Shown piece by piece: positions 1-54,280 of a stretch of 54,280 bases of DNA. The notes below the pieces were generated by a model. The model was not told the DNA's origin, did no database searches, and was given only the letters and a program-made list of their open reading frames with translations. Both the position numbers and the translations under genes were made by a program. Numbering within the stretch: position 1 is the first letter of the stretch; the number at the start of each line of letters is the position of its first letter. This DNA comes from Acidobacteriota bacterium (GTDB lineage: Bacteria; Acidobacteriota; Vicinamibacteria; Vicinamibacterales; CAVVIG01): the NCBI GenBank assembly GCA_028876655.1, contig JAGWRA010000118.1, positions 1 through 54,280 of the forward strand, in the 5' to 3' direction.

Positions 1-784
1 CCTCACCGTCGGGCAGACCGCGCGCATTCTCGGCGTCAGCCCGTCGACGCTGCGGCTCTGGGAGAGCGTCGGCCTGATCGCGCCGACGCGCAGCGGCGGG
101 CGCTACCGGCTGTACGGCCCCGAGCTCGTCAAGGTCCTGAAGCGGATCAAGTACCTGCGCGACGTCAAGCAGCTGAACGTGCCCGGCATCAAGCACGTGC
201 TCGGCCGCACGACGACGACCGACCGGAAGCGCAAGGCGCCGCGCGACGTCTCGCAGTTCGGCCCGAAGCTGCGCCGCATGCGGCTGAAGCGGGGGCTGAG
301 CCTGACCGAGGCCGCGCGCCGCGCGCAGGTCTCCACCGGGTTCCTGAGCGCGGTCGAGCGCCAGCGCGCCAACGCCTCGGTCGCCACGCTGCAGCGCCTG
401 GCCAGCACGTACGGCACCACGGTGGCCGCGCTCTTCAACCGGCCCCGCGTCTCCGGCCGCCTCGTCCGCCCGGCCGACCGCCGCGTGCTCGAGACGGAGT
501 CGGGCGTCCGGATGGAGTTCCTCTCGACCGGCACGACGATGCTCGAGTCGATGCTCTTCCGTGTGGCGCCGGGCGGTGGCAGCGACGGGTCGTACGCGCA
601 CCAGGGCGAGGAGTTCATCTACATGCTGAGCGGCACGCTCGAAATCTGGCTCGACGAGCTGGAGGGGACGACCCTCCACGCCGGCGACAGCTTCTGGTTC
701 GAGAGCACGCTCGGACACCGGTGGTTCAACCCGTCGAAGGAAGAGGCGGTGCTGCTGTGGATCAACACGCCGCCGACCTTCTGA
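1..784 (+). CDS. MerR-HTH / XRE-HTH / cupin fusion transcriptional regulator (5' end truncated by window)
   Basis: Frame 2 is open from base 2 and reads LTVGQTARILGVSPSTLRLWESVGLIAPTRSGGRYRLY (MerR HTH), upstream of the listed 179 start. It continues with GPKLRRMRLKRGLSLTEAARRAQVSTGFLSAVER (XRE HTH) and HQGEEFIYMLSG...HRWFN (cupin). Confidence 0.85.
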   Translation, partial: LTVGQTARILGVSPSTLRLWESVGLIAPTRSGGRYRLYGPELVKVLKRIKYLRDVKQLNVPGIKHVLGRTTTTDRKRKAPRDVSQFGPKLRRMRLKRGLSLTEAARRAQVSTGFLSAVERQRANASVATLQRLASTYGTTVAALFNRPRVSGRLVRPADRRVLETESGVRMEFLSTGTTMLESMLFRVAPGGGSDGSYAHQGEEFIYMLSGTLEIWLDELEGTTLHAGDSFWFESTLGHRWFNPSKEEAVLLWINTPPTF

Positions 785-806
785 TCGGAGAAGAGGAGCG
801 TCCGTG

Positions 807-1904
807 ATGAAGAGCATTGTTCTCGCGCGGGCCGCAGGCGCGGCCCTGCTGGCCGCCGCCTTCGTCGTTGGCGCGCCGGGCGCGCCCGTGCACGCCGCAG
901 CCGGCGTCGAGCCCCCGTCCGGCGGCGGCCTCACCGCCGTCGCCGGCATCAAGGTCGGCAGCGTCACGCTCACCGGCCGGCCGACCGGCTGCACCGTGAT
1001 TCTCGCGCCGCCCGACGGCGCCGTCGCCGGCGTCGACCAGCGCGGCGGCGCGCCCGGGACGCGCGAGCTCGGCCTGCTCAACCCGATCAACACGGTGCAG
1101 CGCGTGAACGCCATCGTGCTCTCCGGCGGCAGCGCGTTCGGCCTCGACGCCGCAACCGGCACGATGAAGTGGCTCGACGAGCACCATATCGGCTACGACG
1201 TCGGCATCACGCACGTGCCGATCGTGCCGTCGGCCATCCTCTTCGACCTCAACGTCGGCGGCAAACCGTCAATCCGCCCGACGGCCGACTGCGGCTACAA
1301 GGCGGCCGAGGCCGCCACCAGCGGTCCCGTGCAGGAGGGCAACGTCGGCGCCGGCGCGGGCGCCACGGTCGGCAAGCTCGGCGGCCCTGGCCGCGCGATG
1401 AAGGCCGGCCTCGGCTCGGCTGCCATCACGCTGCCCGACGGCCTCGTCGTCGCCGCCATCGTCGCGGTGAACGCCGTCGGCGACATCATCGATCCCACGA
1501 CCGGCCAGGTCGTCGCCGGCGTGCGGACGCCCGACGGCCTGCATCTCGCCGACGCGCGCAAGCTGATCCTGTCGGGCGCACTGATGCGGCCGCGCGGCCG
1601 GAGCGGCGAGAACACGACCATCGGCGTCGTCGTGACGAACGCGAAGCTGACGAAGGATGAAGTGACGAAGATGGCGCAGATGACGAGCGACGGCTACGGC
1701 CGCGCCATCTCGCCGGCGCACACGCCGGCCGACGGCGACACGGTGTTCGGCCTCGCCACCGGCACCTGGGACGGGCCGGCCAACGTGCTGGTCGTCGGCG
1801 CCCTCGCCGCCGACGCCATGGCGCGCGCCATCGTCCGCGCCGCGTACGAGGCGCGGAGCATCCCGGGCTACCCGGCGATGCGCGACCTCGGCAAAGTGAG
1901 ATGA
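807..1904 (+). CDS. Peptidase S58 (DmpA/NylC-like Ntn hydrolase) with signal peptide
   Basis: RGGAPGTRE, LSGGSAFGL, GNVGAGAG, GENTTIGVVVTNAKL and HTPADGD motifs; Ala-rich N-terminal signal; GAGGAG RBS. Start could be 804 (GTG) or 807. Confidence 0.85.
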   Translation: MKSIVLARAAGAALLAAAFVVGAPGAPVHAAAGVEPPSGGGLTAVAGIKVGSVTLTGRPTGCTVILAPPDGAVAGVDQRGGAPGTRELGLLNPINTVQRVNAIVLSGGSAFGLDAATGTMKWLDEHHIGYDVGITHVPIVPSAILFDLNVGGKPSIRPTADCGYKAAEAATSGPVQEGNVGAGAGATVGKLGGPGRAMKAGLGSAAITLPDGLVVAAIVAVNAVGDIIDPTTGQVVAGVRTPDGLHLADARKLILSGALMRPRGRSGENTTIGVVVTNAKLTKDEVTKMAQMTSDGYGRAISPAHTPADGDTVFGLATGTWDGPANVLVVGALAADAMARAIVRAAYEARSIPGYPAMRDLGKVR

Positions 1905-3322
1905 ACGTCCAGCTCGGCGCACTGCTCGTCTACTCGGCGGCGCTCATCCTGATCGGGCTGTGGGTCGGCCGCCGCGTGAAGGGGACCAGCGACTTCTTCG
2001 TCGCCGGCCGCCGCCTCGGTCCCGGCCTGCTGTTCTCGACGATGCTCGCGGCGAACATCGGGGCGGGATCGACCGTGGGCGCGGCGAGCCTGGGCTACCG
2101 CGACGGCCTCAGCGCCTGGTGGTGGGTCGGGTCGGCCGGCATCGGGTCGATCGTGCTGGCGTTCTGGATCGGGCCGGCGATCCGCCGCATCGCGCAGGCG
2201 CACGACCTGCGCACCGTCGGCGACTTCCTCGAGCATCGCTACGGGCGGAGCGCGCGGGCCATCATCGCCATCCTGCTGTGGGTCGGCACGCTCGCCATCC
2301 TCGCGGCCCAGCTGATTGCCGTCGCGACGATCCTGAACGTCATCATCGGCATTCCGAAATGGAGCGGCTGCCTCATCGGCGGCATCGTGATGACCGTGTA
2401 CTTCACCGCCGGCGGCCTGCTGACCTCGGCGTGGGTGAACCTCGTGGAGCTGGTCGTGCTGCTGCTCGGCTTCGCGGTGGCGATGCCGATCGCCCTGCAC
2501 GCCGTTGGCGGTCTCGGCGGCCTGGAGGCCGCGACTGCGACCGAGCCGCAGTTCTGGCAGTTCCTGCACGGCGGACGATCGGGGATTGCGTACCTGGCGA
2601 TGCTCGGCCCGGCGTTCATCATCTCGCCCGGGCTGCTGCAGAAGATCTACGGCGCGCGCGACGACCGCACCGTGCGGATCGGGGTCGGGTTGAACGGCGC
2701 GGTGCTGCTGCTGTTCGCGTTTGCGCCGGCGCTGCTGGGCATGATCGCGCGGGCACTGCATCCCGGCCTGCCGACGATCGATCTGGCGCTGCCGACGCTG
2801 CTGATGCGCGACATGCCGCCGGTGGTCGGCAGCCTCGGTCTCGCGGCTTTGTTCTCCGCGGAAGTGAGCTCGGCCGACGCCATCCTCTTCATGCTGTCCA
2901 CCTCGCTGTCGCAGGATCTCTACCGCCGGTTCGTGAACCCGGGCGCGAGCGACACGACCGTGCTGAAGGTGGCGCGGTGGGCGGCGGTGGTCGGGGGCGC
3001 CGCCGGCGTCGTCCTCGCGATCGTCTCGGCCACCATCATCGGGACACTCAGCATCTTCTACACGCTGCTCAGCGTCAGCTTGTTCGTGCCGATCCTGGCG
3101 GGCCTCTACTGGCGCCGCGCCGGGCTGCCGGAGGCCCTCGCGTCGATCGGCGTGGGCGTCGGCTGCCTGCTCGCCGTGCAGCTCGCCACCGGCGGGCGCG
3201 GCGTCGGCCCGCTGACGCCCGACATGCTCGGGCTGATCGCCTCCGCACTCGGCTTCCTCTTCGTCCTCGCCAGCCGCCGGCCGCAGAGCGGACGCGGGCC
3301 CGGGCTGGCGGTCAATCAGTGA
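1901..3322 (+). CDS. Sodium:solute symporter family protein
   Basis: DFFVAGRRLG, TVGDFLEHRYG, YFTAGGL and SSADAILF motifs; many hydrophobic segments; ATGA overlap with the upstream gene. Confidence 0.9.
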   Translation: MNVQLGALLVYSAALILIGLWVGRRVKGTSDFFVAGRRLGPGLLFSTMLAANIGAGSTVGAASLGYRDGLSAWWWVGSAGIGSIVLAFWIGPAIRRIAQAHDLRTVGDFLEHRYGRSARAIIAILLWVGTLAILAAQLIAVATILNVIIGIPKWSGCLIGGIVMTVYFTAGGLLTSAWVNLVELVVLLLGFAVAMPIALHAVGGLGGLEAATATEPQFWQFLHGGRSGIAYLAMLGPAFIISPGLLQKIYGARDDRTVRIGVGLNGAVLLLFAFAPALLGMIARALHPGLPTIDLALPTLLMRDMPPVVGSLGLAALFSAEVSSADAILFMLSTSLSQDLYRRFVNPGASDTTVLKVARWAAVVGGAAGVVLAIVSATIIGTLSIFYTLLSVSLFVPILAGLYWRRAGLPEALASIGVGVGCLLAVQLATGGRGVGPLTPDMLGLIASALGFLFVLASRRPQSGRGPGLAVNQ

Positions 3323-3333
3323 AAGGATCGGGC

Positions 3334-4128
3334 ATGCGGGATCACGGGCTCTTCGGACTCCAGGACCGGACGATCGTCGTCATCGGCGCCGGCTCGGGCA
3401 TCGGCGAGGCGATTGCCGTCGCGTGCGGCCGGCAGGGAGCGCACGTCGTCTGTGCCGACATGAACGAACCGGCGGCACAGGCCGCCGCCGCGCGCGTGCA
3501 GGAGACCGGCAGCACGGCGGAAGCGGCCGCGCTCGACATCCGCCACGCGCAAGCGGTCGCCGAGCTGTTCGACCGGCTGCGGCTGCAGCGGGGCCGGCTC
3601 GACGGCGTGGTGTCGACGCCGGGCATCAACGTGCGCAAGCCGCTCGCCGCGTACAGCGAAGAGGAGTTCGACCGGGTCGTCACGGTGAACCTCAAGGGGG
3701 CGTTCAACGTGATCCGCGAGGCCGGGCGCGTGATGGCCGAAGAGCGGCGCGGCAGCATCGTGATGTTCTCCTCCATCCGCGCGCTCACCGTGGAGCCCGG
3801 GCAGAGCGTGTACGCCGCGACGAAGGCCGGTGTGGTGCAGCTGGTGCGGACGGCGGCCGCCGAGCTGGGCCCGGCGGGCGTGCGGGTGAACGCGATCGCG
3901 CCGGGCGTCGTCGAGACGCCGCTGACGGCGCCCATCAAGGCGCACCCGGCGTGGTACGACGCCTACGCGCAGAAGAACGCGCTGAAGCGCTGGGCCACGG
4001 CCGACGAGATGGCCGGCCCTGCGGTGTTCCTCCTGTCTGACGCCGCCAGCTACGTGACCGGCAGCCAACTGCTCGTCGATGGCGGCTGGACGGCGGTCGA
4101 CGGACGGTTCCAGCCACCGGGCATGTAA
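3334..4128 (+). CDS. SDR family NAD(P)-dependent oxidoreductase
   Basis: C-terminal part of ORF 1960..4128; GAGSGIG, YAATK catalytic motif, VRVNAIAPG, VDGG; AAAGGA RBS before ATG 3334. Confidence 0.92.
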   Translation: MRDHGLFGLQDRTIVVIGAGSGIGEAIAVACGRQGAHVVCADMNEPAAQAAAARVQETGSTAEAAALDIRHAQAVAELFDRLRLQRGRLDGVVSTPGINVRKPLAAYSEEEFDRVVTVNLKGAFNVIREAGRVMAEERRGSIVMFSSIRALTVEPGQSVYAATKAGVVQLVRTAAAELGPAGVRVNAIAPGVVETPLTAPIKAHPAWYDAYAQKNALKRWATADEMAGPAVFLLSDAASYVTGSQLLVDGGWTAVDGRFQPPGM

Positions 4129-4169
4129 CAATGTCCACCTGCCATTCCAAGTGGCCACGCCATGAATAG

Positions 4170-4232
4170 CAGGATCCGGAGCGTCAGCGACGGCTGCGCA
4201 TGGGGGTGGGGCCCCATGCGGATCAAGGAATG
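4170..4232 (+). repeat. Dispersed palindromic repeat, family A (copy 1)
   Basis: GGATCCGGAGCGTCAGCGACGGC...CGCATGGGGGTGGGGCCCCATGCG...AAGGAATG; the same core recurs at six other intergenic sites. Confidence 0.85.
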
Positions 4233-5297
4233 ATGTCTCCCACCACCCACCGCATCGCCGTCATCGCCGGTGACGGCATCGGACGCGAAGTGACGCCCCC
4301 TGCGCTGGCGGCAGCCGCGGCCGCCGTCCGGCCGCAGGGGATCGGCTTCGAGTTCGTCGAGTTCCCCTGGGGCTGCGACCACTACCTGAAGACGGGCCGG
4401 ATGATGGACGCCGACGGCCTCGATCAACTGCGGCACTTCGACGCAATCTATCTGGGCGCCATCGGCGCACCGGCGGTGCCGGATCACGTGTCGATCTGGG
4501 AGCTGATCCTGCCGATCCGGCAGCGGTTCGATCAATACGTGAACCTGCGCCCGATGCGGCTGCTGCCCGGCGTCACCGGTCCGCTGGCGGGGCGTGGCCC
4601 GGCGGACATCGACATGATCTGCGTGCGCGAGAACTCGGAGGGCGAATACGCGGGCGCCGGCCGGATCGACCATCCCGGCACGCCGGACGAGCGAGCGGAG
4701 CAGACCGGCGTCTTCACGCGGCGCGGCATCGAGCGGATCGTCCGCTACGCCTTCGAGCTGGCGGCGCGGCGGCCGCGGCGCCTGCTGGCGAGCGCCACGA
4801 AGTCGAACGCGCTGCAGTACTCGATGGTGCTCTGGGACGAAGTGGTCGCCGGCCTCCAGCCGGAGTATCCGGCGGTCACCGTGCAGAAGTACCACGTGGA
4901 CGCGCTCGCCGCCCGGATGGTGACCAATCCCGGCAGCCTCGACGTGATTGTCGGATCGAACCTGTTCGGCGACATCCTCACCGATCTCGGCGCCGCCATC
5001 TCGGGCAGCCTCGGCCTCGCACCCGGCGCGAACATCAATCCGGAGCGGAGGTTTCCGTCGATGTTCGAGCCGATCCACGGCTCGGCCCCCGACATCGCGG
5101 GCAAGGGGATCGCCAACCCCATCGGCGCCATCTGGGCCGCAGCGCTGATGCTCGACCACCTCGGCCATGGCGAGGCGTCACAGCGGATCGTGCGGGCCAT
5201 CGAAGGCGTGCTGGCCGGCGGGCGGGTCCGGACGCCCGATCTCGGCGGCACGGCAAAGACCGCCGACATGACAGGAGCGATCCTCGGCCGCCTGTGA
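4230..5297 (+). CDS. Tartrate dehydrogenase / isopropylmalate dehydrogenase family
   Basis: IAVIAGDGIGREV, RQRFDQYVNLRP, RENSEGEY, SATKSN, NLFGDILTD and FEPIHGSAPDIAG motifs. Start is 4230 or 4233. Confidence 0.9.
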   Translation: MMSPTTHRIAVIAGDGIGREVTPPALAAAAAAVRPQGIGFEFVEFPWGCDHYLKTGRMMDADGLDQLRHFDAIYLGAIGAPAVPDHVSIWELILPIRQRFDQYVNLRPMRLLPGVTGPLAGRGPADIDMICVRENSEGEYAGAGRIDHPGTPDERAEQTGVFTRRGIERIVRYAFELAARRPRRLLASATKSNALQYSMVLWDEVVAGLQPEYPAVTVQKYHVDALAARMVTNPGSLDVIVGSNLFGDILTDLGAAISGSLGLAPGANINPERRFPSMFEPIHGSAPDIAGKGIANPIGAIWAAALMLDHLGHGEASQRIVRAIEGVLAGGRVRTPDLGGTAKTADMTGAILGRL

Positions 5298-5304
5298 TCT
5301 CTCA

Positions 5305-5473
5305 CAGGAGAGGTAGGAGACCAGGAGGTTCTTCACAGGAGGGCAGGAGATCAGGAGAGGTTTCCATATGGATTTCCTCCCCCCTTTGAGAACCTCCTGG
5401 CCTCCTGACCCTCCTGTTGGCTCGTCCTCCTGACCTCCTGTCCTCCTGTTGGTCAGTCCTCCTGAGCTCCTGC
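5305..5473. repeat. Inverted array of CAGGAG / CTCCTG short repeats
   Basis: Several (C)AGGAG units followed by several CTCCTG units, wholly intergenic. Confidence 0.85.
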
Positions 5474-5587
5474 CCTGCCGGAGCGGTGCGGCAGCGATTT
5501 TCGGGGCCGCGCGGACTGTGATACAACCGCAAAGCGAGAGTATCCGCGCGCGCGTCGCGCGCGGCCTCGCCGCGGAGACCCGTCGAC

Positions 5588-6289
5588 ATGTCAGACCAGC
5601 CGGAGACCGATCACGAAGCCGCCCCGGAGGAGTTCCCGGCACGCCCCGCCGTCCCGCGCACGGGACCGCCCTGGGAGATGCCGGGGCCGGCGGGCCACCG
5701 GTTCATGGAGACCGCCAAGGCCGTGCTGCTGGCCCCCACGGCGATGTTCCAGCAGATGCGCCGCGACGGCGGCGTGGGGACGCCCCTCGGCTTCGGCGTC
5801 GTCGGCAGCACGATCGGCTTCGCGCTCGGCGTGATCATCCAGCTCGCCATCACCCTGCTCACGCCAGCCGAGAACCCGGTGACGCGGCCGCTCATCGGCG
5901 TCACCGTGTTCATGTTCCTGCTGCTCCTGCCCTTCATCCTCGCGATCAGCCTGCTGTTCACGGCGGCGCTCTACCACTTGATGCTCAGGATCCTGGGGGC
6001 CGCCCGCCATCCGTTCGAGACGACGCTTCGCGTCGTCTGCTACGTGTACGGCAGCACGAGCCTCCTGCAGATCTTCCCCGTGTGCGGTGGATTCGTCGGC
6101 TTCATCTATTCGATGTTCCTGATGGTGATCGGCCTCACACACGCGCAGGAGACGACGGCGGGCAAGGCGGCGGTCGCGACGCTCGTGCCGGTCCTCATCA
6201 TGACGCTGCTGGCCCTGGTGTCGCTCGCCAGCCTGATCAGCCATGGCGGCGGGCTGCCCGGGCTGCCGGGGATCGGACAGAGCGTGTGA
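5588..6289 (+). CDS. YIP1 family membrane protein
   Basis: PPWE...F.ETAKAVLLAP..MF and FETTLRVVCY motifs; about 5 hydrophobic helices; GGAG RBS. Confidence 0.75.
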   Translation: MSDQPETDHEAAPEEFPARPAVPRTGPPWEMPGPAGHRFMETAKAVLLAPTAMFQQMRRDGGVGTPLGFGVVGSTIGFALGVIIQLAITLLTPAENPVTRPLIGVTVFMFLLLLPFILAISLLFTAALYHLMLRILGAARHPFETTLRVVCYVYGSTSLLQIFPVCGGFVGFIYSMFLMVIGLTHAQETTAGKAAVATLVPVLIMTLLALVSLASLISHGGGLPGLPGIGQSV

Positions 6290-6708
6290 CCCTGCACTGG
6301 CGGCGTGCCGCTCCCGGGGCGCCGGATGCCGAACTGGCCTGCGCCTCGGTCGTCACGGCGGCGGCCGCGATGGCCGCCGGGTGGCTCCATTGGCTGGGTT
6401 TCCCGCCGATCGCCTGCCCGCTGCGGGCGGCCACCGGCATTCCGTGCCCGACCTGCGGCGCAACACACGCCTTCGCGGCGCTCGTCGACGGCCATCTCGC
6501 GGCGAGCTTCTGGTTCAACCCGGCCGTCCCGATCGCGGCCGCGGTCGCACTGGTCTTCGTCCCATACACCTTCGCGACGAGCGCGTTCGGCCTGCCGCGG
6601 CTGCGCCTCGATCTGAACGCCGCCGAGCGCCGCGCGCTGAAGGGCGTGGGCTGGCTCGCCCTGGTCGCGCTGTGGGCGTTCCTGGTCGTGACGACACGGG
6701 GAGCGTGA
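6286..6708 (+). CDS. DUF2752 domain membrane protein
   Basis: CPLRAATGIPCPTCGAT...FNP signature in the C-terminus of ORF 5449..6708; GTG start overlaps the YIP1 stop (GTGA). Confidence 0.85.
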   Translation: MTLHWRRAAPGAPDAELACASVVTAAAAMAAGWLHWLGFPPIACPLRAATGIPCPTCGATHAFAALVDGHLAASFWFNPAVPIAAAVALVFVPYTFATSAFGLPRLRLDLNAAERRALKGVGWLALVALWAFLVVTTRGA

Positions 6709-6710
6709 GG

Positions 6711-6772
6711 GCATTATTCAATCGCGCGGGGCCCCACCCCCGCGCTCGCCGTCGCTGACGCTCCGGATCCTG
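6711..6772 (-). repeat. Dispersed palindromic repeat, family A (copy 2)
   Basis: Reverse complement reads CAGGATCCGGAGCGTCAGCGACGGCGAGCGCGGGGGTGGGGCCCCGCGCGATTGAATAATGC. Confidence 0.88.
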
Positions 6773-6823
6773 ATCACTAGGCCGTTGCCGCCTGGAGCGG
6801 CAAGCGAAGCAGGCCGTTTCCCC

Positions 6824-7720
6824 ATGAACGACGCCCACTGCCACTTCTTCTCACCGCACTTCTTCGACGTGCTCGCCCGGTCGATGCCGCAGCCGCCGCA
6901 GGACCCGGCGCACGCGCTCCCGGCCCGGCTCGGCTGGGATCCCCCCGGGTCGCCGGAGGCACTGGCCGATCGCTGGATCGCGGAGCTCGACCGGTACAGC
7001 GTCCAGCGCGCGGCCCTGATGGCGAGCGTCCCGGGCGACGAGAGCTCCATCGCCGCTGCCGTCGCCCGTTATCCGGATCGCCTCGTCGGCTTCTTCATGT
7101 TCGACCCGACGACGCCCGACGCGCAGGCGCGCCTGGCGGGGGCGTTCGACAACCTGGGGCTGCGCGGCGTCTGTCTGTTCCCGGCGATGTACCGGCATCC
7201 GCTGTACGACGAGCGGGCGATGCGGGTCTTCGAGGCCGCGGCCGCGCGGCCGGGCACGGTCGTCTTCGTGCACTGCGGCGCGTTGTCGGTGGGGGTGCGG
7301 AAGAAGCTCGGGCTGCCGAACCGGTTCGAGACCCGCTTCGGCAACCCGCTGGACCTGCAGGCGGCGGCCTCGACCTGGCCGGACCTGCCGATCGTCGTGC
7401 CACATTTCGGGGCCGGTCTGTTCCGCGAGGCGCTGATGCTGGCCGATCTCTGCCCGAACGTGCTGCTCGACACCTCGAGCTCGAACGGGTGGATGAAGTA
7501 CATCCCCGGGCTGACCTTGCGGGAGGTCTTCCGGCAGGCGCTGGCGGTCGCAGGGCCCGGGCGGCTGATCTTCGGGACCGACTCGTCGTTCTTCCCCCGC
7601 GGGTGGCAACGGCCGCTCTACGACGCGCAGCAGGCCGTCCTCGACGATCTCGGCGTGGACGCCGCCGGCCGACAGCAGATCTTCCACGACAACTTCGATC
7701 GGCTGCTGCCGCGGCGCTGA
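6824..7720 (+). CDS. Amidohydrolase_2 family metal-dependent hydrolase
   Basis: DAHCH, VFVHCG, VPHFG, LLDTS and LIFGTDS motifs. Confidence 0.85.
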   Translation: MNDAHCHFFSPHFFDVLARSMPQPPQDPAHALPARLGWDPPGSPEALADRWIAELDRYSVQRAALMASVPGDESSIAAAVARYPDRLVGFFMFDPTTPDAQARLAGAFDNLGLRGVCLFPAMYRHPLYDERAMRVFEAAAARPGTVVFVHCGALSVGVRKKLGLPNRFETRFGNPLDLQAAASTWPDLPIVVPHFGAGLFREALMLADLCPNVLLDTSSSNGWMKYIPGLTLREVFRQALAVAGPGRLIFGTDSSFFPRGWQRPLYDAQQAVLDDLGVDAAGRQQIFHDNFDRLLPRR

Positions 7721-7729
7721 CGCCCGCGG

Positions 7730-8644
7730 TCAGGCCTTCGCGTTCAGCTCGTCGTAGGCCACGCCGAGCACGGCGCCGAGCGTGAGGGTCTTCGACGGCG
7801 CCTCGAAATCCTCGAATCCCGGCAGCACGTCCAGCTTCGTGATCTCGTCCTTCGACTGCCCGCGTTCCATCCCGCGGCGGACGTAGTCGAGCACGGCCGT
7901 GAAGTAGTCGCGGAAGTGCAGCACGTCCGCCTGCGTCCCGGTGACGCTCGCGCCGGGCTTCGCGTGGCCGAAGATGTAGATCGTGTCGGCAGGATACCGG
8001 GCCGTGACCTGGCCGAGGGTCGTCACCCAGTTGACGATCGACGCGCCGTAGGGCCGATCGACGAACGGGTGCCAGCGGTTCCACACCAGGTCGCCCATGT
8101 GCACGACGCCGGCGTTCTGGAACGTCACGACGATGTCGGCGCCGGTGTGGCCCGGCCCGTAGTAGTGGGCCAGCACCGTCTCGCTCGTCAGCACCATCTT
8201 CCAGTCGGTGTCGAACAGCGTGTCCGGGTACACCTGCGTGGCGGTCGTGCTCGTCTGCACGGCGTAGCGCCGCTGCAGCGCGGGTTCGCCGCGCTGCGCC
8301 ACGATCTGCGTGACGGCGGGCCGGAAGATCGGGTTGCCGGCCGTGTGATCGACGTGGTGGTGGGTGTTCAGCAGGAAGTCGATCGGGTGGGCCGCGCGGC
8401 TCCGCAGGCCCGCGAGACAGGCCTTCGCGGTGTCGGGATACTGGCTGTCGACCACCACGGTGTTGTCGCGCGTGATCACCCAGCCGATCGTGCCGCCACG
8501 GCCGGTGAAGATGCCGGCTCCACCCCGCAGATCCTGGAACTTCGTCGCCGGCGCCTCCTGCGCCCGCAAACGGAGATCCCCGGCACACGCGGCGCCGATC
8601 GCCAGCGACGAGACGGCGAGAAATCCGCGGCGGCTGATCTCCAT
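7730..8644 (-). CDS. Tat-exported MBL-fold metallo-hydrolase (cyclase-like)
   Basis: SRRGFL Tat motif; THHHVDHT, GHT, HMGD and FGH metal ligands; GGGAGG RBS. Confidence 0.88.
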   Translation of the reverse strand: MEISRRGFLAVSSLAIGAACAGDLRLRAQEAPATKFQDLRGGAGIFTGRGGTIGWVITRDNTVVVDSQYPDTAKACLAGLRSRAAHPIDFLLNTHHHVDHTAGNPIFRPAVTQIVAQRGEPALQRRYAVQTSTTATQVYPDTLFDTDWKMVLTSETVLAHYYGPGHTGADIVVTFQNAGVVHMGDLVWNRWHPFVDRPYGASIVNWVTTLGQVTARYPADTIYIFGHAKPGASVTGTQADVLHFRDYFTAVLDYVRRGMERGQSKDEITKLDVLPGFEDFEAPSKTLTLGAVLGVAYDELNAKA

Positions 8645-8722
8645 GACGGCCCTCCCTCGAGCGCGCGGCTGCGCGCCGCCAGCATTAGAACGGGCGGGTC
8701 GCCGCCGGGTCAAGTCGACCGT

Positions 8723-11185
8723 TCAGTGGCGCCCCCAGAGCAGCTCGAAGAAGCCGTCGAACGAGCGCGGCGCCGGGTTGTAGGTGGTCCCGTAGGCCGC
8801 GTTCGCGACGTCGGTCTGGATGTCGCGGGCGTTGTTGGCCGAGACGAGGTTGAAGACCTGCAGCCCGAGGCGCGCCGCCGGCAGCCGCCGCGACACCCGC
8901 ACGACCTTGTAGAGGGCCAGGTTCAGCGAGGCGAACGGCGCATAGCGCTGCCCGTTCTGCAGGCCGACGACGTTCCACTGGTCGTCGATGGCGGTGTAGG
9001 GGAAGCCGCTGCGGACCTCGACGAACGGTGACAGGCTCAGCTGGAGCGGGAGCTGCAGCAGCCCCCAGGTCAGCAGCCGGTTCGGCGTGTCGACGGCCAG
9101 CGGCCCGATGGCATCGGGTTGCACGAGCGGGACCTTGAACAGCCCGTCGATGGTGTTCAGATCGTTCAGGTCTCCGGTCGTGGAGGACCGCACGTAGGAG
9201 ACGTACCACTCGTTCCCGTTGCCGAGCGAGCGGTATCCCACGGTCGTCTCCACGCTCCAGGCGTGCGACCGGCCCGTGCTGCCGAGGGCCAGTACGCCCG
9301 CGGTCGCCGACAGGATCTCCGGCGTCACGACGGGCTCGTCGGTGCCCTGCCGGTCCTCGTACTTCACGCGCGTCAGCCAGCCGCCGTGGAAGTCGTGGTC
9401 GAACTCGAGGCTCCAGCTGCGGGCCCGCGGGATCCGCATCGGCCCGCTGACCGTGTTCTGGTCGAGCCGCGCCGGGCCGTCGGCGGTCCCCTGAACCGTG
9501 TACAGCTGAACGAGCCGGGCGGGCAACTGGCCAAAGGTCAGCGCCTGCAGCACGACCTTGTCGGCGAACACCCCGAATCCGCCGCTGAGGGTCGATGCGC
9601 CGCCGGGCAGCTTCAGCGTCCACCCGAGCCGGGGCTCCACCACGCCCGAGACGGCGGCCGACGACCGGTCGTAGCGCAGACCGAGATCGACCGTCAGCGG
9701 GTTGATCGGTGTCCAGCTGTCCTGGAGGAAGGCGTCCGCCTCCCAGGTCGAGGCCGCCAGCACGGCCGCGTCCGGAAAGCTGATGGTCTGGCCGAGCGTG
9801 CCGTCGCTGCGCAGGAACGACACCGGCGCCCCCTGGTCCCGCCCGGTGGTCGTGGCGTAGCTGACCGTCGCGCCGGCCTTCAGCAGGTGCTGCTGCCTGC
9901 CCGCCGACACCAGCCGGCTCAGCGTCGCGCCGGTTTCCACGCGGTCGGCCGTGTCGCTCTGCGTGTCGAAGTAGCTCCCGGTCGTCACGTCGTGGCCGAC
10001 CACGTAGGGATCGGTGCCGTGCGGCACGACCGAGTCGTCAGTGTGGATCACCGCGAAGCGCGACTCCAGCGTGGTCGATCCGCCGAATGTCAGGCGGTCG
10101 GCCGCCGTGCCGCTCCAGCCCCCCTGATGGAGCTGCGGGTTGGTCGCGAGCGGGGTGAACTGCGTGACGCCGGCGTAGTCGGTCGTCTGCGGATCGCTGA
10201 GGAACGAGAAGCTCAGGTGATGCCGGGCCGTCGGCTGCAGGTCGAGCTGCGACATCGTCGTCAGCGACGTGAACAGGTTGAACTGCGTGCCGGCCGCCGT
10301 CTCGAACTGGTTCTCGTTGTACTGGTAGTCGAGCGACTCGGCGAACCAGGCCTTGCCCTTCACGATCGGCCCGCGCAGGCCGACGCTCGGCTCCCACGAC
10401 TCGACACCGCCCAGGAATCCGCTCCCGCTGAACCGCATGCGCGGAACGAAGCCGATGGTGCTGAACTGGAACAGATCGCTGCCGGGGCGGGTGTCGACGG
10501 TCGTGACGCCGCCCGACGCGTCGCCCAGATCGGCGGGATAGAACCCGGAGTACACCTGGATCGAACCGACCGACTCGAGCGGAATGATCGTCGACGGCTC
10601 GCCGTTCAGCGGATCGGACTCGTTGAAGCCGTTCATCCGGAGGCCGCCCTGCTCGGTGCGCGCCCCGGCGACGCTGATCTGGCCGTCGGGCGCCCGGACG
10701 ACGTTCGGCAGCAGCGGCAGCGCGTCGGTGTAGACGTTGTTCCACAGGAGCGCGTTGTCGAACAGCTTGCGCGTGACGATGGCCGGCCGGTCCACGCCCG
10801 GGCTCGAGACGAGCGCGTGCGGCTCGGCCACCACGGTGACCTCGGTGTTCAGCGCCGCCAGCTGCAGCGTGACGTCCACCTCGAGCGGTGGCGAGCCGAC
10901 CAGGACGTCCGCACGCGAGTAGCCCTGGAATCCCGCGAGGGCGGCGCGCAGGTCGTACCGGCCGGCAGGCGCGTGGATGGTGTAGGTGCCGGTTTCGTCG
11001 GTGACCGCCGTCAGTGGCGTCCCCGAGGGGCGCGGCACCAGCTCGACGGTCACGCCCGGAAGCGCGAGACCGCTGGCGTCAACGATCTTCCCGTGGACAC
11101 CGCTGTCGCCCGCCGCGAGGGCGGCGACGCCGAAGCCTGCTGCCAGGAGGACGGGCAGCACGAGACGCCGCAGGCTCACAATCAT
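8723..11185 (-). CDS. TonB-dependent receptor-like outer-membrane protein with N-terminal carboxypeptidase-regulatory-like domain
   Basis: Signal peptide; VHGKIVDASGLALPGVTV...TDETGTY; plug-like LPNVV...SGGV; AFLQDSW..LTVDLGLRYD and PRLG barrel motifs. Confidence 0.8.
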   Translation of the reverse strand: MIVSLRRLVLPVLLAAGFGVAALAAGDSGVHGKIVDASGLALPGVTVELVPRPSGTPLTAVTDETGTYTIHAPAGRYDLRAALAGFQGYSRADVLVGSPPLEVDVTLQLAALNTEVTVVAEPHALVSSPGVDRPAIVTRKLFDNALLWNNVYTDALPLLPNVVRAPDGQISVAGARTEQGGLRMNGFNESDPLNGEPSTIIPLESVGSIQVYSGFYPADLGDASGGVTTVDTRPGSDLFQFSTIGFVPRMRFSGSGFLGGVESWEPSVGLRGPIVKGKAWFAESLDYQYNENQFETAAGTQFNLFTSLTTMSQLDLQPTARHHLSFSFLSDPQTTDYAGVTQFTPLATNPQLHQGGWSGTAADRLTFGGSTTLESRFAVIHTDDSVVPHGTDPYVVGHDVTTGSYFDTQSDTADRVETGATLSRLVSAGRQQHLLKAGATVSYATTTGRDQGAPVSFLRSDGTLGQTISFPDAAVLAASTWEADAFLQDSWTPINPLTVDLGLRYDRSSAAVSGVVEPRLGWTLKLPGGASTLSGGFGVFADKVVLQALTFGQLPARLVQLYTVQGTADGPARLDQNTVSGPMRIPRARSWSLEFDHDFHGGWLTRVKYEDRQGTDEPVVTPEILSATAGVLALGSTGRSHAWSVETTVGYRSLGNGNEWYVSYVRSSTTGDLNDLNTIDGLFKVPLVQPDAIGPLAVDTPNRLLTWGLLQLPLQLSLSPFVEVRSGFPYTAIDDQWNVVGLQNGQRYAPFASLNLALYKVVRVSRRLPAARLGLQVFNLVSANNARDIQTDVANAAYGTTYNPAPRSFDGFFELLWGRH

Positions 11186-11318
11186 GGATAACGTCGCCGA
11201 TCGTGCCGGTCTTTACCGGCGCTTCCCGGGAACCTTCTCCGTTAGACCGCTGGCGCAGGGGGGACGTGACACGATGGAAGGCGACCTGGACGGTCGTGGC
11301 GGCCGGGGAAATTTCCTC

Positions 11319-12758
11319 TCAGTGCGGATGAGCTGCCTCGCGGAGGATCGCCGCAGATTCCTCGGCAAGATCCTGCACGCACGCGTCGATCTGCGCGTGG
11401 CGCGTCCGGAAGCTGAGCACGCAGACACGGCCGAGGAAGCGGCCGGCGGCGGTGCAACCGGTGAGCATCACGCGTCCGCGGGCGGTGACACGCGCCAGCA
11501 GGCTGCGGGTGGCGGCGTTCTCGGCGTCCGGGCTGGCGCCCGGCCACGTCAGGTGGAAGGCGAAGAGCGACAGCTGGGGCGGCGCGTCGAGGACGATGCC
11601 GGGGATGGCGGCGATCCGCCGGGCCGCCTCGACGGCGAGCGCCCGCTTCTCGGCAATCGCCGCCCGCAGCCGGGCCGCGCCGAGCAACTGCACGCAGAGC
11701 CAGACGCGCAGCCCCGGGAAGCCGCGCGACAGTTCGGGGCCGTGCTGGCTGGGATCGTAGAATTCCGAGGCATCCGGCATCGGCGGCAGATACGGCGCGT
11801 CCGCCTCGTGCGCCGCCCGCAGGGCCGCGCCGTCGCGCACGAGCAGGGCGCCCGTGCCGTAGGGCAGGAACAGCCCCTTGTGCGGGTCGAGCGTCAGCGA
11901 GTCGGCGCGCGGCAGGCCGGCGAGCAGCGGCCGCAACTCGGGGCAGGCGTGGAAGAAGGCGCCGTACGCGCCGTCGACGTGGTGCCAGAGCCGCTCGTCC
12001 GCGCAGAAGTCGGCAATCGCGTCGAGCGGATCGACCGCGCCGGTGTTCGTGGTGCCGGCGGTCGAGACCACCATGAACGGCGTCAGGCCGGCCGCGCGGT
12101 CGCGCGCCACGGCGTCGGCCAGCTCGGCCGTGCGCATCCGGAACGCCTCGTCGACCGGGATCGGCCGGACGCGGTCGGGCATGATGCCGGCCAGCTTGGC
12201 CGACTTCAGCACCGAGTGGTGGACCTGGTTCGAGGCGTACAGCACGCCGCGCCGGATGTCGGGGCCGAGCTGGCGCTCGCGCGCCGCGACGATGGCGTTG
12301 AAGTTCGCCATCGATCCACCCGTGGTCAGCAGGCCGCGGGTGGTCTCGGGGAACTGCATCCAGTCGCGGAACCAGTCGAGCACGTTCGCCTCGAGCTGCA
12401 CGAGCGCGGGCGCGGCGAGCCAGATTCCGGTGAAGCGGTTCGCGGTGTCGGCGATGAGGTCGGCCAGTGCGGCCGGGAACAGTCCGCCCCCGGGGATGTA
12501 GGCGAGGTAGCCGGGCGAGATCGTCGTGAACGACTGCGGGATCCAGCGGTCGAAGAGCTGCGCGAGGAGCGGCTCGAGCGCGGCCGGCTGTTCGGGCGCC
12601 GGCGCCCGCATCGCCCGGTACTCGTCGAGCGCATCGACGCGGCCGCAGGCCGGCTGGCTGGCGGCCGACGCCACGTGCGCCACGGCGCGGGCGAGCACGG
12701 CCTCGCCCATCGCGCGCATCACGTCTGGGCTGAACTCGAGATCGGCCGGGTCGGTCAC
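11319..12758 (-). CDS. Group II PLP-dependent decarboxylase (aromatic L-amino acid decarboxylase-like)
   Basis: GGSMAN, HHSVLK, AGTTNTGAVD, HVDGAYG and DPHK motifs; GTG start at 12758 after GGAGG. Confidence 0.88.
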   Translation of the reverse strand: MTDPADLEFSPDVMRAMGEAVLARAVAHVASAASQPACGRVDALDEYRAMRAPAPEQPAALEPLLAQLFDRWIPQSFTTISPGYLAYIPGGGLFPAALADLIADTANRFTGIWLAAPALVQLEANVLDWFRDWMQFPETTRGLLTTGGSMANFNAIVAARERQLGPDIRRGVLYASNQVHHSVLKSAKLAGIMPDRVRPIPVDEAFRMRTAELADAVARDRAAGLTPFMVVSTAGTTNTGAVDPLDAIADFCADERLWHHVDGAYGAFFHACPELRPLLAGLPRADSLTLDPHKGLFLPYGTGALLVRDGAALRAAHEADAPYLPPMPDASEFYDPSQHGPELSRGFPGLRVWLCVQLLGAARLRAAIAEKRALAVEAARRIAAIPGIVLDAPPQLSLFAFHLTWPGASPDAENAATRSLLARVTARGRVMLTGCTAAGRFLGRVCVLSFRTRHAQIDACVQDLAEESAAILREAAHPH

Positions 12759-12824
12759 GTGCACCTCCAGCCCCACGATACTGCGCCCGGGCCGCGGCCG
12801 GCTATCCGCAACGTGCGGTTCGAA

Positions 12825-12930
12825 GAGGACTTCGCCGAAGGCCACGCGAGCCCGAGGACATGCGGATCCGAGGGCGAGCGTCGGCGTCGGTTCCGCGCGG
12901 GGGTGGGGCCCCGCGCGCACTGAAGAATGC
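12825..12930 (+). repeat. Dispersed palindromic repeat, family A (copy 3, long form)
   Basis: GAGGACTTCGCCGAAGGCCA...CCGAGGA...ATCCGAGG...CGCGCGGGGGTGGGGCCCCGCGCGCACTGAAGAATGC; close match to 43492-43597. Confidence 0.88.
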
Positions 12931-12955
12931 CCGGGTTCGGGGCAGAGCCCCGGGT
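12931..12955 (-). repeat. Palindromic repeat, family B
   Basis: Reverse complement contains CGGGGCTCTGCCCCGAACCC, matching CGGGGCGCTGCCCCGAACCC at about 29378. Confidence 0.6.
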
Positions 12956-12956
12956 C

Positions 12957-14522
12957 TCAATGCGCTGCGACGGTGCCCGGCTTGCCGCTCGGCCGGCGCA
13001 TCAGCAGCACCAGCGGGAGGGCGGCGAAGAACAGCAGGCCGAACCAGAGGAAGATCTCGACGAACGACATCATCGTGGCCTGCCGTTCCACGGTGCCGAA
13101 GAGGGCGAGGTAGGCCTGGTGGGTGGCGGTGGTCGGGTCGGAGCCGGCCGCCATGAAGCCGGCGCGCATCTCCTGCAGGAGGACGCGCGAGGTCTCGCTG
13201 TACGCGTTCACGTGCGCGCCCATCACGTTGATGTGCACCTGCGCGCGGCGCGCGAGCAGGGTCGAGGCGGTCGCGATGCCGACGCTGCCGCCGATGTTGC
13301 GCATCACGTTGAACAGGCTCGTGGCGTTCCCCATCCGCTCCTTCGGGATCGGGTCCATCGTGATCGTGGTCAGCGGCACGAAGACGAATGCCATCCCCAT
13401 CCCCTGCACGAACTGGGGCCAGAAGATGTCCCAGTAGCCGGCGTTCAGGTTGATCCAGGACAGCCAGACGAGCGTCCAGGCGCTCACGCCGACCCCGATC
13501 GCCAGGATCTTCCGGGCGTCGTACTTGCCGAGTATCATGCCGACGATCGGCATGAAGATGAACGACCCGATGCCGCGCGGGGCCATGGCGATGCCGGCCT
13601 GGAGGGCCGGGTAGCCGAACAACGTCTGGAGCATGATCGGCAGCAGCACGAGGCTGCCGTAGAGCACGAATCCGAGCGTCGTCATCAGGAAGACGCCGGT
13701 CGCGTAGGTCCGCTCCTGGAACACGCGCAGGTCGACGACCGGGTTGCCGACCAGCAGCTCCCAGACGATGAACGCCACCAGCAGCACGACGGCCGTGATC
13801 ATCAGGCCGGTGATCCACTGCGACGAGAACCAGTCGACCTCCTGCCCCTTGTCCAGCACCACCTGCAGCGCGCCGATGCCGACCGCCAGCATGCCGATGC
13901 CCCAGTAGTCGATCCCCTTCTCGCTGCGGCGGATGTAGGGGGGATCGAAGATATAGAGCTTCGTCATGATGAGCGAGACGATGCCGACCGGGATGTTGAT
14001 GTAGAACACCCATCGCCAGCTGTAGCTGTCGGTCAGCCATCCGCCCAGCACGGGCCCGAGAATCGGCGCGACGACGATGCCGAGGCCCCAGAAGCCCATG
14101 GCCTTGCCACGCTCGTGCGGCGGGAAGGCCTCGAGCAGCACGGCCTGCGAGATCGGCTGCAGCGCCCCGCCGGTCGCCCCCTGGATGACGCGGAAGAAGA
14201 CCAGCATCGGCAGGTTCGGCGCGAGCCCGCAGAGGAACGAGGCGACCGTGAAGCCGGCCACCGACGACATCAGCAGCCGCTTGCGGCCGAACGTGTTCGC
14301 GAGCCAGCCGGTGATCGGCAGGATGATGGCGTTCGCCACCAGGTACGACGTGAGCGCCCAGGTCGACTCGTCGACCGTGGCCGACAGGCTGCCCGCGATG
14401 TGCGGCAGCGACACGTTGACCACCGTGGTGTCGAGCACCTCCATGAAGGTGCCGAACATCACCGCCACGGCGATGATCCAGGGGTTGATGTGCCGGTGTC
14501 CCGGCGAGACGTCGTCTGTCAT
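12957..14522 (-). CDS. emrB: DHA2 family MFS efflux permease (EmrB/QacA)
   Basis: FMEVLDTTVVNVSLPHIAG, W..TSYL, GRKR, APILGPVLGG and WRWVFYINIP motifs. Confidence 0.92.
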   Translation of the reverse strand: MTDDVSPGHRHINPWIIAVAVMFGTFMEVLDTTVVNVSLPHIAGSLSATVDESTWALTSYLVANAIILPITGWLANTFGRKRLLMSSVAGFTVASFLCGLAPNLPMLVFFRVIQGATGGALQPISQAVLLEAFPPHERGKAMGFWGLGIVVAPILGPVLGGWLTDSYSWRWVFYINIPVGIVSLIMTKLYIFDPPYIRRSEKGIDYWGIGMLAVGIGALQVVLDKGQEVDWFSSQWITGLMITAVVLLVAFIVWELLVGNPVVDLRVFQERTYATGVFLMTTLGFVLYGSLVLLPIMLQTLFGYPALQAGIAMAPRGIGSFIFMPIVGMILGKYDARKILAIGVGVSAWTLVWLSWINLNAGYWDIFWPQFVQGMGMAFVFVPLTTITMDPIPKERMGNATSLFNVMRNIGGSVGIATASTLLARRAQVHINVMGAHVNAYSETSRVLLQEMRAGFMAAGSDPTTATHQAYLALFGTVERQATMMSFVEIFLWFGLLFFAALPLVLLMRRPSGKPGTVAAH

Positions 14523-15136
14523 CGTTCCAGGCCGTTCCAGATGAGGTCGACCACGAAGACCACCTCCTCGTCCACCGTGCGCGTCGAGCCGCGCAGCGCG
14601 CGCTCGCCGTTCAGGCCGCGCGTCAGCTCGGCGATGACGAGCGCCACCTTGCCGGCGTCGAGCGGCCGCATGGCGCCGCGGTCGGAGGCGCCGTCGATGG
14701 CCGCCGCCAGCATGGCGATCTGCTGCTCGTACATCTCGCGGACGAACCGCTGCGAGGCGGGGAGGACGTTCAGCAGGTTGGTGAACTCGGAGTAGTAGAT
14801 GCGGAAGAAGTCGCGGTGCTCGTCGAAGTAGGTCAGCCGGGTCCGGACGAAGGCCCGGATCCGATCCTTCACCGTCGACACGCCGGCAAGCTCGTCGCGC
14901 AGCCGGGCGAGCAGCTGCTCGAGGCCGCTGCGGACGGAGGCCAGATAGATGGCGCGCTTGGAGCGGTAGTACAGGTAGAGCGTCCCCTTGGCAACGCCGG
15001 CCACCTGGGCGATCTCGTCGACGGTGGCGTCGGCGAACCCCTTGGCGGCGAAGACCGAGCGGGCGGCGGCCATGATTTCGGCGCTGCGGAACTCGGACAG
15101 GACGTCGTGACGGGTCCGTTGGCGGGCGGCTGACAT
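14519..15136 (-). CDS. TetR/AcrR family regulator
   Basis: IMAAARSVFAAKGFADATVDEIAQVAGVAKGTLYLYY; 4-nt overlap with emrB. Confidence 0.92.
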   Translation of the reverse strand: MSAARQRTRHDVLSEFRSAEIMAAARSVFAAKGFADATVDEIAQVAGVAKGTLYLYYRSKRAIYLASVRSGLEQLLARLRDELAGVSTVKDRIRAFVRTRLTYFDEHRDFFRIYYSEFTNLLNVLPASQRFVREMYEQQIAMLAAAIDGASDRGAMRPLDAGKVALVIAELTRGLNGERALRGSTRTVDEEVVFVVDLIWNGLER

Positions 15137-15157
15137 GAGACGGCTATTCCAACAAAA

Positions 15158-15179
15158 TGACCGAGTGGTCAGTATAGCA
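15158..15179 (-). promoter_or_regulatory. Putative TetR operator and extended -10 of tetR-emrB
   Basis: TGACC-N4-GGTCA inverted repeat (15158-15171) abutting minus-strand TGcTATACT; another GGTCA half-site at about 15187. Confidence 0.6.
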
Positions 15180-15198
15180 CGCCGCCGGTCAGTCCGTC

Positions 15199-16476
15199 CT
15201 AGCTCAACCGATCGCGCAGCCCGTACCAGGCCCCCACGGCCGGCAGGAACCACGGTCGCCCACGGTACAGCGGAATCGCCGGACACGGGAGCGTGAACGG
15301 CGGATCTTCCGGCGCCTCACCCATCAGGCGCCGGGCCAGCGCGCGGCCGAGCGCCGTCGCCGGCGCGATCCCCTGGCCCGCGTACCCGGCCGCATAGTGC
15401 CAGCGGCCCAGCCGGCCGGCGTGCGGCAGCCGATCACGCGCGATCCCCACCTGGCCGCCCCATGCCGACTCGACCGGCACTCCCGCGAGCGCGGGAAAGA
15501 TCCGGACGAGGTCGGCGTGCAGCCGGGCGGCGCTCCGGCGCAACGCGCGCGGCGACGGGGTCGCGAACGTGGCGCGGCCGCCGAACAGCAGCCGGCCGTC
15601 GGGTGCGAGATGGAAGTAGTGCAGGAGGTTCCAGGAGTCGTAGACGACCCGCCGGCGGGGGATGAGGCGGAGGGCCACGTCGGCCGGAATGGGAGCCGTC
15701 GCGATCATGTAGGAGCCGATCGCCACGAGCCGCCGCCGGAGGTCCGGCACGGCCGGACCGGTGTACCCGTTGGTGGCGACGATCACCTCGGCCGCACGGA
15801 GCACGCCGCGGTCGGTCTCGACGCGCAGCGCCGCCCCGTCGGGCTCGATGCGGCGGACGCGCGTCCGCTCGTGGAGCCCGGCGCCGGCGCGCACGGCCGC
15901 CCGCGCGAGGCCGCGCACGTAGCGGGCCGGGTGCAGGCGCGCGCTGCGATCGTCGACGACCAGTCCGCAGTAGCCCTCGGATCCCAGCTCGAGGGCCGCG
16001 TCGGCCGGCGGGAGGATCCGCACCTCGTGCCCGAACTCGCGGGCCAGCAGGTCCCGCTCGTGCCGGGCCGCGTCGAAGTGCGAGGGCTTCGCGGCTGCCT
16101 CGATGTGGCCGCACCGGACAAACTCGCAGTCGATCGCCTCGTCGGCAATCAGCCGCTCGAGGGCGTCGATCGCCTCCAGCGCCCAGGCGAACCAGGCACG
16201 CGCAGCCTGGCGGCCATAGCGGTGGATCAGCGTGCCGGCGTCGATCGGCAGGCCGGTGAGCACCTGCCCGCCGTTCCGCGAGCTGGCTCCCCACCCGACG
16301 GTCTCCGCCTCGAGCAGGCAGACCCGTCCGCCGCGGATGGCGATCTCGCGCGCGGCGGCCAGCCCGGTGTAGCCGCCGCCGACGATGGCCACGTCCGTCC
16401 GCGCGGGCAGCGGCGCCTCCGGCACCGCCAGCGCCGGCGCCGTCGTCCACCAGTAGGGGGTGCCGCTGGGGTTCAT
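15199..16476 (-). CDS. FAD-dependent oxidoreductase (PuuB/DAO family)
   Basis: IVGGGYTG, GWGASSRNGG, LHP.RY and VATNGY motifs. Confidence 0.88.
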   Translation of the reverse strand: MNPSGTPYWWTTAPALAVPEAPLPARTDVAIVGGGYTGLAAAREIAIRGGRVCLLEAETVGWGASSRNGGQVLTGLPIDAGTLIHRYGRQAARAWFAWALEAIDALERLIADEAIDCEFVRCGHIEAAAKPSHFDAARHERDLLAREFGHEVRILPPADAALELGSEGYCGLVVDDRSARLHPARYVRGLARAAVRAGAGLHERTRVRRIEPDGAALRVETDRGVLRAAEVIVATNGYTGPAVPDLRRRLVAIGSYMIATAPIPADVALRLIPRRRVVYDSWNLLHYFHLAPDGRLLFGGRATFATPSPRALRRSAARLHADLVRIFPALAGVPVESAWGGQVGIARDRLPHAGRLGRWHYAAGYAGQGIAPATALGRALARRLMGEAPEDPPFTLPCPAIPLYRGRPWFLPAVGAWYGLRDRLS

Positions 16477-16487
16477 GCGCTCTCGCG

Positions 16488-17090
16488 TCAGACCCTCTTC
16501 TGCAGCCGCACCTCGTCGCGGATGCGGATGCCGCCGAAGCCGGTGACCTCGCGGCCGCCGAGGTGGCTGAGCACGCCGCCGGGGACGACTTCTTCGATCT
16601 CGAATCCGTGCCGCTGGTAGAAGTACAGCGCCGGCAGGTTGTCGTTCGTCGTCGCGACGACGAGCCGGGCGAGGCCGAGGCGGCGCGTCATGATCTCGGC
16701 TTCAGCGAGCAGGTAGCCGCCGACGCCGGATCGCTGCCACATCGGATCGGTGGCGAGGGCGATGATGTGGAAGGCGTCGCCGCGCTGCCGGTACACGAGG
16801 ACGCCGCCGAGTTCGTCGCGCATCTCGGCGACGATGGCCGGGGCGTCGTCGAGCGGGACGTCCTCGCCGTAGGCGACGATCGTCCCCGTGTGGCCGAAGT
16901 CGCGCGCCAGCAGCTCGGTCAGCGGCTGGCGATCGGCATCGTTTGCGGGCCGCACGTAGACCGGCGGCAGGTCGAGGTGCGGCCGGCAGCCGCAGACGAC
17001 CTGGAGGCGCGCCTCGTTCCAGTCCACGAGCCGGCCGCAGCGCGAGCAGCGGAGCACGGCCGGCTTGGCACCGAATCCCCCTGTCACCAT
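16488..17090 (-). CDS. GNAT N-acetyltransferase with Cys-rich N-terminal extension
   Basis: C-terminus of ORF 16488..20684; QRSGVG acetyl-CoA motif, TTNDNLPALYFYQRHGF; N-terminal CSRC...CGC; GGGAG RBS. Confidence 0.85.
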   Translation of the reverse strand: MVTGGFGAKPAVLRCSRCGRLVDWNEARLQVVCGCRPHLDLPPVYVRPANDADRQPLTELLARDFGHTGTIVAYGEDVPLDDAPAIVAEMRDELGGVLVYRQRGDAFHIIALATDPMWQRSGVGGYLLAEAEIMTRRLGLARLVVATTNDNLPALYFYQRHGFEIEEVVPGGVLSHLGGREVTGFGGIRIRDEVRLQKRV

Positions 17091-17173
17091 GATGCGTTCT
17101 CCCTTCCCGTGCGGGGCCCCGCCTCCGCCGGACGCGGCCGGCCTCCTCCCTCCGCGCCCGCCGGACGGGCCGT

Positions 17174-17968
17174 CTACGCGGTCTTCGCGGGCGGCCTCGG
17201 GCGCCGCACGACCCACCAGATGAGGGCGACGAACATGAGGACGACCAGCGCCCCCATCAGCGCGAACAGGATCAGCGTGCGGTACAGGATCGACTGCGTC
17301 TGCATCCGCGCCTGCATGTCCAGCGGCACGCCGGCCAGACGGTCGGTGAGCCGCTGCTCCCAGAGCAGCACGTTGCCGCGGAGCAGGTGGTCGGGGCCGG
17401 CGTTGTGGAAGGTGATGACGCTCGGCAGGTGCAGCCGGAACGCCACCATCTCCTGACCGGTCCAGCCGACGTCGCCGACCGGCTTGTCGGCCGAGGCCCC
17501 GAGCTGTTCGCGGTACGCGTACTCCGGTCCGGCGCGATGGAACTCGTACCGCGCCCAGGAGAAGGGGGCGGCGCGCGACAGCTGGCGGATGTCCGGGACG
17601 TCGAGCCGCACGTGCACGTAGCGCCGGCCGCCGCGCAGCGACGCCGTGACCTGGGTCACCTGCGCCTCCGGGCTCGTGTACAGCGCGCGGACCCTGGCGA
17701 GATCGACCGGCGTCACCGGGTCCGTGCTCAGGTCGAAGCCGCGCAGCGCGTCGAGTGCGGCCGTCGATCCGCTGACGTAGACCGTCGCCGATCCGTCGAG
17801 CGACAGGTAGACGTCCTCCTCGTACTCGTACAGCCGGAACGAGACGCCCCGGCACCCGCTGAGCACCAGCAGCACGCACGCGAGCGCGGCCGCCATGGCG
17901 CCCCGCCCGCTCCACGCCCGCCGCACCGCGGCCCGTTCCCCGCCGCGCGATCCGCCGAAAGTGACCAT
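17174..17968 (-). CDS. Hypothetical lipoprotein with C-terminal transmembrane anchor
   Basis: Lipobox LVLSGC; LSLDGSA motif; C-terminal hydrophobic helix followed by RRPR. The start could be a later ATG. Confidence 0.7.
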   Translation of the reverse strand: MVTFGGSRGGERAAVRRAWSGRGAMAAALACVLLVLSGCRGVSFRLYEYEEDVYLSLDGSATVYVSGSTAALDALRGFDLSTDPVTPVDLARVRALYTSPEAQVTQVTASLRGGRRYVHVRLDVPDIRQLSRAAPFSWARYEFHRAGPEYAYREQLGASADKPVGDVGWTGQEMVAFRLHLPSVITFHNAGPDHLLRGNVLLWEQRLTDRLAGVPLDMQARMQTQSILYRTLILFALMGALVVLMFVALIWWVVRRPRPPAKTA

Positions 17969-17975
17969 CCGGCCA

Positions 17976-17985
17976 ATGATATACT
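17976..17985. promoter_or_regulatory. Overlapping divergent -10 elements (polA / lipoprotein)
   Basis: ATGATATACT gives TATACT on + and TATCAT on -, sharing the TA dinucleotide. Confidence 0.55.
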
Positions 17986-18059
17986 GACCCCGTCAGCCAG
18001 CGCTTCTCACCGCTCCCGGCATCGGACGAGCCGTACGCCCCGCGCCCCGACACGCAGCA

Positions 18060-20756
18060 ATGACCGATCGTCCGCGCCTCTATCTGATCGACGGCAACTC
18101 GCAGATGTATCGCGCGTATCACGCCCTCCGCGGGCTGACCGCGCCCGACGGCCGCTCGACCAACGCGGTGTACGGCTTCGTCACGATGCTGCGCAAGCTC
18201 GTCGCCGATCACCGCCCCGCCTTCATCGCCGCCTCGTTCGATCTCGCCGGCCCGACGTTCCGCTCCGCGCTCGCGGAGGACTACAAGGCCAATCGTGCGC
18301 CGATGCCCGACGACCTCGTCGAGCAGGTGCCGCTCGTGCACGAGGCGTGCGAGGCGCTCGGCGTCCCGATCGTCACGATGGCCGGCTACGAGGCCGACGA
18401 CGTCATCGGCACGATCGCGAAGCGGGCGGCGGCGGCAGGCTACGAGGTGGCGCTCGTCACCGGCGACAAGGACTTCTTCCAGCTGGTCGGTGACGGCATC
18501 CGGGTCTTCAACCCGCGCGACGAGGGGACGTGGTACGACGCGGCCGGCGTGAAGGAGAAGTTCGGCGTCGAACCGGCCCAGGTCGTCGACACCCTCGCGC
18601 TGATGGGCGATGCCGTCGACAACGTCAAGGGGGTTCCCGGCATCGGCGAGAAGGGGGCGCGCGAGCTGATCGAAGCCTGGGGATCCCTCGACGCGCTGCT
18701 GGCGCACGCCGCCGAGGTGAAGCAGAAGAAGTATCGCGAGGGGCTGCAGCACCACGCCGACCTGGCGCGCCAGAGCCGCGATCTCGTCCGGATCCACACC
18801 GACGTGCCAGTCGCCTTCGACCTCGACGCGTTCCGCTACCAGGGGCCGTCGCGCGAGCGCTGCTACCGCCTCTTCTCCGATCTCGGCTTCCGGTCCCTGC
18901 TGAACGAGTACGCGCCAACCGCCGACACGGTGAAGACCGACTACGCCCTGGTCACGTCGACCGACGGCCTGCACGCCCTCGTGGATCAGCTGCGCCGGGC
19001 GGGACGCTTCGCGCTGCAGGTGCTCACCGACGATGGCGGCGCGATGACCTGCCAGCTGATCGGCCTGGCCTTCAGCGCCGCGCCGAGGATGGCGCGCTAC
19101 GTGCCGCTCGGCCACTCGTCGCTCGAGGACGGCCCGTCGCTCGACCGCCGCGAGGTGCTGGCGGCGCTGGGCCCCGTGCTGGCGGATCCCGCGGTGGCGA
19201 AGGTCGGGCACGACCTGAAGTTCACCTCCATCGTCCTCGCCCGTCACGGCGTCGAGCTGCAGGGGCTCGACGTCGACATCATGCTGGCGAGCTACCTGCT
19301 CGATGCCGGGCGCTCGGGCCACCCGATCGAGGAGATCGCCCTCGAACAGGTCGGCTACAAGGCCCTCACGCGCGAGGAGGTCTGCGGCAAGGGGGCGAAG
19401 GCGATCCCGCTGGCCCGGGTGCCGGCGGCCGGCGCGCTGACGTTCGCCGGCGAGCGCAGCGATCTGGCGCTGCAGCTGGCGGCCCCGCTGGCCGGCGCCC
19501 TGACCGCCGCCGACCTCGAGCGCGTCTTCCGCGGGCTGGAGATGCCGCTCGTGCCCGTGCTGGCCGGCATGGAACGGATCGGCGTCCGGATCGACACGGC
19601 GGCCCTGGCGGCGCAGTCGGCCCGGCTGGAGCGCGACCTCGCCGAGCGGACGGCGCGGATCGTCGACCTGGCCGGCGAGGAGTTCAACATCAACTCGCCG
19701 AAGCAGCTGTCGGAGATCCTGTTCGACAAGCTGAAGCTGCCGGCGCTGAAGCGGACCGGCAAGACGAAGACGGCGTCGACCGCCGTCGAGGTGCTCGAGG
19801 AGCTCGCCCTCGTCCACGACCTGCCCCGGCAGATCCTGGAGTGGCGGACGGTCCAGAAGCTGAAGGGGACCTACATCGACGCGCTGCCGCAGCTCGTCAA
19901 CCCGGCGACCGGCCGCGTCCACACCTCGTTCAACCAGGCGGTGGCGGCCACCGGGCGGCTGAGCAGCAGCGACCCGAACCTGCAGAACATCCCGATCCGG
20001 ACCGAGCTGGGCCGCGAGATCCGCGCGGCGTTCGTCGCCGATCCCGGCTGCGTCCTGATCTCGGCCGACTACTCGCAGATCGAGTTGCGCGTGCTCGCCC
20101 ATCTCGCGCAGGACGAGACGCTGATCGAGGCGTTCCGGCGCGGCGACGACATCCACGAGCAGACCGCGCTGAAGGTGTTCGGGCCGTCGAGCAGCCTCGA
20201 CCCGCACGAGCTGCGGCGCCGCGCGAAGATCATCAACTACGCCCTGCTCTACGGCAAGACCGCGTTCACGCTCGCGCGCGACATCGGCGTGCCGCCGCAG
20301 GCGGCCCAGCAGTTCATCGACGCCTACTTCGCGGGCTTCCCGCGCGTGCGCGGATTCATCGACCGGACGCTCGCCGAGGCGCGCGAGACCGGCGTCGTGA
20401 AGACGATGGCCGGGCGGCGGCGGACGGTCCCCGAACTGAACAGCCGGAACGGCCAGATCCGATCGGCCGCCGAGCGGATCGCGGTGAACCTGCCGATCCA
20501 GGGCTCGGCCGCCGACGTCATGAAGCAGGCGATGATCGACGTCCAGGCCGCGCTCGATCGCCGGCGCGCCGGGGGTCCGGAGGCCGCGCGGATGATCCTG
20601 ACCGTCCACGACGAACTGCTGTTCGAGGTGCCGGAGGCGGAGGCGGAGGAAGTGGCCGCGCTCGTCCGCGACCGGATGGAACATGCCGTCGAGCTGTCGG
20701 TGCCGCTGACCGTGGACGTGGGGATCGGGAAGAACTGGAAGGACGCGAAGGGCTAG
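18060..20756 (+). CDS. polA: DNA polymerase I
   Basis: LIDG, EADD and GDAVDNVKGVPGIG (5'-3' exonuclease); TGRLSSSDPNLQNIP, ADYSQIELR and VHDEL (polymerase). Confidence 0.98.
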   Translation: MTDRPRLYLIDGNSQMYRAYHALRGLTAPDGRSTNAVYGFVTMLRKLVADHRPAFIAASFDLAGPTFRSALAEDYKANRAPMPDDLVEQVPLVHEACEALGVPIVTMAGYEADDVIGTIAKRAAAAGYEVALVTGDKDFFQLVGDGIRVFNPRDEGTWYDAAGVKEKFGVEPAQVVDTLALMGDAVDNVKGVPGIGEKGARELIEAWGSLDALLAHAAEVKQKKYREGLQHHADLARQSRDLVRIHTDVPVAFDLDAFRYQGPSRERCYRLFSDLGFRSLLNEYAPTADTVKTDYALVTSTDGLHALVDQLRRAGRFALQVLTDDGGAMTCQLIGLAFSAAPRMARYVPLGHSSLEDGPSLDRREVLAALGPVLADPAVAKVGHDLKFTSIVLARHGVELQGLDVDIMLASYLLDAGRSGHPIEEIALEQVGYKALTREEVCGKGAKAIPLARVPAAGALTFAGERSDLALQLAAPLAGALTAADLERVFRGLEMPLVPVLAGMERIGVRIDTAALAAQSARLERDLAERTARIVDLAGEEFNINSPKQLSEILFDKLKLPALKRTGKTKTASTAVEVLEELALVHDLPRQILEWRTVQKLKGTYIDALPQLVNPATGRVHTSFNQAVAATGRLSSSDPNLQNIPIRTELGREIRAAFVADPGCVLISADYSQIELRVLAHLAQDETLIEAFRRGDDIHEQTALKVFGPSSSLDPHELRRRAKIINYALLYGKTAFTLARDIGVPPQAAQQFIDAYFAGFPRVRGFIDRTLAEARETGVVKTMAGRRRTVPELNSRNGQIRSAAERIAVNLPIQGSAADVMKQAMIDVQAALDRRRAGGPEAARMILTVHDELLFEVPEAEAEEVAALVRDRMEHAVELSVPLTVDVGIGKNWKDAKG

Positions 20757-20757
20757 C

Positions 20758-21576
20758 TCACGGCCAGTCCCGCTTCACCACCTCCCACTCCGCACGAAGG
20801 TCGGCGGCGATGTCGGCGGCGTCGGGCGGCGCCGGCGCCAGCTGGCGCGCCCGCCCGGGGATGATCGCCACGATCATCAGGCGATCGAGATCGGTGCGCA
20901 ACGTCGCCCCGCGCGGGCCCATCATCGGCGCGCGCACCCAGGACGCAATCGCTCCGTTCCAGGCGTCATCCAGGCGGCCCGCCCCGCAGTCGGCCGCCAC
21001 CGCCCAGTAGGCGGCCACCCCCGACGAAGGGTCGGTCTGCTGCACGTCCTGCATCTCGTCGGCCAGCCGGTGGTACAGCGGCTCGCGCCGGCCGGCAGAC
21101 CGCCCCAGCGCCTCGCGATCGACGGCCGTCGCCCACCAGTCCAGCAGCTGATCGCGATCGCCGGGCCCGGACGGCTCTGGCATCGCCAGCGCCGTGCGGA
21201 ACAGATCTGCCGCCGGTCCGAACATCCCCTGGAGGAACAGCGACTCGCCCAGGCCGGCCACCAGTTGCAGCCGATCGCGCGGCGAGAGGTTTGCCGGATG
21301 CAGCGCCTGGAATGCCGTGCGCGCCGCCGCCAGGTCGCCGGGGTCCTGCGTCCGCCGGAACTGCTCGAGGTGCGCCCGGCCGACGACCAGCCGGGCGGCG
21401 TCGGCCTCCGGCGACGTCGACGGAATCGCCGAGGCGGCGGTAATGGCCACGTCGTACTGCCCGTCGTTGTACGCCGCGCGGGCGCGGCCGAGCTCGGCGC
21501 GCGCATCGGCGGACGCGGGGACCGCTCCGGCCGCGACGAGCAGGCTCAGGCAGATGCCCGAGACAAGGCTGCGCAT
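20758..21576 (-). CDS. Hypothetical secreted alpha-helical (TPR-like) protein
   Basis: Signal peptide, ARAAYNDGQYD.AI helical-repeat pattern; fills the gap between polA and pcnB. Confidence 0.65.
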   Translation of the reverse strand: MRSLVSGICLSLLVAAGAVPASADARAELGRARAAYNDGQYDVAITAASAIPSTSPEADAARLVVGRAHLEQFRRTQDPGDLAAARTAFQALHPANLSPRDRLQLVAGLGESLFLQGMFGPAADLFRTALAMPEPSGPGDRDQLLDWWATAVDREALGRSAGRREPLYHRLADEMQDVQQTDPSSGVAAYWAVAADCGAGRLDDAWNGAIASWVRAPMMGPRGATLRTDLDRLMIVAIIPGRARQLAPAPPDAADIAADLRAEWEVVKRDWP

Positions 21577-21677
21577 GGGAGGCGATGGTACCACAGGCAG
21601 GACGCAGGTCGCTAAACTACTGATTTGACTGATTTTGTCTCGCAGCGATGCAGATCGCTGTGCTACAATCGCGGTCG

Positions 21678-22961
21678 ATGGCCGAGCCGACGATCATCCC
21701 CCGGGACCAGCATTCCCTCTCGCGCAAGCAGGTCGATCCCGACGCTCTGAAGGTCCTCTACCGGCTGCGACAGCACGAGTACATCGCGTATCTGGTCGGT
21801 GGCAGCGTGCGCGATCTGCTGCTCGGGCGCCGGCCGAAGGACTTCGACATCGGCACGTCGGCCCATCCCTACGAGGTCAAGCGGCTGTTCCGGAACTGCT
21901 GGATCATCGGGCGCCGGTTCCGGCTCGCGCACGTGAAGTTCGGGACCAAGGTCATCGAGGTGGCGACGTTCCGGCGGCAGACGAAGCCTGGCGAGGCGCA
22001 GGTCGGCGAGGAGACGCCGGAGGAAGCGCAGGCCGCGGCGGCGGCGGCCGCCGCCGGCACCGGTCCGATCCACCGCGACAACACCTTCGGCACGCCCGAG
22101 GAAGACGCCTTCCGGCGCGACTTCACGATCAACGCGCTCTTCTACGACATCGCGACCTTCGCGGTCATCGACTACGTCGGCGGGCTGGAGGACCTGCGGG
22201 CGGGGCTGGTCCGCTGCATCGGCGATCCCGACGAGCGGTTCACCGAGGATCCGGTCCGCATGATGCGCGCGGTCGCGCTGGCGGCGCGGCTCGACTTCCA
22301 GATCGACCTGCCGATCCTCGAGTCGATCGCGCGACAGCACCAGCAGATTGCGCTCAGCGCGCCGGCGCGGCTCATCGAGGAGTACTACAAGATCCTGCGG
22401 GCCGGATCGTCCGAGCGGGCGTTCCGCGGCCTGGCGGCCGCGCGGCTGCTCGAGCCGATCGCCCCCGAACTGCACCGCGGCGCCACCACGCCGCTCTGGG
22501 AGTCGCTGGCGCGGCTCGACGCCTACCGGCAGAGATTCGAGGAGACGCCGCCGGCGCTGACCAACAGCATCCTGCTCGGCAGCCTGCTCGTGCCGCTCGG
22601 CTTCGCGCCGCACGGCGGGAAGCTGCCGACGATCGCGCCCGGCAAGCCCGGCGCCCTGTCGCTCGGCCTGCTGCCGATCGCGCGGCGCGACGTCGAGCGC
22701 CTCAGCCACATCCTGATGCTGGCGCCGCGGCTGCTGGATCCCGGCGGGTCCCCGCGGGCGCACCGCGCGCTGATGAACCGCAGCGCGTTCCAGGACGCGC
22801 TGACCTGGATCGAGATCCACGAACAGGCGCCCGACGCGCTCGGCTTCTGGCGGGGCCTGCAGGAGGGGACGGCCGGTGCCCCCGACGAGGAGGGCGGCCG
22901 CCGCCGCCGGCGCCGCCGCCGCCGGCGTCCGCGGCGCCCCACGGGCGAGCCGCCGGCCTGA
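21678..22961 (+). CDS. pcnB: Poly(A) polymerase I
   Basis: VGGSVRDLLLG..PKDFDI, IIGRRF.LAHV (PAP signature), RRDFTINAL, EDPVRM.RA; Arg-rich C-tail. Confidence 0.93.
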   Translation: MAEPTIIPRDQHSLSRKQVDPDALKVLYRLRQHEYIAYLVGGSVRDLLLGRRPKDFDIGTSAHPYEVKRLFRNCWIIGRRFRLAHVKFGTKVIEVATFRRQTKPGEAQVGEETPEEAQAAAAAAAAGTGPIHRDNTFGTPEEDAFRRDFTINALFYDIATFAVIDYVGGLEDLRAGLVRCIGDPDERFTEDPVRMMRAVALAARLDFQIDLPILESIARQHQQIALSAPARLIEEYYKILRAGSSERAFRGLAAARLLEPIAPELHRGATTPLWESLARLDAYRQRFEETPPALTNSILLGSLLVPLGFAPHGGKLPTIAPGKPGALSLGLLPIARRDVERLSHILMLAPRLLDPGGSPRAHRALMNRSAFQDALTWIEIHEQAPDALGFWRGLQEGTAGAPDEEGGRRRRRRRRRRPRRPTGEPPA

Positions 22962-22980
22962 TTCGTCGCAAGAACTGCTC

Positions 22981-23066
22981 GGGGACAGGGGCAAGGGACA
23001 AGTACCGAGGGGCAAGAAGCATCTTGTCCCTTTGCCCCTGCCCCTTGTCCCTGCCCCTTGTCCCTG
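22981..23066. repeat. Inverted array of GGGGCA/GGGACA short repeats
   Basis: GGGGACAGGGGCAAGGGACAA followed by several TTGTCCC/TGCCCC units. Confidence 0.75.
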
Positions 23067-23091
23067 ACGTGCCCCTCCGGCTCACTCGCCA

Positions 23092-23135
23092 GAAAAACAA
23101 AAGGCCGGACCCGCCCATGGCGGATCCGGCCTTTG
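23092..23135 (-). terminator. Rho-independent terminator (possibly bidirectional)
   Basis: AAAGGCCGGA-CCCGCC-CAT-GGCGG-ATCCGGCCTTT hairpin with a TTTTGTTTTT tail on the minus strand, between convergent pcnB and desaturase. Confidence 0.85.
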
Positions 23136-23157
23136 GTGTCTTCGCCCGACGGTGCGG

Positions 23158-23910
23158 CTACGCGTTCGCGCTCGCCTGCGCCTGCTCGATGGTCTTGTAC
23201 GGCCGTGCCAGCTTCAGCATCGTCAGCAGCTTGATGATGGGCCAGGCCGGATCGATCTCGAACTTGCGCCGGCTGAAGCTGAACTTCGGGCTGCGGGGGA
23301 AGCCGTGATGGTTGTTGTGGAGCCCCTCGCCGCCGGTCAGCAGCGCCAGGAAGCGGAGGTTCGTCGCCGTGTTGTCGAAGTTCTTGTAGCCGACGTGGTG
23401 GCACAGGCCGTTGATCGACGACGACAGGACGAAGACGTAGGTGACGGCGTGGATGGCGGCCGCGAGAATGCCCCACCAGATGCCGAGGAGCGAGCACAGC
23501 GCCACGATGCCGAGCCCCAGGCCGAACAGGCCGTGGTTGAAGAACAACTTGTCGAAGACGTCGTCCTTGATGTCGCGCGCGTACTTCTGGACGATCTCCG
23601 GGTTCTTCGCCTCGCGCATGTAGTAGAAGACGTTGCCGAGCTGGACCGGCCAGAAGCCCTCGAGGTACGGGCTGTGCGGATCGCCCTCCTGGTCGGTGAA
23701 CGCGTGATGCTTGCGGTGGACCGCCACCCATTCCTTGGTGGACAGCCCGGTCGTCAGCCAGAGGGCCAGTCGGAAACCGAACGCCGCGATCGGATGCAGC
23801 ACCAGCGCGCGGTGCGTCGCACAGCGATGCAGATAAATGGTCGTACTGAACACCGCGATCTGAATCAGGACCGCCGCCACGACGAGCGTCAAGACCAGCG
23901 ACACCAGCAA
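23158..23910 (-). CDS. Delta-9-type membrane fatty acid desaturase
   Basis: His boxes HRCATH, HRKHH and HNNHH; GDPHSP; TTG start after GGAGGA. Confidence 0.92.
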   Translation of the reverse strand: MLVSLVLTLVVAAVLIQIAVFSTTIYLHRCATHRALVLHPIAAFGFRLALWLTTGLSTKEWVAVHRKHHAFTDQEGDPHSPYLEGFWPVQLGNVFYYMREAKNPEIVQKYARDIKDDVFDKLFFNHGLFGLGLGIVALCSLLGIWWGILAAAIHAVTYVFVLSSSINGLCHHVGYKNFDNTATNLRFLALLTGGEGLHNNHHGFPRSPKFSFSRRKFEIDPAWPIIKLLTMLKLARPYKTIEQAQASANA

Positions 23911-24097
23911 GGCAAATTCCTCCGCAAGAGCACCCGATTGGTTCTGGTAAGCCGAGTTCCGGCAGGACACCGGCTATGGAAAACGACCGATGTTACCACG
24001 ACCGTAAGGCAGCCGGCCAGCGGAAAACCGGCCGCGAACCGGCTGGAACCGGCCCGCAGCCCGGAACCCGGCCGTTCGTTCCACGGAGTGGAACAGC

Positions 24098-25189
24098 TCA
24101 GCCGTTCTTCCGCTCGAATTCCTGCATGAACGCCACGAGCCCGTCGATGCCCGCCTCGGGGAAGGCGTTGTAGATCGACGCCCGGACACCGCCGACCGAC
24201 CGGTGCCCCTTGAGGCCGTCGAAGCCGGCAGCGGTCGCCTCCTGGATGAACTTCTTCTCGAGATCCTCGGATGGCAGCCGGAAGGTGACGTTCATCCGCG
24301 ACCGGCTGTCCTTCTGCGCCGTCCCGCGGTAGAACCCGCTGCGGTCGATCTCGGCGTAGAGCTTGCCGGCCTTCCGCTCGTTGAGCGCCGCCATCGCAGC
24401 CAGCCCGCCCTGGTTCGCGATCCACTTCACGACGAGGCCGAGCATGTAGATGCCGAAGGTCGGCGGCGTGTTGTACAGCGAGTCGTTCTCCGCGTGCACG
24501 GCGTAGCTCAGCATCGTCGGCAGCGAGGCGGCCGAGCGGGCGAGCAGGTCCTCGCGGATGATGACCAGGGTGACGCCGGAGGGCCCGAGGTTCTTCTGCG
24601 CGCCGGCGTAGATCAGCCCGTGCTTCGCGATGTCGATCGGCCGGCTGAAGATGTCCGACGAGGCGTCGTTGACGAGCGGCGCGCCGCCGACGTCGGGCAG
24701 CCCGGCCCACTCGGTCCCGAAGATCGTGTTGTTCGACGTCATGTGGACGTACGCGGCGCCCGGCGTCAGCTTCAGCGCCGACTGCGCGGGAATGCGGGTG
24801 AACTGCTCGCCCTCGGTCGTCGCCGCGACGTTCACCGCCCCGACCTTCTTCGCCTCCTTCATCGCCTTCTGCGACCAGGAGCCGGTCAGGATGTAGTCGG
24901 CCGTGGTGCCGGCGGTCAGCAGGTTCATCGGCACCATCGAGAACTGCATGCTGGCGCCCCCCTGCAGGAAGAGCACCTTGTAGTTGGCCGGCACCCCGGC
25001 GAGCGCGCGGATGTCGGCCACGGCCGCCTGGATGATCCGGTCGAACGGCTTCGAGCGGTGGCTGATCTCGAGGATGGACATCCCGACGCCCGGCAGGGCG
25101 ATCAGGTCGCGCTGCACCTCCTCGAGCACCGGCAGCGGCAGCGTCGCGGGTCCCGCCGAGAAGTTGTAGATACGCGTGGCAGTCGTCAT
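24098..25189 (-). CDS. serC: Phosphoserine aminotransferase
   Basis: NFSAGPA, EISHRS, LQGGAS, AGAQKNLGP, NTPP and GHRSVGG.RASIYN motifs. Confidence 0.97.
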   Translation of the reverse strand: MTTATRIYNFSAGPATLPLPVLEEVQRDLIALPGVGMSILEISHRSKPFDRIIQAAVADIRALAGVPANYKVLFLQGGASMQFSMVPMNLLTAGTTADYILTGSWSQKAMKEAKKVGAVNVAATTEGEQFTRIPAQSALKLTPGAAYVHMTSNNTIFGTEWAGLPDVGGAPLVNDASSDIFSRPIDIAKHGLIYAGAQKNLGPSGVTLVIIREDLLARSAASLPTMLSYAVHAENDSLYNTPPTFGIYMLGLVVKWIANQGGLAAMAALNERKAGKLYAEIDRSGFYRGTAQKDSRSRMNVTFRLPSEDLEKKFIQEATAAGFDGLKGHRSVGGVRASIYNAFPEAGIDGLVAFMQEFERKNG

Positions 25190-25203
25190 GGTTCGGTCCT
25201 CGT

Positions 25204-26412
25204 TCAGATCGTCACGAGATGCAGATCCAGGATGTCCGTGCTGCCGCTCCGGATCGTCCGCAGCAGATCGTCGGACGGCGCGGCATCGAGGTTGATGCGG
25301 GCCACCGCGGCCTCGGCCCCCTCGAAGATGACGTTCTCGGTTTCCTGCACGTTGATGTCGCCCGACCGCAGGTGATCGAAGACGTGCGCCAGCACGCCGG
25401 GCCGGTCGCGGTGGCGCACCACGAGCATGTGCGAGGCCGGCGTCGTCGCGCTCAGGTTCACGACGTTCGGCACCTTGCCCGTCTCGAGGTACGAACGGAC
25501 GATCCGGACCGTCTCGGCGGCAATCGCCTCCTGCGCCTGGTCGGTCGACGCGCCGATGTGGTGCGTGCCGTAGACGTTCGGCAGGCCGATGAGCGGATCG
25601 GAGAAGGCGCCGGTCGCGCCCGACGGCTCGGTGGCATACACGTCGAGGCCGACGCGGATCTGCTTCTCACGCACCGCGGCCTCGAGCGCCTGATAGTCGA
25701 CGACCTCGCCGCGGGCCGTGTTGATGAAGTACGAGCCGGGCTGCAGGTGGTGCAGCACGTCGGCATTGACCAGCCCGCGCGTCTCGGGCGTCAGTGCCAG
25801 GTGCACGCTCAGGACGTCGGCGCGGGCGGCCACATCGGCCGGCGTCCGCAGCACGGTCATCGGGACGTCGTCGGGCACCTCGCCACCGCCGGCGAACCGC
25901 CGGCTCCAGACGACGATCGGCATGCCGCAGGCGTGCGCGCGCTTCGCCACCTCGCGGCCGATGTTGCCGTAGCCGAGCAGCCCGAGCGTCCGGCCGTGCA
26001 GGCCGCGCGCCTTCGAGAACTCCTTCTTGTTCCACGTGCCGGCGCGCAGCTCGGCGACGTTGTCCGGGATGCGGCGATCCAGCGCCAGGATCAGCCCCAG
26101 CGTCAGCTCGGCGACGGCCACGGCGTTCTTGCCCGGGCAGTTGGACACGTAGATGCCCCGGCGTGACGCCGCTTTCACGTCGATCGTGTTGTAGCCGGCG
26201 CCGGCGCGGACCACGAGCGACAGCGAGCTCGCCTCGAGCATCGCCTCGGTCACCTTCGTCGACCGGACGACCAGCACGTCGGCCTTCGTCTCGCGCAGCG
26301 CCTGCTCCAGGGCGGCATCCTGCAGCTCCGGCTGGACGATCACCTCGCAGCCCGCCGCCCGCAGGCCGTCCACCCCGCTCTGCTCGAACTTGTCGGCAAC
26401 AAGGACCTTCAT
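25204..26412 (-). CDS. serA: D-3-phosphoglycerate dehydrogenase-like protein with ACT domain
   Basis: RAGAG, NAVAVAE, GYGNIG, INTARG and HHIGAST motifs; C-terminal HRDRPGVL ACT domain; adjacent to serC. Confidence 0.85.
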   Translation of the reverse strand: MKVLVADKFEQSGVDGLRAAGCEVIVQPELQDAALEQALRETKADVLVVRSTKVTEAMLEASSLSLVVRAGAGYNTIDVKAASRRGIYVSNCPGKNAVAVAELTLGLILALDRRIPDNVAELRAGTWNKKEFSKARGLHGRTLGLLGYGNIGREVAKRAHACGMPIVVWSRRFAGGGEVPDDVPMTVLRTPADVAARADVLSVHLALTPETRGLVNADVLHHLQPGSYFINTARGEVVDYQALEAAVREKQIRVGLDVYATEPSGATGAFSDPLIGLPNVYGTHHIGASTDQAQEAIAAETVRIVRSYLETGKVPNVVNLSATTPASHMLVVRHRDRPGVLAHVFDHLRSGDINVQETENVIFEGAEAAVARINLDAAPSDDLLRTIRSGSTDILDLHLVTI

Positions 26413-26420
26413 GAGTCGTC

Positions 26421-26480
26421 TCCGGGCTACGGGCTGCCGGCTACGGGGCCTCGAAGCCCGTGGCCTGGAGCCCGGAGCCT
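26421..26480. repeat. Inverted heptamer array (CGGGCTN / NAGCCCG)
   Basis: CGGGCTA CGGGCTG CCGGCTA ... AAGCCCG TGGCCTG GAGCCCG GAGCC; related units at 39626-39660. Confidence 0.75.
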
Positions 26481-26482
26481 TC

Positions 26483-27682
26483 TCAGATCAGATGGATCAG
26501 CAGCCCATCCCGCAGCTTGGGCTCGAACCAGGTCGACTTGGGCGGCATGATGCCGCCCTGGTCGGCAATCGCCATCAGCTCGCCGACGCCGACGGGATAC
26601 ATCGAGAAGGCGACGGCCGCGCGCCCGCCGTCGACCGCCTGCGCCAGCTCGCCCGTGCCGCGGATGCCGCCGACGAAATCGATCCGCTTGTCGGTGCGCG
26701 GGTCGGCGACCTTCAGCACCGGCTCGAGCAATCCGTCCTGCAGCAGGCTGACGTCGAGCGTGCCGATCGCGTCGCCGCCCGACGCGCCGCTGAGGACGAT
26801 CGTCTGCCACCGCCCGCCGAGGTACATCGCCACCTCGCCCTTTCGCGCGGGCGTGGCCGGTCCGTCCTTCACCGTGAACCGCCGGCGCACCTCGGCGAGG
26901 AACGCCTCCGGCGTCAGGCCCGCCAGGTCGCGGACGATCCGGTTGTAGGGCAGCACCTGCATCTGGTCGTGCGGAAAAGCCACGGCGAGGAACCGTTCGC
27001 TCGCCTCTTCGCCGAGCTGCTGGTGCGCGCGTGCCGCGCTGGCCGCGCGGTGGTGGCCGTCGGCGATGTAGAGCGCCGGGATGCGGCCGAAGGCGGCGAC
27101 GAGCGCCTGCCCGTCGGCATCGGGCGCGGCCCAGATCGTGTGCTGCACGCCGTCGGGCGCGGCGACGTCGAACAGCGGCGCCGCGGCCGTGACCCGCGCC
27201 GCCACCGCGTCGACGTCCGCCGACGCACGGTAGGTAAGGAACACCGGACCGGTCTGCGCGCGCAGCGTCAGCATGTGGCGCGTGCGGTCGTCTTCCTTGT
27301 CGCGGCGCGTCCGTTCGTGCTTCTTGATCCGATCGCCGTTGTATTCGTCCAGGCTGTAGCAGGCCGCAATCCCCGTCTGCTGGTGGCCGCCCATGCGCAG
27401 GCGGTAGACGTAGACCGTCGGCCGCTCCTCGACCACCAGCGGCGCCGCCGTGCGCAGGCGCTCGAAGTTCTGCCGCGCCTGCTCGTACACGGCGTCGGCG
27501 TGCGGATCGGTGGACGGCGGGAGGTCGATCTCCGCGCGGGACACGTGCAGGAAGCTCAGCGGGTTGCCGGCCGCCAGCGCGCGCGCCTCGTCGGTCGTCA
27601 CGACGTCGTACGGCACGGCCGCCACACGCCCGGCGGCGGCGGGCATCGGGCGGAGCGCCCGGAACGGATACAAAGTCGCCAT
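26483..27682 (-). CDS. DUF1015 family protein
   Basis: PF.ALRP, PYDV, IKKHE.TR, YIADGHHR and MPPKSTWFEPKLRDGL motifs; common companion of serA/serC. Confidence 0.93.
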   Translation of the reverse strand: MATLYPFRALRPMPAAAGRVAAVPYDVVTTDEARALAAGNPLSFLHVSRAEIDLPPSTDPHADAVYEQARQNFERLRTAAPLVVEERPTVYVYRLRMGGHQQTGIAACYSLDEYNGDRIKKHERTRRDKEDDRTRHMLTLRAQTGPVFLTYRASADVDAVAARVTAAAPLFDVAAPDGVQHTIWAAPDADGQALVAAFGRIPALYIADGHHRAASAARAHQQLGEEASERFLAVAFPHDQMQVLPYNRIVRDLAGLTPEAFLAEVRRRFTVKDGPATPARKGEVAMYLGGRWQTIVLSGASGGDAIGTLDVSLLQDGLLEPVLKVADPRTDKRIDFVGGIRGTGELAQAVDGGRAAVAFSMYPVGVGELMAIADQGGIMPPKSTWFEPKLRDGLLIHLI

Positions 27683-27726
27683 AGGGGGACTAATTATAGC
27701 CTTGGCGCGGGCGGCGAGGACTGCAC

Positions 27727-29028
27727 TTACTGGGGACCGGGGGCTCCTGACGTCCCGTTGTCGGCCGCCGCCGCTGCCACCGCCGTCGAGGGCGGTGCCG
27801 GCACGGGCTCGCCCAGCCGGCTCAGGGCGCGGGCGCGGACGGCGTCGAAGGCTTCCCGGTCGGCCGGACTGATGGGGTCGCCGGGTGGCAGGCTGCGGAA
27901 GACGCCCACCGGATTCTCGAAGCGGCCGTCGTGACGGATGCGGAAGTCCAGGTGCGGCCCGGTCGTGAGCCCCGACTGGCCCGACCGGCCGATCACCTCG
28001 CCCTGCGTCACGCGCACGCCGGGACGCAGTCCCTTCGTGATCGACGACAGGTGCAGGTAGTAGGTCTGGTAACCGTTGCTGTGACGGAGGTGGACCATGC
28101 GGCCTCCCTCGCCGTCCCAGCCGGCCGACAGCACGATGCCGCCGGCCACCGCCACGACGGGCGAGCCGATCGGCGCGTGATAGTCGACGCCGAGGTGCGC
28201 GCGATAGACGTGCAGGATCGGATGGTACCGGCTGCGCGAGAAGCGGGACGTGATGCGCGGGTGCGGCTCGAACTTCAGCGGCGACTTCAGGAAGAAGCGC
28301 TTGAGCGACCGGCCGTCCTCGTCGTAGTAGCCCGGCGCCCCGCCCGCCGGCGTGAACCGGATCGCCACCAGGCGCCGGCCGCCGTTGTCGAACTCGGCGG
28401 CCTGAATCGGCCCGTAGTCGAGCACGCGGCCGTGGCGGACCTCCTTCGCGAAGGCGACCTTGAAGCGATCGCCCGGCTGCAGATCGACGTTGAAGTCGAT
28501 CACGCCGCCGAAGACGTCGGCCAGCTCCATCGCCAGCCCCGTCGACTCGCCCGCCGCATCGATCGCCTCGAAGAGGGACGGGGTGTCGCTCGAGATCGCC
28601 CCCGCGGCGACGGCCTCGACCGTCTGCTTCGGCAGCGACACGATCGTGGCGGCATAGGCGCCGGCCTCGTCGTCACCGGGGTGATAGGCCACGCGCAGGA
28701 TGCGATCGTTGTCGATCTGGTACTCGAAGTCCCGCAGCTGCCCGTCGAGCGCGCGTGCGATCTTGTAGTCGTGATCCGGCATCAGCTGCCGCGGATCGAA
28801 TACCTGGCGCGTGCTCTGGATGACGGAGGTCACCGTGGCGTCGGACAGGTCCTGCGCATGGAGGAGCGTCGACAGCGTGGCGTTGCGCGGCACCTTGGCC
28901 GTCAGCACCGTCTGGTCGGGGGCCAGGGCGACATCGGTCGTCCGCGCGGGACGGGCGGGAGCGGAGGAGCCGCCGCAGGCGGCCGCCAGCAGCAGGGAGG
29001 ACCAGACCAGCACTCGTGCTCGCCGCAT
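27727..29028 (-). CDS. M23 family peptidoglycan DD-metalloendopeptidase, lipoprotein
   Basis: LLAAACG lipobox; HPI...HLGVDY, YLHLS and TGPHLDF motifs; AGGAAGG RBS. Confidence 0.92.
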   Translation of the reverse strand: MRRARVLVWSSLLLAAACGGSSAPARPARTTDVALAPDQTVLTAKVPRNATLSTLLHAQDLSDATVTSVIQSTRQVFDPRQLMPDHDYKIARALDGQLRDFEYQIDNDRILRVAYHPGDDEAGAYAATIVSLPKQTVEAVAAGAISSDTPSLFEAIDAAGESTGLAMELADVFGGVIDFNVDLQPGDRFKVAFAKEVRHGRVLDYGPIQAAEFDNGGRRLVAIRFTPAGGAPGYYDEDGRSLKRFFLKSPLKFEPHPRITSRFSRSRYHPILHVYRAHLGVDYHAPIGSPVVAVAGGIVLSAGWDGEGGRMVHLRHSNGYQTYYLHLSSITKGLRPGVRVTQGEVIGRSGQSGLTTGPHLDFRIRHDGRFENPVGVFRSLPPGDPISPADREAFDAVRARALSRLGEPVPAPPSTAVAAAAADNGTSGAPGPQ

Positions 29029-29376
29029 CACACCTTCCTGAAAGAGATAGGGACCGACGGCCCGGAACCCCGTGCGCGCAGGGTCCGGGGGCCACTCGAC
29101 GTCTATCAGACGTGTATCGGACGGTCGCGGTCGATCGACCACCCGGGGCGGCCCTGCTGACGGGCCGCCAACGGGGAGCGAACCCCGCTCGAGTTCCCAT
29201 ACTGTAATCGATGTTTGGACGCCAGATGAAGATCGCCGGCCGGATTTCCCTGAAAAAAGGTCATGTGACCTAACAGACAACGGCCCCGAGAATTGCGCCG
29301 GCAACTCCGGCCATCGGCGTGGCGCCCGGTCGCGCCTTGACGCGTCCGGAGCTGGACCGTTACAGTCCTTCCTCAA

Positions 29377-29465
29377 TCGGGGCGCTGCCCCGAACCCCGG
29401 CTCGCTTCACTCGCTCGCCTCGCGCGGCTCGCGCCGTTCCGCTCGCCGGCGCGCCGTGCGCGCCG
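29377..29465 (+). repeat. Palindromic repeat, family B, with CTCGC-rich tail
   Basis: TCGGGGC-GCT-GCCCCGA hairpin, then ACCCCGG and repeated CTCGC; ends in CGGCGCGC-CGT-GCGCGCCG. Confidence 0.6.
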
Positions 29466-29511
29466 CAGGCCGTCGGCTTCGGCCGCCCTACTGACCGGAA
29501 GGAATGTACCC

Positions 29512-31089
29512 ATGAGATCCCGCTTCGCGCTGCCGCTCGCCCTCGGTCTCGCGCTCTCGGTCGGCCTGCCGGTCGCCGCGCAGTGGACGCCGTCGGCCGA
29601 GCCGCTCGACCTCACGGCCATGCACCAGATCCGGACCGAGGGGTTCGAGCACTCGCAGGTGATGACGATCGAGAGCTATCTCACCGACGTCTACGGCCCG
29701 CGCCTGACCAACTCGCCCGACATGCGCCAGGCGGCCGACTGGGCCGTCAAGGAGATGCAGGGCTGGGGGCTCGCGAACGTGCACGAGGAGCCCTGGCCCT
29801 TCGGCCGCGGCTGGGCGAACGACCGCTTCGTGGCGCTCGCCGTCTCGCCGCGCGCCTACCCGCTCATCGCCTACACGAAGGCCTGGACGCCCGGCACGAA
29901 CGGTCCGGTGACCGCCGAGGCGGTCTACGCCCCGATGGAGAGCGAGGCCGACTTCGCGCGGTACCGCGGGACGCTGAAGGGGAAGTTCGTGCTGATCTCG
30001 CCGATCCGCGATCCGGAGGCGCACTTCGAGCCGCAGGGCCGCCGCTTCACGCGCGACGACCTGCAGAAGCTGTCGATGGCGCCCGAGCCCGGCCAGGGGC
30101 CGAACGAGGCGCTGCGGCGGATGTTCCTGGCGCGCCGGGCGTTCAACGAGAAGCTGAACCACTTCCTGCTCGACGAGGGGGTCGCGGCCGTCATCGAGTC
30201 GAGCCGGGGCGACGATGGCACGGTCTTCGTGCAGTCGGGGGGATCGCAGGATCCGAAGGCGCCGCCGGTGCCGGCGCAGGTCGTGATGGCGGTGGAGCAC
30301 TACAACCGGATCGCGCGAACGCTCGAAAAGAAGATCCCGGTCACGCTGCAATTCGACATCCGGAACGCGTTCTACGACAAGGATCTCAACTCCTTCAACA
30401 TCGTGGCCGAGCTGCCGGGCACGGACAAGGCCGACCAGGTCGTGATGCTCGGCGCCCATTTCGACTCGTGGCACTCGGGCACCGGCGCCACCGACAACGC
30501 CGCCGGGTCGGCGGTGATGATGGAAGCGATGCGCATCCTCAAGGAGAGCGGCGTAAAGCTGCGCCGGACGGTCCGCCTGGCGCTCTGGACGGGCGAAGAA
30601 GAGGGGCTCCTCGGATCGAAGGCCTACGTGCTGCAGCACTTCGGCGATCCGAAGACGATGGCGCTGAAGCCGGAACAGGCGCAGGTGTCGGCGTACTTCA
30701 ACGTCGACAACGGCACGGGGGCGATCCGGGGCGTCTACCTGCAGGGCAACGAGGCGGTCGCGCCGATCTTCGCCCGCTGGATGGAACCGTTCCACGACCT
30801 CGGCATGCGGACGCTGACGATCCGGAACACCGGCGGGACCGACCATCTGTCGTTCGACGCCGTCGGCATCCCCGGCTTCCAGTTCATCCAGGACCCGATC
30901 GAGTACCAGACGCGGACGCACCACTCGAACATGGATCTCTACGACCGGGTGCAGCCGGGTGACATGATGAAGAACGCGGTGATCGTCGCCTCGTTCGTCT
31001 ACGACGCCGCGACCCGCGACGACCTGCTGCCGCGCAAGCCGCTGCCGCCGGCGCCGAAGCCCACCACGACGCAGCAGGGGGGACGGTAG
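29512..31089 (+). CDS. M28 family metallopeptidase (carboxypeptidase Q-like), secreted
   Basis: Signal peptide; GPRLTNS, GAHFDSW, GATDNAAG, GEEEGLLGS, TDH and HHSN.D motifs. Confidence 0.92.
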   Translation: MRSRFALPLALGLALSVGLPVAAQWTPSAEPLDLTAMHQIRTEGFEHSQVMTIESYLTDVYGPRLTNSPDMRQAADWAVKEMQGWGLANVHEEPWPFGRGWANDRFVALAVSPRAYPLIAYTKAWTPGTNGPVTAEAVYAPMESEADFARYRGTLKGKFVLISPIRDPEAHFEPQGRRFTRDDLQKLSMAPEPGQGPNEALRRMFLARRAFNEKLNHFLLDEGVAAVIESSRGDDGTVFVQSGGSQDPKAPPVPAQVVMAVEHYNRIARTLEKKIPVTLQFDIRNAFYDKDLNSFNIVAELPGTDKADQVVMLGAHFDSWHSGTGATDNAAGSAVMMEAMRILKESGVKLRRTVRLALWTGEEEGLLGSKAYVLQHFGDPKTMALKPEQAQVSAYFNVDNGTGAIRGVYLQGNEAVAPIFARWMEPFHDLGMRTLTIRNTGGTDHLSFDAVGIPGFQFIQDPIEYQTRTHHSNMDLYDRVQPGDMMKNAVIVASFVYDAATRDDLLPRKPLPPAPKPTTTQQGGR

Positions 31090-31102
31090 ATCGAGATATT
31101 GA

Positions 31103-31242
31103 AGGCGGTAGGCTTTGGGCGGTAGGCGGTAGGGTTGAGTCGCGTGCTCGTGGTGCTCGCACGCGACTCATGCTCAACCGCGGCGCGAGCACCCGAGCGC
31201 CGCGACGGCTCTCTCGCCGATAGCCCACCGCCTATCGCCTAC
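31103..31242. repeat. Inverted heptamer array (AGGCGGT / ACCGCCT) enclosing two hairpins
   Basis: GGCGGTA-like units on the left and CCGCCTA-like units on the right; inside, a 12-bp TGAGTCGCGTGC/GCACGCGACTCA stem and a CGCGGCGC/GCGCCGCG stem. Confidence 0.75.
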
Positions 31243-32837
31243 ACCGCGCCTGTCGCGCGGTGGTGCGCGCGGCTCCACTGCCGCAGCCGGTCGCGGCAGG
31301 CCACCGCGTCCGGCTGCGCGTCCAGCTCGTCGCAGTACCACGGCAGCCTGAAGGTCCAGTTGCGGCCGTCCACGGTGCCGGGCGTGTTGATCCGATCGCG
31401 CCAGCCGAAGACGTCGGCGACCGGGAGGACGATCAGGTTCGACCCCGACGCGAACAGCGTCTCGATCAGGACGTCGCGCAGCCGATCGGTGTACGCGGCC
31501 CGGGCGAGGTCGGGTCCGGGGCCGGTCAGCTGCTGCACCAGTCCGGCGCGGGCCAGCGCCGCCCGCTCCTCCTCGGACGCGCCATCCCACCACACCGCCA
31601 TCGGTTCGGTGTCGTGCGTCCCCGAGGTGGCGAGCGACACCGGCGGATACGCCGCCGGATCGCGGTACGGCTGCCCCTCGGCGTGCCACTCGCGCTCCCA
31701 CCGCAGCACCTTGTAGCCGGGCACGTTCATCCGCGCGAGCGACGCCCGCACGAAATCGGGAACGAGGCCCAGGTCCTCGGCGACGATGCAGGCGCCGCTG
31801 TCCTTGAAGAGGGCCATCAGCGTCTCGCCGAGCGCGGTCTGCTCGCGCTCCTCGGCCGGCGAGAAGTACGCAGGGCTGCCGTCGTGCGGCCGCGCGTACG
31901 TGCGGTAGAAGCCGACGAGGTGATCGATGCGGTAGCCGGAGTACAGCTGCGCCGCCCGCCGCGCCCGTTCGCGCAGCCAGTGATAGCCCGTGCGGGCGAG
32001 CACGTCCCACCGGTAGACCGGCATCCCCCAGTCCTGGCCGGTCGCGCTGAACGCGTCAGGCGGCACGCCGACCGACGCATCGAGACGGAAGTCCTCCTGC
32101 CGCGACCAGACGTCGGCGCTGTCGGTGTCGACCATGAACGGCAGGTCGCCCATCAGCTCGACCGGCGCCGCCCGCTCCAGCGCCTCGCGCCACTGGGCGT
32201 CGGCAATCCACTGCAGGTACTGCCAGTAGAGCACCTCGTCGCCCAGCGCCATCCGCGCCTCGCGCACGGCCGCCGGCTCCCGCCGCTGCAGCTCCTCGGG
32301 CCAGGTCGTCCACGCCCGTTCGCCGCGCTGCGCGTGCACGGCGCGGAACAGGGCGTAGTCCTCGATCCACCAGGCCTGCTCGGCGAGGAACAGCCGGAAG
32401 GCGCCGGCGCGCGCCGTGCCGCGGACCCACTCCTCCTGACGGAAGCGGTCGAACGCGGCGCGCAGCACGGTCTCCTTCAGGGTGCGGATCGTGCGGTAGT
32501 CGACGACCGGCGCCTGACGCACGGCCGCCAGCATCCGGCGCGGCTCGTCCGGCAGCGCCGCCTCGCCCCCGAGCGCGGCAAAGTCGGCGACGTCGGGCAC
32601 GGTGATGTACAGCGGGTCGATGGCCATCGCGCTGATGGCCGAGTAAGGCGACTGCTGCCCCGGCGCCATTTCGTTGAGCGGCAGCAGCTGCAGAATGTCC
32701 TGGCCGGCCGCGTGCAGCCAGGCGGTCATCGGCGCGAGATCGCCGATCTCGCCGAGTCCCCAGCTCCGCCGGGACGGGAACGAGAAGAGTGGCAGCAGCA
32801 GGCCGGCGTGCCGGCCCGTGCACAGACGGGCGGTCAT
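31239..32837 (-). CDS. malQ: 4-alpha-glucanotransferase (GH77)
   Basis: GLLLPLFS, QLLPL, SPY, GDLP, GVPPDAFS.TGQDWG.P, RIDH, AEDLG, THD and RINTPG motifs. Confidence 0.95.
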   Translation of the reverse strand: MTARLCTGRHAGLLLPLFSFPSRRSWGLGEIGDLAPMTAWLHAAGQDILQLLPLNEMAPGQQSPYSAISAMAIDPLYITVPDVADFAALGGEAALPDEPRRMLAAVRQAPVVDYRTIRTLKETVLRAAFDRFRQEEWVRGTARAGAFRLFLAEQAWWIEDYALFRAVHAQRGERAWTTWPEELQRREPAAVREARMALGDEVLYWQYLQWIADAQWREALERAAPVELMGDLPFMVDTDSADVWSRQEDFRLDASVGVPPDAFSATGQDWGMPVYRWDVLARTGYHWLRERARRAAQLYSGYRIDHLVGFYRTYARPHDGSPAYFSPAEEREQTALGETLMALFKDSGACIVAEDLGLVPDFVRASLARMNVPGYKVLRWEREWHAEGQPYRDPAAYPPVSLATSGTHDTEPMAVWWDGASEEERAALARAGLVQQLTGPGPDLARAAYTDRLRDVLIETLFASGSNLIVLPVADVFGWRDRINTPGTVDGRNWTFRLPWYCDELDAQPDAVACRDRLRQWSRAHHRATGAV

Positions 32838-32881
32838 GATCCTTCCGATCGTAGCAAGTCCGGGCCCCGGAAATCCTCGAA

Positions 32882-34069
32882 TCACCCGGCCGCGTCGGCC
32901 TCGGCCAGCAGCCGGCCCGCGCCCTCCGCGAACACCTCGGCGCGAGGCAGCAGGCTGACCACGAGAAACGCCTCCCGCGGAAAGTCGAAGAAATAGCCGG
33001 GATGCGCCAGCACCTGCTGGCGGCCGAGCAGGTCCAGGACGAGCGCTTCCTCGCTGCGCGTCGCCGGCACCTGGATGACGGCCGACCACCCGCCCTCGGC
33101 GCGGAGCACGCGGCAGGCCGGATGCGCGGCCGCCAGCTCGTGCAACCGCGCGTAGTTGGCGGCGATCCGATCCTGGATCTGCTGCCGCACGACGGCACCC
33201 CGCGCGAGCAGCTGCGCCGCCGCGAGCTGCACGGGCGTCGAGACCGAAAGGTACGTGTCGGCCACGATCTCGAGCCGGGCCAGCGCGTCGGCCACGGCGG
33301 CCGCCGGTCCACCGGCGGCGATCCAGCCGAGCTTCACCTGCGGGAGGCCCACGGACTTCGACAACCCGCCGAGCGCGAACGTCAGCACGCGCTCCTGTGC
33401 CAGCACCCCGCCGGCCCGCGCGGGATCGGGGTCCAGCAGGTAGTCGGCGAACACTTCGTCGCCGACGATCGCCATCCCGGCGGCCGCACAGACCTCCGCC
33501 AGCACCTCCAGATCCGCTGGACCGACGAGCGACCCGGTGGGGTTGTTGGGGCTCACCAGCAGCAGGACACGCGCACCGCCGCGGGCCGCGGCCCGGACGC
33601 TCTCGGGATCCACGTCCCAGAGGCCGTGGTACTCGAGCTCGTACGGCACCGCCTCGACGGCATCCAGGCGGCAGAGGTGCTCGAACAGCGGATAGCTCGG
33701 CCGCGGCACCAGTACACGGTCGCCCGGATCGCAGAGCAGCTTGAACAGCAGGCTGTAGGCCTCGCTCGTGCTGGCCGTCAGGGCGATCCGCCCGGGCGGC
33801 ACGGTGAGGCCGCGCCGCGCGTAGTCGGCGGCCACCGCGTCGCGGGCCGCGGCCAGGCCGAACGGCGCCGGGTCGTAGCGCAGGCCGCCGGTGGCGCCGA
33901 GCGGCACGAGCAGATCGTCTGGATAGCGGAAGCCGACCCGGGTCGGGTTGGTGACGGTGAGATCGAGGATCCGCGCGCCGGCGGCCCGCGCCGCTTCGAG
34001 CGCGGCGGTCAGCCGGTTCGGCGCGAGTTCGGCGGGGACACGGCCCGAGAAGCGAGGCAGGTCCCTCAT
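32882..34069 (-). CDS. PLP-dependent aminotransferase class I/II
   Basis: SPNNPTG, DEVF and GLSKSVGLP..KLGW motifs. Confidence 0.9.
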   Translation of the reverse strand: MRDLPRFSGRVPAELAPNRLTAALEAARAAGARILDLTVTNPTRVGFRYPDDLLVPLGATGGLRYDPAPFGLAAARDAVAADYARRGLTVPPGRIALTASTSEAYSLLFKLLCDPGDRVLVPRPSYPLFEHLCRLDAVEAVPYELEYHGLWDVDPESVRAAARGGARVLLLVSPNNPTGSLVGPADLEVLAEVCAAAGMAIVGDEVFADYLLDPDPARAGGVLAQERVLTFALGGLSKSVGLPQVKLGWIAAGGPAAAVADALARLEIVADTYLSVSTPVQLAAAQLLARGAVVRQQIQDRIAANYARLHELAAAHPACRVLRAEGGWSAVIQVPATRSEEALVLDLLGRQQVLAHPGYFFDFPREAFLVVSLLPRAEVFAEGAGRLLAEADAAG

Positions 34070-34108
34070 CGCGGCGCCACGCGGCAGCCCCGGAGCGGGG
34101 CCGGCCGG

Positions 34109-36193
34109 TCAGTGCTCGAAGATTTCGATCTTCTCAATGACGGCCCCTTCGAGGATCCGATCGACGGTGTCCATGCCGGTGAGCACCTGGCCGAACACGG
34201 TGTAGTTCCCGTTCAGGCGGGGGTTGTCGACGAGGTCGATGAAGATCTGGCCGTCGCCGGTGTCGCGCCCGCGCGTGGAGATCCCGACCGCGCCCCGGAC
34301 GTGCGGCCACAACCCGATCTCGTCGCGCATGAACCGCGCGTCGCCCATGTACTCGTTGGCGCCGGGGCTGCCGCCCTGGATGACGAAGTTGGGGACGACG
34401 CGATGGAACGTGAGGCCGTTGTAGTACCCGGCCTCGGCCATCGTGACGAACCGGAGCACGGTCGCGGGCGCTTCGGTGGTCAGCAGCGCGATCTCGAACG
34501 AGCCGCCGCCAGCCATGGTCACGCGGGCGCGCGGCGCCCGCAGGCGGTCCAGGTCCTCCGCGCTGATGTCCTCGTCGATCGTCAGGCGCGTCGTCCGGGC
34601 CCGCTCGCGGCGGCCCGTCCATTTCGACAGGACAGCGGCGGCCCGATCCGCGACGACCGGATCGAAATCGTGCAAGTACGCCTGCAGCGCCGAGGCGTTC
34701 GCCTTCGTGCCGAGCTCCTCGAGCCGATCGAGCAGCGCCATCCGGACGTCGCGCGACGTGTCGCGATGCTGCGCGGCGATCCGGTCGAGCGCCGCCAGCA
34801 GCGCGGGGACCGCCTCGTCGCGGCGGAAGGTGCCGGCCAGCGCCAGGGCCGCCGTCCGCACGAGCTGGTCGTCGGGCTGTGCCAGCGCGAGGACGTAGAT
34901 CGGGTCGCCGGCGTGCCCGCTCACCGCCTGCAGCGACTCGAGCGCGGCGTTGCGCACGTTGTCGTCGGGATCGAGGGCGAGGCGGTGGATCGTTTCCTGG
35001 GCGTGGAGCACGCCGGCGGCGCGCGCGGCGTACATCCGGACTTCCCAGATGTCCGATGCGGCGAAGGCCGGCAGGACGGCGGCGGCCGCCGCCGGCGCCC
35101 GCTTCGCCAGCGCCACCAGCGCGTGCGCCGGCCGGTGCCAGTCGGTGCCGGGATCCAGCACGGCGCGGGCCTTCAGGACGTCGAGGCCCTGGTCGGGCGG
35201 GCTGCAGGGATCGCCGAGCAGGTCGAGAGCGAGCAGCGACACGTGGGCGTCGGGATCGTCGACGGCCTTCACGATCGGCGCGCAGTCGGGGGCCGGCCGT
35301 ACCTTGCCGAACGACCGCAGCGCCTCGTAGCGGACCATCGGCGCGGGATCCCTGAGGCCGGCCTCGATGACAGCCGCGGCGTGCGGCAGGTCCGGCTGGA
35401 CGGCCGCAGCCGCGACGGCTTCCCGCCGCACCTGTTCGTCGGCGTCCACCCCCGTGCGTTGCAGGGTCGGATCGTCCAGCCCCTTCGCCTCGGTGAGTGC
35501 GAGCAGGGCGAGCCGCCGGACGCGCGCGCCATCGCTCGCCACGCTGTCGCGCGAGCCGCTGGTCAGGTCGCGCAACCGGGCGATCGTGGGCGGCGCCGGC
35601 GGACTGAGCCGGCCGGCCTCCCGGACCATCGACTCGAGCCCCATGGCGACGCCCAGGGCCACGTCCACCGTCTCGCTCTGCCGCGACACGTCCACGAGCC
35701 GTGTTTCGACGCGCTGGACCTCGGACGCGTCGCTGTAGGGCAGGCGGCCGATCGTCCGGCACAGCGTGCCGAGCACCTGCGAATCCGACTCGTCATCGAG
35801 CCGGTCGAGCAGCTCCGTCTTGATGCGGGTGAGGACGGCGCCCGGCTGCAGCGGCTGCGCGATCTGGCCGAGGGCGTTCGCCGCCTCCATGCGGGTCTCG
35901 GGGAGAGGGGCGGCGAGATGGGGATAGACGTATCGCGCGAGATCGGGCCGCTCGAGGCGGCCGATCGCGCGGATGGCGAGCCGCTGCAGGGTGGCGTTCC
36001 GGCTGCGCGCGTCGGCGAGGAGGCGGTTCAGGTCGCGCGACGTGGCGGCGCGGCTGTCCTCGGCCTGGAGCAGCAGCGCGCGGCTGCGGGCGGAGGCCTC
36101 CTGGGCGCGCGCGCTCGCCGTCAGGGTGACCAGCCCCAGGACGACGGCCACGAGCCCTGCCCTCACCCTGGCGCCGCGTCGCATCGATCGCAC
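34109..36193 (-). CDS. Secreted HEAT-repeat protein with C-terminal cyclophilin-type PPIase
   Basis: Signal peptide; repeated DP...VR..A..AL units; FHRVVPNFVIQGG and GRDTG.GQIFI motifs. Start is 36193 or 36184. Confidence 0.88.
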   Translation of the reverse strand: MRSMRRGARVRAGLVAVVLGLVTLTASARAQEASARSRALLLQAEDSRAATSRDLNRLLADARSRNATLQRLAIRAIGRLERPDLARYVYPHLAAPLPETRMEAANALGQIAQPLQPGAVLTRIKTELLDRLDDESDSQVLGTLCRTIGRLPYSDASEVQRVETRLVDVSRQSETVDVALGVAMGLESMVREAGRLSPPAPPTIARLRDLTSGSRDSVASDGARVRRLALLALTEAKGLDDPTLQRTGVDADEQVRREAVAAAAVQPDLPHAAAVIEAGLRDPAPMVRYEALRSFGKVRPAPDCAPIVKAVDDPDAHVSLLALDLLGDPCSPPDQGLDVLKARAVLDPGTDWHRPAHALVALAKRAPAAAAAVLPAFAASDIWEVRMYAARAAGVLHAQETIHRLALDPDDNVRNAALESLQAVSGHAGDPIYVLALAQPDDQLVRTAALALAGTFRRDEAVPALLAALDRIAAQHRDTSRDVRMALLDRLEELGTKANASALQAYLHDFDPVVADRAAAVLSKWTGRRERARTTRLTIDEDISAEDLDRLRAPRARVTMAGGGSFEIALLTTEAPATVLRFVTMAEAGYYNGLTFHRVVPNFVIQGGSPGANEYMGDARFMRDEIGLWPHVRGAVGISTRGRDTGDGQIFIDLVDNPRLNGNYTVFGQVLTGMDTVDRILEGAVIEKIEIFEH

Positions 36194-36209
36194 CCTGCCT
36201 CCCCGGCCG

Positions 36210-38153
36210 TCAGCCGCGCCGGCCGGCGGCCGACAGCGCGAGCATCTGTCTGGTCAGATCCTGCGGATAGGAAATCGTCACGTCCACGATCCGCCCCTCG
36301 TCGTCGCGGACCGGCGCCAGTTCGGGCATCACGAAGCCGGTGTAGGACGGCAGGTCGAGCCGGTCCACGCGCGCCACGACCTCGTCGCGCAGCTGCGGAT
36401 CGAAGTGGACGCCGTAGGTCTCGAACAGCGTCTTCGCGGCCGGGTAGTCCCCCTCGGCCTTGATGCGCTGCACGTCGGCCAGCAGCCGGCCGACCCCGTC
36501 GCGGAAGGCGGCGACGTCGGTGACGACGTAGTACGTGCGGCCGTCGCGGACGCGCGACTCGACCGCCGTGGTGTTCGCCATGAGCCACCGGACGATCATC
36601 TGCCGGTTGCGCATGTGGTCTTCCTCGATCTGGGTTCCGTGCCGGACGCGGCGCAGCTGCACCAGCGCGTTGCGGGCGTAGCTCTCGTATTCGGCCCGGA
36701 CGATCTCCGCCTGGTCGCCGGCCGGCACCAGGCCGAGTTCGGCGAGCTTCGGCTCGGGCAGGAAGTAGAGCGCGACCAGGTCGGCGCGCGACTCCTCCAG
36801 CGCCGAGAACTGCTCCTTGAGCGCCGCCTGCGGGTTCCCCTTGAGCCGCGGCAGCACCCTGCCCGACCCGTGGCCGATCACCTCGTGCATGTTCGTCGTC
36901 AGTTCCGACGCGAACGCGCTCCAGCGGTCGGCGCGGGCGCCCTCCTCGGGCGACCAGGAGAACTCCTCGCGGAACGCCTTCGGGGTCGAGCGGTCGTAGG
37001 CCTCGATCACGTTCGAGAGCGACACCGACTTGCTGCCGTACTGCTCGCGGATCGCCTGGTCGTTCGGCAGGTTGATGCCGATCGGCGTCACCGGCCCCGA
37101 ATCGCCCGCTTCCATCACGATGTCGATGGCATTGGCCGTGATGCCGTGCACGCCTTCCTTGCGGAACTGCGGGTCCCACGGCATCCGGTCCTCGAACCAC
37201 TGCGCCGTGTCGGCGAGCTTCCGGATCTCCTCCGTCTTCTCCCGGTTGACGTAGTAGACGAGCCCCTCCCACGCCCCCTTGATGCCGCGCGCGTCGAGGT
37301 AGACCTCGATGAAGCCGTTGATCGTGTCGACGGGCGAGGCCTTGTCGCGCACCCACGCGATGTCGTACCGCTCGCGATCGGCCGTGTCGCCCGAGCGGTA
37401 GAAGGCGATGAGCGCGCGGAGCGCCTCGGCCATCGCCTCGGTCGCGTACGGCACGGCCGCTTCGAGGTGATCGACGATGCGCGCGATCTGCGCGTCGTAG
37501 CGGCCGCCGACGCGGTAGACCTCCTCCACGAGGCGACCGTCGCGCTTCACCAGCCGCGAGTTCAGCGGGTGCCGCTCGTGGAACCCCTCGAGCTCGGCCA
37601 TCGTGACGCCCTGGTACAGGTTGTTGGCGCTCGCCTCCAGGATGTCCTTGCCGTTCCCGGGGGTCTTGTTCGTGACGACCGGATCGACGTCGGGATCGAA
37701 GAAGCAGGGCTGCAGCCGTGCGAGCAGCGCGTCGAGCGTGTCGCCGTCGGGGAGCGGGAAGGCGGCGCCGTGCGCCTGCGCGGTCCGGGCGGCCGCCGCA
37801 AAGGCGTCCGGCGTGCAGGAGGGGACGAACTTGCGGGCGGTCAGGTTGTTGTACGGACCGCTGTTGATCCAGAACAGCTTCGTGTAGTGCTGGATGGCCG
37901 CGAAGGTCGCGGGCTCGATGCCCTCCGGGTGCGACACGATCGCCTCGAGGACATCGCGCATCTCGAGGTTGTGGGCGTACTTCTGGTCGTAATAGATGTC
38001 GCGGCCGGCCAGCACCGCTTCGTAGAGGTGCCAGATCAGGATCTTCTCGCGCAGCGGCAGCGCGGCGAAGCCGTCGGCGTACACCTGGACGACCGCCGCC
38101 TCTCCCACCCGCTCGAGCAGGTACCGGCGCGTCTCGGCGCCGCTCTCAGACAT
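36210..38153 (-). CDS. Dipeptidyl peptidase III (peptidase M49)
   Basis: HEVIGHGSG, EESRADL, GFIEVY.D and IGINLPN motifs. Confidence 0.92.
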   Translation of the reverse strand: MSESGAETRRYLLERVGEAAVVQVYADGFAALPLREKILIWHLYEAVLAGRDIYYDQKYAHNLEMRDVLEAIVSHPEGIEPATFAAIQHYTKLFWINSGPYNNLTARKFVPSCTPDAFAAAARTAQAHGAAFPLPDGDTLDALLARLQPCFFDPDVDPVVTNKTPGNGKDILEASANNLYQGVTMAELEGFHERHPLNSRLVKRDGRLVEEVYRVGGRYDAQIARIVDHLEAAVPYATEAMAEALRALIAFYRSGDTADRERYDIAWVRDKASPVDTINGFIEVYLDARGIKGAWEGLVYYVNREKTEEIRKLADTAQWFEDRMPWDPQFRKEGVHGITANAIDIVMEAGDSGPVTPIGINLPNDQAIREQYGSKSVSLSNVIEAYDRSTPKAFREEFSWSPEEGARADRWSAFASELTTNMHEVIGHGSGRVLPRLKGNPQAALKEQFSALEESRADLVALYFLPEPKLAELGLVPAGDQAEIVRAEYESYARNALVQLRRVRHGTQIEEDHMRNRQMIVRWLMANTTAVESRVRDGRTYYVVTDVAAFRDGVGRLLADVQRIKAEGDYPAAKTLFETYGVHFDPQLRDEVVARVDRLDLPSYTGFVMPELAPVRDDEGRIVDVTISYPQDLTRQMLALSAAGRRG

Positions 38154-38215
38154 GCCCTCAGCCTACCATCGGAGCCGGCGCGCGGCCACCCGGCCCGCTG
38201 CGCGCGGCCCGCGGG

Positions 38216-39598
38216 TCACGCCGAGAGATCCACCTGCTCGAGGTATTCGGGCACGTGCACCGTCCAGCCGAGGCGCCTCTGGATCTCCACCTTCAGCGTG
38301 TCCTGCGCCGCCGGCTCGCCGTGGACGACGAAGGTGCGGGTGGGCGGCCGGGTGAAGCCGCCGAGCCAGCGCATGATCTCGCCGGCGTCGGCGTGCGCCG
38401 ACATCGACTCGAGCCGCTCGATCCGGGCGCGCACGTCGACCAGCCGGCCGTGCATCTTCACCTGCCGCTCGCCGTCGACGAGCCGCCGCCCGCGCGTGCC
38501 CGCCGCCTGGTAGCCGACGAAGAGGATCGTGTTGTCGGGATCGGGCAGCGTCTGCTCGAGGTGGTACAGCACGCGCCCGCCCGTGGCCATGCCGCTCGAG
38601 GAGATCACGATCGCCGGATCGCGGCGTGCCGTCAGCTTCTTCGATTCCTCGGGCGTCTGGACCGTGCGGAACCGCGCGGTGCAGAAGGCGCAGACGCGGC
38701 GTCCCTCGGGTCGCAGCCCGGGGTCGAGCTCGTTGATCCGCTGCGAGTAGTACCTGAGGCCCTCGATGGCCATCGGGCTGTCGAGGTATACGGGCAGCAC
38801 CGGAATCCGCTGCTCGTCCTCCAGCCGCCTGATCCAGTAGACGAGCTCCTCGACGCGGCCGATGGCGAACGAGGGGATGACGAGACGGCCGCCGCGGTCG
38901 GCGGTCCGCCGGATGATCTCCGCGAGGTGCTCGCCGTTGTCGTCGGGCTCGTGCAGGCGATCGCCGTAGGTCGATTCGACCAGCAGGAAGTCGGCCTCGG
39001 GCACGGCGACCGGATCCGGCAGCACCGGCCGGCCGTAGCGCCCCAGGTCGCCGCCGAAGAGGATCGTGCGGCCGTCGGGCAGCGTCATCCGGACGAACGA
39101 CGACCCGAGCAGGTGGCCGGCATTGAGGAACTCCACCTGCACGCCGTCGGCCACCGGCATAGGGCGCTCGTAGCCGACCGGCTGCAGCTGCGAGATGGCG
39201 CGCCAGGCGTCGGCCTCGGTCAGCAGCGGGAGTGCCGGGCGGTGCTTGCTGTAGCCGTGCTTGTTGGCCGACCGCGCGTCTTCCTCGGCGATGCGCGCCG
39301 CGTCGGGCAGCACGAGCCGGCAGAGCTCGGCGGTCCCGGCCGTGCAGAAGATGCGGCCGCGGAACCCCTGCGCCACCAGCCGCGGCAGGTAGCCGCAGTG
39401 ATCGAGGTGGGCGTGCGTGAGGACGACCGACTCGATCGTGGACGCGCGCACGGGGTGCTCGTCCCAGTTGCGGAGCCGCAGCTCCTTCAACCCCTGGAAC
39501 AGGCCGCAGTCGACGAGCAGCCGGCTCTTCGGGAAGTCGAGGAGGTACTTCGACCCGGTGACCGTGCGCGTGGCCCCGAGGAACTTCAGCGTGGGCAT
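38216..39598 (-). CDS. MBL-fold beta-CASP RNA-processing nuclease (YSH1-like)
   Basis: VTGS, THAHLDH, AGH.LGS, ESTYG, SSGMATGGR, SAHAD and VHGE motifs. Confidence 0.92.
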   Translation of the reverse strand: MPTLKFLGATRTVTGSKYLLDFPKSRLLVDCGLFQGLKELRLRNWDEHPVRASTIESVVLTHAHLDHCGYLPRLVAQGFRGRIFCTAGTAELCRLVLPDAARIAEEDARSANKHGYSKHRPALPLLTEADAWRAISQLQPVGYERPMPVADGVQVEFLNAGHLLGSSFVRMTLPDGRTILFGGDLGRYGRPVLPDPVAVPEADFLLVESTYGDRLHEPDDNGEHLAEIIRRTADRGGRLVIPSFAIGRVEELVYWIRRLEDEQRIPVLPVYLDSPMAIEGLRYYSQRINELDPGLRPEGRRVCAFCTARFRTVQTPEESKKLTARRDPAIVISSSGMATGGRVLYHLEQTLPDPDNTILFVGYQAAGTRGRRLVDGERQVKMHGRLVDVRARIERLESMSAHADAGEIMRWLGGFTRPPTRTFVVHGEPAAQDTLKVEIQRRLGWTVHVPEYLEQVDLSA

Positions 39599-39664
39599 GC
39601 GGGAACTATAGCGCAGGCGGGAGGAGGGCTACGGGCTTCAGGCTACGGGCTGCGGGCCCGTTGC

Positions 39665-39691
39665 GGCACCGAGCTGAAGCTCGGCGCCTAC
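39665..39691 (-). repeat. GTAG-type REP palindrome
   Basis: Minus strand reads GTAG-GCGCCGAGC-TTCA-GCTCGGTGCC: GTAG tetranucleotide followed by a hairpin. Single copy in this window. Confidence 0.6.
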
Positions 39692-39715
39692 GACCTCACA
39701 GTGCCGGCACGTTGT

Positions 39716-39904
39716 CGCCGATTGAGAACTCAGCGCCTGCGGCCATGCCGAGCCGAGGACATGAAGATCAGAGGCCAGGCATCGGCGTCAGTTCGCGATG
39801 GGGGTGCCGCCTTCGCGCCGACGGCGCTACGGCGAGCCTCGCCGTAGCTCGCGCGATTCACCTGGCGAGCGTAGGCGGGGGGCCCCGGCGCCACTGAAGA
39901 ATGC
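39716..39904 (+). repeat. Family A repeat (copy 4) interrupted by a 72-bp nested palindromic element at 39807-39878
   Basis: GGGGGTG | CCGCCTTCGC...GCGTAGGCGG | GGGGCCCC...CACTGAAGAATGC. Confidence 0.8.
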
Positions 39905-39911
39905 CAGCCCC

Positions 39912-40364
39912 CTAGAGACGGGATCGGATTCCCGGCAGCGACAGCCAGACGCGGATGCGGGCCAGCAACTCGGAGGCCGTCCGGTTGAACGCCCGCTGCC
40001 GGGCGTCCTCGCTGCCGTCGGCGGCCGCCGGATCCGGGAAGCCCCAGTGGATGCGCTGCGGGGCCCCGGGGAACACCGGGCAGGTTTCGGCCGCCCGGTC
40101 GCAGACGGTGATGACGTAGTCGAACGGCTGGCCGATGAACGGCTCGACCGACTTGGGATGCTGGCCGGTCATTTCGAGGCGGTACAGCTCGCTGAGCGCC
40201 TGCAGGGCCATCGGGTGGATCTCGGGCTGCGGCTCGGTGCCAGCGCTGTGCACCTCGATCCGGCCCTTCGACTCGTGCCGCAGCAGCGCTTCGGCCATCT
40301 GCGAGCGCGCCGAGTTACCGGTACACAGGAAGAGCACGCGGAGGGGCTGAGGGGCGTCTGACAT
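39912..40364 (-). CDS. arsC: Arsenate reductase, LMW-PTP (thioredoxin-coupled) type
   Basis: CTGNSARSQMAE, ITVCD...CP and HWGFPDP motifs. Confidence 0.9.
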   Translation of the reverse strand: MSDAPQPLRVLFLCTGNSARSQMAEALLRHESKGRIEVHSAGTEPQPEIHPMALQALSELYRLEMTGQHPKSVEPFIGQPFDYVITVCDRAAETCPVFPGAPQRIHWGFPDPAAADGSEDARQRAFNRTASELLARIRVWLSLPGIRSRL

Positions 40365-40372
40365 ACCCCGGC

Positions 40373-40405
40373 AGTCTACCTCATATATTCGTCAAGGCGA
40401 ATGTA
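40373..40405 (-). promoter_or_regulatory. Putative repressor operator and -10 upstream of arsC
   Basis: TATATTCG-N6-CGAATGTA imperfect inverted repeat (40384-40405), AT-rich, just upstream of TAGACT -10. Confidence 0.5.
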
Positions 40406-40461
40406 ACATCTGAGTAAACGGGGATGTAGCCAACTCGGGATTGGGGGTTGGCTGGACCCGG

Positions 40462-40576
40462 CGCCGACTGAGAACTCGGCGCCTGCGGCCATGCGAGCCC
40501 GAGGACTGCGAATCCGAGGGTGAGCATCAGCGGCAGCGCGCGGCGGGGGTGGGGCCCCGCCGCCACTGAAGAATGC
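40462..40576 (+). repeat. Family A repeat (copy 5)
   Basis: CGCCGACTGAGAACTCGGCGCCTGCGGCCATG...GCGGCGGGGGTGGGGCCCCGCCGCCACTGAAGAATGC. Confidence 0.88.
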
Positions 40577-40581
40577 CCGGC

Positions 40582-41568
40582 CTACGCCAGCAACCCTACC
40601 TGTCCCCCGGTGTGCCAGAAGAGGATCGTCTGGTCGGCCGTGAAGCGGCCGGCGCGCAGGTACTCGATGAAGCCGGCCATCGCCTTCGCGGTGTAGGTCG
40701 GATCCAGGAAGATCGCCTCGGTGCGCGCGACCAGCTCGATCGCCTCGCGCGACTCGTGCGTCGGCACGCCATAGCCCCCGCCCACGAACCCGTCGTCGAT
40801 CTCCGGCGGCCGCGCCGCCGCGAAGGCGCGGCCATCCAGCCCGAGCCGTTCGCCGACGCCCTCGACGATGGCGCGCACCGCCACGGCCAGCGACGCGGCC
40901 GGCTCGTCGGCGCTGACGCCGATGACGCGGGTCGCCAGCCCGTGCAGCTCGCAACCGGCGAGCAGACCGGCCTGCGTGCCGCCCGACGAGGTGGCGTGCA
41001 CGATGACATCCGGCGGGGGAATCTGCTCCAGCAACTCACCGATCGCGCGCACGAAGGCCAGGGCGCCGAGCGGCATCGACGCACCGATCGGGATCTCGTA
41101 CGGCCGCCGCCCGTCCTGCGTCAGCCGCTCGACGGCGTCGCGGACCCCTTGCGCGCGCGCCTCGCGCGACTCGACGAAGACGATTTCGGCGCCGAGCAGC
41201 TCGTCGAGCCGCGTGTTGCCGGTCGGCGCGTCCGGCCGGCGGCCGTTCAGCACGAGCACGCAGTCGAGACCGAGCCGGGCCGCCGCGGCCGCCGTCGCGC
41301 GTGCGTGATTGGACTGCAGGCCGCCGCTCGTCACGAGCGTGTCGGCGCCGCGCGCGCAGGCGTCCGCGGCGACGACCTCCAGCTTCCGCACCTTGTTGCC
41401 GCCGAAGGCGAAACCCAGCGCATCGTCGCGCTTCACGAGGAGCCGCGGCGCTGCGTCGAGCGCGGCGCGCAGGCGCGACAGGTCCTCCACCGGCGTCGGG
41501 ACCTGCGCGAGCGGCAGCAGCGGCACGCGATAGAGCTGGCGCAGGGCATCGTCGTACGAGGCAGGCAT
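40582..41568 (-). CDS. D-cysteine desulfhydrase / ACC deaminase family PLP enzyme
   Basis: KRDD...GGNKVRKL, QSNHAR, SSGGT.AG and LDPTYT.KA motifs. Confidence 0.9.
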   Translation of the reverse strand: MPASYDDALRQLYRVPLLPLAQVPTPVEDLSRLRAALDAAPRLLVKRDDALGFAFGGNKVRKLEVVAADACARGADTLVTSGGLQSNHARATAAAAARLGLDCVLVLNGRRPDAPTGNTRLDELLGAEIVFVESREARAQGVRDAVERLTQDGRRPYEIPIGASMPLGALAFVRAIGELLEQIPPPDVIVHATSSGGTQAGLLAGCELHGLATRVIGVSADEPAASLAVAVRAIVEGVGERLGLDGRAFAAARPPEIDDGFVGGGYGVPTHESREAIELVARTEAIFLDPTYTAKAMAGFIEYLRAGRFTADQTILFWHTGGQVGLLA

Positions 41569-41575
41569 GAGGCGT

Positions 41576-41585
41576 ATTGTATACT
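41576..41585. promoter_or_regulatory. Overlapping divergent -10 elements
   Basis: ATTGTATACT gives TATACT on + and TACAAT on -, in a 32-bp gap between divergent start codons. Confidence 0.65.
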
Positions 41586-41600
41586 TGTCGTTTTCATCCC

Positions 41601-42458
41601 ATGCGTACTCTGCTCGAAGCGCTCGAGGCCGGTTCGTCCGTGTTTGCGGCCGAACTGCGGCCGCCGCGCGCGGAGCTCACGCGCCACGAGGGGATGAACG
41701 CGTGGATCGACACGTACCATGCGGTGCGCGGCCTCACGCGGCGCGAGACGTTCGTCTTCCTCACCGACAGTGCCGTCGGCGCGAGTGAAGAGGACAACCT
41801 GCGCCACCTGATGATCAACCTGGGCGACGATGCCCCGCTCGGGCGCATCGTGCCGTTCCTCACCTGCAAGCATCCGCTGGACTACTGCCTCGGCTACGCG
41901 GATCGCGCGCGCCAGCACGGCTTCCCGGCGCTCGTGGTCCTCGGCGGCGACCGGCACGTCGGGACGCCGCGCTGCGTGGAACACGCCTGGCAGTTGCGGC
42001 GGGCGATCCGCGACCGCGAACCGTCGCTGGTGCTGGGCGGGTGGGCGAACCCGGCGGGGTCCGCCGCCGCGCAGGTCGACTACCTGCTGTCGCCCGATTT
42101 CACGGCGGAATTCTTCCTCACGCAGATCGTGAGCCATCACGATCCCGCCCCGGTCGAGCGGTTCCTGGCGGAGGGCGCGACGCGCGGCCTGGCAATCCCC
42201 GGCCTGTTCGGCGTCTTCTTCTACCGCAGCGCGAACCCGCGGACGCTCGAGACGCTGGCGCAGTTCCTGCCGGTGCCGGTGGACGCGCTGACGCGCGAGT
42301 TCGCGGCCGGTGCGACCGCCGAGGACGTCTGCGCCCGGACCATCCGGGCGATGATGGACCGCGGCGTCCGCCACTTCTACATCAGCAACCTGCCGATTAC
42401 GCGCGCCCAGGCCACGCTCGACGCGATTCTCGAACGCGTCGGCGCGGCGGCAAGGTAG
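41601..42458 (+). CDS. Divergent methylenetetrahydrofolate reductase-like protein
   Basis: AELRPPR, FLTD, FLTCK, VLGGD, FFLTQ and HFY echo MetF barrel motifs; similarity judged by eye. Confidence 0.55.
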   Translation: MRTLLEALEAGSSVFAAELRPPRAELTRHEGMNAWIDTYHAVRGLTRRETFVFLTDSAVGASEEDNLRHLMINLGDDAPLGRIVPFLTCKHPLDYCLGYADRARQHGFPALVVLGGDRHVGTPRCVEHAWQLRRAIRDREPSLVLGGWANPAGSAAAQVDYLLSPDFTAEFFLTQIVSHHDPAPVERFLAEGATRGLAIPGLFGVFFYRSANPRTLETLAQFLPVPVDALTREFAAGATAEDVCARTIRAMMDRGVRHFYISNLPITRAQATLDAILERVGAAAR

Positions 42459-42486
42459 ACTCCCCCTTCGTCGGGGCTCGGGGCTC

Positions 42487-42510
42487 GGGCCCCGGCGCCA
42501 GTGAAGAATG
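42487..42510 (+). repeat. Family A repeat remnant (copy 6)
   Basis: GGGCCCCGGCGCCAGTGAAGAATG, matching the 3' end of copy 4. Confidence 0.65.
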
Positions 42511-42521
42511 GGAGGCCCGCC

Positions 42522-43448
42522 GTGAACCGCATCGCCAGACTCGCCTTCGCCGCGCTCCTCGCCGCTCCGGTCACGCTGCTGGCGCAGCCGGCGGCCACGC
42601 CGCCCACGCCGCTCCAGAACCTGAAGGCCTCGATCGAGCGGATCATCGGCGCCACCGGCGCCGACTGGGGCATCTACATGAAGTCGCTCGAGACCGGCGA
42701 GGAGATCGCCATCAACGCCGACCGGCCGATGGAGACGGCCAGCACGATCAAGCTGACGCTGCTCACCGAGGTCTTCGAGCAGATCAAGGCCGGTAAACTG
42801 AAGCTCACCGACCAGTACACCGTCACGAAGGCCGACCAGGTCGGCGGCACGGGCATCATCCAGTTCCTCGACGTCGGCGACACGCTGACGATCAAGGATC
42901 TGGCCACGCTGATGGTGATCGTCTCGGACAACACGGCGACCGACGTGCTGTTCCGCGCCGTCGGCGGGCCCGAGGTGGTCGCGCGGCGGATGCAGCAGAT
43001 GGGGTTCAAGGAGACGCGGCCCCAGTGGACGGTCCACGGCTACTTCGCCGCGCTGACGGCTGCCCCCGATCGCCTGAAGTTCAACAGCGGTCCCCGCAAC
43101 CGCTTCGGCCAGACGACGGCGCGCGAGATGGGGCGGCTGCTGGAGTTGATGGAGCGAGGCCAGCTGGTGGACAAGGCCTCGTCGGACATGATGCTGCAGA
43201 TCATGCGGCGCCAGCTCTACCGGACGCGCATCCCGCGGTACCTGGATGGGCGCTGGCAGATCCCGCACAAGACGGGCGAACTGCCGCCCTACGTGGCCGA
43301 CGATGTCGGCGTGCTGGAGCGGCCGGGGCACCGCATCGTCCTGACCGTACTCACCGACCAGCAGGCGGGCCAGGGCTCCTACGAGATGCTGGAGGCCGCC
43401 ATCGGCCGGGTGGCGCAGCAGGTCGCGGAGTATTACGAATATCGATAG
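42522..43448 (+). CDS. Class A beta-lactamase-like serine hydrolase, secreted
   Basis: STIK (SxxK), SDN and HKTG motifs; signal peptide; GTG after GGAGG. Confidence 0.88.
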   Translation: MNRIARLAFAALLAAPVTLLAQPAATPPTPLQNLKASIERIIGATGADWGIYMKSLETGEEIAINADRPMETASTIKLTLLTEVFEQIKAGKLKLTDQYTVTKADQVGGTGIIQFLDVGDTLTIKDLATLMVIVSDNTATDVLFRAVGGPEVVARRMQQMGFKETRPQWTVHGYFAALTAAPDRLKFNSGPRNRFGQTTAREMGRLLELMERGQLVDKASSDMMLQIMRRQLYRTRIPRYLDGRWQIPHKTGELPPYVADDVGVLERPGHRIVLTVLTDQQAGQGSYEMLEAAIGRVAQQVAEYYEYR

Positions 43449-43491
43449 GTGACGGGGGCAGGGATTGGGGATTGGGGATTCGGCGGGAAGG

Positions 43492-43597
43492 GAGAACTTC
43501 GCCGAAGGCCATGCCGAGCCGAGGATAGGGAAATCCGAGGCGAGGCATCGGCGTCAGCTCCGCGCGGGGGTGGGGCCCCGCGCGCATTGAATAATGC
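43492..43597 (+). repeat. Family A repeat (copy 7), preceded by GGGGATT heptamers
   Basis: GAGAACTTCGCCGAAGGCCATGCCGAGCCGAGGA...CGCGCGGGGGTGGGGCCCCGCGCGCATTGAATAATGC. Confidence 0.88.
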
Positions 43598-43680
43598 AGG
43601 CGGACGGCTGCTGCGTCATAATTGACCCTCGGCGTCAGGCGGCCCCGGTCCATCCTTCCCCGTGCGAGGCGATAGCTGTC

Positions 43681-44895
43681 ATGGCTGAATATCTGGATTC
43701 CGTTCCGCTCTCGGGCATCACCCTCATCCGCGACCTGATGTACTCCGTGAAGGACCCCTTCCGGCTGGATCAGGGCGACGTCAGCTTCGACGCGCCGGAT
43801 TCGGTGAAGGCGGCGATGCGGAAGGCGATCGACGACAACCGGTCGCACTACCTGCAGACCAACGGCCTGCCGCGGCTGCGCGAGCTCATCGCGCAGAAGC
43901 TGCGCGAGCAGAACGGCACGCCGGTGGAGAGCCCCGAGGAGATCCTGGTCACCAACGGCGGCATGCACGGCATCTACGCGGTGATGCAGGCGCTGCTCGA
44001 GCCGGGCGACGAGGTGATCGTGCCGGATCCGGAGTGGCCGCCCACGGTGGGGCACGTCATGGCGGCGCGCGCCGTGCCGGTCGCCTGCCCGCTCTACGAG
44101 TCGCTCGACTGGCGCTACGACCTCGACGAGTTCGAGCGGAAGATCACGCCGCGGACGAAGGCGCTCTACATCAACACGCCGAATAACCCGAGCGGCGGCG
44201 TCCTGACGCGCCAGGACCTCGAGCGGATTGCGGCGATCGCCCGCGAGCGGAACCTGTGGGTCTTCTCGGACGAGGCCTACGAGGACATGCTGTTCGACGG
44301 CGCCGAGCACATCAGCATCGCCTCGCTGCCGGGGATGTACGAGCGGACGATCCCGATCTACACCTACAGCAAGACCTACGCGATGACGGGCCTGCGGCTC
44401 GGCTACGTCGCGGTGAAGGACCCGGTGATCCGCGACCGTGCGAAGAAGGTGATCGCCTACACGACCGCCAACGTCTCGTCGGTCGTGCAGTACGGCGGCA
44501 TCGGCGCCCTCGAGGGCGGCCGGGCGCCGATCGACGGGTTCGTGAAGGAACTGGACGTCCGTCGCGCCCTCTTCTACAAGGGGCTGGCCGAGCTCGGCGG
44601 CATCTTCACGGGCAAGCCGCCGAAGGCGGCGTTCTACGCCTTCGTGAAGATCGATCCGGCGTGGAAGTCGTCGCCGGAGTACAAGCAGGCCGGCAAGGCG
44701 CTGCCGGGCCACGGCGACTCGATCTCGTGGCGCATGGCCGAGCACCTGATCACCCACGGCCGGATCGGCAACGTCCCGGGCGCCGACTTCGGCGCGCAGG
44801 GCGAAGGGCACATCCGCTTCTGCTTCGCGCGCGAGCGCGCGGAACTGAGCGGCGCCATCGAGTCGATGAAGGCGCTGTTCGGGGTGCGGGTCTAG
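43681..44895 (+). CDS. PLP-dependent aminotransferase class I (aspartate aminotransferase-like)
   Basis: NTPNNPSG, SDEAY, SKTYAMTGLRLGY and IRFCFA motifs. Confidence 0.92.
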   Translation: MAEYLDSVPLSGITLIRDLMYSVKDPFRLDQGDVSFDAPDSVKAAMRKAIDDNRSHYLQTNGLPRLRELIAQKLREQNGTPVESPEEILVTNGGMHGIYAVMQALLEPGDEVIVPDPEWPPTVGHVMAARAVPVACPLYESLDWRYDLDEFERKITPRTKALYINTPNNPSGGVLTRQDLERIAAIARERNLWVFSDEAYEDMLFDGAEHISIASLPGMYERTIPIYTYSKTYAMTGLRLGYVAVKDPVIRDRAKKVIAYTTANVSSVVQYGGIGALEGGRAPIDGFVKELDVRRALFYKGLAELGGIFTGKPPKAAFYAFVKIDPAWKSSPEYKQAGKALPGHGDSISWRMAEHLITHGRIGNVPGADFGAQGEGHIRFCFARERAELSGAIESMKALFGVRV

Positions 44896-44951
44896 TCCAG
44901 GCGGCGGGCGGCGGGCCACGGACGACGATCTCCCGCGCCCGGCCCTCCGCG

Positions 44952-46181
44952 TCAGTTCCTGCGATCGAAGTGCAGGAACCGGTCCATCACGAAGTCGCCG
45001 TCGATCGCCTCCCCGCTGAGGGCCATCGCCAGCAGCTCGCCGCCGAGCACCTGCGGGGCGATCACGATGTCGGGCTGCACCAGCTTCATCCGCTCCACGT
45101 GCTTGCTGTCGTTGATCGCGGCGACGGTCTTCGCCTTCCCCTTCAGCTCCTTCACCGCCAGGACGATGAAGGCGTTCTCCGAATCGTCCGCCCGCATGGC
45201 GAGCACCGCCTGGGCCCGATCCGCGTCCGCCCGCCTCAGGATCTCCAGGCTGTTCGCGTCGCCGACGATCACGTCCTCGGCATCGAGGTCGTCGGCCTCG
45301 GTCTGCGCCTGCGGCAGGATCAGGGTGACCTGGTGCTTCCGGCGCTTCAGCTCCCGGTAGGTGTTGAAGGCGAGGGCCGTGGCGCCGACGATGATGTAGT
45401 GGTCGCTCCGCTTCATGCGCGTCCTCTTCTGGGTCATGATCCGCTGCAGGCTGCCGCTCACCATCGGCCCGATGATGGCCGTGATCGACGTGGCGAACAC
45501 GGCCACGCCGAAGAGGATCAGCGAGACGGTGAACAGCCGCGCGTGCACGGTCCTGGGGGTGATGTCGCCGTAGCCGACCGTCGACATCGTCACCATCGAA
45601 TAGTAGAGCGCCGTCGACAGGTCGCCGATGCGCGGCGAGAACTCCGCGCCGAGATAGAAGCTGCCGAACACCGCGTAGATGAGGAGCAGCAGGCTGCTGG
45701 CGACGGCGAACAGCGTGGCGGCCGCCAGGCTGGTGCGGTCGAAGGCCCGGCGCGCCAGCAGCAGGGCGGCGAGCAGCGCCGCATCGTAGTTCAGCAGCAG
45801 CGGATAGGCGACCAGCCGCAACAGCGTCAGCACCAGGATCATCGCGACCGTCAGGACGAGGGCGACGACCCACGCGAAGCGCGACCGGAACGCGAGGCCG
45901 ATCGACATCGCCGGCATGGCGAGGCCGAGCAGCAGGTACGGCATGCTGGCGGGCGGGACGTTCAGGACGTGAAACGGGAAATCGGCGAGCAGCGCCTGCC
46001 GGCCGGCGCCGAACGTGTGCGACAGCAGCAGCAGCCCGGCGCCGGCGACGGCCAGCGCGAGGGGCAGGTGCGGGAACCAGTAGGCCGCCGCCAGGCGGTC
46101 GGCGAGGCGGCGCCCGAACAGTCGCAGCCGCTGTAACCGACCGGGGGCGAACGACCAGTGGATGGGCTGCCGTACGGTCAA
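44952..46181 (-). CDS. kch: Kch-like potassium channel with RCK domain
   Basis: TMSTVGYGD selectivity filter; several TM helices; C-terminal RCK domain DHYIIVG...DSENAFIVL; TTG start after GGGAG. Confidence 0.88.
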   Translation of the reverse strand: MTVRQPIHWSFAPGRLQRLRLFGRRLADRLAAAYWFPHLPLALAVAGAGLLLLSHTFGAGRQALLADFPFHVLNVPPASMPYLLLGLAMPAMSIGLAFRSRFAWVVALVLTVAMILVLTLLRLVAYPLLLNYDAALLAALLLARRAFDRTSLAAATLFAVASSLLLLIYAVFGSFYLGAEFSPRIGDLSTALYYSMVTMSTVGYGDITPRTVHARLFTVSLILFGVAVFATSITAIIGPMVSGSLQRIMTQKRTRMKRSDHYIIVGATALAFNTYRELKRRKHQVTLILPQAQTEADDLDAEDVIVGDANSLEILRRADADRAQAVLAMRADDSENAFIVLAVKELKGKAKTVAAINDSKHVERMKLVQPDIVIAPQVLGGELLAMALSGEAIDGDFVMDRFLHFDRRN

Positions 46182-46247
46182 GCGGACTCTCCCGGTGGCC
46201 CCGATGCTGCGTCCCCGTCTCGCGGGACCCGGCCGTCCGACCCCTCG

Positions 46248-47078
46248 TCAGGCGGGCCGGACCGCGATGGCACGCACCGCGACGGTGTGTCCTTCTTCGG
46301 TATTCCTGACGGAATTCTCGATCTTCAGCGGAACGTCCTCGGCGACGATCACGTCGCGGCCGAGAACCGGCGCCGGACCTGCCGACGGGGCCCGCCGCCG
46401 CCTGGCGCTCTCGAGCCGGGCCGCGGTCTGGTCCTGCCAGTCTCGCACGCGGAAGCCGGCCTCCTCCAGCAGCGATCGCAGGGCGTCCGGCGTCGCCAGG
46501 AAGTTCAGCGCGGGCCCCGGCGCCCAGAACGTCGGGAAGCGCACCCGCGGGACGGGACCGGCGGCCACCACGTCGAAGGCGAACAGCCCGCCGGGCCGCA
46601 GCACGCGCCGGACCTCGCGGAACAGCGCCGCCTTGTCCTCGATGTTCATCATCGAGTTCTGCGACCAGACAATGTCGAACGAGGCCTCGTCGAACGGCAC
46701 GTGCAGGGCGTTGCCGTGGCGGAACGAGACGCGGTCGCTGATCCCCACCCAGCCGGTCAGCAGCTCCGCCGCCCGGCAGAACTCCTCGGTGAGATCCAGC
46801 CCCGTCACGCGGCACCCGAACTCGGCGGCGAGCGTGCGTGCCGGCCCGCCGATGCCGCTGCCGACGTCGAGCACGAGCTGCCCGTCGTGCACGCCTGCCA
46901 GCCGCGCCAGCTCGCGCGTCGACTCGCGGCCGCCGGTATGGAACTCGTCGAACGGCGCCAGGTCGTCGCGCGTGACCGTTGCCGGATCGAGCCCGGCCGC
47001 CCGCACCGCCGCCACGATGCGGGCGCAGAGGTCGGTGGAGCCGTAGTGATCGTTGATGCCGCGCGCGTAGTCGAGCAT
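46248..47078 (-). CDS. Class I SAM-dependent methyltransferase
   Basis: DEFHTGG, VLDVGSGIGGPAR, FDIVW and RVLRPGG motifs. Confidence 0.9.
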   Translation of the reverse strand: MLDYARGINDHYGSTDLCARIVAAVRAAGLDPATVTRDDLAPFDEFHTGGRESTRELARLAGVHDGQLVLDVGSGIGGPARTLAAEFGCRVTGLDLTEEFCRAAELLTGWVGISDRVSFRHGNALHVPFDEASFDIVWSQNSMMNIEDKAALFREVRRVLRPGGLFAFDVVAAGPVPRVRFPTFWAPGPALNFLATPDALRSLLEEAGFRVRDWQDQTAARLESARRRRAPSAGPAPVLGRDVIVAEDVPLKIENSVRNTEEGHTVAVRAIAVRPA

Positions 47079-47085
47079 GGTCGTG

Positions 47086-48093
47086 TCACCGATCCCCGGG
47101 TGTCGTCTCGCCGGTCGAGGCCCGCGGACGGCCGAACGGCCGCGCCAGGCGGCGCACGAGATCGGCGGCCGCCTCGACCCGGTCGATCCGCGCCGCCCCT
47201 TCCCCCGCGTACAGCGCGAGCGCTTCGAGGTCGCCCTGGAGATCGGGCGTGGGAATCGTGTCCGAGTAGCGCTCGACCGGCCTGCCGTCCGATCCGGTCG
47301 CGACGCGATCGTATTCCCCGGGCCGCTGGCCGTCCGGCGGACATCCGGCGGTCTCCCACGCGCGCACCGTGCTGTTGCGCAGCACGCGGTGCGGCGCGTC
47401 CGGCCAGCCCTTGTTGAAGAGGCGCGTCAGCACGGTCGTCCCCGGACCGGCTGCGACGATCTGCTGCTGATAGATCGGCGCGACGTTGGCCTCCCGGGCG
47501 CAGAGGAACCGCGTGCCGAGGCACGCGCCGCTCGCCCCCGCCGCGATGACTGCGGCCACGTCGTCCTCATCGGCCAGGCCGCCGGCCGCCACCACCGGCA
47601 CGCCCGGCACCTGCTCCAGGATCTGCGCGAGCAGCACCCGCAGCGGATCGACGCCCCGCACGTGACCGCCGGCTTCCACGCCCTGCGCGACCAGCACGTC
47701 GACGCCGCCCGCCGCGGCGGACCGCGCCTCGCGGACCGACCCGACCGAGTGCATGAGGATCGCGCCCCCGTCGTGCACGGTCCGAACGTACGGCCGCGGA
47801 TCGCCCCAGAAGGTCCAGACGATACCGGCACCGGCGTCCAGCGCCAGCGAGACCTGCACGTCCTGCGGCCAGGCGAGGACGACGTTGACGGCGAACGGCC
47901 GGCTCGTCAGCCGCCGCGTCTCTGCCATCACCGCCACCGACTCATCCGGCCGGCGCCAGCTGAGCGCGAGCGAGCCGAGCCCGCCCGCATTGGAGACGGC
48001 GGCCGCCAGCGCGGGCGACGTCGCGCTGCCGATCGGCGCCTGAACGATCGGATAGTCGAGACCGAGCCGCCTGGCGAGATCCGGATCAGCCAT
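47086..48093 (-). CDS. Nitronate monooxygenase family flavoprotein
   Basis: PIVQAPIG, AVSNAGGLG, QGVEAGGH, AAGG and GTRF motifs. Confidence 0.9.
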   Translation of the reverse strand: MADPDLARRLGLDYPIVQAPIGSATSPALAAAVSNAGGLGSLALSWRRPDESVAVMAETRRLTSRPFAVNVVLAWPQDVQVSLALDAGAGIVWTFWGDPRPYVRTVHDGGAILMHSVGSVREARSAAAGGVDVLVAQGVEAGGHVRGVDPLRVLLAQILEQVPGVPVVAAGGLADEDDVAAVIAAGASGACLGTRFLCAREANVAPIYQQQIVAAGPGTTVLTRLFNKGWPDAPHRVLRNSTVRAWETAGCPPDGQRPGEYDRVATGSDGRPVERYSDTIPTPDLQGDLEALALYAGEGAARIDRVEAAADLVRRLARPFGRPRASTGETTPGDR

Positions 48094-48101
48094 GAGATGT
48101 G

Positions 48102-48686
<585 letters not shown>

Positions 48687-48690
48687 CGCG

Positions 48691-50523
48691 TTACCCGGCG
48701 GCGGATTCGCGGATGGCGGCCAGGAACGCCTCGCCGACGTCCTCGGCCTTGCGCGCGCCGACTCCGTAGACCGCCCGCAGCGCCTCCAGCGAGCCGGGCT
48801 TGAGCCGCGCCATCTCGCGCAGCGTCGTGTCGTGGAAGATGACGTACGGCGGCACGCCCCGCGCGCGCGCCAGGTCGAGGCGGAGCGCCCGGAGCCGGTC
48901 GAACAGCTCGCGGTCGACATCCTGCCACGACTCGGCCTCGACACGCGAGCGGCGCGGTCCGCGTTCCTTCGTCCCCTTCGGCGGCCGGCGCTGGCGGGCC
49001 AGGGCGAGGCCGGCGCGGTGGCCCTCGTCCCTGAGCAGCGCCACGCCGTCCTCCGTCAGCGCCAGCACGGGATACTCGTCGTCGGTCTGGCGCAGGAGCC
49101 CTTCGGCCAGCAGCTGCTCGATGTAGCCGCGCACCTCGGCGACCGAGGCGTCCTTCAGCAACCCGAACGTGCTCAGCTCGTGATGCCGGCGGACGAGGAC
49201 GGCTTCCGCCTCGCTGCCGCACAGCACGTTGGCCACGTGCGCGGCGCCGAACCGCTGGCCGACCCGCGCGACGCACGACAGGATCTTGCGCGCCACCACC
49301 ACCGGCTCGTCCACCGTCTCGAGCTCGCCGAGGCAGTAGTCGCAGGCCCCGCAGTCCTCGCGCGTGAAGCGCTCGCCGAAGTAGCCGACGAGGTGCGCGT
49401 GCCGGCAGCCGACGCCGGCGGCGTAGCGCTCGATGTCGCGCAGCAGCTGCCGCCGCGCCTCGCTCCACTCGCCGTTGCGCTCGAGCATGACGCGCCACTT
49501 CACGAAGTCGGCGGCCGAACAGAGCAGCACGCACTCGGCCTCCAGCCCGTCGCGGCCCGCGCGGCCCGACTCCTGCTGGTAGTGCTCGAGCGACTGCGGC
49601 GCCCCCGCGTGGACGACGAAGCGGACGTCCGACCGGTCGATCCCCATCCCGAAGGCGACCGTGGCGACCACGACGTCCGCCTGCTCGTTCAGGAAGGCGT
49701 CCTGGTTCCGGTGGCGATCCGCGTCCGGCAGCCCCGCGTGATATGGGCGGGCGCGCACCCCCGTCTCCGCGAGCCAGGCCGCCAGCGCGTCGACCTCGCG
49801 CCGCGAGGTGCAATAGATGATGCCGGCCTGGCCGCGGTGGCGGCCCAGGATCTCCTGCAACTGCCGCTTCAGGCTCGTCCGCGGCAGCACGCGGTACACG
49901 AGGTTCGGCCGGTCGAATGAGCCGACCAGCTCCAGGGGATCGCGCAGGCCGAGCTGGGCGGCGATGTCGCGGCGCACGCGTGCCGTCGCCGTCGCCGTGT
50001 AGCCGTGCAGGCTGACCTGCGGGAACTGGGCGCGCAACGCGCCGAGCTGGCGGTACTCGGGCCGGAAGTCGTGCCCCCACTGGCTGATGCAGTGCGCCTC
50101 GTCGACGGCGATGAAGGTGACGTTCGCCGGCGACAGCCGCGCGAGGAACCCGTCGCCCCCCTCGCCCACCAGCCGCTCCGGCGACACGTACAGCAGCCGG
50201 TAGCGCCCCTCGCGCAGGCCCGCCGACACCGCCGTCTTCTCGTCGGCCGACAGTGCGCTGTTGTAGCAGGCCGCCGGTACGCCGTTGCCGACGAGCGTGT
50301 CGACCTGGTCCTTCATCAGCGAGATGAGCGGCGAGACCACGAGGCCGAGGCCGGGACGCACGAGGGCCGGCGCCTGGAAGCAAAGCGACTTGCCGCCTCC
50401 CGTCGGGAGGACGACGAGGGAGTCGCGCCGGGCGAGGATCGCGTCCATCGCCTCGTGCTGCAGCGGCCGGAAGGTCTTGTAGCCCCAGTAACGCTGGAGC
50501 ACCTGCTGGAGATCGGGGTTCAT
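48691..50523 (-). CDS. recQ: ATP-dependent DNA helicase RecQ
   Basis: PTGGGKSLCFQ, DEAHCISQWGHDFRP, QESGRAGRDG, Zn-binding C...CGACD.C, RQC and HRDC (VPPYVIF). Confidence 0.97.
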   Translation of the reverse strand: MNPDLQQVLQRYWGYKTFRPLQHEAMDAILARRDSLVVLPTGGGKSLCFQAPALVRPGLGLVVSPLISLMKDQVDTLVGNGVPAACYNSALSADEKTAVSAGLREGRYRLLYVSPERLVGEGGDGFLARLSPANVTFIAVDEAHCISQWGHDFRPEYRQLGALRAQFPQVSLHGYTATATARVRRDIAAQLGLRDPLELVGSFDRPNLVYRVLPRTSLKRQLQEILGRHRGQAGIIYCTSRREVDALAAWLAETGVRARPYHAGLPDADRHRNQDAFLNEQADVVVATVAFGMGIDRSDVRFVVHAGAPQSLEHYQQESGRAGRDGLEAECVLLCSAADFVKWRVMLERNGEWSEARRQLLRDIERYAAGVGCRHAHLVGYFGERFTREDCGACDYCLGELETVDEPVVVARKILSCVARVGQRFGAAHVANVLCGSEAEAVLVRRHHELSTFGLLKDASVAEVRGYIEQLLAEGLLRQTDDEYPVLALTEDGVALLRDEGHRAGLALARQRRPPKGTKERGPRRSRVEAESWQDVDRELFDRLRALRLDLARARGVPPYVIFHDTTLREMARLKPGSLEALRAVYGVGARKAEDVGEAFLAAIRESAAG

Positions 50524-50660
50524 CACGTCAGCGAGCGCCACGATCGTAGCACGCGCACCCGTTCCTCCCGGCGGCCGCGCCGCGCCGCCGGCCGGGTTGA
50601 CCGGACCGCGCCGGGCGGTAATGCTGAAAGGGACGGAGACTCGCGTCCGGAGGTGCACGC

Positions 50661-51701
50661 ATGACGGATACCGATCGTTCCCTGCACGCGTCCCTGCCCG
50701 CCGTCCCGCTGGGGCGGACGGACATGCGCATCACCCGCGTCGGCTTCGGCGCCTGGGCCATCGGCGGGGGTGGATGGTTCTTCGGCTGGGGCGCGCAGGA
50801 CGATCGCGCGTCGATCGCGGCGATCCGCCACGCGCTCGATCGGGGCATCAACTGGATCGATACCGCCGCGGTGTACGGACTCGGCCATTCGGAGGAGGTC
50901 GTCGCGCGCGCCCTGCGCGGCGTGCCGCGCGACGCCCGGCCGTACGTCTTCACCAAGGGCGGCCTGGTGTGGGACGAGCAGGATCGATCGGCGCCGCCCC
51001 GGCGCGTCGGCGCTCCGGCCAGCCTCCGGCGGGAAGTCGAAGCCTCGCTGCGGCGGCTGGAGGTCGATCGCATCGATCTCTATCAGATGCACTGGCCGCC
51101 CGAGGACGGCACGCCCCTGGAGGAGTACTGGCAGGTGCTGCGGGATCTGAAGAAGGAGGGCAAGGTCCGCGCCGTCGGGCTCTCGAATCACGACGCCGAC
51201 CAGCTGCGGCTGGCCGAGATGGTCGGGCACGTCGACACCCTGCAACCGCCGTTCTCGGCCATCCGCCGCGACGCGGCCGAGCGGATCCTCCCCTGGTGCC
51301 AGGCCCACGACACCGGCGTCATCGTCTACAGCCCGATGCAGTCCGGCCTGCTGACGGGACGCTTCACCGCCGAGCGGGCGGCGCGCCTGTCGGCCGACGA
51401 CTGGCGGTCGCGCGTGCCGGACTTCATGGGCGACAACCTGACACGCAATCTCGCGCTGGCAGAAGCGCTGCGGCCCGTGGCGGCGCGCCACCAGACCACA
51501 GTGGCGGCCGTGGCCGTGGCCTGGACGCTGGCCTGGCCCGGCGTCACCGGGGCAATCGTCGGCGCCCGCGCACCCGAACAGATCGACGACTGGATCGCGG
51601 CAGCCACGCTCGCCCTGACACCGGCCGACCTCGACGAGATGGCCGCCGCCATCGACCGGACCGGCGCGGGCACGGGCCCCGCGCGTCCACCCCTGGGGTG
51701 A
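50661..51701 (+). CDS. Aldo/keto reductase
   Basis: GFGAWAIGG, DTAAVYG, TKGG, IDLYQMHWP and YSPM motifs; GGAGG RBS. Confidence 0.93.
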   Translation: MTDTDRSLHASLPAVPLGRTDMRITRVGFGAWAIGGGGWFFGWGAQDDRASIAAIRHALDRGINWIDTAAVYGLGHSEEVVARALRGVPRDARPYVFTKGGLVWDEQDRSAPPRRVGAPASLRREVEASLRRLEVDRIDLYQMHWPPEDGTPLEEYWQVLRDLKKEGKVRAVGLSNHDADQLRLAEMVGHVDTLQPPFSAIRRDAAERILPWCQAHDTGVIVYSPMQSGLLTGRFTAERAARLSADDWRSRVPDFMGDNLTRNLALAEALRPVAARHQTTVAAVAVAWTLAWPGVTGAIVGARAPEQIDDWIAAATLALTPADLDEMAAAIDRTGAGTGPARPPLG

Positions 51702-51712
51702 GAGAGACGCCG

Positions 51713-52179
51713 TCAATCGACGAGCCACGCCGGCGTTCCGCTGGACAGCGTCAGCAGATCGGCCGGCGCGAGCTCGAGCTCGAGGCCGCGCCGGCCGCCG
51801 CTCACGTAGATCGTCTCGTATGCCAGCGCCCGCTCGTCAGATAGAGCGGCAGGTGCCGCTTCTGGCCGAGCGGGCTGATGCCGCCGACGACATAGCCGGT
51901 GGCCCGTTCCGCCGCCGAAGGATCGGCCAGCGCGGCGGCCTTCGCCCCCGCCGCCGCCGCCATCAGCTTCAGGTTCAGGCGATCGAGGACGGGGATGACG
52001 CCGACGACGAGCGTCCGGCCATCCAGCTCGACGACCAGCGTCTTCAGCACGCGTGCCGCATCGACGCCGAGCGCCGCCGCGGCTTCCTCGCCGAACGACG
52101 CTCGTCCCGGCGCGCTCGGATAGGTGTGGACGCGGTGGGGAATGCCGGCCCGCTCGACGAGCCGGACGGCGGGCGTCAT
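51713..52179 (-). pseudogene. ybaK: Cys-tRNA(Pro) deacylase YbaK, frameshifted (one base missing near 51839)
   Basis: MTPAV...KTLVV...TGYVVGGISPLGQK in one frame; the expected C-terminus DERALAYETIYVSGGRRGLELELAPADL continues in another frame to TGA at 51713. Total length 467 nt is not a multiple of 3. Confidence 0.85.
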
Positions 52180-52197
52180 GTCAGGCGGCAGGAGCGG

Positions 52198-52824
52198 TCA
52201 GTACTCGTGTTCGCGGACCCACTTGGTGCTGATCCACTTCTCGCCGGCCACCACCGGCATCCCGGCGTGCAGCGTCCGGCGATCGATCTCGCCCGCCGGC
52301 GTGCAGTCGTAGAAGAGCACCGCCGCCCGCTTCCGCGGTGAGACCGTCAGGCCGATTTCGGGAAAGTGCGTCTCGCCGCCCGCCTCGACGTCATTGAGGT
52401 ACATGATCATCGTCAGGACCCGCTGCCCGCCGTGCTCGGCCACCACACGGCTTCCCGGCAGATCCGGATCGAAGAAGTCGAAGTGCGCCTGGTATTCCTG
52501 CCCCGGCAGGTAGCGGATCACCTGGAGCCCTTCGCCGTGGGTGACCGGCGTTCTGGTCAGCTGGGCGATCCGCTCTTCGATCGTCTTCACCACGGGCGTT
52601 TCGCCCCGGGTGAAGAACATCGTGTCGCTGCTGCGCGTCTCCACCTCGACCAGCTTGCCGGTGGCGGCATCGACCGTGACCGACCGCGTGACCTTCGCCC
52701 GGGCGTTCTCGACGAGATGCTCGCACTCGGCATCGTCGAGGAAGTCGGGAATGTAGGCCACGTACGGCGACAGGCTCAGGACGTCGATGTAAATGGTGCG
52801 AGGGGTGGACTGCGCTTCGGCCAT
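52198..52824 (-). CDS. Prolyl 4-hydroxylase (2OG-Fe(II) oxygenase), no signal peptide
   Basis: VLSLSP...FLDDAECEHL, RSS, GEGLQVIRY, HFD (HxD), GGQRVLT..MYLNDVEAGGET.FP, LHAG and GEKWISTKW: the full plant/algal/Bacillus-type P4H motif set. Confidence 0.9.
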   Translation of the reverse strand: MAEAQSTPRTIYIDVLSLSPYVAYIPDFLDDAECEHLVENARAKVTRSVTVDAATGKLVEVETRSSDTMFFTRGETPVVKTIEERIAQLTRTPVTHGEGLQVIRYLPGQEYQAHFDFFDPDLPGSRVVAEHGGQRVLTMIMYLNDVEAGGETHFPEIGLTVSPRKRAAVLFYDCTPAGEIDRRTLHAGMPVVAGEKWISTKWVREHEY

Positions 52825-52872
52825 CGTTCGCTCCGCCTTCGCCTTCCGACTCTGCCGATCTGAGAAATTCCG

Positions 52873-52902
52873 TTGACGCTCCGTAGACGCGCGCCTAGTA
52901 TA
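52873..52902. promoter_or_regulatory. Sigma70-type promoter (+) with an overlapping minus-strand -10
   Basis: TTGACG-N17-TAGTAT (52873-52901) on +; TATACT (52902-52897) on -. Confidence 0.7.
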
Positions 52903-52996
52903 TCGCTGACAAAAAATTGGTAATCGATCCCCCGTCAGTGCCGCGAACCGGCTCCTTTCGCGTTCGCCGTACAGGGATGACGAAAGGATACGGTAC

Positions 52997-54280
52997 ATGG
53001 CTCCTCGTGCGCGCAGGAACGGCCTGAATATCACGGACACCACGTCCGGCCTCGTGATCCACGACCCCGGCCGCCGCGAAACGCACCACCTCGATCCCCT
53101 CGAAAGCCTGATCTGGAAGCACGCCGACGGCACCACCAGCGTGGCAGAGCTGGCCTCGCTCGCGACGGCGACCCTGGGCACGGCGATCGACGAGTCGATG
53201 GTTCAGTCGGCCATGACCGCACTCGCCGACGCGGGCCTGATCCAGGCGGACACGGCGCCGGCGGACAGCGTCCAGTCGGCCGCGCGCCGATCGATCATGC
53301 GCCGCGTCGCGACCAGCAGCGTTGCCGCGGCAGCGTTCGGGATCTTCATCGATCGCCAGGCGGAAGCCGCGCGGCCCCACGACAAGGATCGGCGGCCGGG
53401 TGGGGGCGACGAGCACCAGGACGCGGACGTCGACCGGAAACTCCACGCGCTCGAAGAGCAGATCGAAGCGGTCAGGCGGGAGTGCCGCGATGTCGAGGCG
53501 CGCGAGCGTCGCCACGACGGCGCGGAAGAAGAGCGGGCGCATCCCGGTGGCATTCCGGTCAATCTGGCGCAGGGCTGGTACGACGCGGGTCCGCCCTACC
53601 AGTTCGCCGCCTACGGGCGGCGCGCCGGCCTCGTCGTGCTCAGCGGCCTGGTGCGGCCCACCGCCGACGCGACCGCGCTCGTCGGCGTGCTGCCCAGAGG
53701 ATACCGGCCGAACGGGACGCTGCTCTTCAGTCAGAACGCACAGGCTGGCGGAACGACGCAGACGATGACGGTGAGCGTGCAGGCGGATGGCCAGATCCTG
53801 CTGCCGGAGACGACACCCGATCCGTCCGGCTGGCTGAGCCTGAGCGGCATCGTCTTCCTCGCGCGGCATGGCGCCCCGTCGCTGAACGACGGCGACAACG
53901 ATACGGATGACGGCGCCGTCCCGCCGGCGCCTGCACCATCACCGGCTCCGGCGCCCGCGCCATCACCATCGCCGGCACCGTCACCAGCGCCGGCACCTGC
54001 GCCGTCTCCGTCTCCCGCGCCTGCGCCATCGCCGGCACCTGCGCCATCGCCGTCCCCGGCGCCTGCGCCCGCACCATCACCGTCACCGGCACCCGCGCCG
54101 GCACCGTCACCGTCGCCGGCGCCCGCACCATCACCGTCGCCGGCACCCGCGCCAGCCCCGGCGCCGTCACCAGCGCCGGCGCCGTCGCCGTCCCCCGCAC
54201 CTGGGCCGACGCCGGCACCACCGCCGTCGCCAGGTCCAGCTCCGGCCCCCGCGCCCGGACCGGCACCAGCTCCGGCCCCC
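52997..54280 (+). CDS. PqqD/RRE-like domain protein with internal Tat-like signal, beta domain and (Ala/Ser-Pro)n tract (3' end truncated by window)
   Basis: 428 open codons from ATG 52997 after AAAGGA, translated by hand. Begins MAPRARRNGLNITDTTSGLVIHDPGRRETHHLDPLESLIWKHADGTTSVAELA...ALADAGLI, then ARRSIMRRVATSSVAAAAFGIFIDRQAEA; ends in APAPSPSP repeats. Confidence 0.88.
   Translation, partial: MAPRARRNGLNITDTTSGLVIHDPGRRETHHLDPLESLIWKHADGTTSVAELASLATATLGTAIDESMVQSAMTALADAGLIQADTAPADSVQSAARRSIMRRVATSSVAAAAFGIFIDRQAEAARPHDKDRRPGGGDEHQDADVDRKLHALEEQIEAVRRECRDVEARERRHDGAEEERAHPGGIPVNLAQGWYDAGPPYQFAAYGRRAGLVVLSGLVRPTADATALVGVLPRGYRPNGTLLFSQNAQAGGTTQTMTVSVQADGQILLPETTPDPSGWLSLSGIVFLARHGAPSLNDGDNDTDDGAVPPAPAPSPAPAPAPSPSPAPSPAPAPAPSPSPAPAPSPAPAPSPSPAPAPAPSPSPAPAPAPSPSPAPAPSPSPAPAPAPAPSPAPAPSPSPAPGPTPAPPPSPGPAPAPAPGPAPAPAP
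53921..54280 (+). repeat. Coding X-Pro dipeptide repeat (X = A, S, occasionally G, T, P)
   Basis: 120 codons with Pro at every second position (62 Pro by my count), 6-nt periodicity and varied wobble bases. Confidence 0.95.

Follow-up and report, generated by a model that had tools for sequence, protein, structure and literature searches.

In the genome of a soil bacterium of the Acidobacteriota, a gene for a prolyl 4-hydroxylase (P4H) lies head-to-head with a gene for a protein that ends in a long (Ala/Ser-Pro)n tail, and by comparison with a genome of the same genus the two are either both there or both missing. They occupy positions 52198-54280 of the window, that is, of the whole stretch of 54,280 nucleotides that was analysed, which is one contig (C65 of genome G000). 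Because the window is the entire contig, the partner gene has been broken by the assembly inside its repeat. A first-pass annotation had proposed that the two products form an enzyme-substrate pair, in which hydroxylation of the tail in the cytoplasm precedes export of the protein through the Tat pathway. We regard this as a serious candidate explanation, to which we would give slightly less than an even chance.

The enzyme, encoded on the minus strand (52198-52824, 208 amino acids), matches PF13640 with an E value of 1.1e-15, and its kinship with algal P4H was borne out. Its best solved relative is Chlamydomonas P4H-1 (2jig/3gze, E = 3.5e-46), to which it is approximately 50% identical over an aligned stretch of 140 residues, and with which it has its catalytic residues and its small monomeric size in common; further matches are the P4H of Bacillus anthracis (3itq, E = 4e-37), human C-P4H alpha2 (7zsc, E = 7e-34) and the P4H of the virus PBCV-1 (5c5t, E = 2e-21). 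All the Fe/2OG residues are kept. The iron triad His-x-Asp...His (H114, D116 and H186) aligns with that of 2jig and is invariant in 25 aligned relatives, as are Y105 and K196, the latter ten residues past the distal His, and Y111 is nearly invariant; the roles of the aligned residues in binding Fe and 2OG and in contacting the target proline are those given in PMC9676403. No gaps interrupt the alignment with the Chlamydomonas enzyme in the substrate hairpin region. Taken together, these matches support an algal/collagen-type peptidyl P4H, predicted to hydroxylate peptidyl proline. By inspection it has no signal peptide, so it is presumably cytoplasmic. The conserved neighbours of P4H relatives reflect order-level synteny in Burkholderiales and are uninformative about the substrate.

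The diverging gene, which the first-pass annotation had correctly noticed as missing from the track of open reading frames (ORFs), begins with an ATG at 52997 on the plus strand and is still open at 54280, encoding 428 amino acids so far; the track omitted it because such a gene is listed only if ORFs running off the end are requested. Five modules follow one another in its product: first a PqqD/RRE fold and an internal Tat-type signal, then a coiled coil and a beta domain similar to phage receptor-binding heads, and finally the repeat. The protein is therefore more than the leader and repeat first envisaged, since the coiled coil and a head-like domain of about 105 amino acids lie between them. 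The first module (residues 1-85; 52997-53251, plus strand) was modelled by AF2 with a pLDDT of 91-98, and the three strands (E11-15, E18-23, E28-32) and three helices (H34-42, H49-60, H66-78) of this winged-helix-like fold all exceed 90. In Foldseek, with TM scores normalised to the target, it matched the lasso peptide B1 protein 6jx3_B (0.75), TbiB1 (5v1u/5v1v, 0.69-0.70) and PqqD (5sxy, 0.58). The Pfam model PF05402 falls below its cut-off on this protein (E = 0.011) and just above it on the paralog (23.9 bits versus a cut-off of 23.4). The model thus supports the RRE proposed at this N-terminus, for which leader binding or delivery is a putative function. A prediction of the complex between the P4H and the RRE domain (residues 1-92), run without controls, gave a score of 0.00 and weighs neither for nor against contact.

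The twin-arginine signal-like segment, read from the sequence at about residues 96-125 (53282-53371, plus strand), consists of the arginine pair with hydrophobic residues after it, then 15 mildly hydrophobic residues and an Ala-x-Ala site. R97 and R98 are nearly invariant among 44 family members and TatC is encoded on contig C184 of the same genome, so that the Tat-like segment claimed at first pass holds and would fit modification ahead of export. The motif begins at residue 97, behind a folded domain of 85 residues and not at the N-terminal position by which Tat signals are recognised; it might act as a signal or as a signal-anchor, with export and possibly cleavage. Beyond it lies a long single helix, a presumptive coiled-coil stalk (residues 139-181; 53411-53539, plus strand; AF2 H139-181, block-mean pLDDT approximately 64-95), followed by a beta-sandwich at about residues 185-290 (53549-53866, plus strand; pLDDT >90). 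The latter resembles gp15 of Listeria phage PSA (6r5w, E = 5e-5) and the heads of lactococcal phage receptor-binding proteins (RBPs; 2fsd and others) in Foldseek, its relatives match PF08931 weakly, and giant proteins contain 3 to 26 copies of the domain. An acidic Asp/Asn/Gly linker (53882-53914, plus strand), conserved with the paralog in a pairwise alignment, leads into the tail.

The tail itself covers residues 308-428 (121 residues; 53918-54280, plus strand; TRF arrays at 53922-54231), where the contig end cuts it, and the claim of at least 120 residues of APAPSPSP was thus upheld. Proline fills 60 of 60 alternate positions and one of the 59 others, and X is Ala (35) or Ser (19), with a few Gly or Thr; Ser-Pro and Ala-Pro glycomotifs of the arabinogalactan-protein (AGP)/extensin type are present and repeated. 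The DNA repeat is imperfect (66-71% matches) and the Pro codons are mixed; the X-Pro pattern has thus been maintained at the protein level and does not stem from recent slippage. No other ORF of the genome with a coding-like GC pattern in its non-repeat part has so long or so dense a Pro tract, and the longest strict (X-P) run in the genome is 98 residues in the partner versus 34 for the next longest outside it (contig C146). In bacterial proteins, however, Ala-Pro linkers commonly serve as unmodified spacers, which weighs against a hydroxylated tail.

How does the gene end? Only two contig ends, those of C65 and C84, carry Ala-Pro repeat frames; the end of C246 also passed the Pro filter, without being an X-Pro repeat. 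Based on synteny with the same-genus genome G002, C65 joins C84, which as judged from the sequences completes the partner gene: on the minus strand of the C84 end, the tail continues for 61 further residues and ends in Pro-Pro-Pro-Gly-Gly-Phe and a stop codon. All three genes of the genus with known ends (C84, the paralog on C58 and its G002 orthologue) terminate in Gly-Gly-Phe. The tail length is a lower bound of at least approximately 180 residues, for a protein of approximately 490 residues or more. None of the listed contig pieces extends farther, the compared stretch having ended at 53950.

A comparison with G002 revealed how the two genes are placed. In G002, a YbaK gene and an SDR gene lie 56 bp apart, and in G000 the P4H and partner genes are inserted between YbaK (on C65) and the SDR gene (on C84); because the flanking genes abut in a genome of the same genus, the pair is a single two-gene indel. 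One edge of the insert is the native YbaK-like aminoacyl-tRNA editing gene (51802-52179, minus strand; PF04073, E = 1.2e-15), 18 bp downstream of the P4H stop. A "proline theme" suggested by co-transcription with YbaK was dropped, given that G002 has its native YbaK gene without a P4H. The 172-bp intergenic region common to both genes (52825-52996) contains a sigma-70-like site at 52873-52901 on the plus strand, ahead of the partner gene (one promoter-like site versus 0.1 expected from shuffles; a consensus match only). The junction of the two genes is real, as it is bridged by single contigs from runs of two studies (X1, 52643-53584; X4, 52372-53079); X1 is possibly the source sample. The flanks are ordinary: YbaK, an aldo-keto reductase and RecQ on the C65 side, and the SDR gene with syntenic housekeeping-type genes on the C84 side, with no glycosyltransferase, peptidase or exporter on either. 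A look beyond 54280 thus recovered the C-terminus and none of the accessory genes that had been anticipated there. Because both flanks lack such genes and the insert holds two genes only, with no leader protease or exporter adjacent, neither the suggested Hyp-O-glycosylation nor a RiPP-like multi-gene route finds backing; glycosylation is unsupported and lies outside our best reading.

How might the pair work? An algal/collagen-type P4H adjoins a long Ala/Ser-Pro repeat protein, and it is therefore plausible that the enzyme hydroxylates the tail. On the reading that we prefer, the partner would be made in the cytoplasm, where the soluble Fe(II)/2-oxoglutarate enzyme would form 4-hydroxyproline in the C-terminal (Ala/Ser-Pro)n tract of at least approximately 180 residues. 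The modified partner would then be exported by the Tat pathway via its internal twin-arginine signal, and the RRE-fold domain, which might hold back export or recruit the enzyme, would either be left on the cytoplasmic side or be cleaved off at Ala-x-Ala. The resulting mature protein, which may form trimers, would present a coiled-coil stalk with a phage-RBP-like (lectin/adhesin-like) head, and then a long, stiff rod of the polyproline-II type ending in Gly-Gly-Phe.

Parts of this scheme have known counterparts. Chlamydomonas P4H-1 has been crystallised with (Ser-Pro)5, and this enzyme and the plant type-1 P4Hs have (Ser-Pro)n substrates of the AGP/extensin type, which our candidate tail of Ser-Pro and Ala-Pro dipeptides resembles, as described in PMC9676403 and PMC3355594. 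The algal and plant P4Hs, however, work in the ER/Golgi, whereas the enzyme described here, lacking a signal peptide, would meet its target in the cytoplasm, ahead of export; the algal enzyme has a disulfide (Cys230) where ours has Met, and the AGP/extensin systems have dedicated Hyp-glycosyltransferases, of which there are none nearby here. The B. anthracis P4H (3itq, 5hv0) is a bacterial, cytoplasmic-type, single-domain member of the same family, for which, to our knowledge, neither a natural substrate nor a Pro-repeat neighbour is known. The PBCV-1 enzyme is more distant (E = 2.4e-21) and its system is viral; we are aware of neither gene adjacency nor an RRE or a Tat signal for that enzyme and its repeat proteins. 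According to PMC3634087, it hydroxylates Pro-Ala-Pro-Lys repeats, favouring Pro before Ala, and one genome thus combines a small soluble P4H with X-Pro-rich repeat proteins hydroxylated in vitro, the same gene combination as here. The repeat region of the PBCV-1 capsid protein P14 (6ncl) is matched by our tail in composition. Lasso peptide B1 proteins and PqqD, from RiPP systems, share the RRE fold and a tailoring-type enzyme encoded next door, but here it is the presumed substrate, and not an enzyme or chaperone, that carries the fused RRE, and the "core" would be a folded protein with no protease or exporter gene adjacent. In the literature searched, we found no description of an RRE ahead of a Tat signal, and papers containing both terms look unrelated by title; a term search of PMC12710340 returned no mention of this arrangement.

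The strongest alternative, which we consider doubtful though well worth weighing, is that the two products have no enzyme-substrate relation: the tract would be an unmodified rigid spacer, equivalent in function to the Gln/Glu/Lys-rich tails of its relatives, and the P4H would act on another cellular protein, as its relatives in other bacteria must do. Among the species searched, the pairing of a P4H with an (X-Pro)n partner occurs in one only, so that the conserved linkage predicted at first pass failed to appear. At 27 other loci with P4H relatives (34-61% identity), a strict (X-P)8+ run occurred in none of 3627 ORFs and an RRE-Tat neighbour at none of the 27. Three coding-plausible long ORFs, followed up from many Pro-rich six-frame matches near P4H relatives, were RNase E, PBP and one unknown, a Pro/Lys/Glu-rich protein 2.6 kb from a P4H relative in Vampirovibrio. 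In 401 Acidobacteriota genomes, listed RRE-Tat modules and PF13640 genes lay within 10 kb on one contig only here and in genome G281 (8 kb), as judged by comparing the tables by eye; this screen was not exhaustive, since it missed the oxygenase on C58. A metagenome scan with a two-row alignment yielded 15 mostly short contigs, none with matches to the P4H, ox2 or ATP-grasp. Moreover, where the Pro tail stands, all other full-length members of the family have charged tails that contain no proline, so that the chemistry of the tail looks interchangeable. Against this, the genome's only collagen-type P4H sits head-to-head with its most extreme Pro repeat, both genes come and go together relative to G002, and a second PF13640 gene adjoins the only paralog of the partner. 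Two rare features are thus found side by side, and we count this in favour of a pair: the P4H was found in none of 60 relatives at E<=1e-10, and a Pro-rich tail in none of 52 other family ORFs, nor in any of the five other fetched full-length homologues that keep a long tail.

The paralog raises another alternative. The genome holds two PF13640 genes over the cut-off and two family members, each oxygenase within approximately 1.1 kb of one member; the second oxygenase, on C58, is approximately 1 kb from the paralog, whose tail contains no proline at all. The cluster around this paralog also includes a RimK-like ligase. Therefore, P4H-like enzymes beside this family need not act on Pro repeats, and the target might instead be a single conserved proline, or a few of them, within the region common to both paralogs (the head domain or linker); this would resemble Skp1 or EF-Tu, where prolyl hydroxylation affects a single site, and the repeat would be incidental. 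Although both paralogs have a P4H-like neighbour while only one has a Pro tail, and although Pro233 and Pro238 are invariant in eight full-length homologues, we hold this to be improbable. Identity between the two oxygenases is just 27%, against approximately 50% between their partners, so that the two were not inherited together as a pair acting on one common site; the enzyme on C65 is nearest to the repeat-hydroxylating P4Hs; and no oxygenase neighbour was present at those loci of other homologues that could be fetched. It is highly improbable that the enzyme's substrate is free proline or a small molecule, or that the repeat is not translated as Ala/Ser-Pro, for although the repeat is open in all three forward frames, with nothing specific in favour beyond this, the best matches are all peptidyl P4Hs, the Ala/Ser-Pro frame is continuous with the conserved 305-residue part, and the C84 end, of the same frame type, ends in the Gly-Gly-Phe of all three genes of the genus with known ends.

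The tails of all other family members are rich in Gln/Glu/Lys or in Cys, and because they lack proline tracts, the family as a whole is not one of hydroxyproline proteins. Its RRE-Tat leader type is widespread and unnamed, occurring in 101 of the 401 sampled Acidobacteriota genomes. A word-index homology search with residues 1-305 found only the own paralog among 8000 candidates sharing most words (167-534 aa); a protein atlas returned only PqqD-labelled hypothetical clusters (scores 0.75-0.76), which we note as leads. Extending the enzyme-substrate reading to this wider family, we entertain, with considerable reserve, the idea of a bacterial Hyp-rich rod, an (X-Hyp)n tail of approximately 180 residues or more on an adhesin-like protein, in which the RRE and the internal Tat signal would constitute a general device to modify first and export afterwards, one that would also serve the many small Cys-rich members, as well as the paralog, which is accompanied by an ATP-grasp and the second P4H-like enzyme.

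No natural substrate of a bacterial P4H of the collagen type is known to us. According to a review (PMC3634087), 4-hydroxyproline is reportedly lacking in bacterial and viral proteins. If the tail is not hydroxylated, the locus would encode an ordinary spacer-tailed surface protein beside an orphan P4H. If the hydroxylation is true, the partner would be the first genetically defined substrate of a bacterial P4H, and the pair would represent a microbial route to Hyp-rich polyproline-II rods, relevant to work on recombinant collagen and HRGPs. It would also assign a function to the RRE-before-Tat type of leader.

The gene that diverges from the prolyl 4-hydroxylase (P4H) gene begins with an ATG at 52997 on the forward strand, 172 bp from its neighbour, and is still open after 428 residues at the contig end; the window is one full contig (C65) of the source genome, G000 (4.19 Mb, 281 contigs, G+C ~71%). 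We modelled residues 1-305 of this partner protein with AlphaFold2 from 44 family sequences (mean pLDDT 81.9) and searched the model with Foldseek. First, residues 1-85 are predicted to adopt a PqqD/RRE fold, which matched the lasso-peptide B1 protein 6jx3_B, TbiB1 and PqqD with TM-scores, normalised to the target, of 0.75, 0.69-0.70 and 0.58, respectively; the Pfam PqqD match is weak in the partner (E 0.011) and slightly above the cut-off in its paralog. Second, a low-confidence linker with a helix at about residues 96-125 contains RR and hydrophobic residues, followed by a mildly hydrophobic stretch of 15 residues and Ala-x-Ala; it has the motifs of a Tat signal but not the N-terminal position, and we regard it as a putative signal. 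A TatC gene is present in G000. Third, a single long helix (the stalk, residues 139-181) precedes a confidently modelled beta sandwich (the head, residues 185-290; 53549-53866), whose top Foldseek matches are phage receptor-binding-protein heads, namely Listeria phage PSA gp15 (E 5e-5) and lactococcal phage heads. An acidic linker follows residue 290, and the strict X-Pro repeat that begins at residue 308 places proline at 60/60 alternate positions, with X being Ala in 35 and Ser in 19. Because the DNA of these units is only 66-71% matched and four proline codons are in use, the periodicity is under selection at the protein level. The first-pass annotation had described an RRE-Tat-(Ala/Ser-Pro)n protein; those three modules are all present, and the stalk and head had been overlooked.

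The P4H gene (52198-52824, reverse strand) encodes 208 residues with a PF13640 match at E 1.1e-15. Among solved structures its best match is Chlamydomonas P4H-1 (2jig/3gze; E 3.5e-46), followed by the Bacillus anthracis enzyme (E 4e-37), the catalytic domain of human collagen P4H alpha-2 (E 7e-34) and the PBCV-1 viral enzyme (E 2e-21). When aligned with 24 relatives, the protein shares H114, D116, H186, K196 and Y105 with all of them and Y111 with nearly all; by their spacing, these residues match the iron triad, the Lys and Tyr that bind 2-oxoglutarate, and the Tyr in contact with the target proline in algal and human P4Hs, as described in PMC9676403. With these defining residues present, the protein belongs, judged from its sequence, to the collagen/algal P4H family. 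Because the N-terminus has neither a hydrophobic nor an RR segment, and because a Met occupies the position of a disulfide-forming Cys in Chlamydomonas P4H-1, we read it as a probable soluble, cytoplasmic peptidyl P4H, in agreement with the original assignment.

Is the junction between the two genes real? Near-identical short contigs, which come from the same species as G000, occur in sequencing runs of soil, sediment, wastewater and mine drainage from four studies. Single contigs span the junction in run X1 (52643-53584, 0 differences), which may be the source sample of G000, and in run X4 (52372-53079, 2 differences), which also spans the junction between P4H and the adjacent YbaK gene (52121-52375). 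These bridging contigs rule out an assembly chimera; they carry no weight as independent evolutionary support.

Three G000 contig ends (C65, C84 and C246) passed a screen for proline-rich frames, and only C65 and C84 carry Ala-Pro repeats; the C246 end is Pro/Arg-rich and lacks the X-Pro pattern. On C84 (7177-7359, reverse strand), a 61-residue Ala-Pro frame ends in Pro-Pro-Pro-Gly-Gly-Phe, directly before a stop. In the same-genus genome G002, the C84 genes run directly into those of the C65 end, in the order molybdo-enzyme, two further genes, SDR, YbaK 56 bp on, aldo-keto reductase and RecQ. Therefore, C65 and C84 adjoin in G000, and the partner is 489 residues long or longer, some 180 or more of them in the X-Pro tract. 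P4H and its partner, which are exactly the extra content of G000 in the YbaK-SDR interval, form a two-gene indel. At this site the congeneric genome G003 has a peptidase-like gene and G001 a different gene, so the insertion site is variable; the reductase-SDR interval differs across all four genomes of the genus. Beside the aldo-keto reductase of G001 (C231; L090 3-1172, reverse strand) lies a secreted repeat-domain protein that has an Ala-Pro/Gly-Pro linker of its own. Glycosyltransferases, peptidases and exporters had been named as genes to look for beyond 54280; with that sequence retrieved on C84, neither flank of the pair contains a glycosyltransferase, peptidase, transporter or integrase.

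Outside G000, P4H and its partner are not linked beyond chance. The enzyme was not found at E<=1e-10 in 60 relatives from the genus, family and order, and its nearest relatives, at 27 loci, are scattered: Vampirovibrio chlorellavorus is the closest (58-61% identity), with Burkholderiales, Microbulbifer and others at 34-51%. The proposed co-localisation was not borne out at these loci, where none of 3627 ORFs has a strict (X-P)8+ run or an RRE-Tat module. Proline-rich six-frame ORFs are numerous in the high-G+C loci; of the three long, coding-plausible ones followed up, two are an RNase E and a penicillin-binding protein. A third, in V. chlorellavorus (L035 13192-16902, reverse strand), lies 2.6 kb from P4H and encodes 1237 aa, secreted, with Pro/Lys/Glu/Ala-rich repeats and no Pfam match; another isolate (L034) conserves it in part. 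Two neighbouring gene families are conserved among Burkholderiales relatives (L036-L055; 13/27 and 8/27 loci) and offer no evident hint about the substrate.

A full HMMER scan with both paralogs returned 5016 matches at E<=0.001, of two kinds. The first contains the head domain alone, in 3 to 26 copies and proteins of up to 4821 residues; giant proteins of 1000-4800 residues from the representative library (P0006-P0009) have 3, 6, 9 and up to 26 copies, and the frequent copy number of three may hint at pseudo-trimers. The second contains only the N-terminal module, in proteins ~100-300 residues long, ordered as RRE fold, Ser/Gly-Arg-Arg-x-hydrophobic motif, h-region and Ala-x-Ala, with tails that are mostly short and Cys-rich, sometimes Gln/Glu/Lys-rich and rarely otherwise. 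Those with Cys-rich tails (L091-L125; e.g., L101, G433:C5:1-5000, and L111, G395:C9) are ~160-230 aa long with an internal twin-arginine signal and a short Cys-rich C-terminal peptide, often occur in 2-3 tandem copies, and resemble exported peptide precursors whose leader contains an RRE. Of six full-length or nearly full-length homologues retrieved from the library, P0014, P0047, P0025, P0042 and P0032 have Gln/Glu/Lys-rich tails, and P0033 terminates at the head domain. Across 45 fetched loci, the 52 ORFs that bear the module include none with a proline-rich tail longer than ~30 residues. The module (E<=1e-5) occurs in 101 and PF13640 in 92 of 401 sampled genomes of the phylum; in a by-eye comparison of the places listed, which did not include the C58 oxygenase, the two lie within 10 kb on one contig, among the matches listed, only in G000:C65 and G281:C177 (8 kb apart). 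On this evidence, the family as a whole is not P4H-linked; the link is specific to the two stalk-and-head members of the genus of G000.

Within G000, the linkage does exceed chance. The 4.19 Mb contain two PF13640 genes above the cut-off (tblastn and Pfam model) and two members of the partner family (family profile). One oxygenase, P4H, is head-to-head with the proline-tailed member, whose Pro repeat is the most extreme in the genome. The other (27% identical to P4H, with P4Hs again as its best solved relatives) lies ~1 kb from the only paralog, on contig C58 (~9977-13000; L009 3978-7005), where it follows a RimK-like ATP-grasp ligase gene (PF08443; best solved relatives RimK) in an operon convergent to the paralog, an arrangement shared by G002. 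The paralog is ~50% identical to the partner over the first 300 residues and has a Gln/Glu/Lys-rich repeat tail; the locus is possibly a second tailoring system, one whose target is a tail lacking proline. The G002 orthologue (G002:C3; L031 ~8790-8830) shifts frame near residue 60, through either an assembly error in this 20-contig genome or a real frameshift. Gly-Gly-Phe also terminates the paralog (L009 ~5350) and its G002 orthologue (L031 ~7724), and is thus common to all three genes of this genus although their tails are chemically unrelated; a sorting or anchoring signal and ligase recognition are candidate roles.

How might the two genes work together? The best-supported reading, which we hold tentatively, is that the cytoplasmic P4H would hydroxylate the X-Pro tail and the folded protein would then leave by Tat. 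We favour it because the enzyme is akin to those acting on (Ser-Pro)n and Pro-Ala repeats, because a rare enzyme is matched with a rare tail, because the two genes were gained or lost jointly, and because of the logic of Tat export. Against it stand its restriction to a single species, the proline-free paralog beside an oxygenase, and the ordinariness of Ala-Pro spacers. These last points leave some room for the rather unlikely view that the genes are unrelated neighbours and the tail an unmodified spacer, against which the pairing of both oxygenases with both family members must be set. The proline-free paralog would suit a conserved proline in the part shared by the paralogs as the substrate, which we consider improbable beside the enzyme's kinship with repeat-modifying P4Hs. 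That the enzyme instead takes free proline or a small molecule, or that the repeat is not read as Ala/Ser-Pro, is very improbable, as the top matches are all peptidyl P4Hs and the Ala/Ser-Pro frame runs on from the conserved 305-residue part; readings beyond these have a similarly slight chance.

Tail hydroxylation followed by Tat export retains the core of the first-pass proposal and drops its RiPP-like, glycosylated route to an AGP/extensin-like fibre: the insert differs from a RiPP cluster in having two genes only, and from the plant HRGP pathway in having no glycosyltransferases nearby. The portion of the literature covered contained no description of an RRE fold ahead of a Tat signal, which a term search of PMC12710340 likewise failed to turn up, or of a bacterial P4H whose Pro-repeat substrate is genetically linked to it. 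We speculate, from two loci only, that the type of tail tracks the neighbouring chemistry, a proline tail with P4H and a Lys/Glu/Gln tail with an ATP-grasp ligase and a divergent oxygenase. The main appeal of P4H and its partner is that the idea is directly testable with two genes.

Follow-up and report, generated by a model that had tools for sequence, protein, structure and literature searches.

An RRE-fold domain ahead of an internal twin-arginine-type segment and a large predicted cargo, encoded beside a prolyl 4-hydroxylase gene in an Acidobacteriota bacterium

RREs are known as the elements that let RiPP enzymes locate their separate precursor peptides, and Tat signals as N-terminal tags on folded proteins. 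What, then, would a protein do that carries an RRE-like domain and, behind it, a twin-arginine motif of its own? This question is raised by an ORF at the very end of contig JAGWRA010000118.1 (herein C65) of an Acidobacteriota bacterium (herein G000), whose 54,280 nucleotides constitute the window analysed here; the coordinates of all features are gathered in Table 1. Re-translation from the ATG at 52997 on the + strand gave the same frame and protein sequence as the original prediction, which had let the gene end at 53368. There is no stop codon at that position, and the frame remains open to 54280, the end of both the window and C65; a minimum of 428 aa is thus encoded, which excludes a protein of 124 aa with only a short tail. 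Initiation at 52997 is supported by a Shine-Dalgarno-like GAAAGGA ~8 nt 5' of the ATG and by the near-invariance of M1, P3, A5, and R6 in an alignment of relatives. Within the 172-bp divergent intergenic region that separates the ORF from a prolyl 4-hydroxylase (P4H) gene, one sigma-70-like promoter match was found (shuffle mean 0.1). As regards the missing 3' end, a survey of all ends of the 281 contigs recovered (Ala/Ser-Pro)n-type repeats, such as those in the ORF, only at the ends of C65 and of a second contig, C84, where the frame stops after …PPPGGF, similar to the stop after …GGF in a paralog encoded on contig C58. The 3' part of the gene, cut at the end of C65, thus probably continues on C84 to …PPPGGF, and the complete protein would probably measure ~490 aa.

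Table 1 Features of the ORF and its upstream region within the 54,280-nt window.
Feature	Coordinates	Strand	Basis or remark
Prolyl 4-hydroxylase, 208 aa, without signal-like N-terminus	52201..52824	-	Divergent to the ORF
Sigma-70-like promoter match TTGACG-17-TAGTAT	52873..52901	+	Consensus match alone
ORF, at least 428 aa	52997..54280	+	ATG start; frame still open at 54280
PqqD/RRE-fold domain, residues 1-85, three strands then three helices	52997..53251	+	Profile and predicted fold
Linker, residues 86-96	53252..53284	+	Low pLDDT; varies among relatives
Internal twin-arginine-type signal-like segment, residues 97-125	53285..53371	+	Sequence pattern, family conservation
Charged region with predicted long helix 142-174	53372..53539	+	AF2 pLDDT 80-92
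Beta-sandwich head, residues 182-294	53540..53878	+	AF2 pLDDT 92-96
Acidic motif LNDGDNDTDDG, residues 296-306	53882..53914	+	Kept in paralog and G002 ortholog
(Ala/Ser-Pro)n low-complexity tail, incomplete at the end of C65	53921..54280	+	Composition, repeats

The PqqD-like region lies where the original prediction had put it. In the AF2 model, three strands (residues 11–15, 18–23, and 28–32) are followed by three helices (34–42, 49–60, and 66–78) at a pLDDT of 94–98, and structure comparison with VIA superimposed residues 1–85 on the lasso B1 protein 6jx3_B (Z 10.4, rmsd 2.6, 83 of 85 residues), on TbiB1 (Z 10.0) and on PqqD (5sxy, Z 7.7). As modelled, the N-terminal domain adopts the RRE/PqqD winged-helix fold. 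The Pfam search that had been suggested for this region gave a mixed outcome: residues 19–82 matched PqqD PF05402 end to end (profile positions 2–67 of 67; E 0.0012, 19.6 bits for the 124-aa piece), and the gathering cut-off of 23.4 bits was not reached by the ORF in any scoring (16.5 bits on the 428-aa frame and 20.5 bits in the genome-wide scan). The paralog scored 26.4 bits with the same profile, and 35 of the 43 aligned relatives matched it at E ≤ 0.01 (best 2.2e-12). A phmmer search of residues 1–310 against PDB sequences returned chance-level matches only (E ≥ 0.55), and a word-based protein search retrieved the paralog as its sole match.

A profile of ten core members of the family found the ORF at 52997–53344 (E 6.9e-25, positions 1–114), and a profile of the family ORFs from 80 loci matched it at E 5.8e-26; since the ORF had been excluded from the former, the pattern in its N-terminal module is more than chance, and by profile comparison the module is homologous to a wider PqqD-RR-tail family. 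An exhaustive HMM search gave 4997 matches at E ≤ 1e-3, a set that takes in proteins with the N-terminal module as well as repeat proteins bearing the head domain described below. The RR-hydrophobic segment is present in all 44 N-module proteins that were fetched, and behind it stand Cys-rich, K/Q/E-rich or other tails. Family members are mostly 125–300 aa long and Cys-rich tails are frequent. The PqqD-SRR proteins with short Cys-rich tails that the original prediction had mentioned for Acidobacteria do exist, in Acidobacteriota and in other phyla alike. The tail is the variable part of the family, and tandem gene arrays with differing tails are frequent. In the public record the members are named “hypothetical protein”, “PqqD family protein” or, by NCBI, “PqqD family peptide modification chaperone”. 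We found no published account of the PqqD/RRE plus twin-arginine design in a search of openly accessible papers, and the literature found there on HPr kinase, PqqD, and nucleotidyltransferase consisted of lasso-peptide papers only.

The breadth of the family also bears on a rival explanation, namely that the ORF is an annotation artefact: two genes, or a start at M101 that would give an ordinary N-terminal signal (MRRVA…), with the fusion arising from read-through or an assembly error. M101 does stand directly before the second RR and is kept in the paralog, and long open frames occur by chance in high-GC DNA. We nevertheless regard this explanation as very improbable, as a single stop-free frame joins the parts in the ORF, in its paralog and in all other N-module relatives obtained, across many phyla; the N-terminal domain is conserved as protein and modelled at the high pLDDT given above, and the position of M101 is occupied by L, I, M or V in the family, with no conserved start.

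The signal-like segment follows a folded domain and begins only at residue 97; it is hence not N-terminal. It reads as the original prediction had described it: RRSIMRR (97–103), a hydrophobic h-region (104–118, VATSSVAAAAFGIFI), and a c-region DRQAEAA (119–125) with an AxA site. The Tat consensus is S/T-R-R-x-F-L-K, which the ORF (A-R-R-S-I-M-R) matches in the RR, two hydrophobic residues, and one basic residue, and from which it deviates in the Ala before the RR. Conservation of the RR in homologues had been proposed as a test, and all 43 aligned relatives share both R97 and R98. In a motif survey of 87 family ORFs (80 loci, many phyla), the RR was located at least 35 residues past the W..DG motif in 86 ORFs; it was preceded by S/T in 70 of these 86 and followed by mostly hydrophobic residues at +3 and +4 and by R/K at +5 and +6, which gives the family motif [S/T]RRx-h-h-[R/K], in agreement with the Tat consensus. 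A c-region with a basic residue and AxA is common to the ORF, the paralog, and an ortholog in a second genome (G002). The curated Tat-signal HMMs PF10518 and TIGR01409 missed the site of the ORF at E ≤ 10 in a genome scan that recovered 2 and 12 other sites above the respective cut-offs, and the RR site of the paralog, at 11.8 bits, stayed below the cut-off of 16.7. PF10518 also matched 2 of 30 trimmed family signal segments at E ≤ 1, both below threshold, and gave no match to the ORF’s own segment. The genome itself encodes TatC (220 bits) and four TatA/B/E genes according to a profile search.

Is the segment cleaved, as the AxA site would suggest, or does it stay in the membrane? In the latter case the ORF protein would be held N-in/C-out by an uncleaved signal anchor inserted via Tat (in a FecR-like manner) or Sec/YidC, the PqqD fold would stay attached as a partner-binding or signalling domain, and the head would be outside, displayed or sensing glycans. 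Such an arrangement is suggested by the FecR-type “class V” Tat substrates, which, according to PMC13673990, share the layout and have a non-cleaved internal signal; it is also consistent with the positive-inside charge distribution, the AF2-predicted helix at 93–107, and the silence of PF10518 and TIGR01409. We consider it rather unlikely, however, because the h-region, bounded by R103 and D119, comprises just 15 uncharged residues (mean Kyte-Doolittle 1.95) and the best 19-residue window reaches a hydropathy of only 1.41, which judged by sequence is low for a membrane anchor, and because the conserved AxA-type site lies right behind it. Moreover, the tails of many relatives, just 35–80 residues long and beginning directly past the AxA, look like released peptides and not like sensors, the list of the 25 neighbour clusters found most widely at the 80 loci contains no sigma-factor gene, and the ORF protein has no Pfam match to FecR. 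Whether the RRE masks its own signal, as had been proposed, was addressed by modelling: residues 89–97 and 105–138 of the ORF fall below pLDDT 50 and, in the signal region of a core family member, only the linker and first helix reach a pLDDT of 72–94, therefore neither AF2 model confidently places the signal against the RRE, and the masking idea finds no sign in its favour there.

What lies behind the segment sets the ORF apart. Helix 142–174 is likely a coiled-coil neck in the model, and neck and head together (model residues 132–291) resemble gp15 of Listeria phage PSA (6r5w; VIA Z 13.5 over 141 residues), which was also the Foldseek match of the head (E 2.3e-5). The head compares with the Pa223 tail needle at Z 10.9 (VIA) and, taken alone, with bIL170 (2fsd, Z 9.9), TP901-1 (4ios, Z 9.7), and p2 (1zru, Z 8.9), each over ~95–99 residues. 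In its predicted structure, the head has the fold of phage receptor-binding-protein heads. The corresponding Pfam profile PF08931 has no match in the ORF protein, and relatives of the head score 20–26 bits with it, beneath the cut-off of 26.7; the family HMM search further revealed the head domain repeated 3 to 26 times within large proteins. A prophage origin of the head was considered and rejected because the surrounding genes are housekeeping genes, and no phage genes were found near the ORF. The acidic motif resembles the Ca-binding-like DxDxDG pattern and may have such a function. Within the window, the tail amounts to 120 residues (62 P, 35 A, 19 S, 3 G, and 1 T), and a tandem array occupies 53922–54231 inside it. 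When 400 other genomes from the phylum were sampled, no further long-cargo copies were detected and all other matches ended by profile position 129; a metagenome scan yielded only three loci. The family is large, with no published description that we found, and the combination of an RRE-type domain, an internal signal, and a large cargo beside a P4H makes the ORF an unusual big-cargo member.

The divergent neighbour was identified as a prolyl 4-hydroxylase domain protein by PF13640 (E 1.1e-15, 58.8 bits), and its closest PDB matches are the Chlamydomonas P4H (2jig/3gze, E 3.5e-46) and the B. anthracis P4H (E 4e-37). Residues H114, D116, H186, and K196 are invariant across 28 homologues, in line with its assignment by sequence to the 2OG-Fe(II) oxygenases with the His-x-Asp…His plus Lys signature. 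Only two P4H-like loci exist in the 4.19-Mb genome (tblastn), one 172 bp from the ORF and the other, on C58, ~1 kb away from the paralog, which is 50% identical to the ORF. The link to a P4H in the original prediction is thereby supported at the level of neighbourhood, both genomic P4H-like genes adjoining the two long-cargo paralogs, although the two pairs may go back to one ancestral pair and not be independent. Across the five long-cargo loci, a 2OG-oxygenase neighbour is present at four (the window, C58, G002, and L147) and absent at L148. The copy in the window is the only one with an (Ala/Ser-Pro)n tail, and it adjoins a canonical P4H. Chlamydomonas P4H-1, the best solved relative of this P4H, was crystallised with (Ser-Pro)5 (PMC9676403). 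The paralog on C58 has an adjacent 2OG oxygenase yet no proline-rich tail, so the target of the oxygenase could be a part shared by both proteins, or the association could mean something else.

The other neighbours of the ORF are YbaK-like, aldo-keto reductase, RecQ, LOG, and nitronate monooxygenase genes. No RiPP core enzymes (radical SAM, YcaO, lasso cyclase, lanthipeptide synthetase) were found near the ORF, and neither an HprK-like kinase nor a PF14907 NTP_transf_5 gene occurs on the whole 54-kb contig or in the surroundings of the paralog. Among the 87 family ORFs (80 loci), of which many bear Cys-rich tails, an HprK-like kinase is nearby for 61 and NTP_transf_5 for 47, K/Q/E-rich tails accompany a RimK-like ATP-grasp and a 2OG oxygenase, and the Pro-rich tail accompanies the P4H; by these sequence associations, cargo type and neighbouring enzymes appear to vary together. 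The only HprK-like and NTP_transf_5 genes of G000 are on contig C43, and an action of these in trans on the ORF protein was discarded, since their cluster is lasso-like and has its own free-standing PqqD gene, which leaves no ground for a connection with the ORF. The surroundings of the ORF also weigh on the idea that the PqqD domain binds the leader of some other, unrecognised precursor peptide and presents it to an enzyme, while the membrane segment is a tether and the C-terminal domains have an unrelated function. Its appeal is that the solved relatives of the N-terminal domain are all leader-binding RREs and that NCBI calls members peptide modification chaperones; against this, RiPP core enzymes, HprK-like, and NTP_transf_5 genes are all missing beside the ORF, and the family’s own tails are its variable part, often in tandem arrays, as precursors behave. 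We hold this reading to be improbable.

The reading that we prefer, tentatively and at a little less than an even chance, is that the N-terminal module serves as a leader for modification in the cytoplasm followed by export, and that the P4H hydroxylates the tail. The cargo, comprising the coiled-coil neck, a head that is probably sugar-binding, the acidic motif, and the (Ala/Ser-Pro)n tail, would be made and folded in the cytoplasm, where the adjacent P4H would hydroxylate the tail prolines. The RR signal would then carry the C-terminal part over the membrane by the Tat route with the PqqD domain remaining inside, and signal peptidase would probably cut after AEA (A124); the lectin-like product of this cut would be secreted or stand at the cell surface. 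This scheme is built on the domain architecture, the folds, the conserved RR and AxA, the Tat genes of G000, and the P4H next door, from which we infer, at the level of sequence, Tat dependence, cleavage, hydroxylation of the tail, and any part that the RRE may play in retaining the enzyme or the signal. A bolder version, which we advance as a speculation with little probability, is that the module is a general bacterial device to tailor and then export, in which the cis RRE docks the adjacent enzyme and silences the Tat signal until the cargo is modified, whereupon the leader is cut. The docked enzymes would be a kinase plus a nucleotidyltransferase, an ATP-grasp plus an oxygenase or, here, a P4H; if this were true, the window would encode a trimeric surface lectin rich in hydroxyproline and possibly glycosylated, the bacterial equivalent of the plant and algal HRGPs.

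An RRE placed before an internal Tat-type signal on a putative exported protein, in a family with thousands of members, suggests an unstudied coupling between tailoring and export. To this the ORF adds that the module can also lead a large folded cargo, beyond mini-proteins, and that the neighbouring enzyme changes with the type of cargo, here a P4H beside an Ala/Ser-Pro tail. To our knowledge, few physiological substrates of bacterial P4Hs are known, and therefore the P4H and the tail of the ORF offer a directly testable candidate substrate.

Compared with known systems, the N-terminal domain shares its fold over residues 1–85 with lasso B1 and PqqD proteins (6jx3, 5v1u/5v1v, 5sxy, and 3g2b, with Z of 10.4, 10.0, 7.7, and 7.0). 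The RREs known so far either stand alone or form part of an enzyme, and the leader that they recognise belongs to another molecule, the precursor, whereas in the ORF the RRE-fold domain is on the putative exported protein itself, before an export-type signal. PadeK and PsmK are the names of enzymes in lasso tailoring. Lasso tailoring by an HPr-kinase homologue and a nucleotidyltransferase involves an enzyme pair similar to the neighbours at family loci. At the 80 loci, family members mostly stand between HprK-like and PF14907 nucleotidyltransferase genes, a setting reminiscent of the HPr-rel-A system (HprK-related kinase A, TIGR04352, and PqqD-family chaperone, TIGR04353): the HprK-like genes of family loci match TIGR04352 at E ~1e-15 and the PqqD part weakly matches TIGR04353, all scores being far under the NCBIfam cut-offs. 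The family differs from HPr-rel-A in that its PqqD protein bears the signal and tail, and the copy in the window is without HprK-like or NTP_transf_5 neighbours. In the NHLP and Nif11 RiPP precursors, a whole conserved domain is the leader before hypervariable tails, often in tandem arrays, and a peptidase-transporter cleaves this leader off at a double-glycine site. The family resembles these in its conserved domain before variable tails, and is unlike them in having a signal-peptidase-type site after a twin-arginine segment; the ORF differs further from RiPP precursors in its cargo of more than 300 residues with folded domains and in that, among modifying enzymes, only a P4H adjoins it.

On the side of the cargo, the helical neck and beta-sandwich head are arranged as in siphophage receptor-binding proteins (PSA gp15, TP901-1, p2, and bIL170), from which the ORF differs by a sequence identity of 10–19% and a long low-complexity tail behind the head. 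The match of the neighbouring P4H to Chlamydomonas P4H-1, together with the Ala-Pro/Ser-Pro tail, recalls the algal and plant-type P4Hs that act on hydroxyproline-rich glycoproteins, although the P4H beside the ORF is bacterial and predicted to be cytoplasmic, with no glycosyltransferase beside it. With regard to export, an internal twin-arginine signal of class V FecR exports a C-terminal folded domain and the N-terminal part stays cis (PMC13673990), and internal Tat signals are described both for class V FecR and for the class IV dual Sec-Tat actinobacterial Rieske proteins (PMC5449189, PMC3471235). The class V and IV signals are described as non-cleaved anchors, whereas the ORF has an AxA site behind its signal; its predicted layout, with a folded cis N-terminal domain, an internal RR segment, and a folded, putatively trans C-terminal domain, is compatible with class V.

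Translation of the plus-strand frame from the ATG at 52997 returned residues 1–124 as in the original prediction, which had described a PqqD-like domain fused ahead of an internal twin-arginine (RR) segment in a gene ending at 53368. Both elements stood, while the gene end fell: no stop occurs at 53368 and the frame is open right through to the window's final base, 54280. The window is the entire contig C65 of the 281-contig assembly G000, and the frame runs to the contig end, therefore the protein has at least 428 residues. When 450 bases at either end of each of the 281 contigs were scanned for Pro-Ala/Pro-Ser repeats, only two ends scored, that of C65 (+) and that of C84 (−). Because the C84 end carries the repeat and its frame terminates in …PPPGGF*, sharing …GGF with the terminus of the second long-cargo copy of G000 (the paralog, on contig C58), C84 probably holds the missing 3′ part, and we regard a C65–C84 join as probable on this sequence evidence. 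An antisense open frame that overlaps the gene, without homology support, is probably a high-GC artefact.

Features of the window protein and associated loci (residues refer to the window protein; nucleotide positions are window coordinates unless a contig is named)
Feature	Position	Strand	Remarks
Pfam PqqD match	residues 19–82	+	full-profile match
RRSIMRR	residues 97–103	+	after linker, behind PqqD-like domain
Uncharged stretch	residues 104–118	+	15 residues
DRQAEAA	residues 119–125	+	c-region, AxA site
Long helix	residues 142–174	+	confident in AlphaFold2 model
Beta-sandwich (head)	residues 182–294	+	pLDDT 92–96 in AlphaFold2 model
LNDGDNDTDDG	residues 296–306	+	between head and tail
Predicted P4H homologue	52201–52824	−	divergent from window gene
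Antisense open frame	52895–53869	−	324 aa
Candidate Tat signal site	8579–8641	−	in 330-aa open frame
Second P4H-like gene	C58:12375–12947		about 1 kb downstream of paralog, behind RimK-like ATP-grasp gene
Lasso-peptide-like cluster (L107)	C43:18900–34300		free-standing PqqD gene (60 bits) directly followed by asparagine-synthetase-like gene

The PqqD pattern was matched by the Pfam profile over its full length (E 0.0012), although at 19.6 bits (20.5 bits in the genome-wide scan of G000) it stayed below the curated cut-off of 23.4. An AlphaFold2 model of the protein, built from a 43-row alignment, placed residues 1–80 at pLDDT 94–98 as three strands followed by three helices. Comparison of this modelled domain with solved structures confirms an RRE (RiPP recognition element) fold, the closest match being a leader-bound lasso-peptide B1 protein (Z 10.4, rmsd 2.6, 83 of 85 residues), followed by TbiB1 (Z 10.0 and 9.9) and PqqD itself (Z 7.7 and 7.0), with weaker matches to the RRE domains of heterocyclases, a sactisynthase and MccB.

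The paralog is 50–52% identical to the window protein and has the same part order, its tail being Gln/Lys/Glu-rich instead. A profile of the two paralogs retrieved 4997 matches at E ≤ 1e-3 from 1.84 billion representative proteins, which fell into two classes: proteins with repeats of the head domain, and proteins matching only the N-terminal module (PqqD-like domain plus RR segment). We took 44 of the latter, of which 41 were aligned with the window protein and the paralog. Across the resulting 43 rows R97 and R98 are invariant, so that the RR pair is conserved among homologues, as are W40 and G45, and Pfam PqqD is found at E ≤ 0.01 in 35 of the 43 proteins (best 2.2e-12). One genome per species was scanned for relatives; 105 were confirmed and 80 loci retained, spanning Acidobacteriota, Gemmatimonadota, Armatimonadota, Planctomycetota, Nostoc, Actinomycetota, Methylomirabilota and others. 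In 86 of their 87 family ORFs the RR pair lies at least 35 residues past the W..DG motif; it is preceded by Ser/Thr in 70 of 86, with mostly hydrophobic residues at +3 and +4 and mostly Arg/Lys at +5 and +6, which we take to be the Tat consensus. Many tails begin directly after an AxA-type site and are 35–80 residues long, 6, 8 or 10 of them Cys, so the PqqD relatives with short Cys-rich tails mentioned in the original prediction are real; other tails are Thr/Pro/Ser-rich, and several loci carry tandem copies differing in tail. A profile of ten core members of the family, built without the window protein, matches 52997–53344 (E 6.9e-25). The window gene is a new large-cargo variant of a widespread family, which we found described in no paper of the literature searched.

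Many family genes have the same partners. Of the 87 ORFs, 61 have an HprK-like kinase gene (E about 1e-15 against TIGR04352, far under the model cut-off) no more than 4 kb away, and 47 a same-strand NTP_transf_5 (PF14907) nucleotidyltransferase gene no more than 6 kb away; both accompany 43 ORFs and neither 22, some loci being on short contigs. The cassette also occurs in the G000 relatives G003, G016, G027 and G006, where several family genes stand in tandem. The 53 kb upstream of the window gene contain no HprK-like or NTP_transf_5 genes; its neighbours are the divergent 2-oxoglutarate (2OG) oxygenase, a YbaK-like editing protein, an aldo-keto reductase, RecQ, a LOG protein and a nitronate monooxygenase. 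The only such genes of G000 are on C43, in an apparent lasso-peptide cluster that also holds a PRMT-like methyltransferase gene; there the NTP_transf_5 gene lies about 10 kb beyond the gene for the HprK-like P-loop protein. At one locus (L110, G006:C28:45600-55200) a single HprK-like gene precedes several tandem family genes, at least four ORFs matching the family profile with widely different tails, some glycine-rich. At 14 loci, including L078, L082, L089-L093, L097 and L102, a GT4 glycosyltransferase gene (EpsE-like, E 4e-77) precedes the family gene, mostly by 1.4–17 kb; tails are Cys-free in those members of this set that come from Acidobacteriaceae.

Taken together, the modelled helix and beta-sandwich of the cargo are similar to the neck and head of a phage receptor-binding protein (RBP), that of Listeria phage PSA (Z 13.5 over 141 residues; Foldseek E 2.3e-5). 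The head alone matches the heads of the lactococcal phages bIL170, TP901-1 and p2 (Z 8.9–9.9) and, at Z 10.9, the tail needle of a Pseudomonas phage. An exhaustive profile search found the same head domain repeated in other proteins, with 3, 6, 9 and as many as 26 copies and protein lengths reaching 4821 residues; some of these proteins match PF08931, the family of lactophage RBP heads, below threshold. Proteins P0004-P0007 and P0010 carry the domain 15–26 times in 2574–4821 residues, and many proteins of 250–500 residues have exactly three copies, which hints at pseudo-trimeric heads. The tail, interrupted by the contig end, comprises 120 residues (P 62, A 35, S 19, G 3, T 1).

The divergent oxygenase is, by sequence, a genuine prolyl 4-hydroxylase (P4H) homologue, which matches Chlamydomonas P4H-1 at E 3.5e-46 and the P4H of Bacillus anthracis at E 4e-37; its metal and 2OG ligands are invariant among 28 homologues, and it has no signal-like N-terminus. 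By tblastn, the entire G000 genome has two P4H-like loci, one beside each paralog; the two pairs may descend from one ancestral pair, and their gene order and orientation differ. The RimK-like and oxygenase pair also adjoins the ortholog that the C58 paralog has in G002, and a 68%-identical relative of protein P0012 on metagenome contig L147, while contig L148 has the RimK-like gene and lacks the oxygenase. The G002 ortholog lies in two frames (L012/L021, G002:C3:495044-495974), split near PqqD-domain residue 58 by either a frameshift or a sequencing error. ATP-grasp and distant P4H-like oxygenase genes follow the K/Q/E-tailed long-cargo genes in convergent orientation (G000:C58:9977-12947, covering L002 and L009; L108; L147). 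Some ATP-grasp ligases form peptide cross-links between Lys/Thr and Glu/Asp, and the K/Q/E-rich tails abound in just such residues. A 2OG oxygenase adjoins four of five long-cargo loci examined; the window copy, alone in having an (Ala/Ser-Pro)n tail, is the one beside the canonical P4H, and the best solved relative of this P4H was crystallised with (Ser-Pro)5 (PMC9676403). Together these support a functional link between P4H and window protein, and suggest the tail as a candidate substrate.

The evidence on whether the RR segment is a Tat signal is divided. Over 19-residue windows, hydropathy within residues 1–158 peaks at 1.41, as is usual for the h-region of a signal and low for a helix that spans the membrane; AlphaFold2 gives the RR segment pLDDT < 50. 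For Tat speak the RR pair invariant in aligned relatives and its fitting surroundings, the short, moderately hydrophobic h-region, the c-region with a basic residue before the AxA site, and TatC plus four TatA-family genes in G000; against it, the residue before RR in the window copy is Ala, not Ser/Thr. Also against it, searches of G000 with PF10518 and TIGR01409 left the window RR site unreported at E ≤ 10, with 2 and 12 other sites, respectively, passing cut-offs, and only 2 of 30 trimmed family signal segments reached E ≤ 1 with PF10518. We put Tat export of the window protein at about even, and a cleaved leader somewhat lower. Elsewhere on the contig, the site at 8579–8641 passes the TIGR01409 cut-off (17.0 vs 16.7 bits), a candidate for an ordinary Tat substrate.

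The original prediction is partly supported, in the RRE fold, the conserved internal RR segment and a link to the P4H; its proposals that the RRE may mask its own signal until modification is complete, or may recruit the P4H, go beyond what the gene neighbourhoods show. Enzyme neighbours vary with tail class: kinase and nucleotidyltransferase near many short-tailed members, ATP-grasp and oxygenase with K/Q/E-rich tails, P4H with the Pro-rich tail. Mainly because of this variation, we infer that the constant N-terminal module serves cytoplasmic tailoring before export. The parts and their conservation are observed; in the route that they suggest, the cargo would be made in the cytoplasm, where it may also fold and trimerise and where P4H would hydroxylate the tail. 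The RR segment would then insert as a hairpin, keeping the PqqD domain inside with the cargo across, and a cut after A124 would free a lectin-like protein. A cleaved leader fits the part order because the proline-rich stretch is C-terminal, as in wall-spanning regions of surface proteins, and not between membrane segment and head. Tat export has a published precedent in class V Tat substrates, exemplified by FecR, whose internal signal likewise lies behind a folded cis-side domain, as set out in a 2026 review (PMC13673990).
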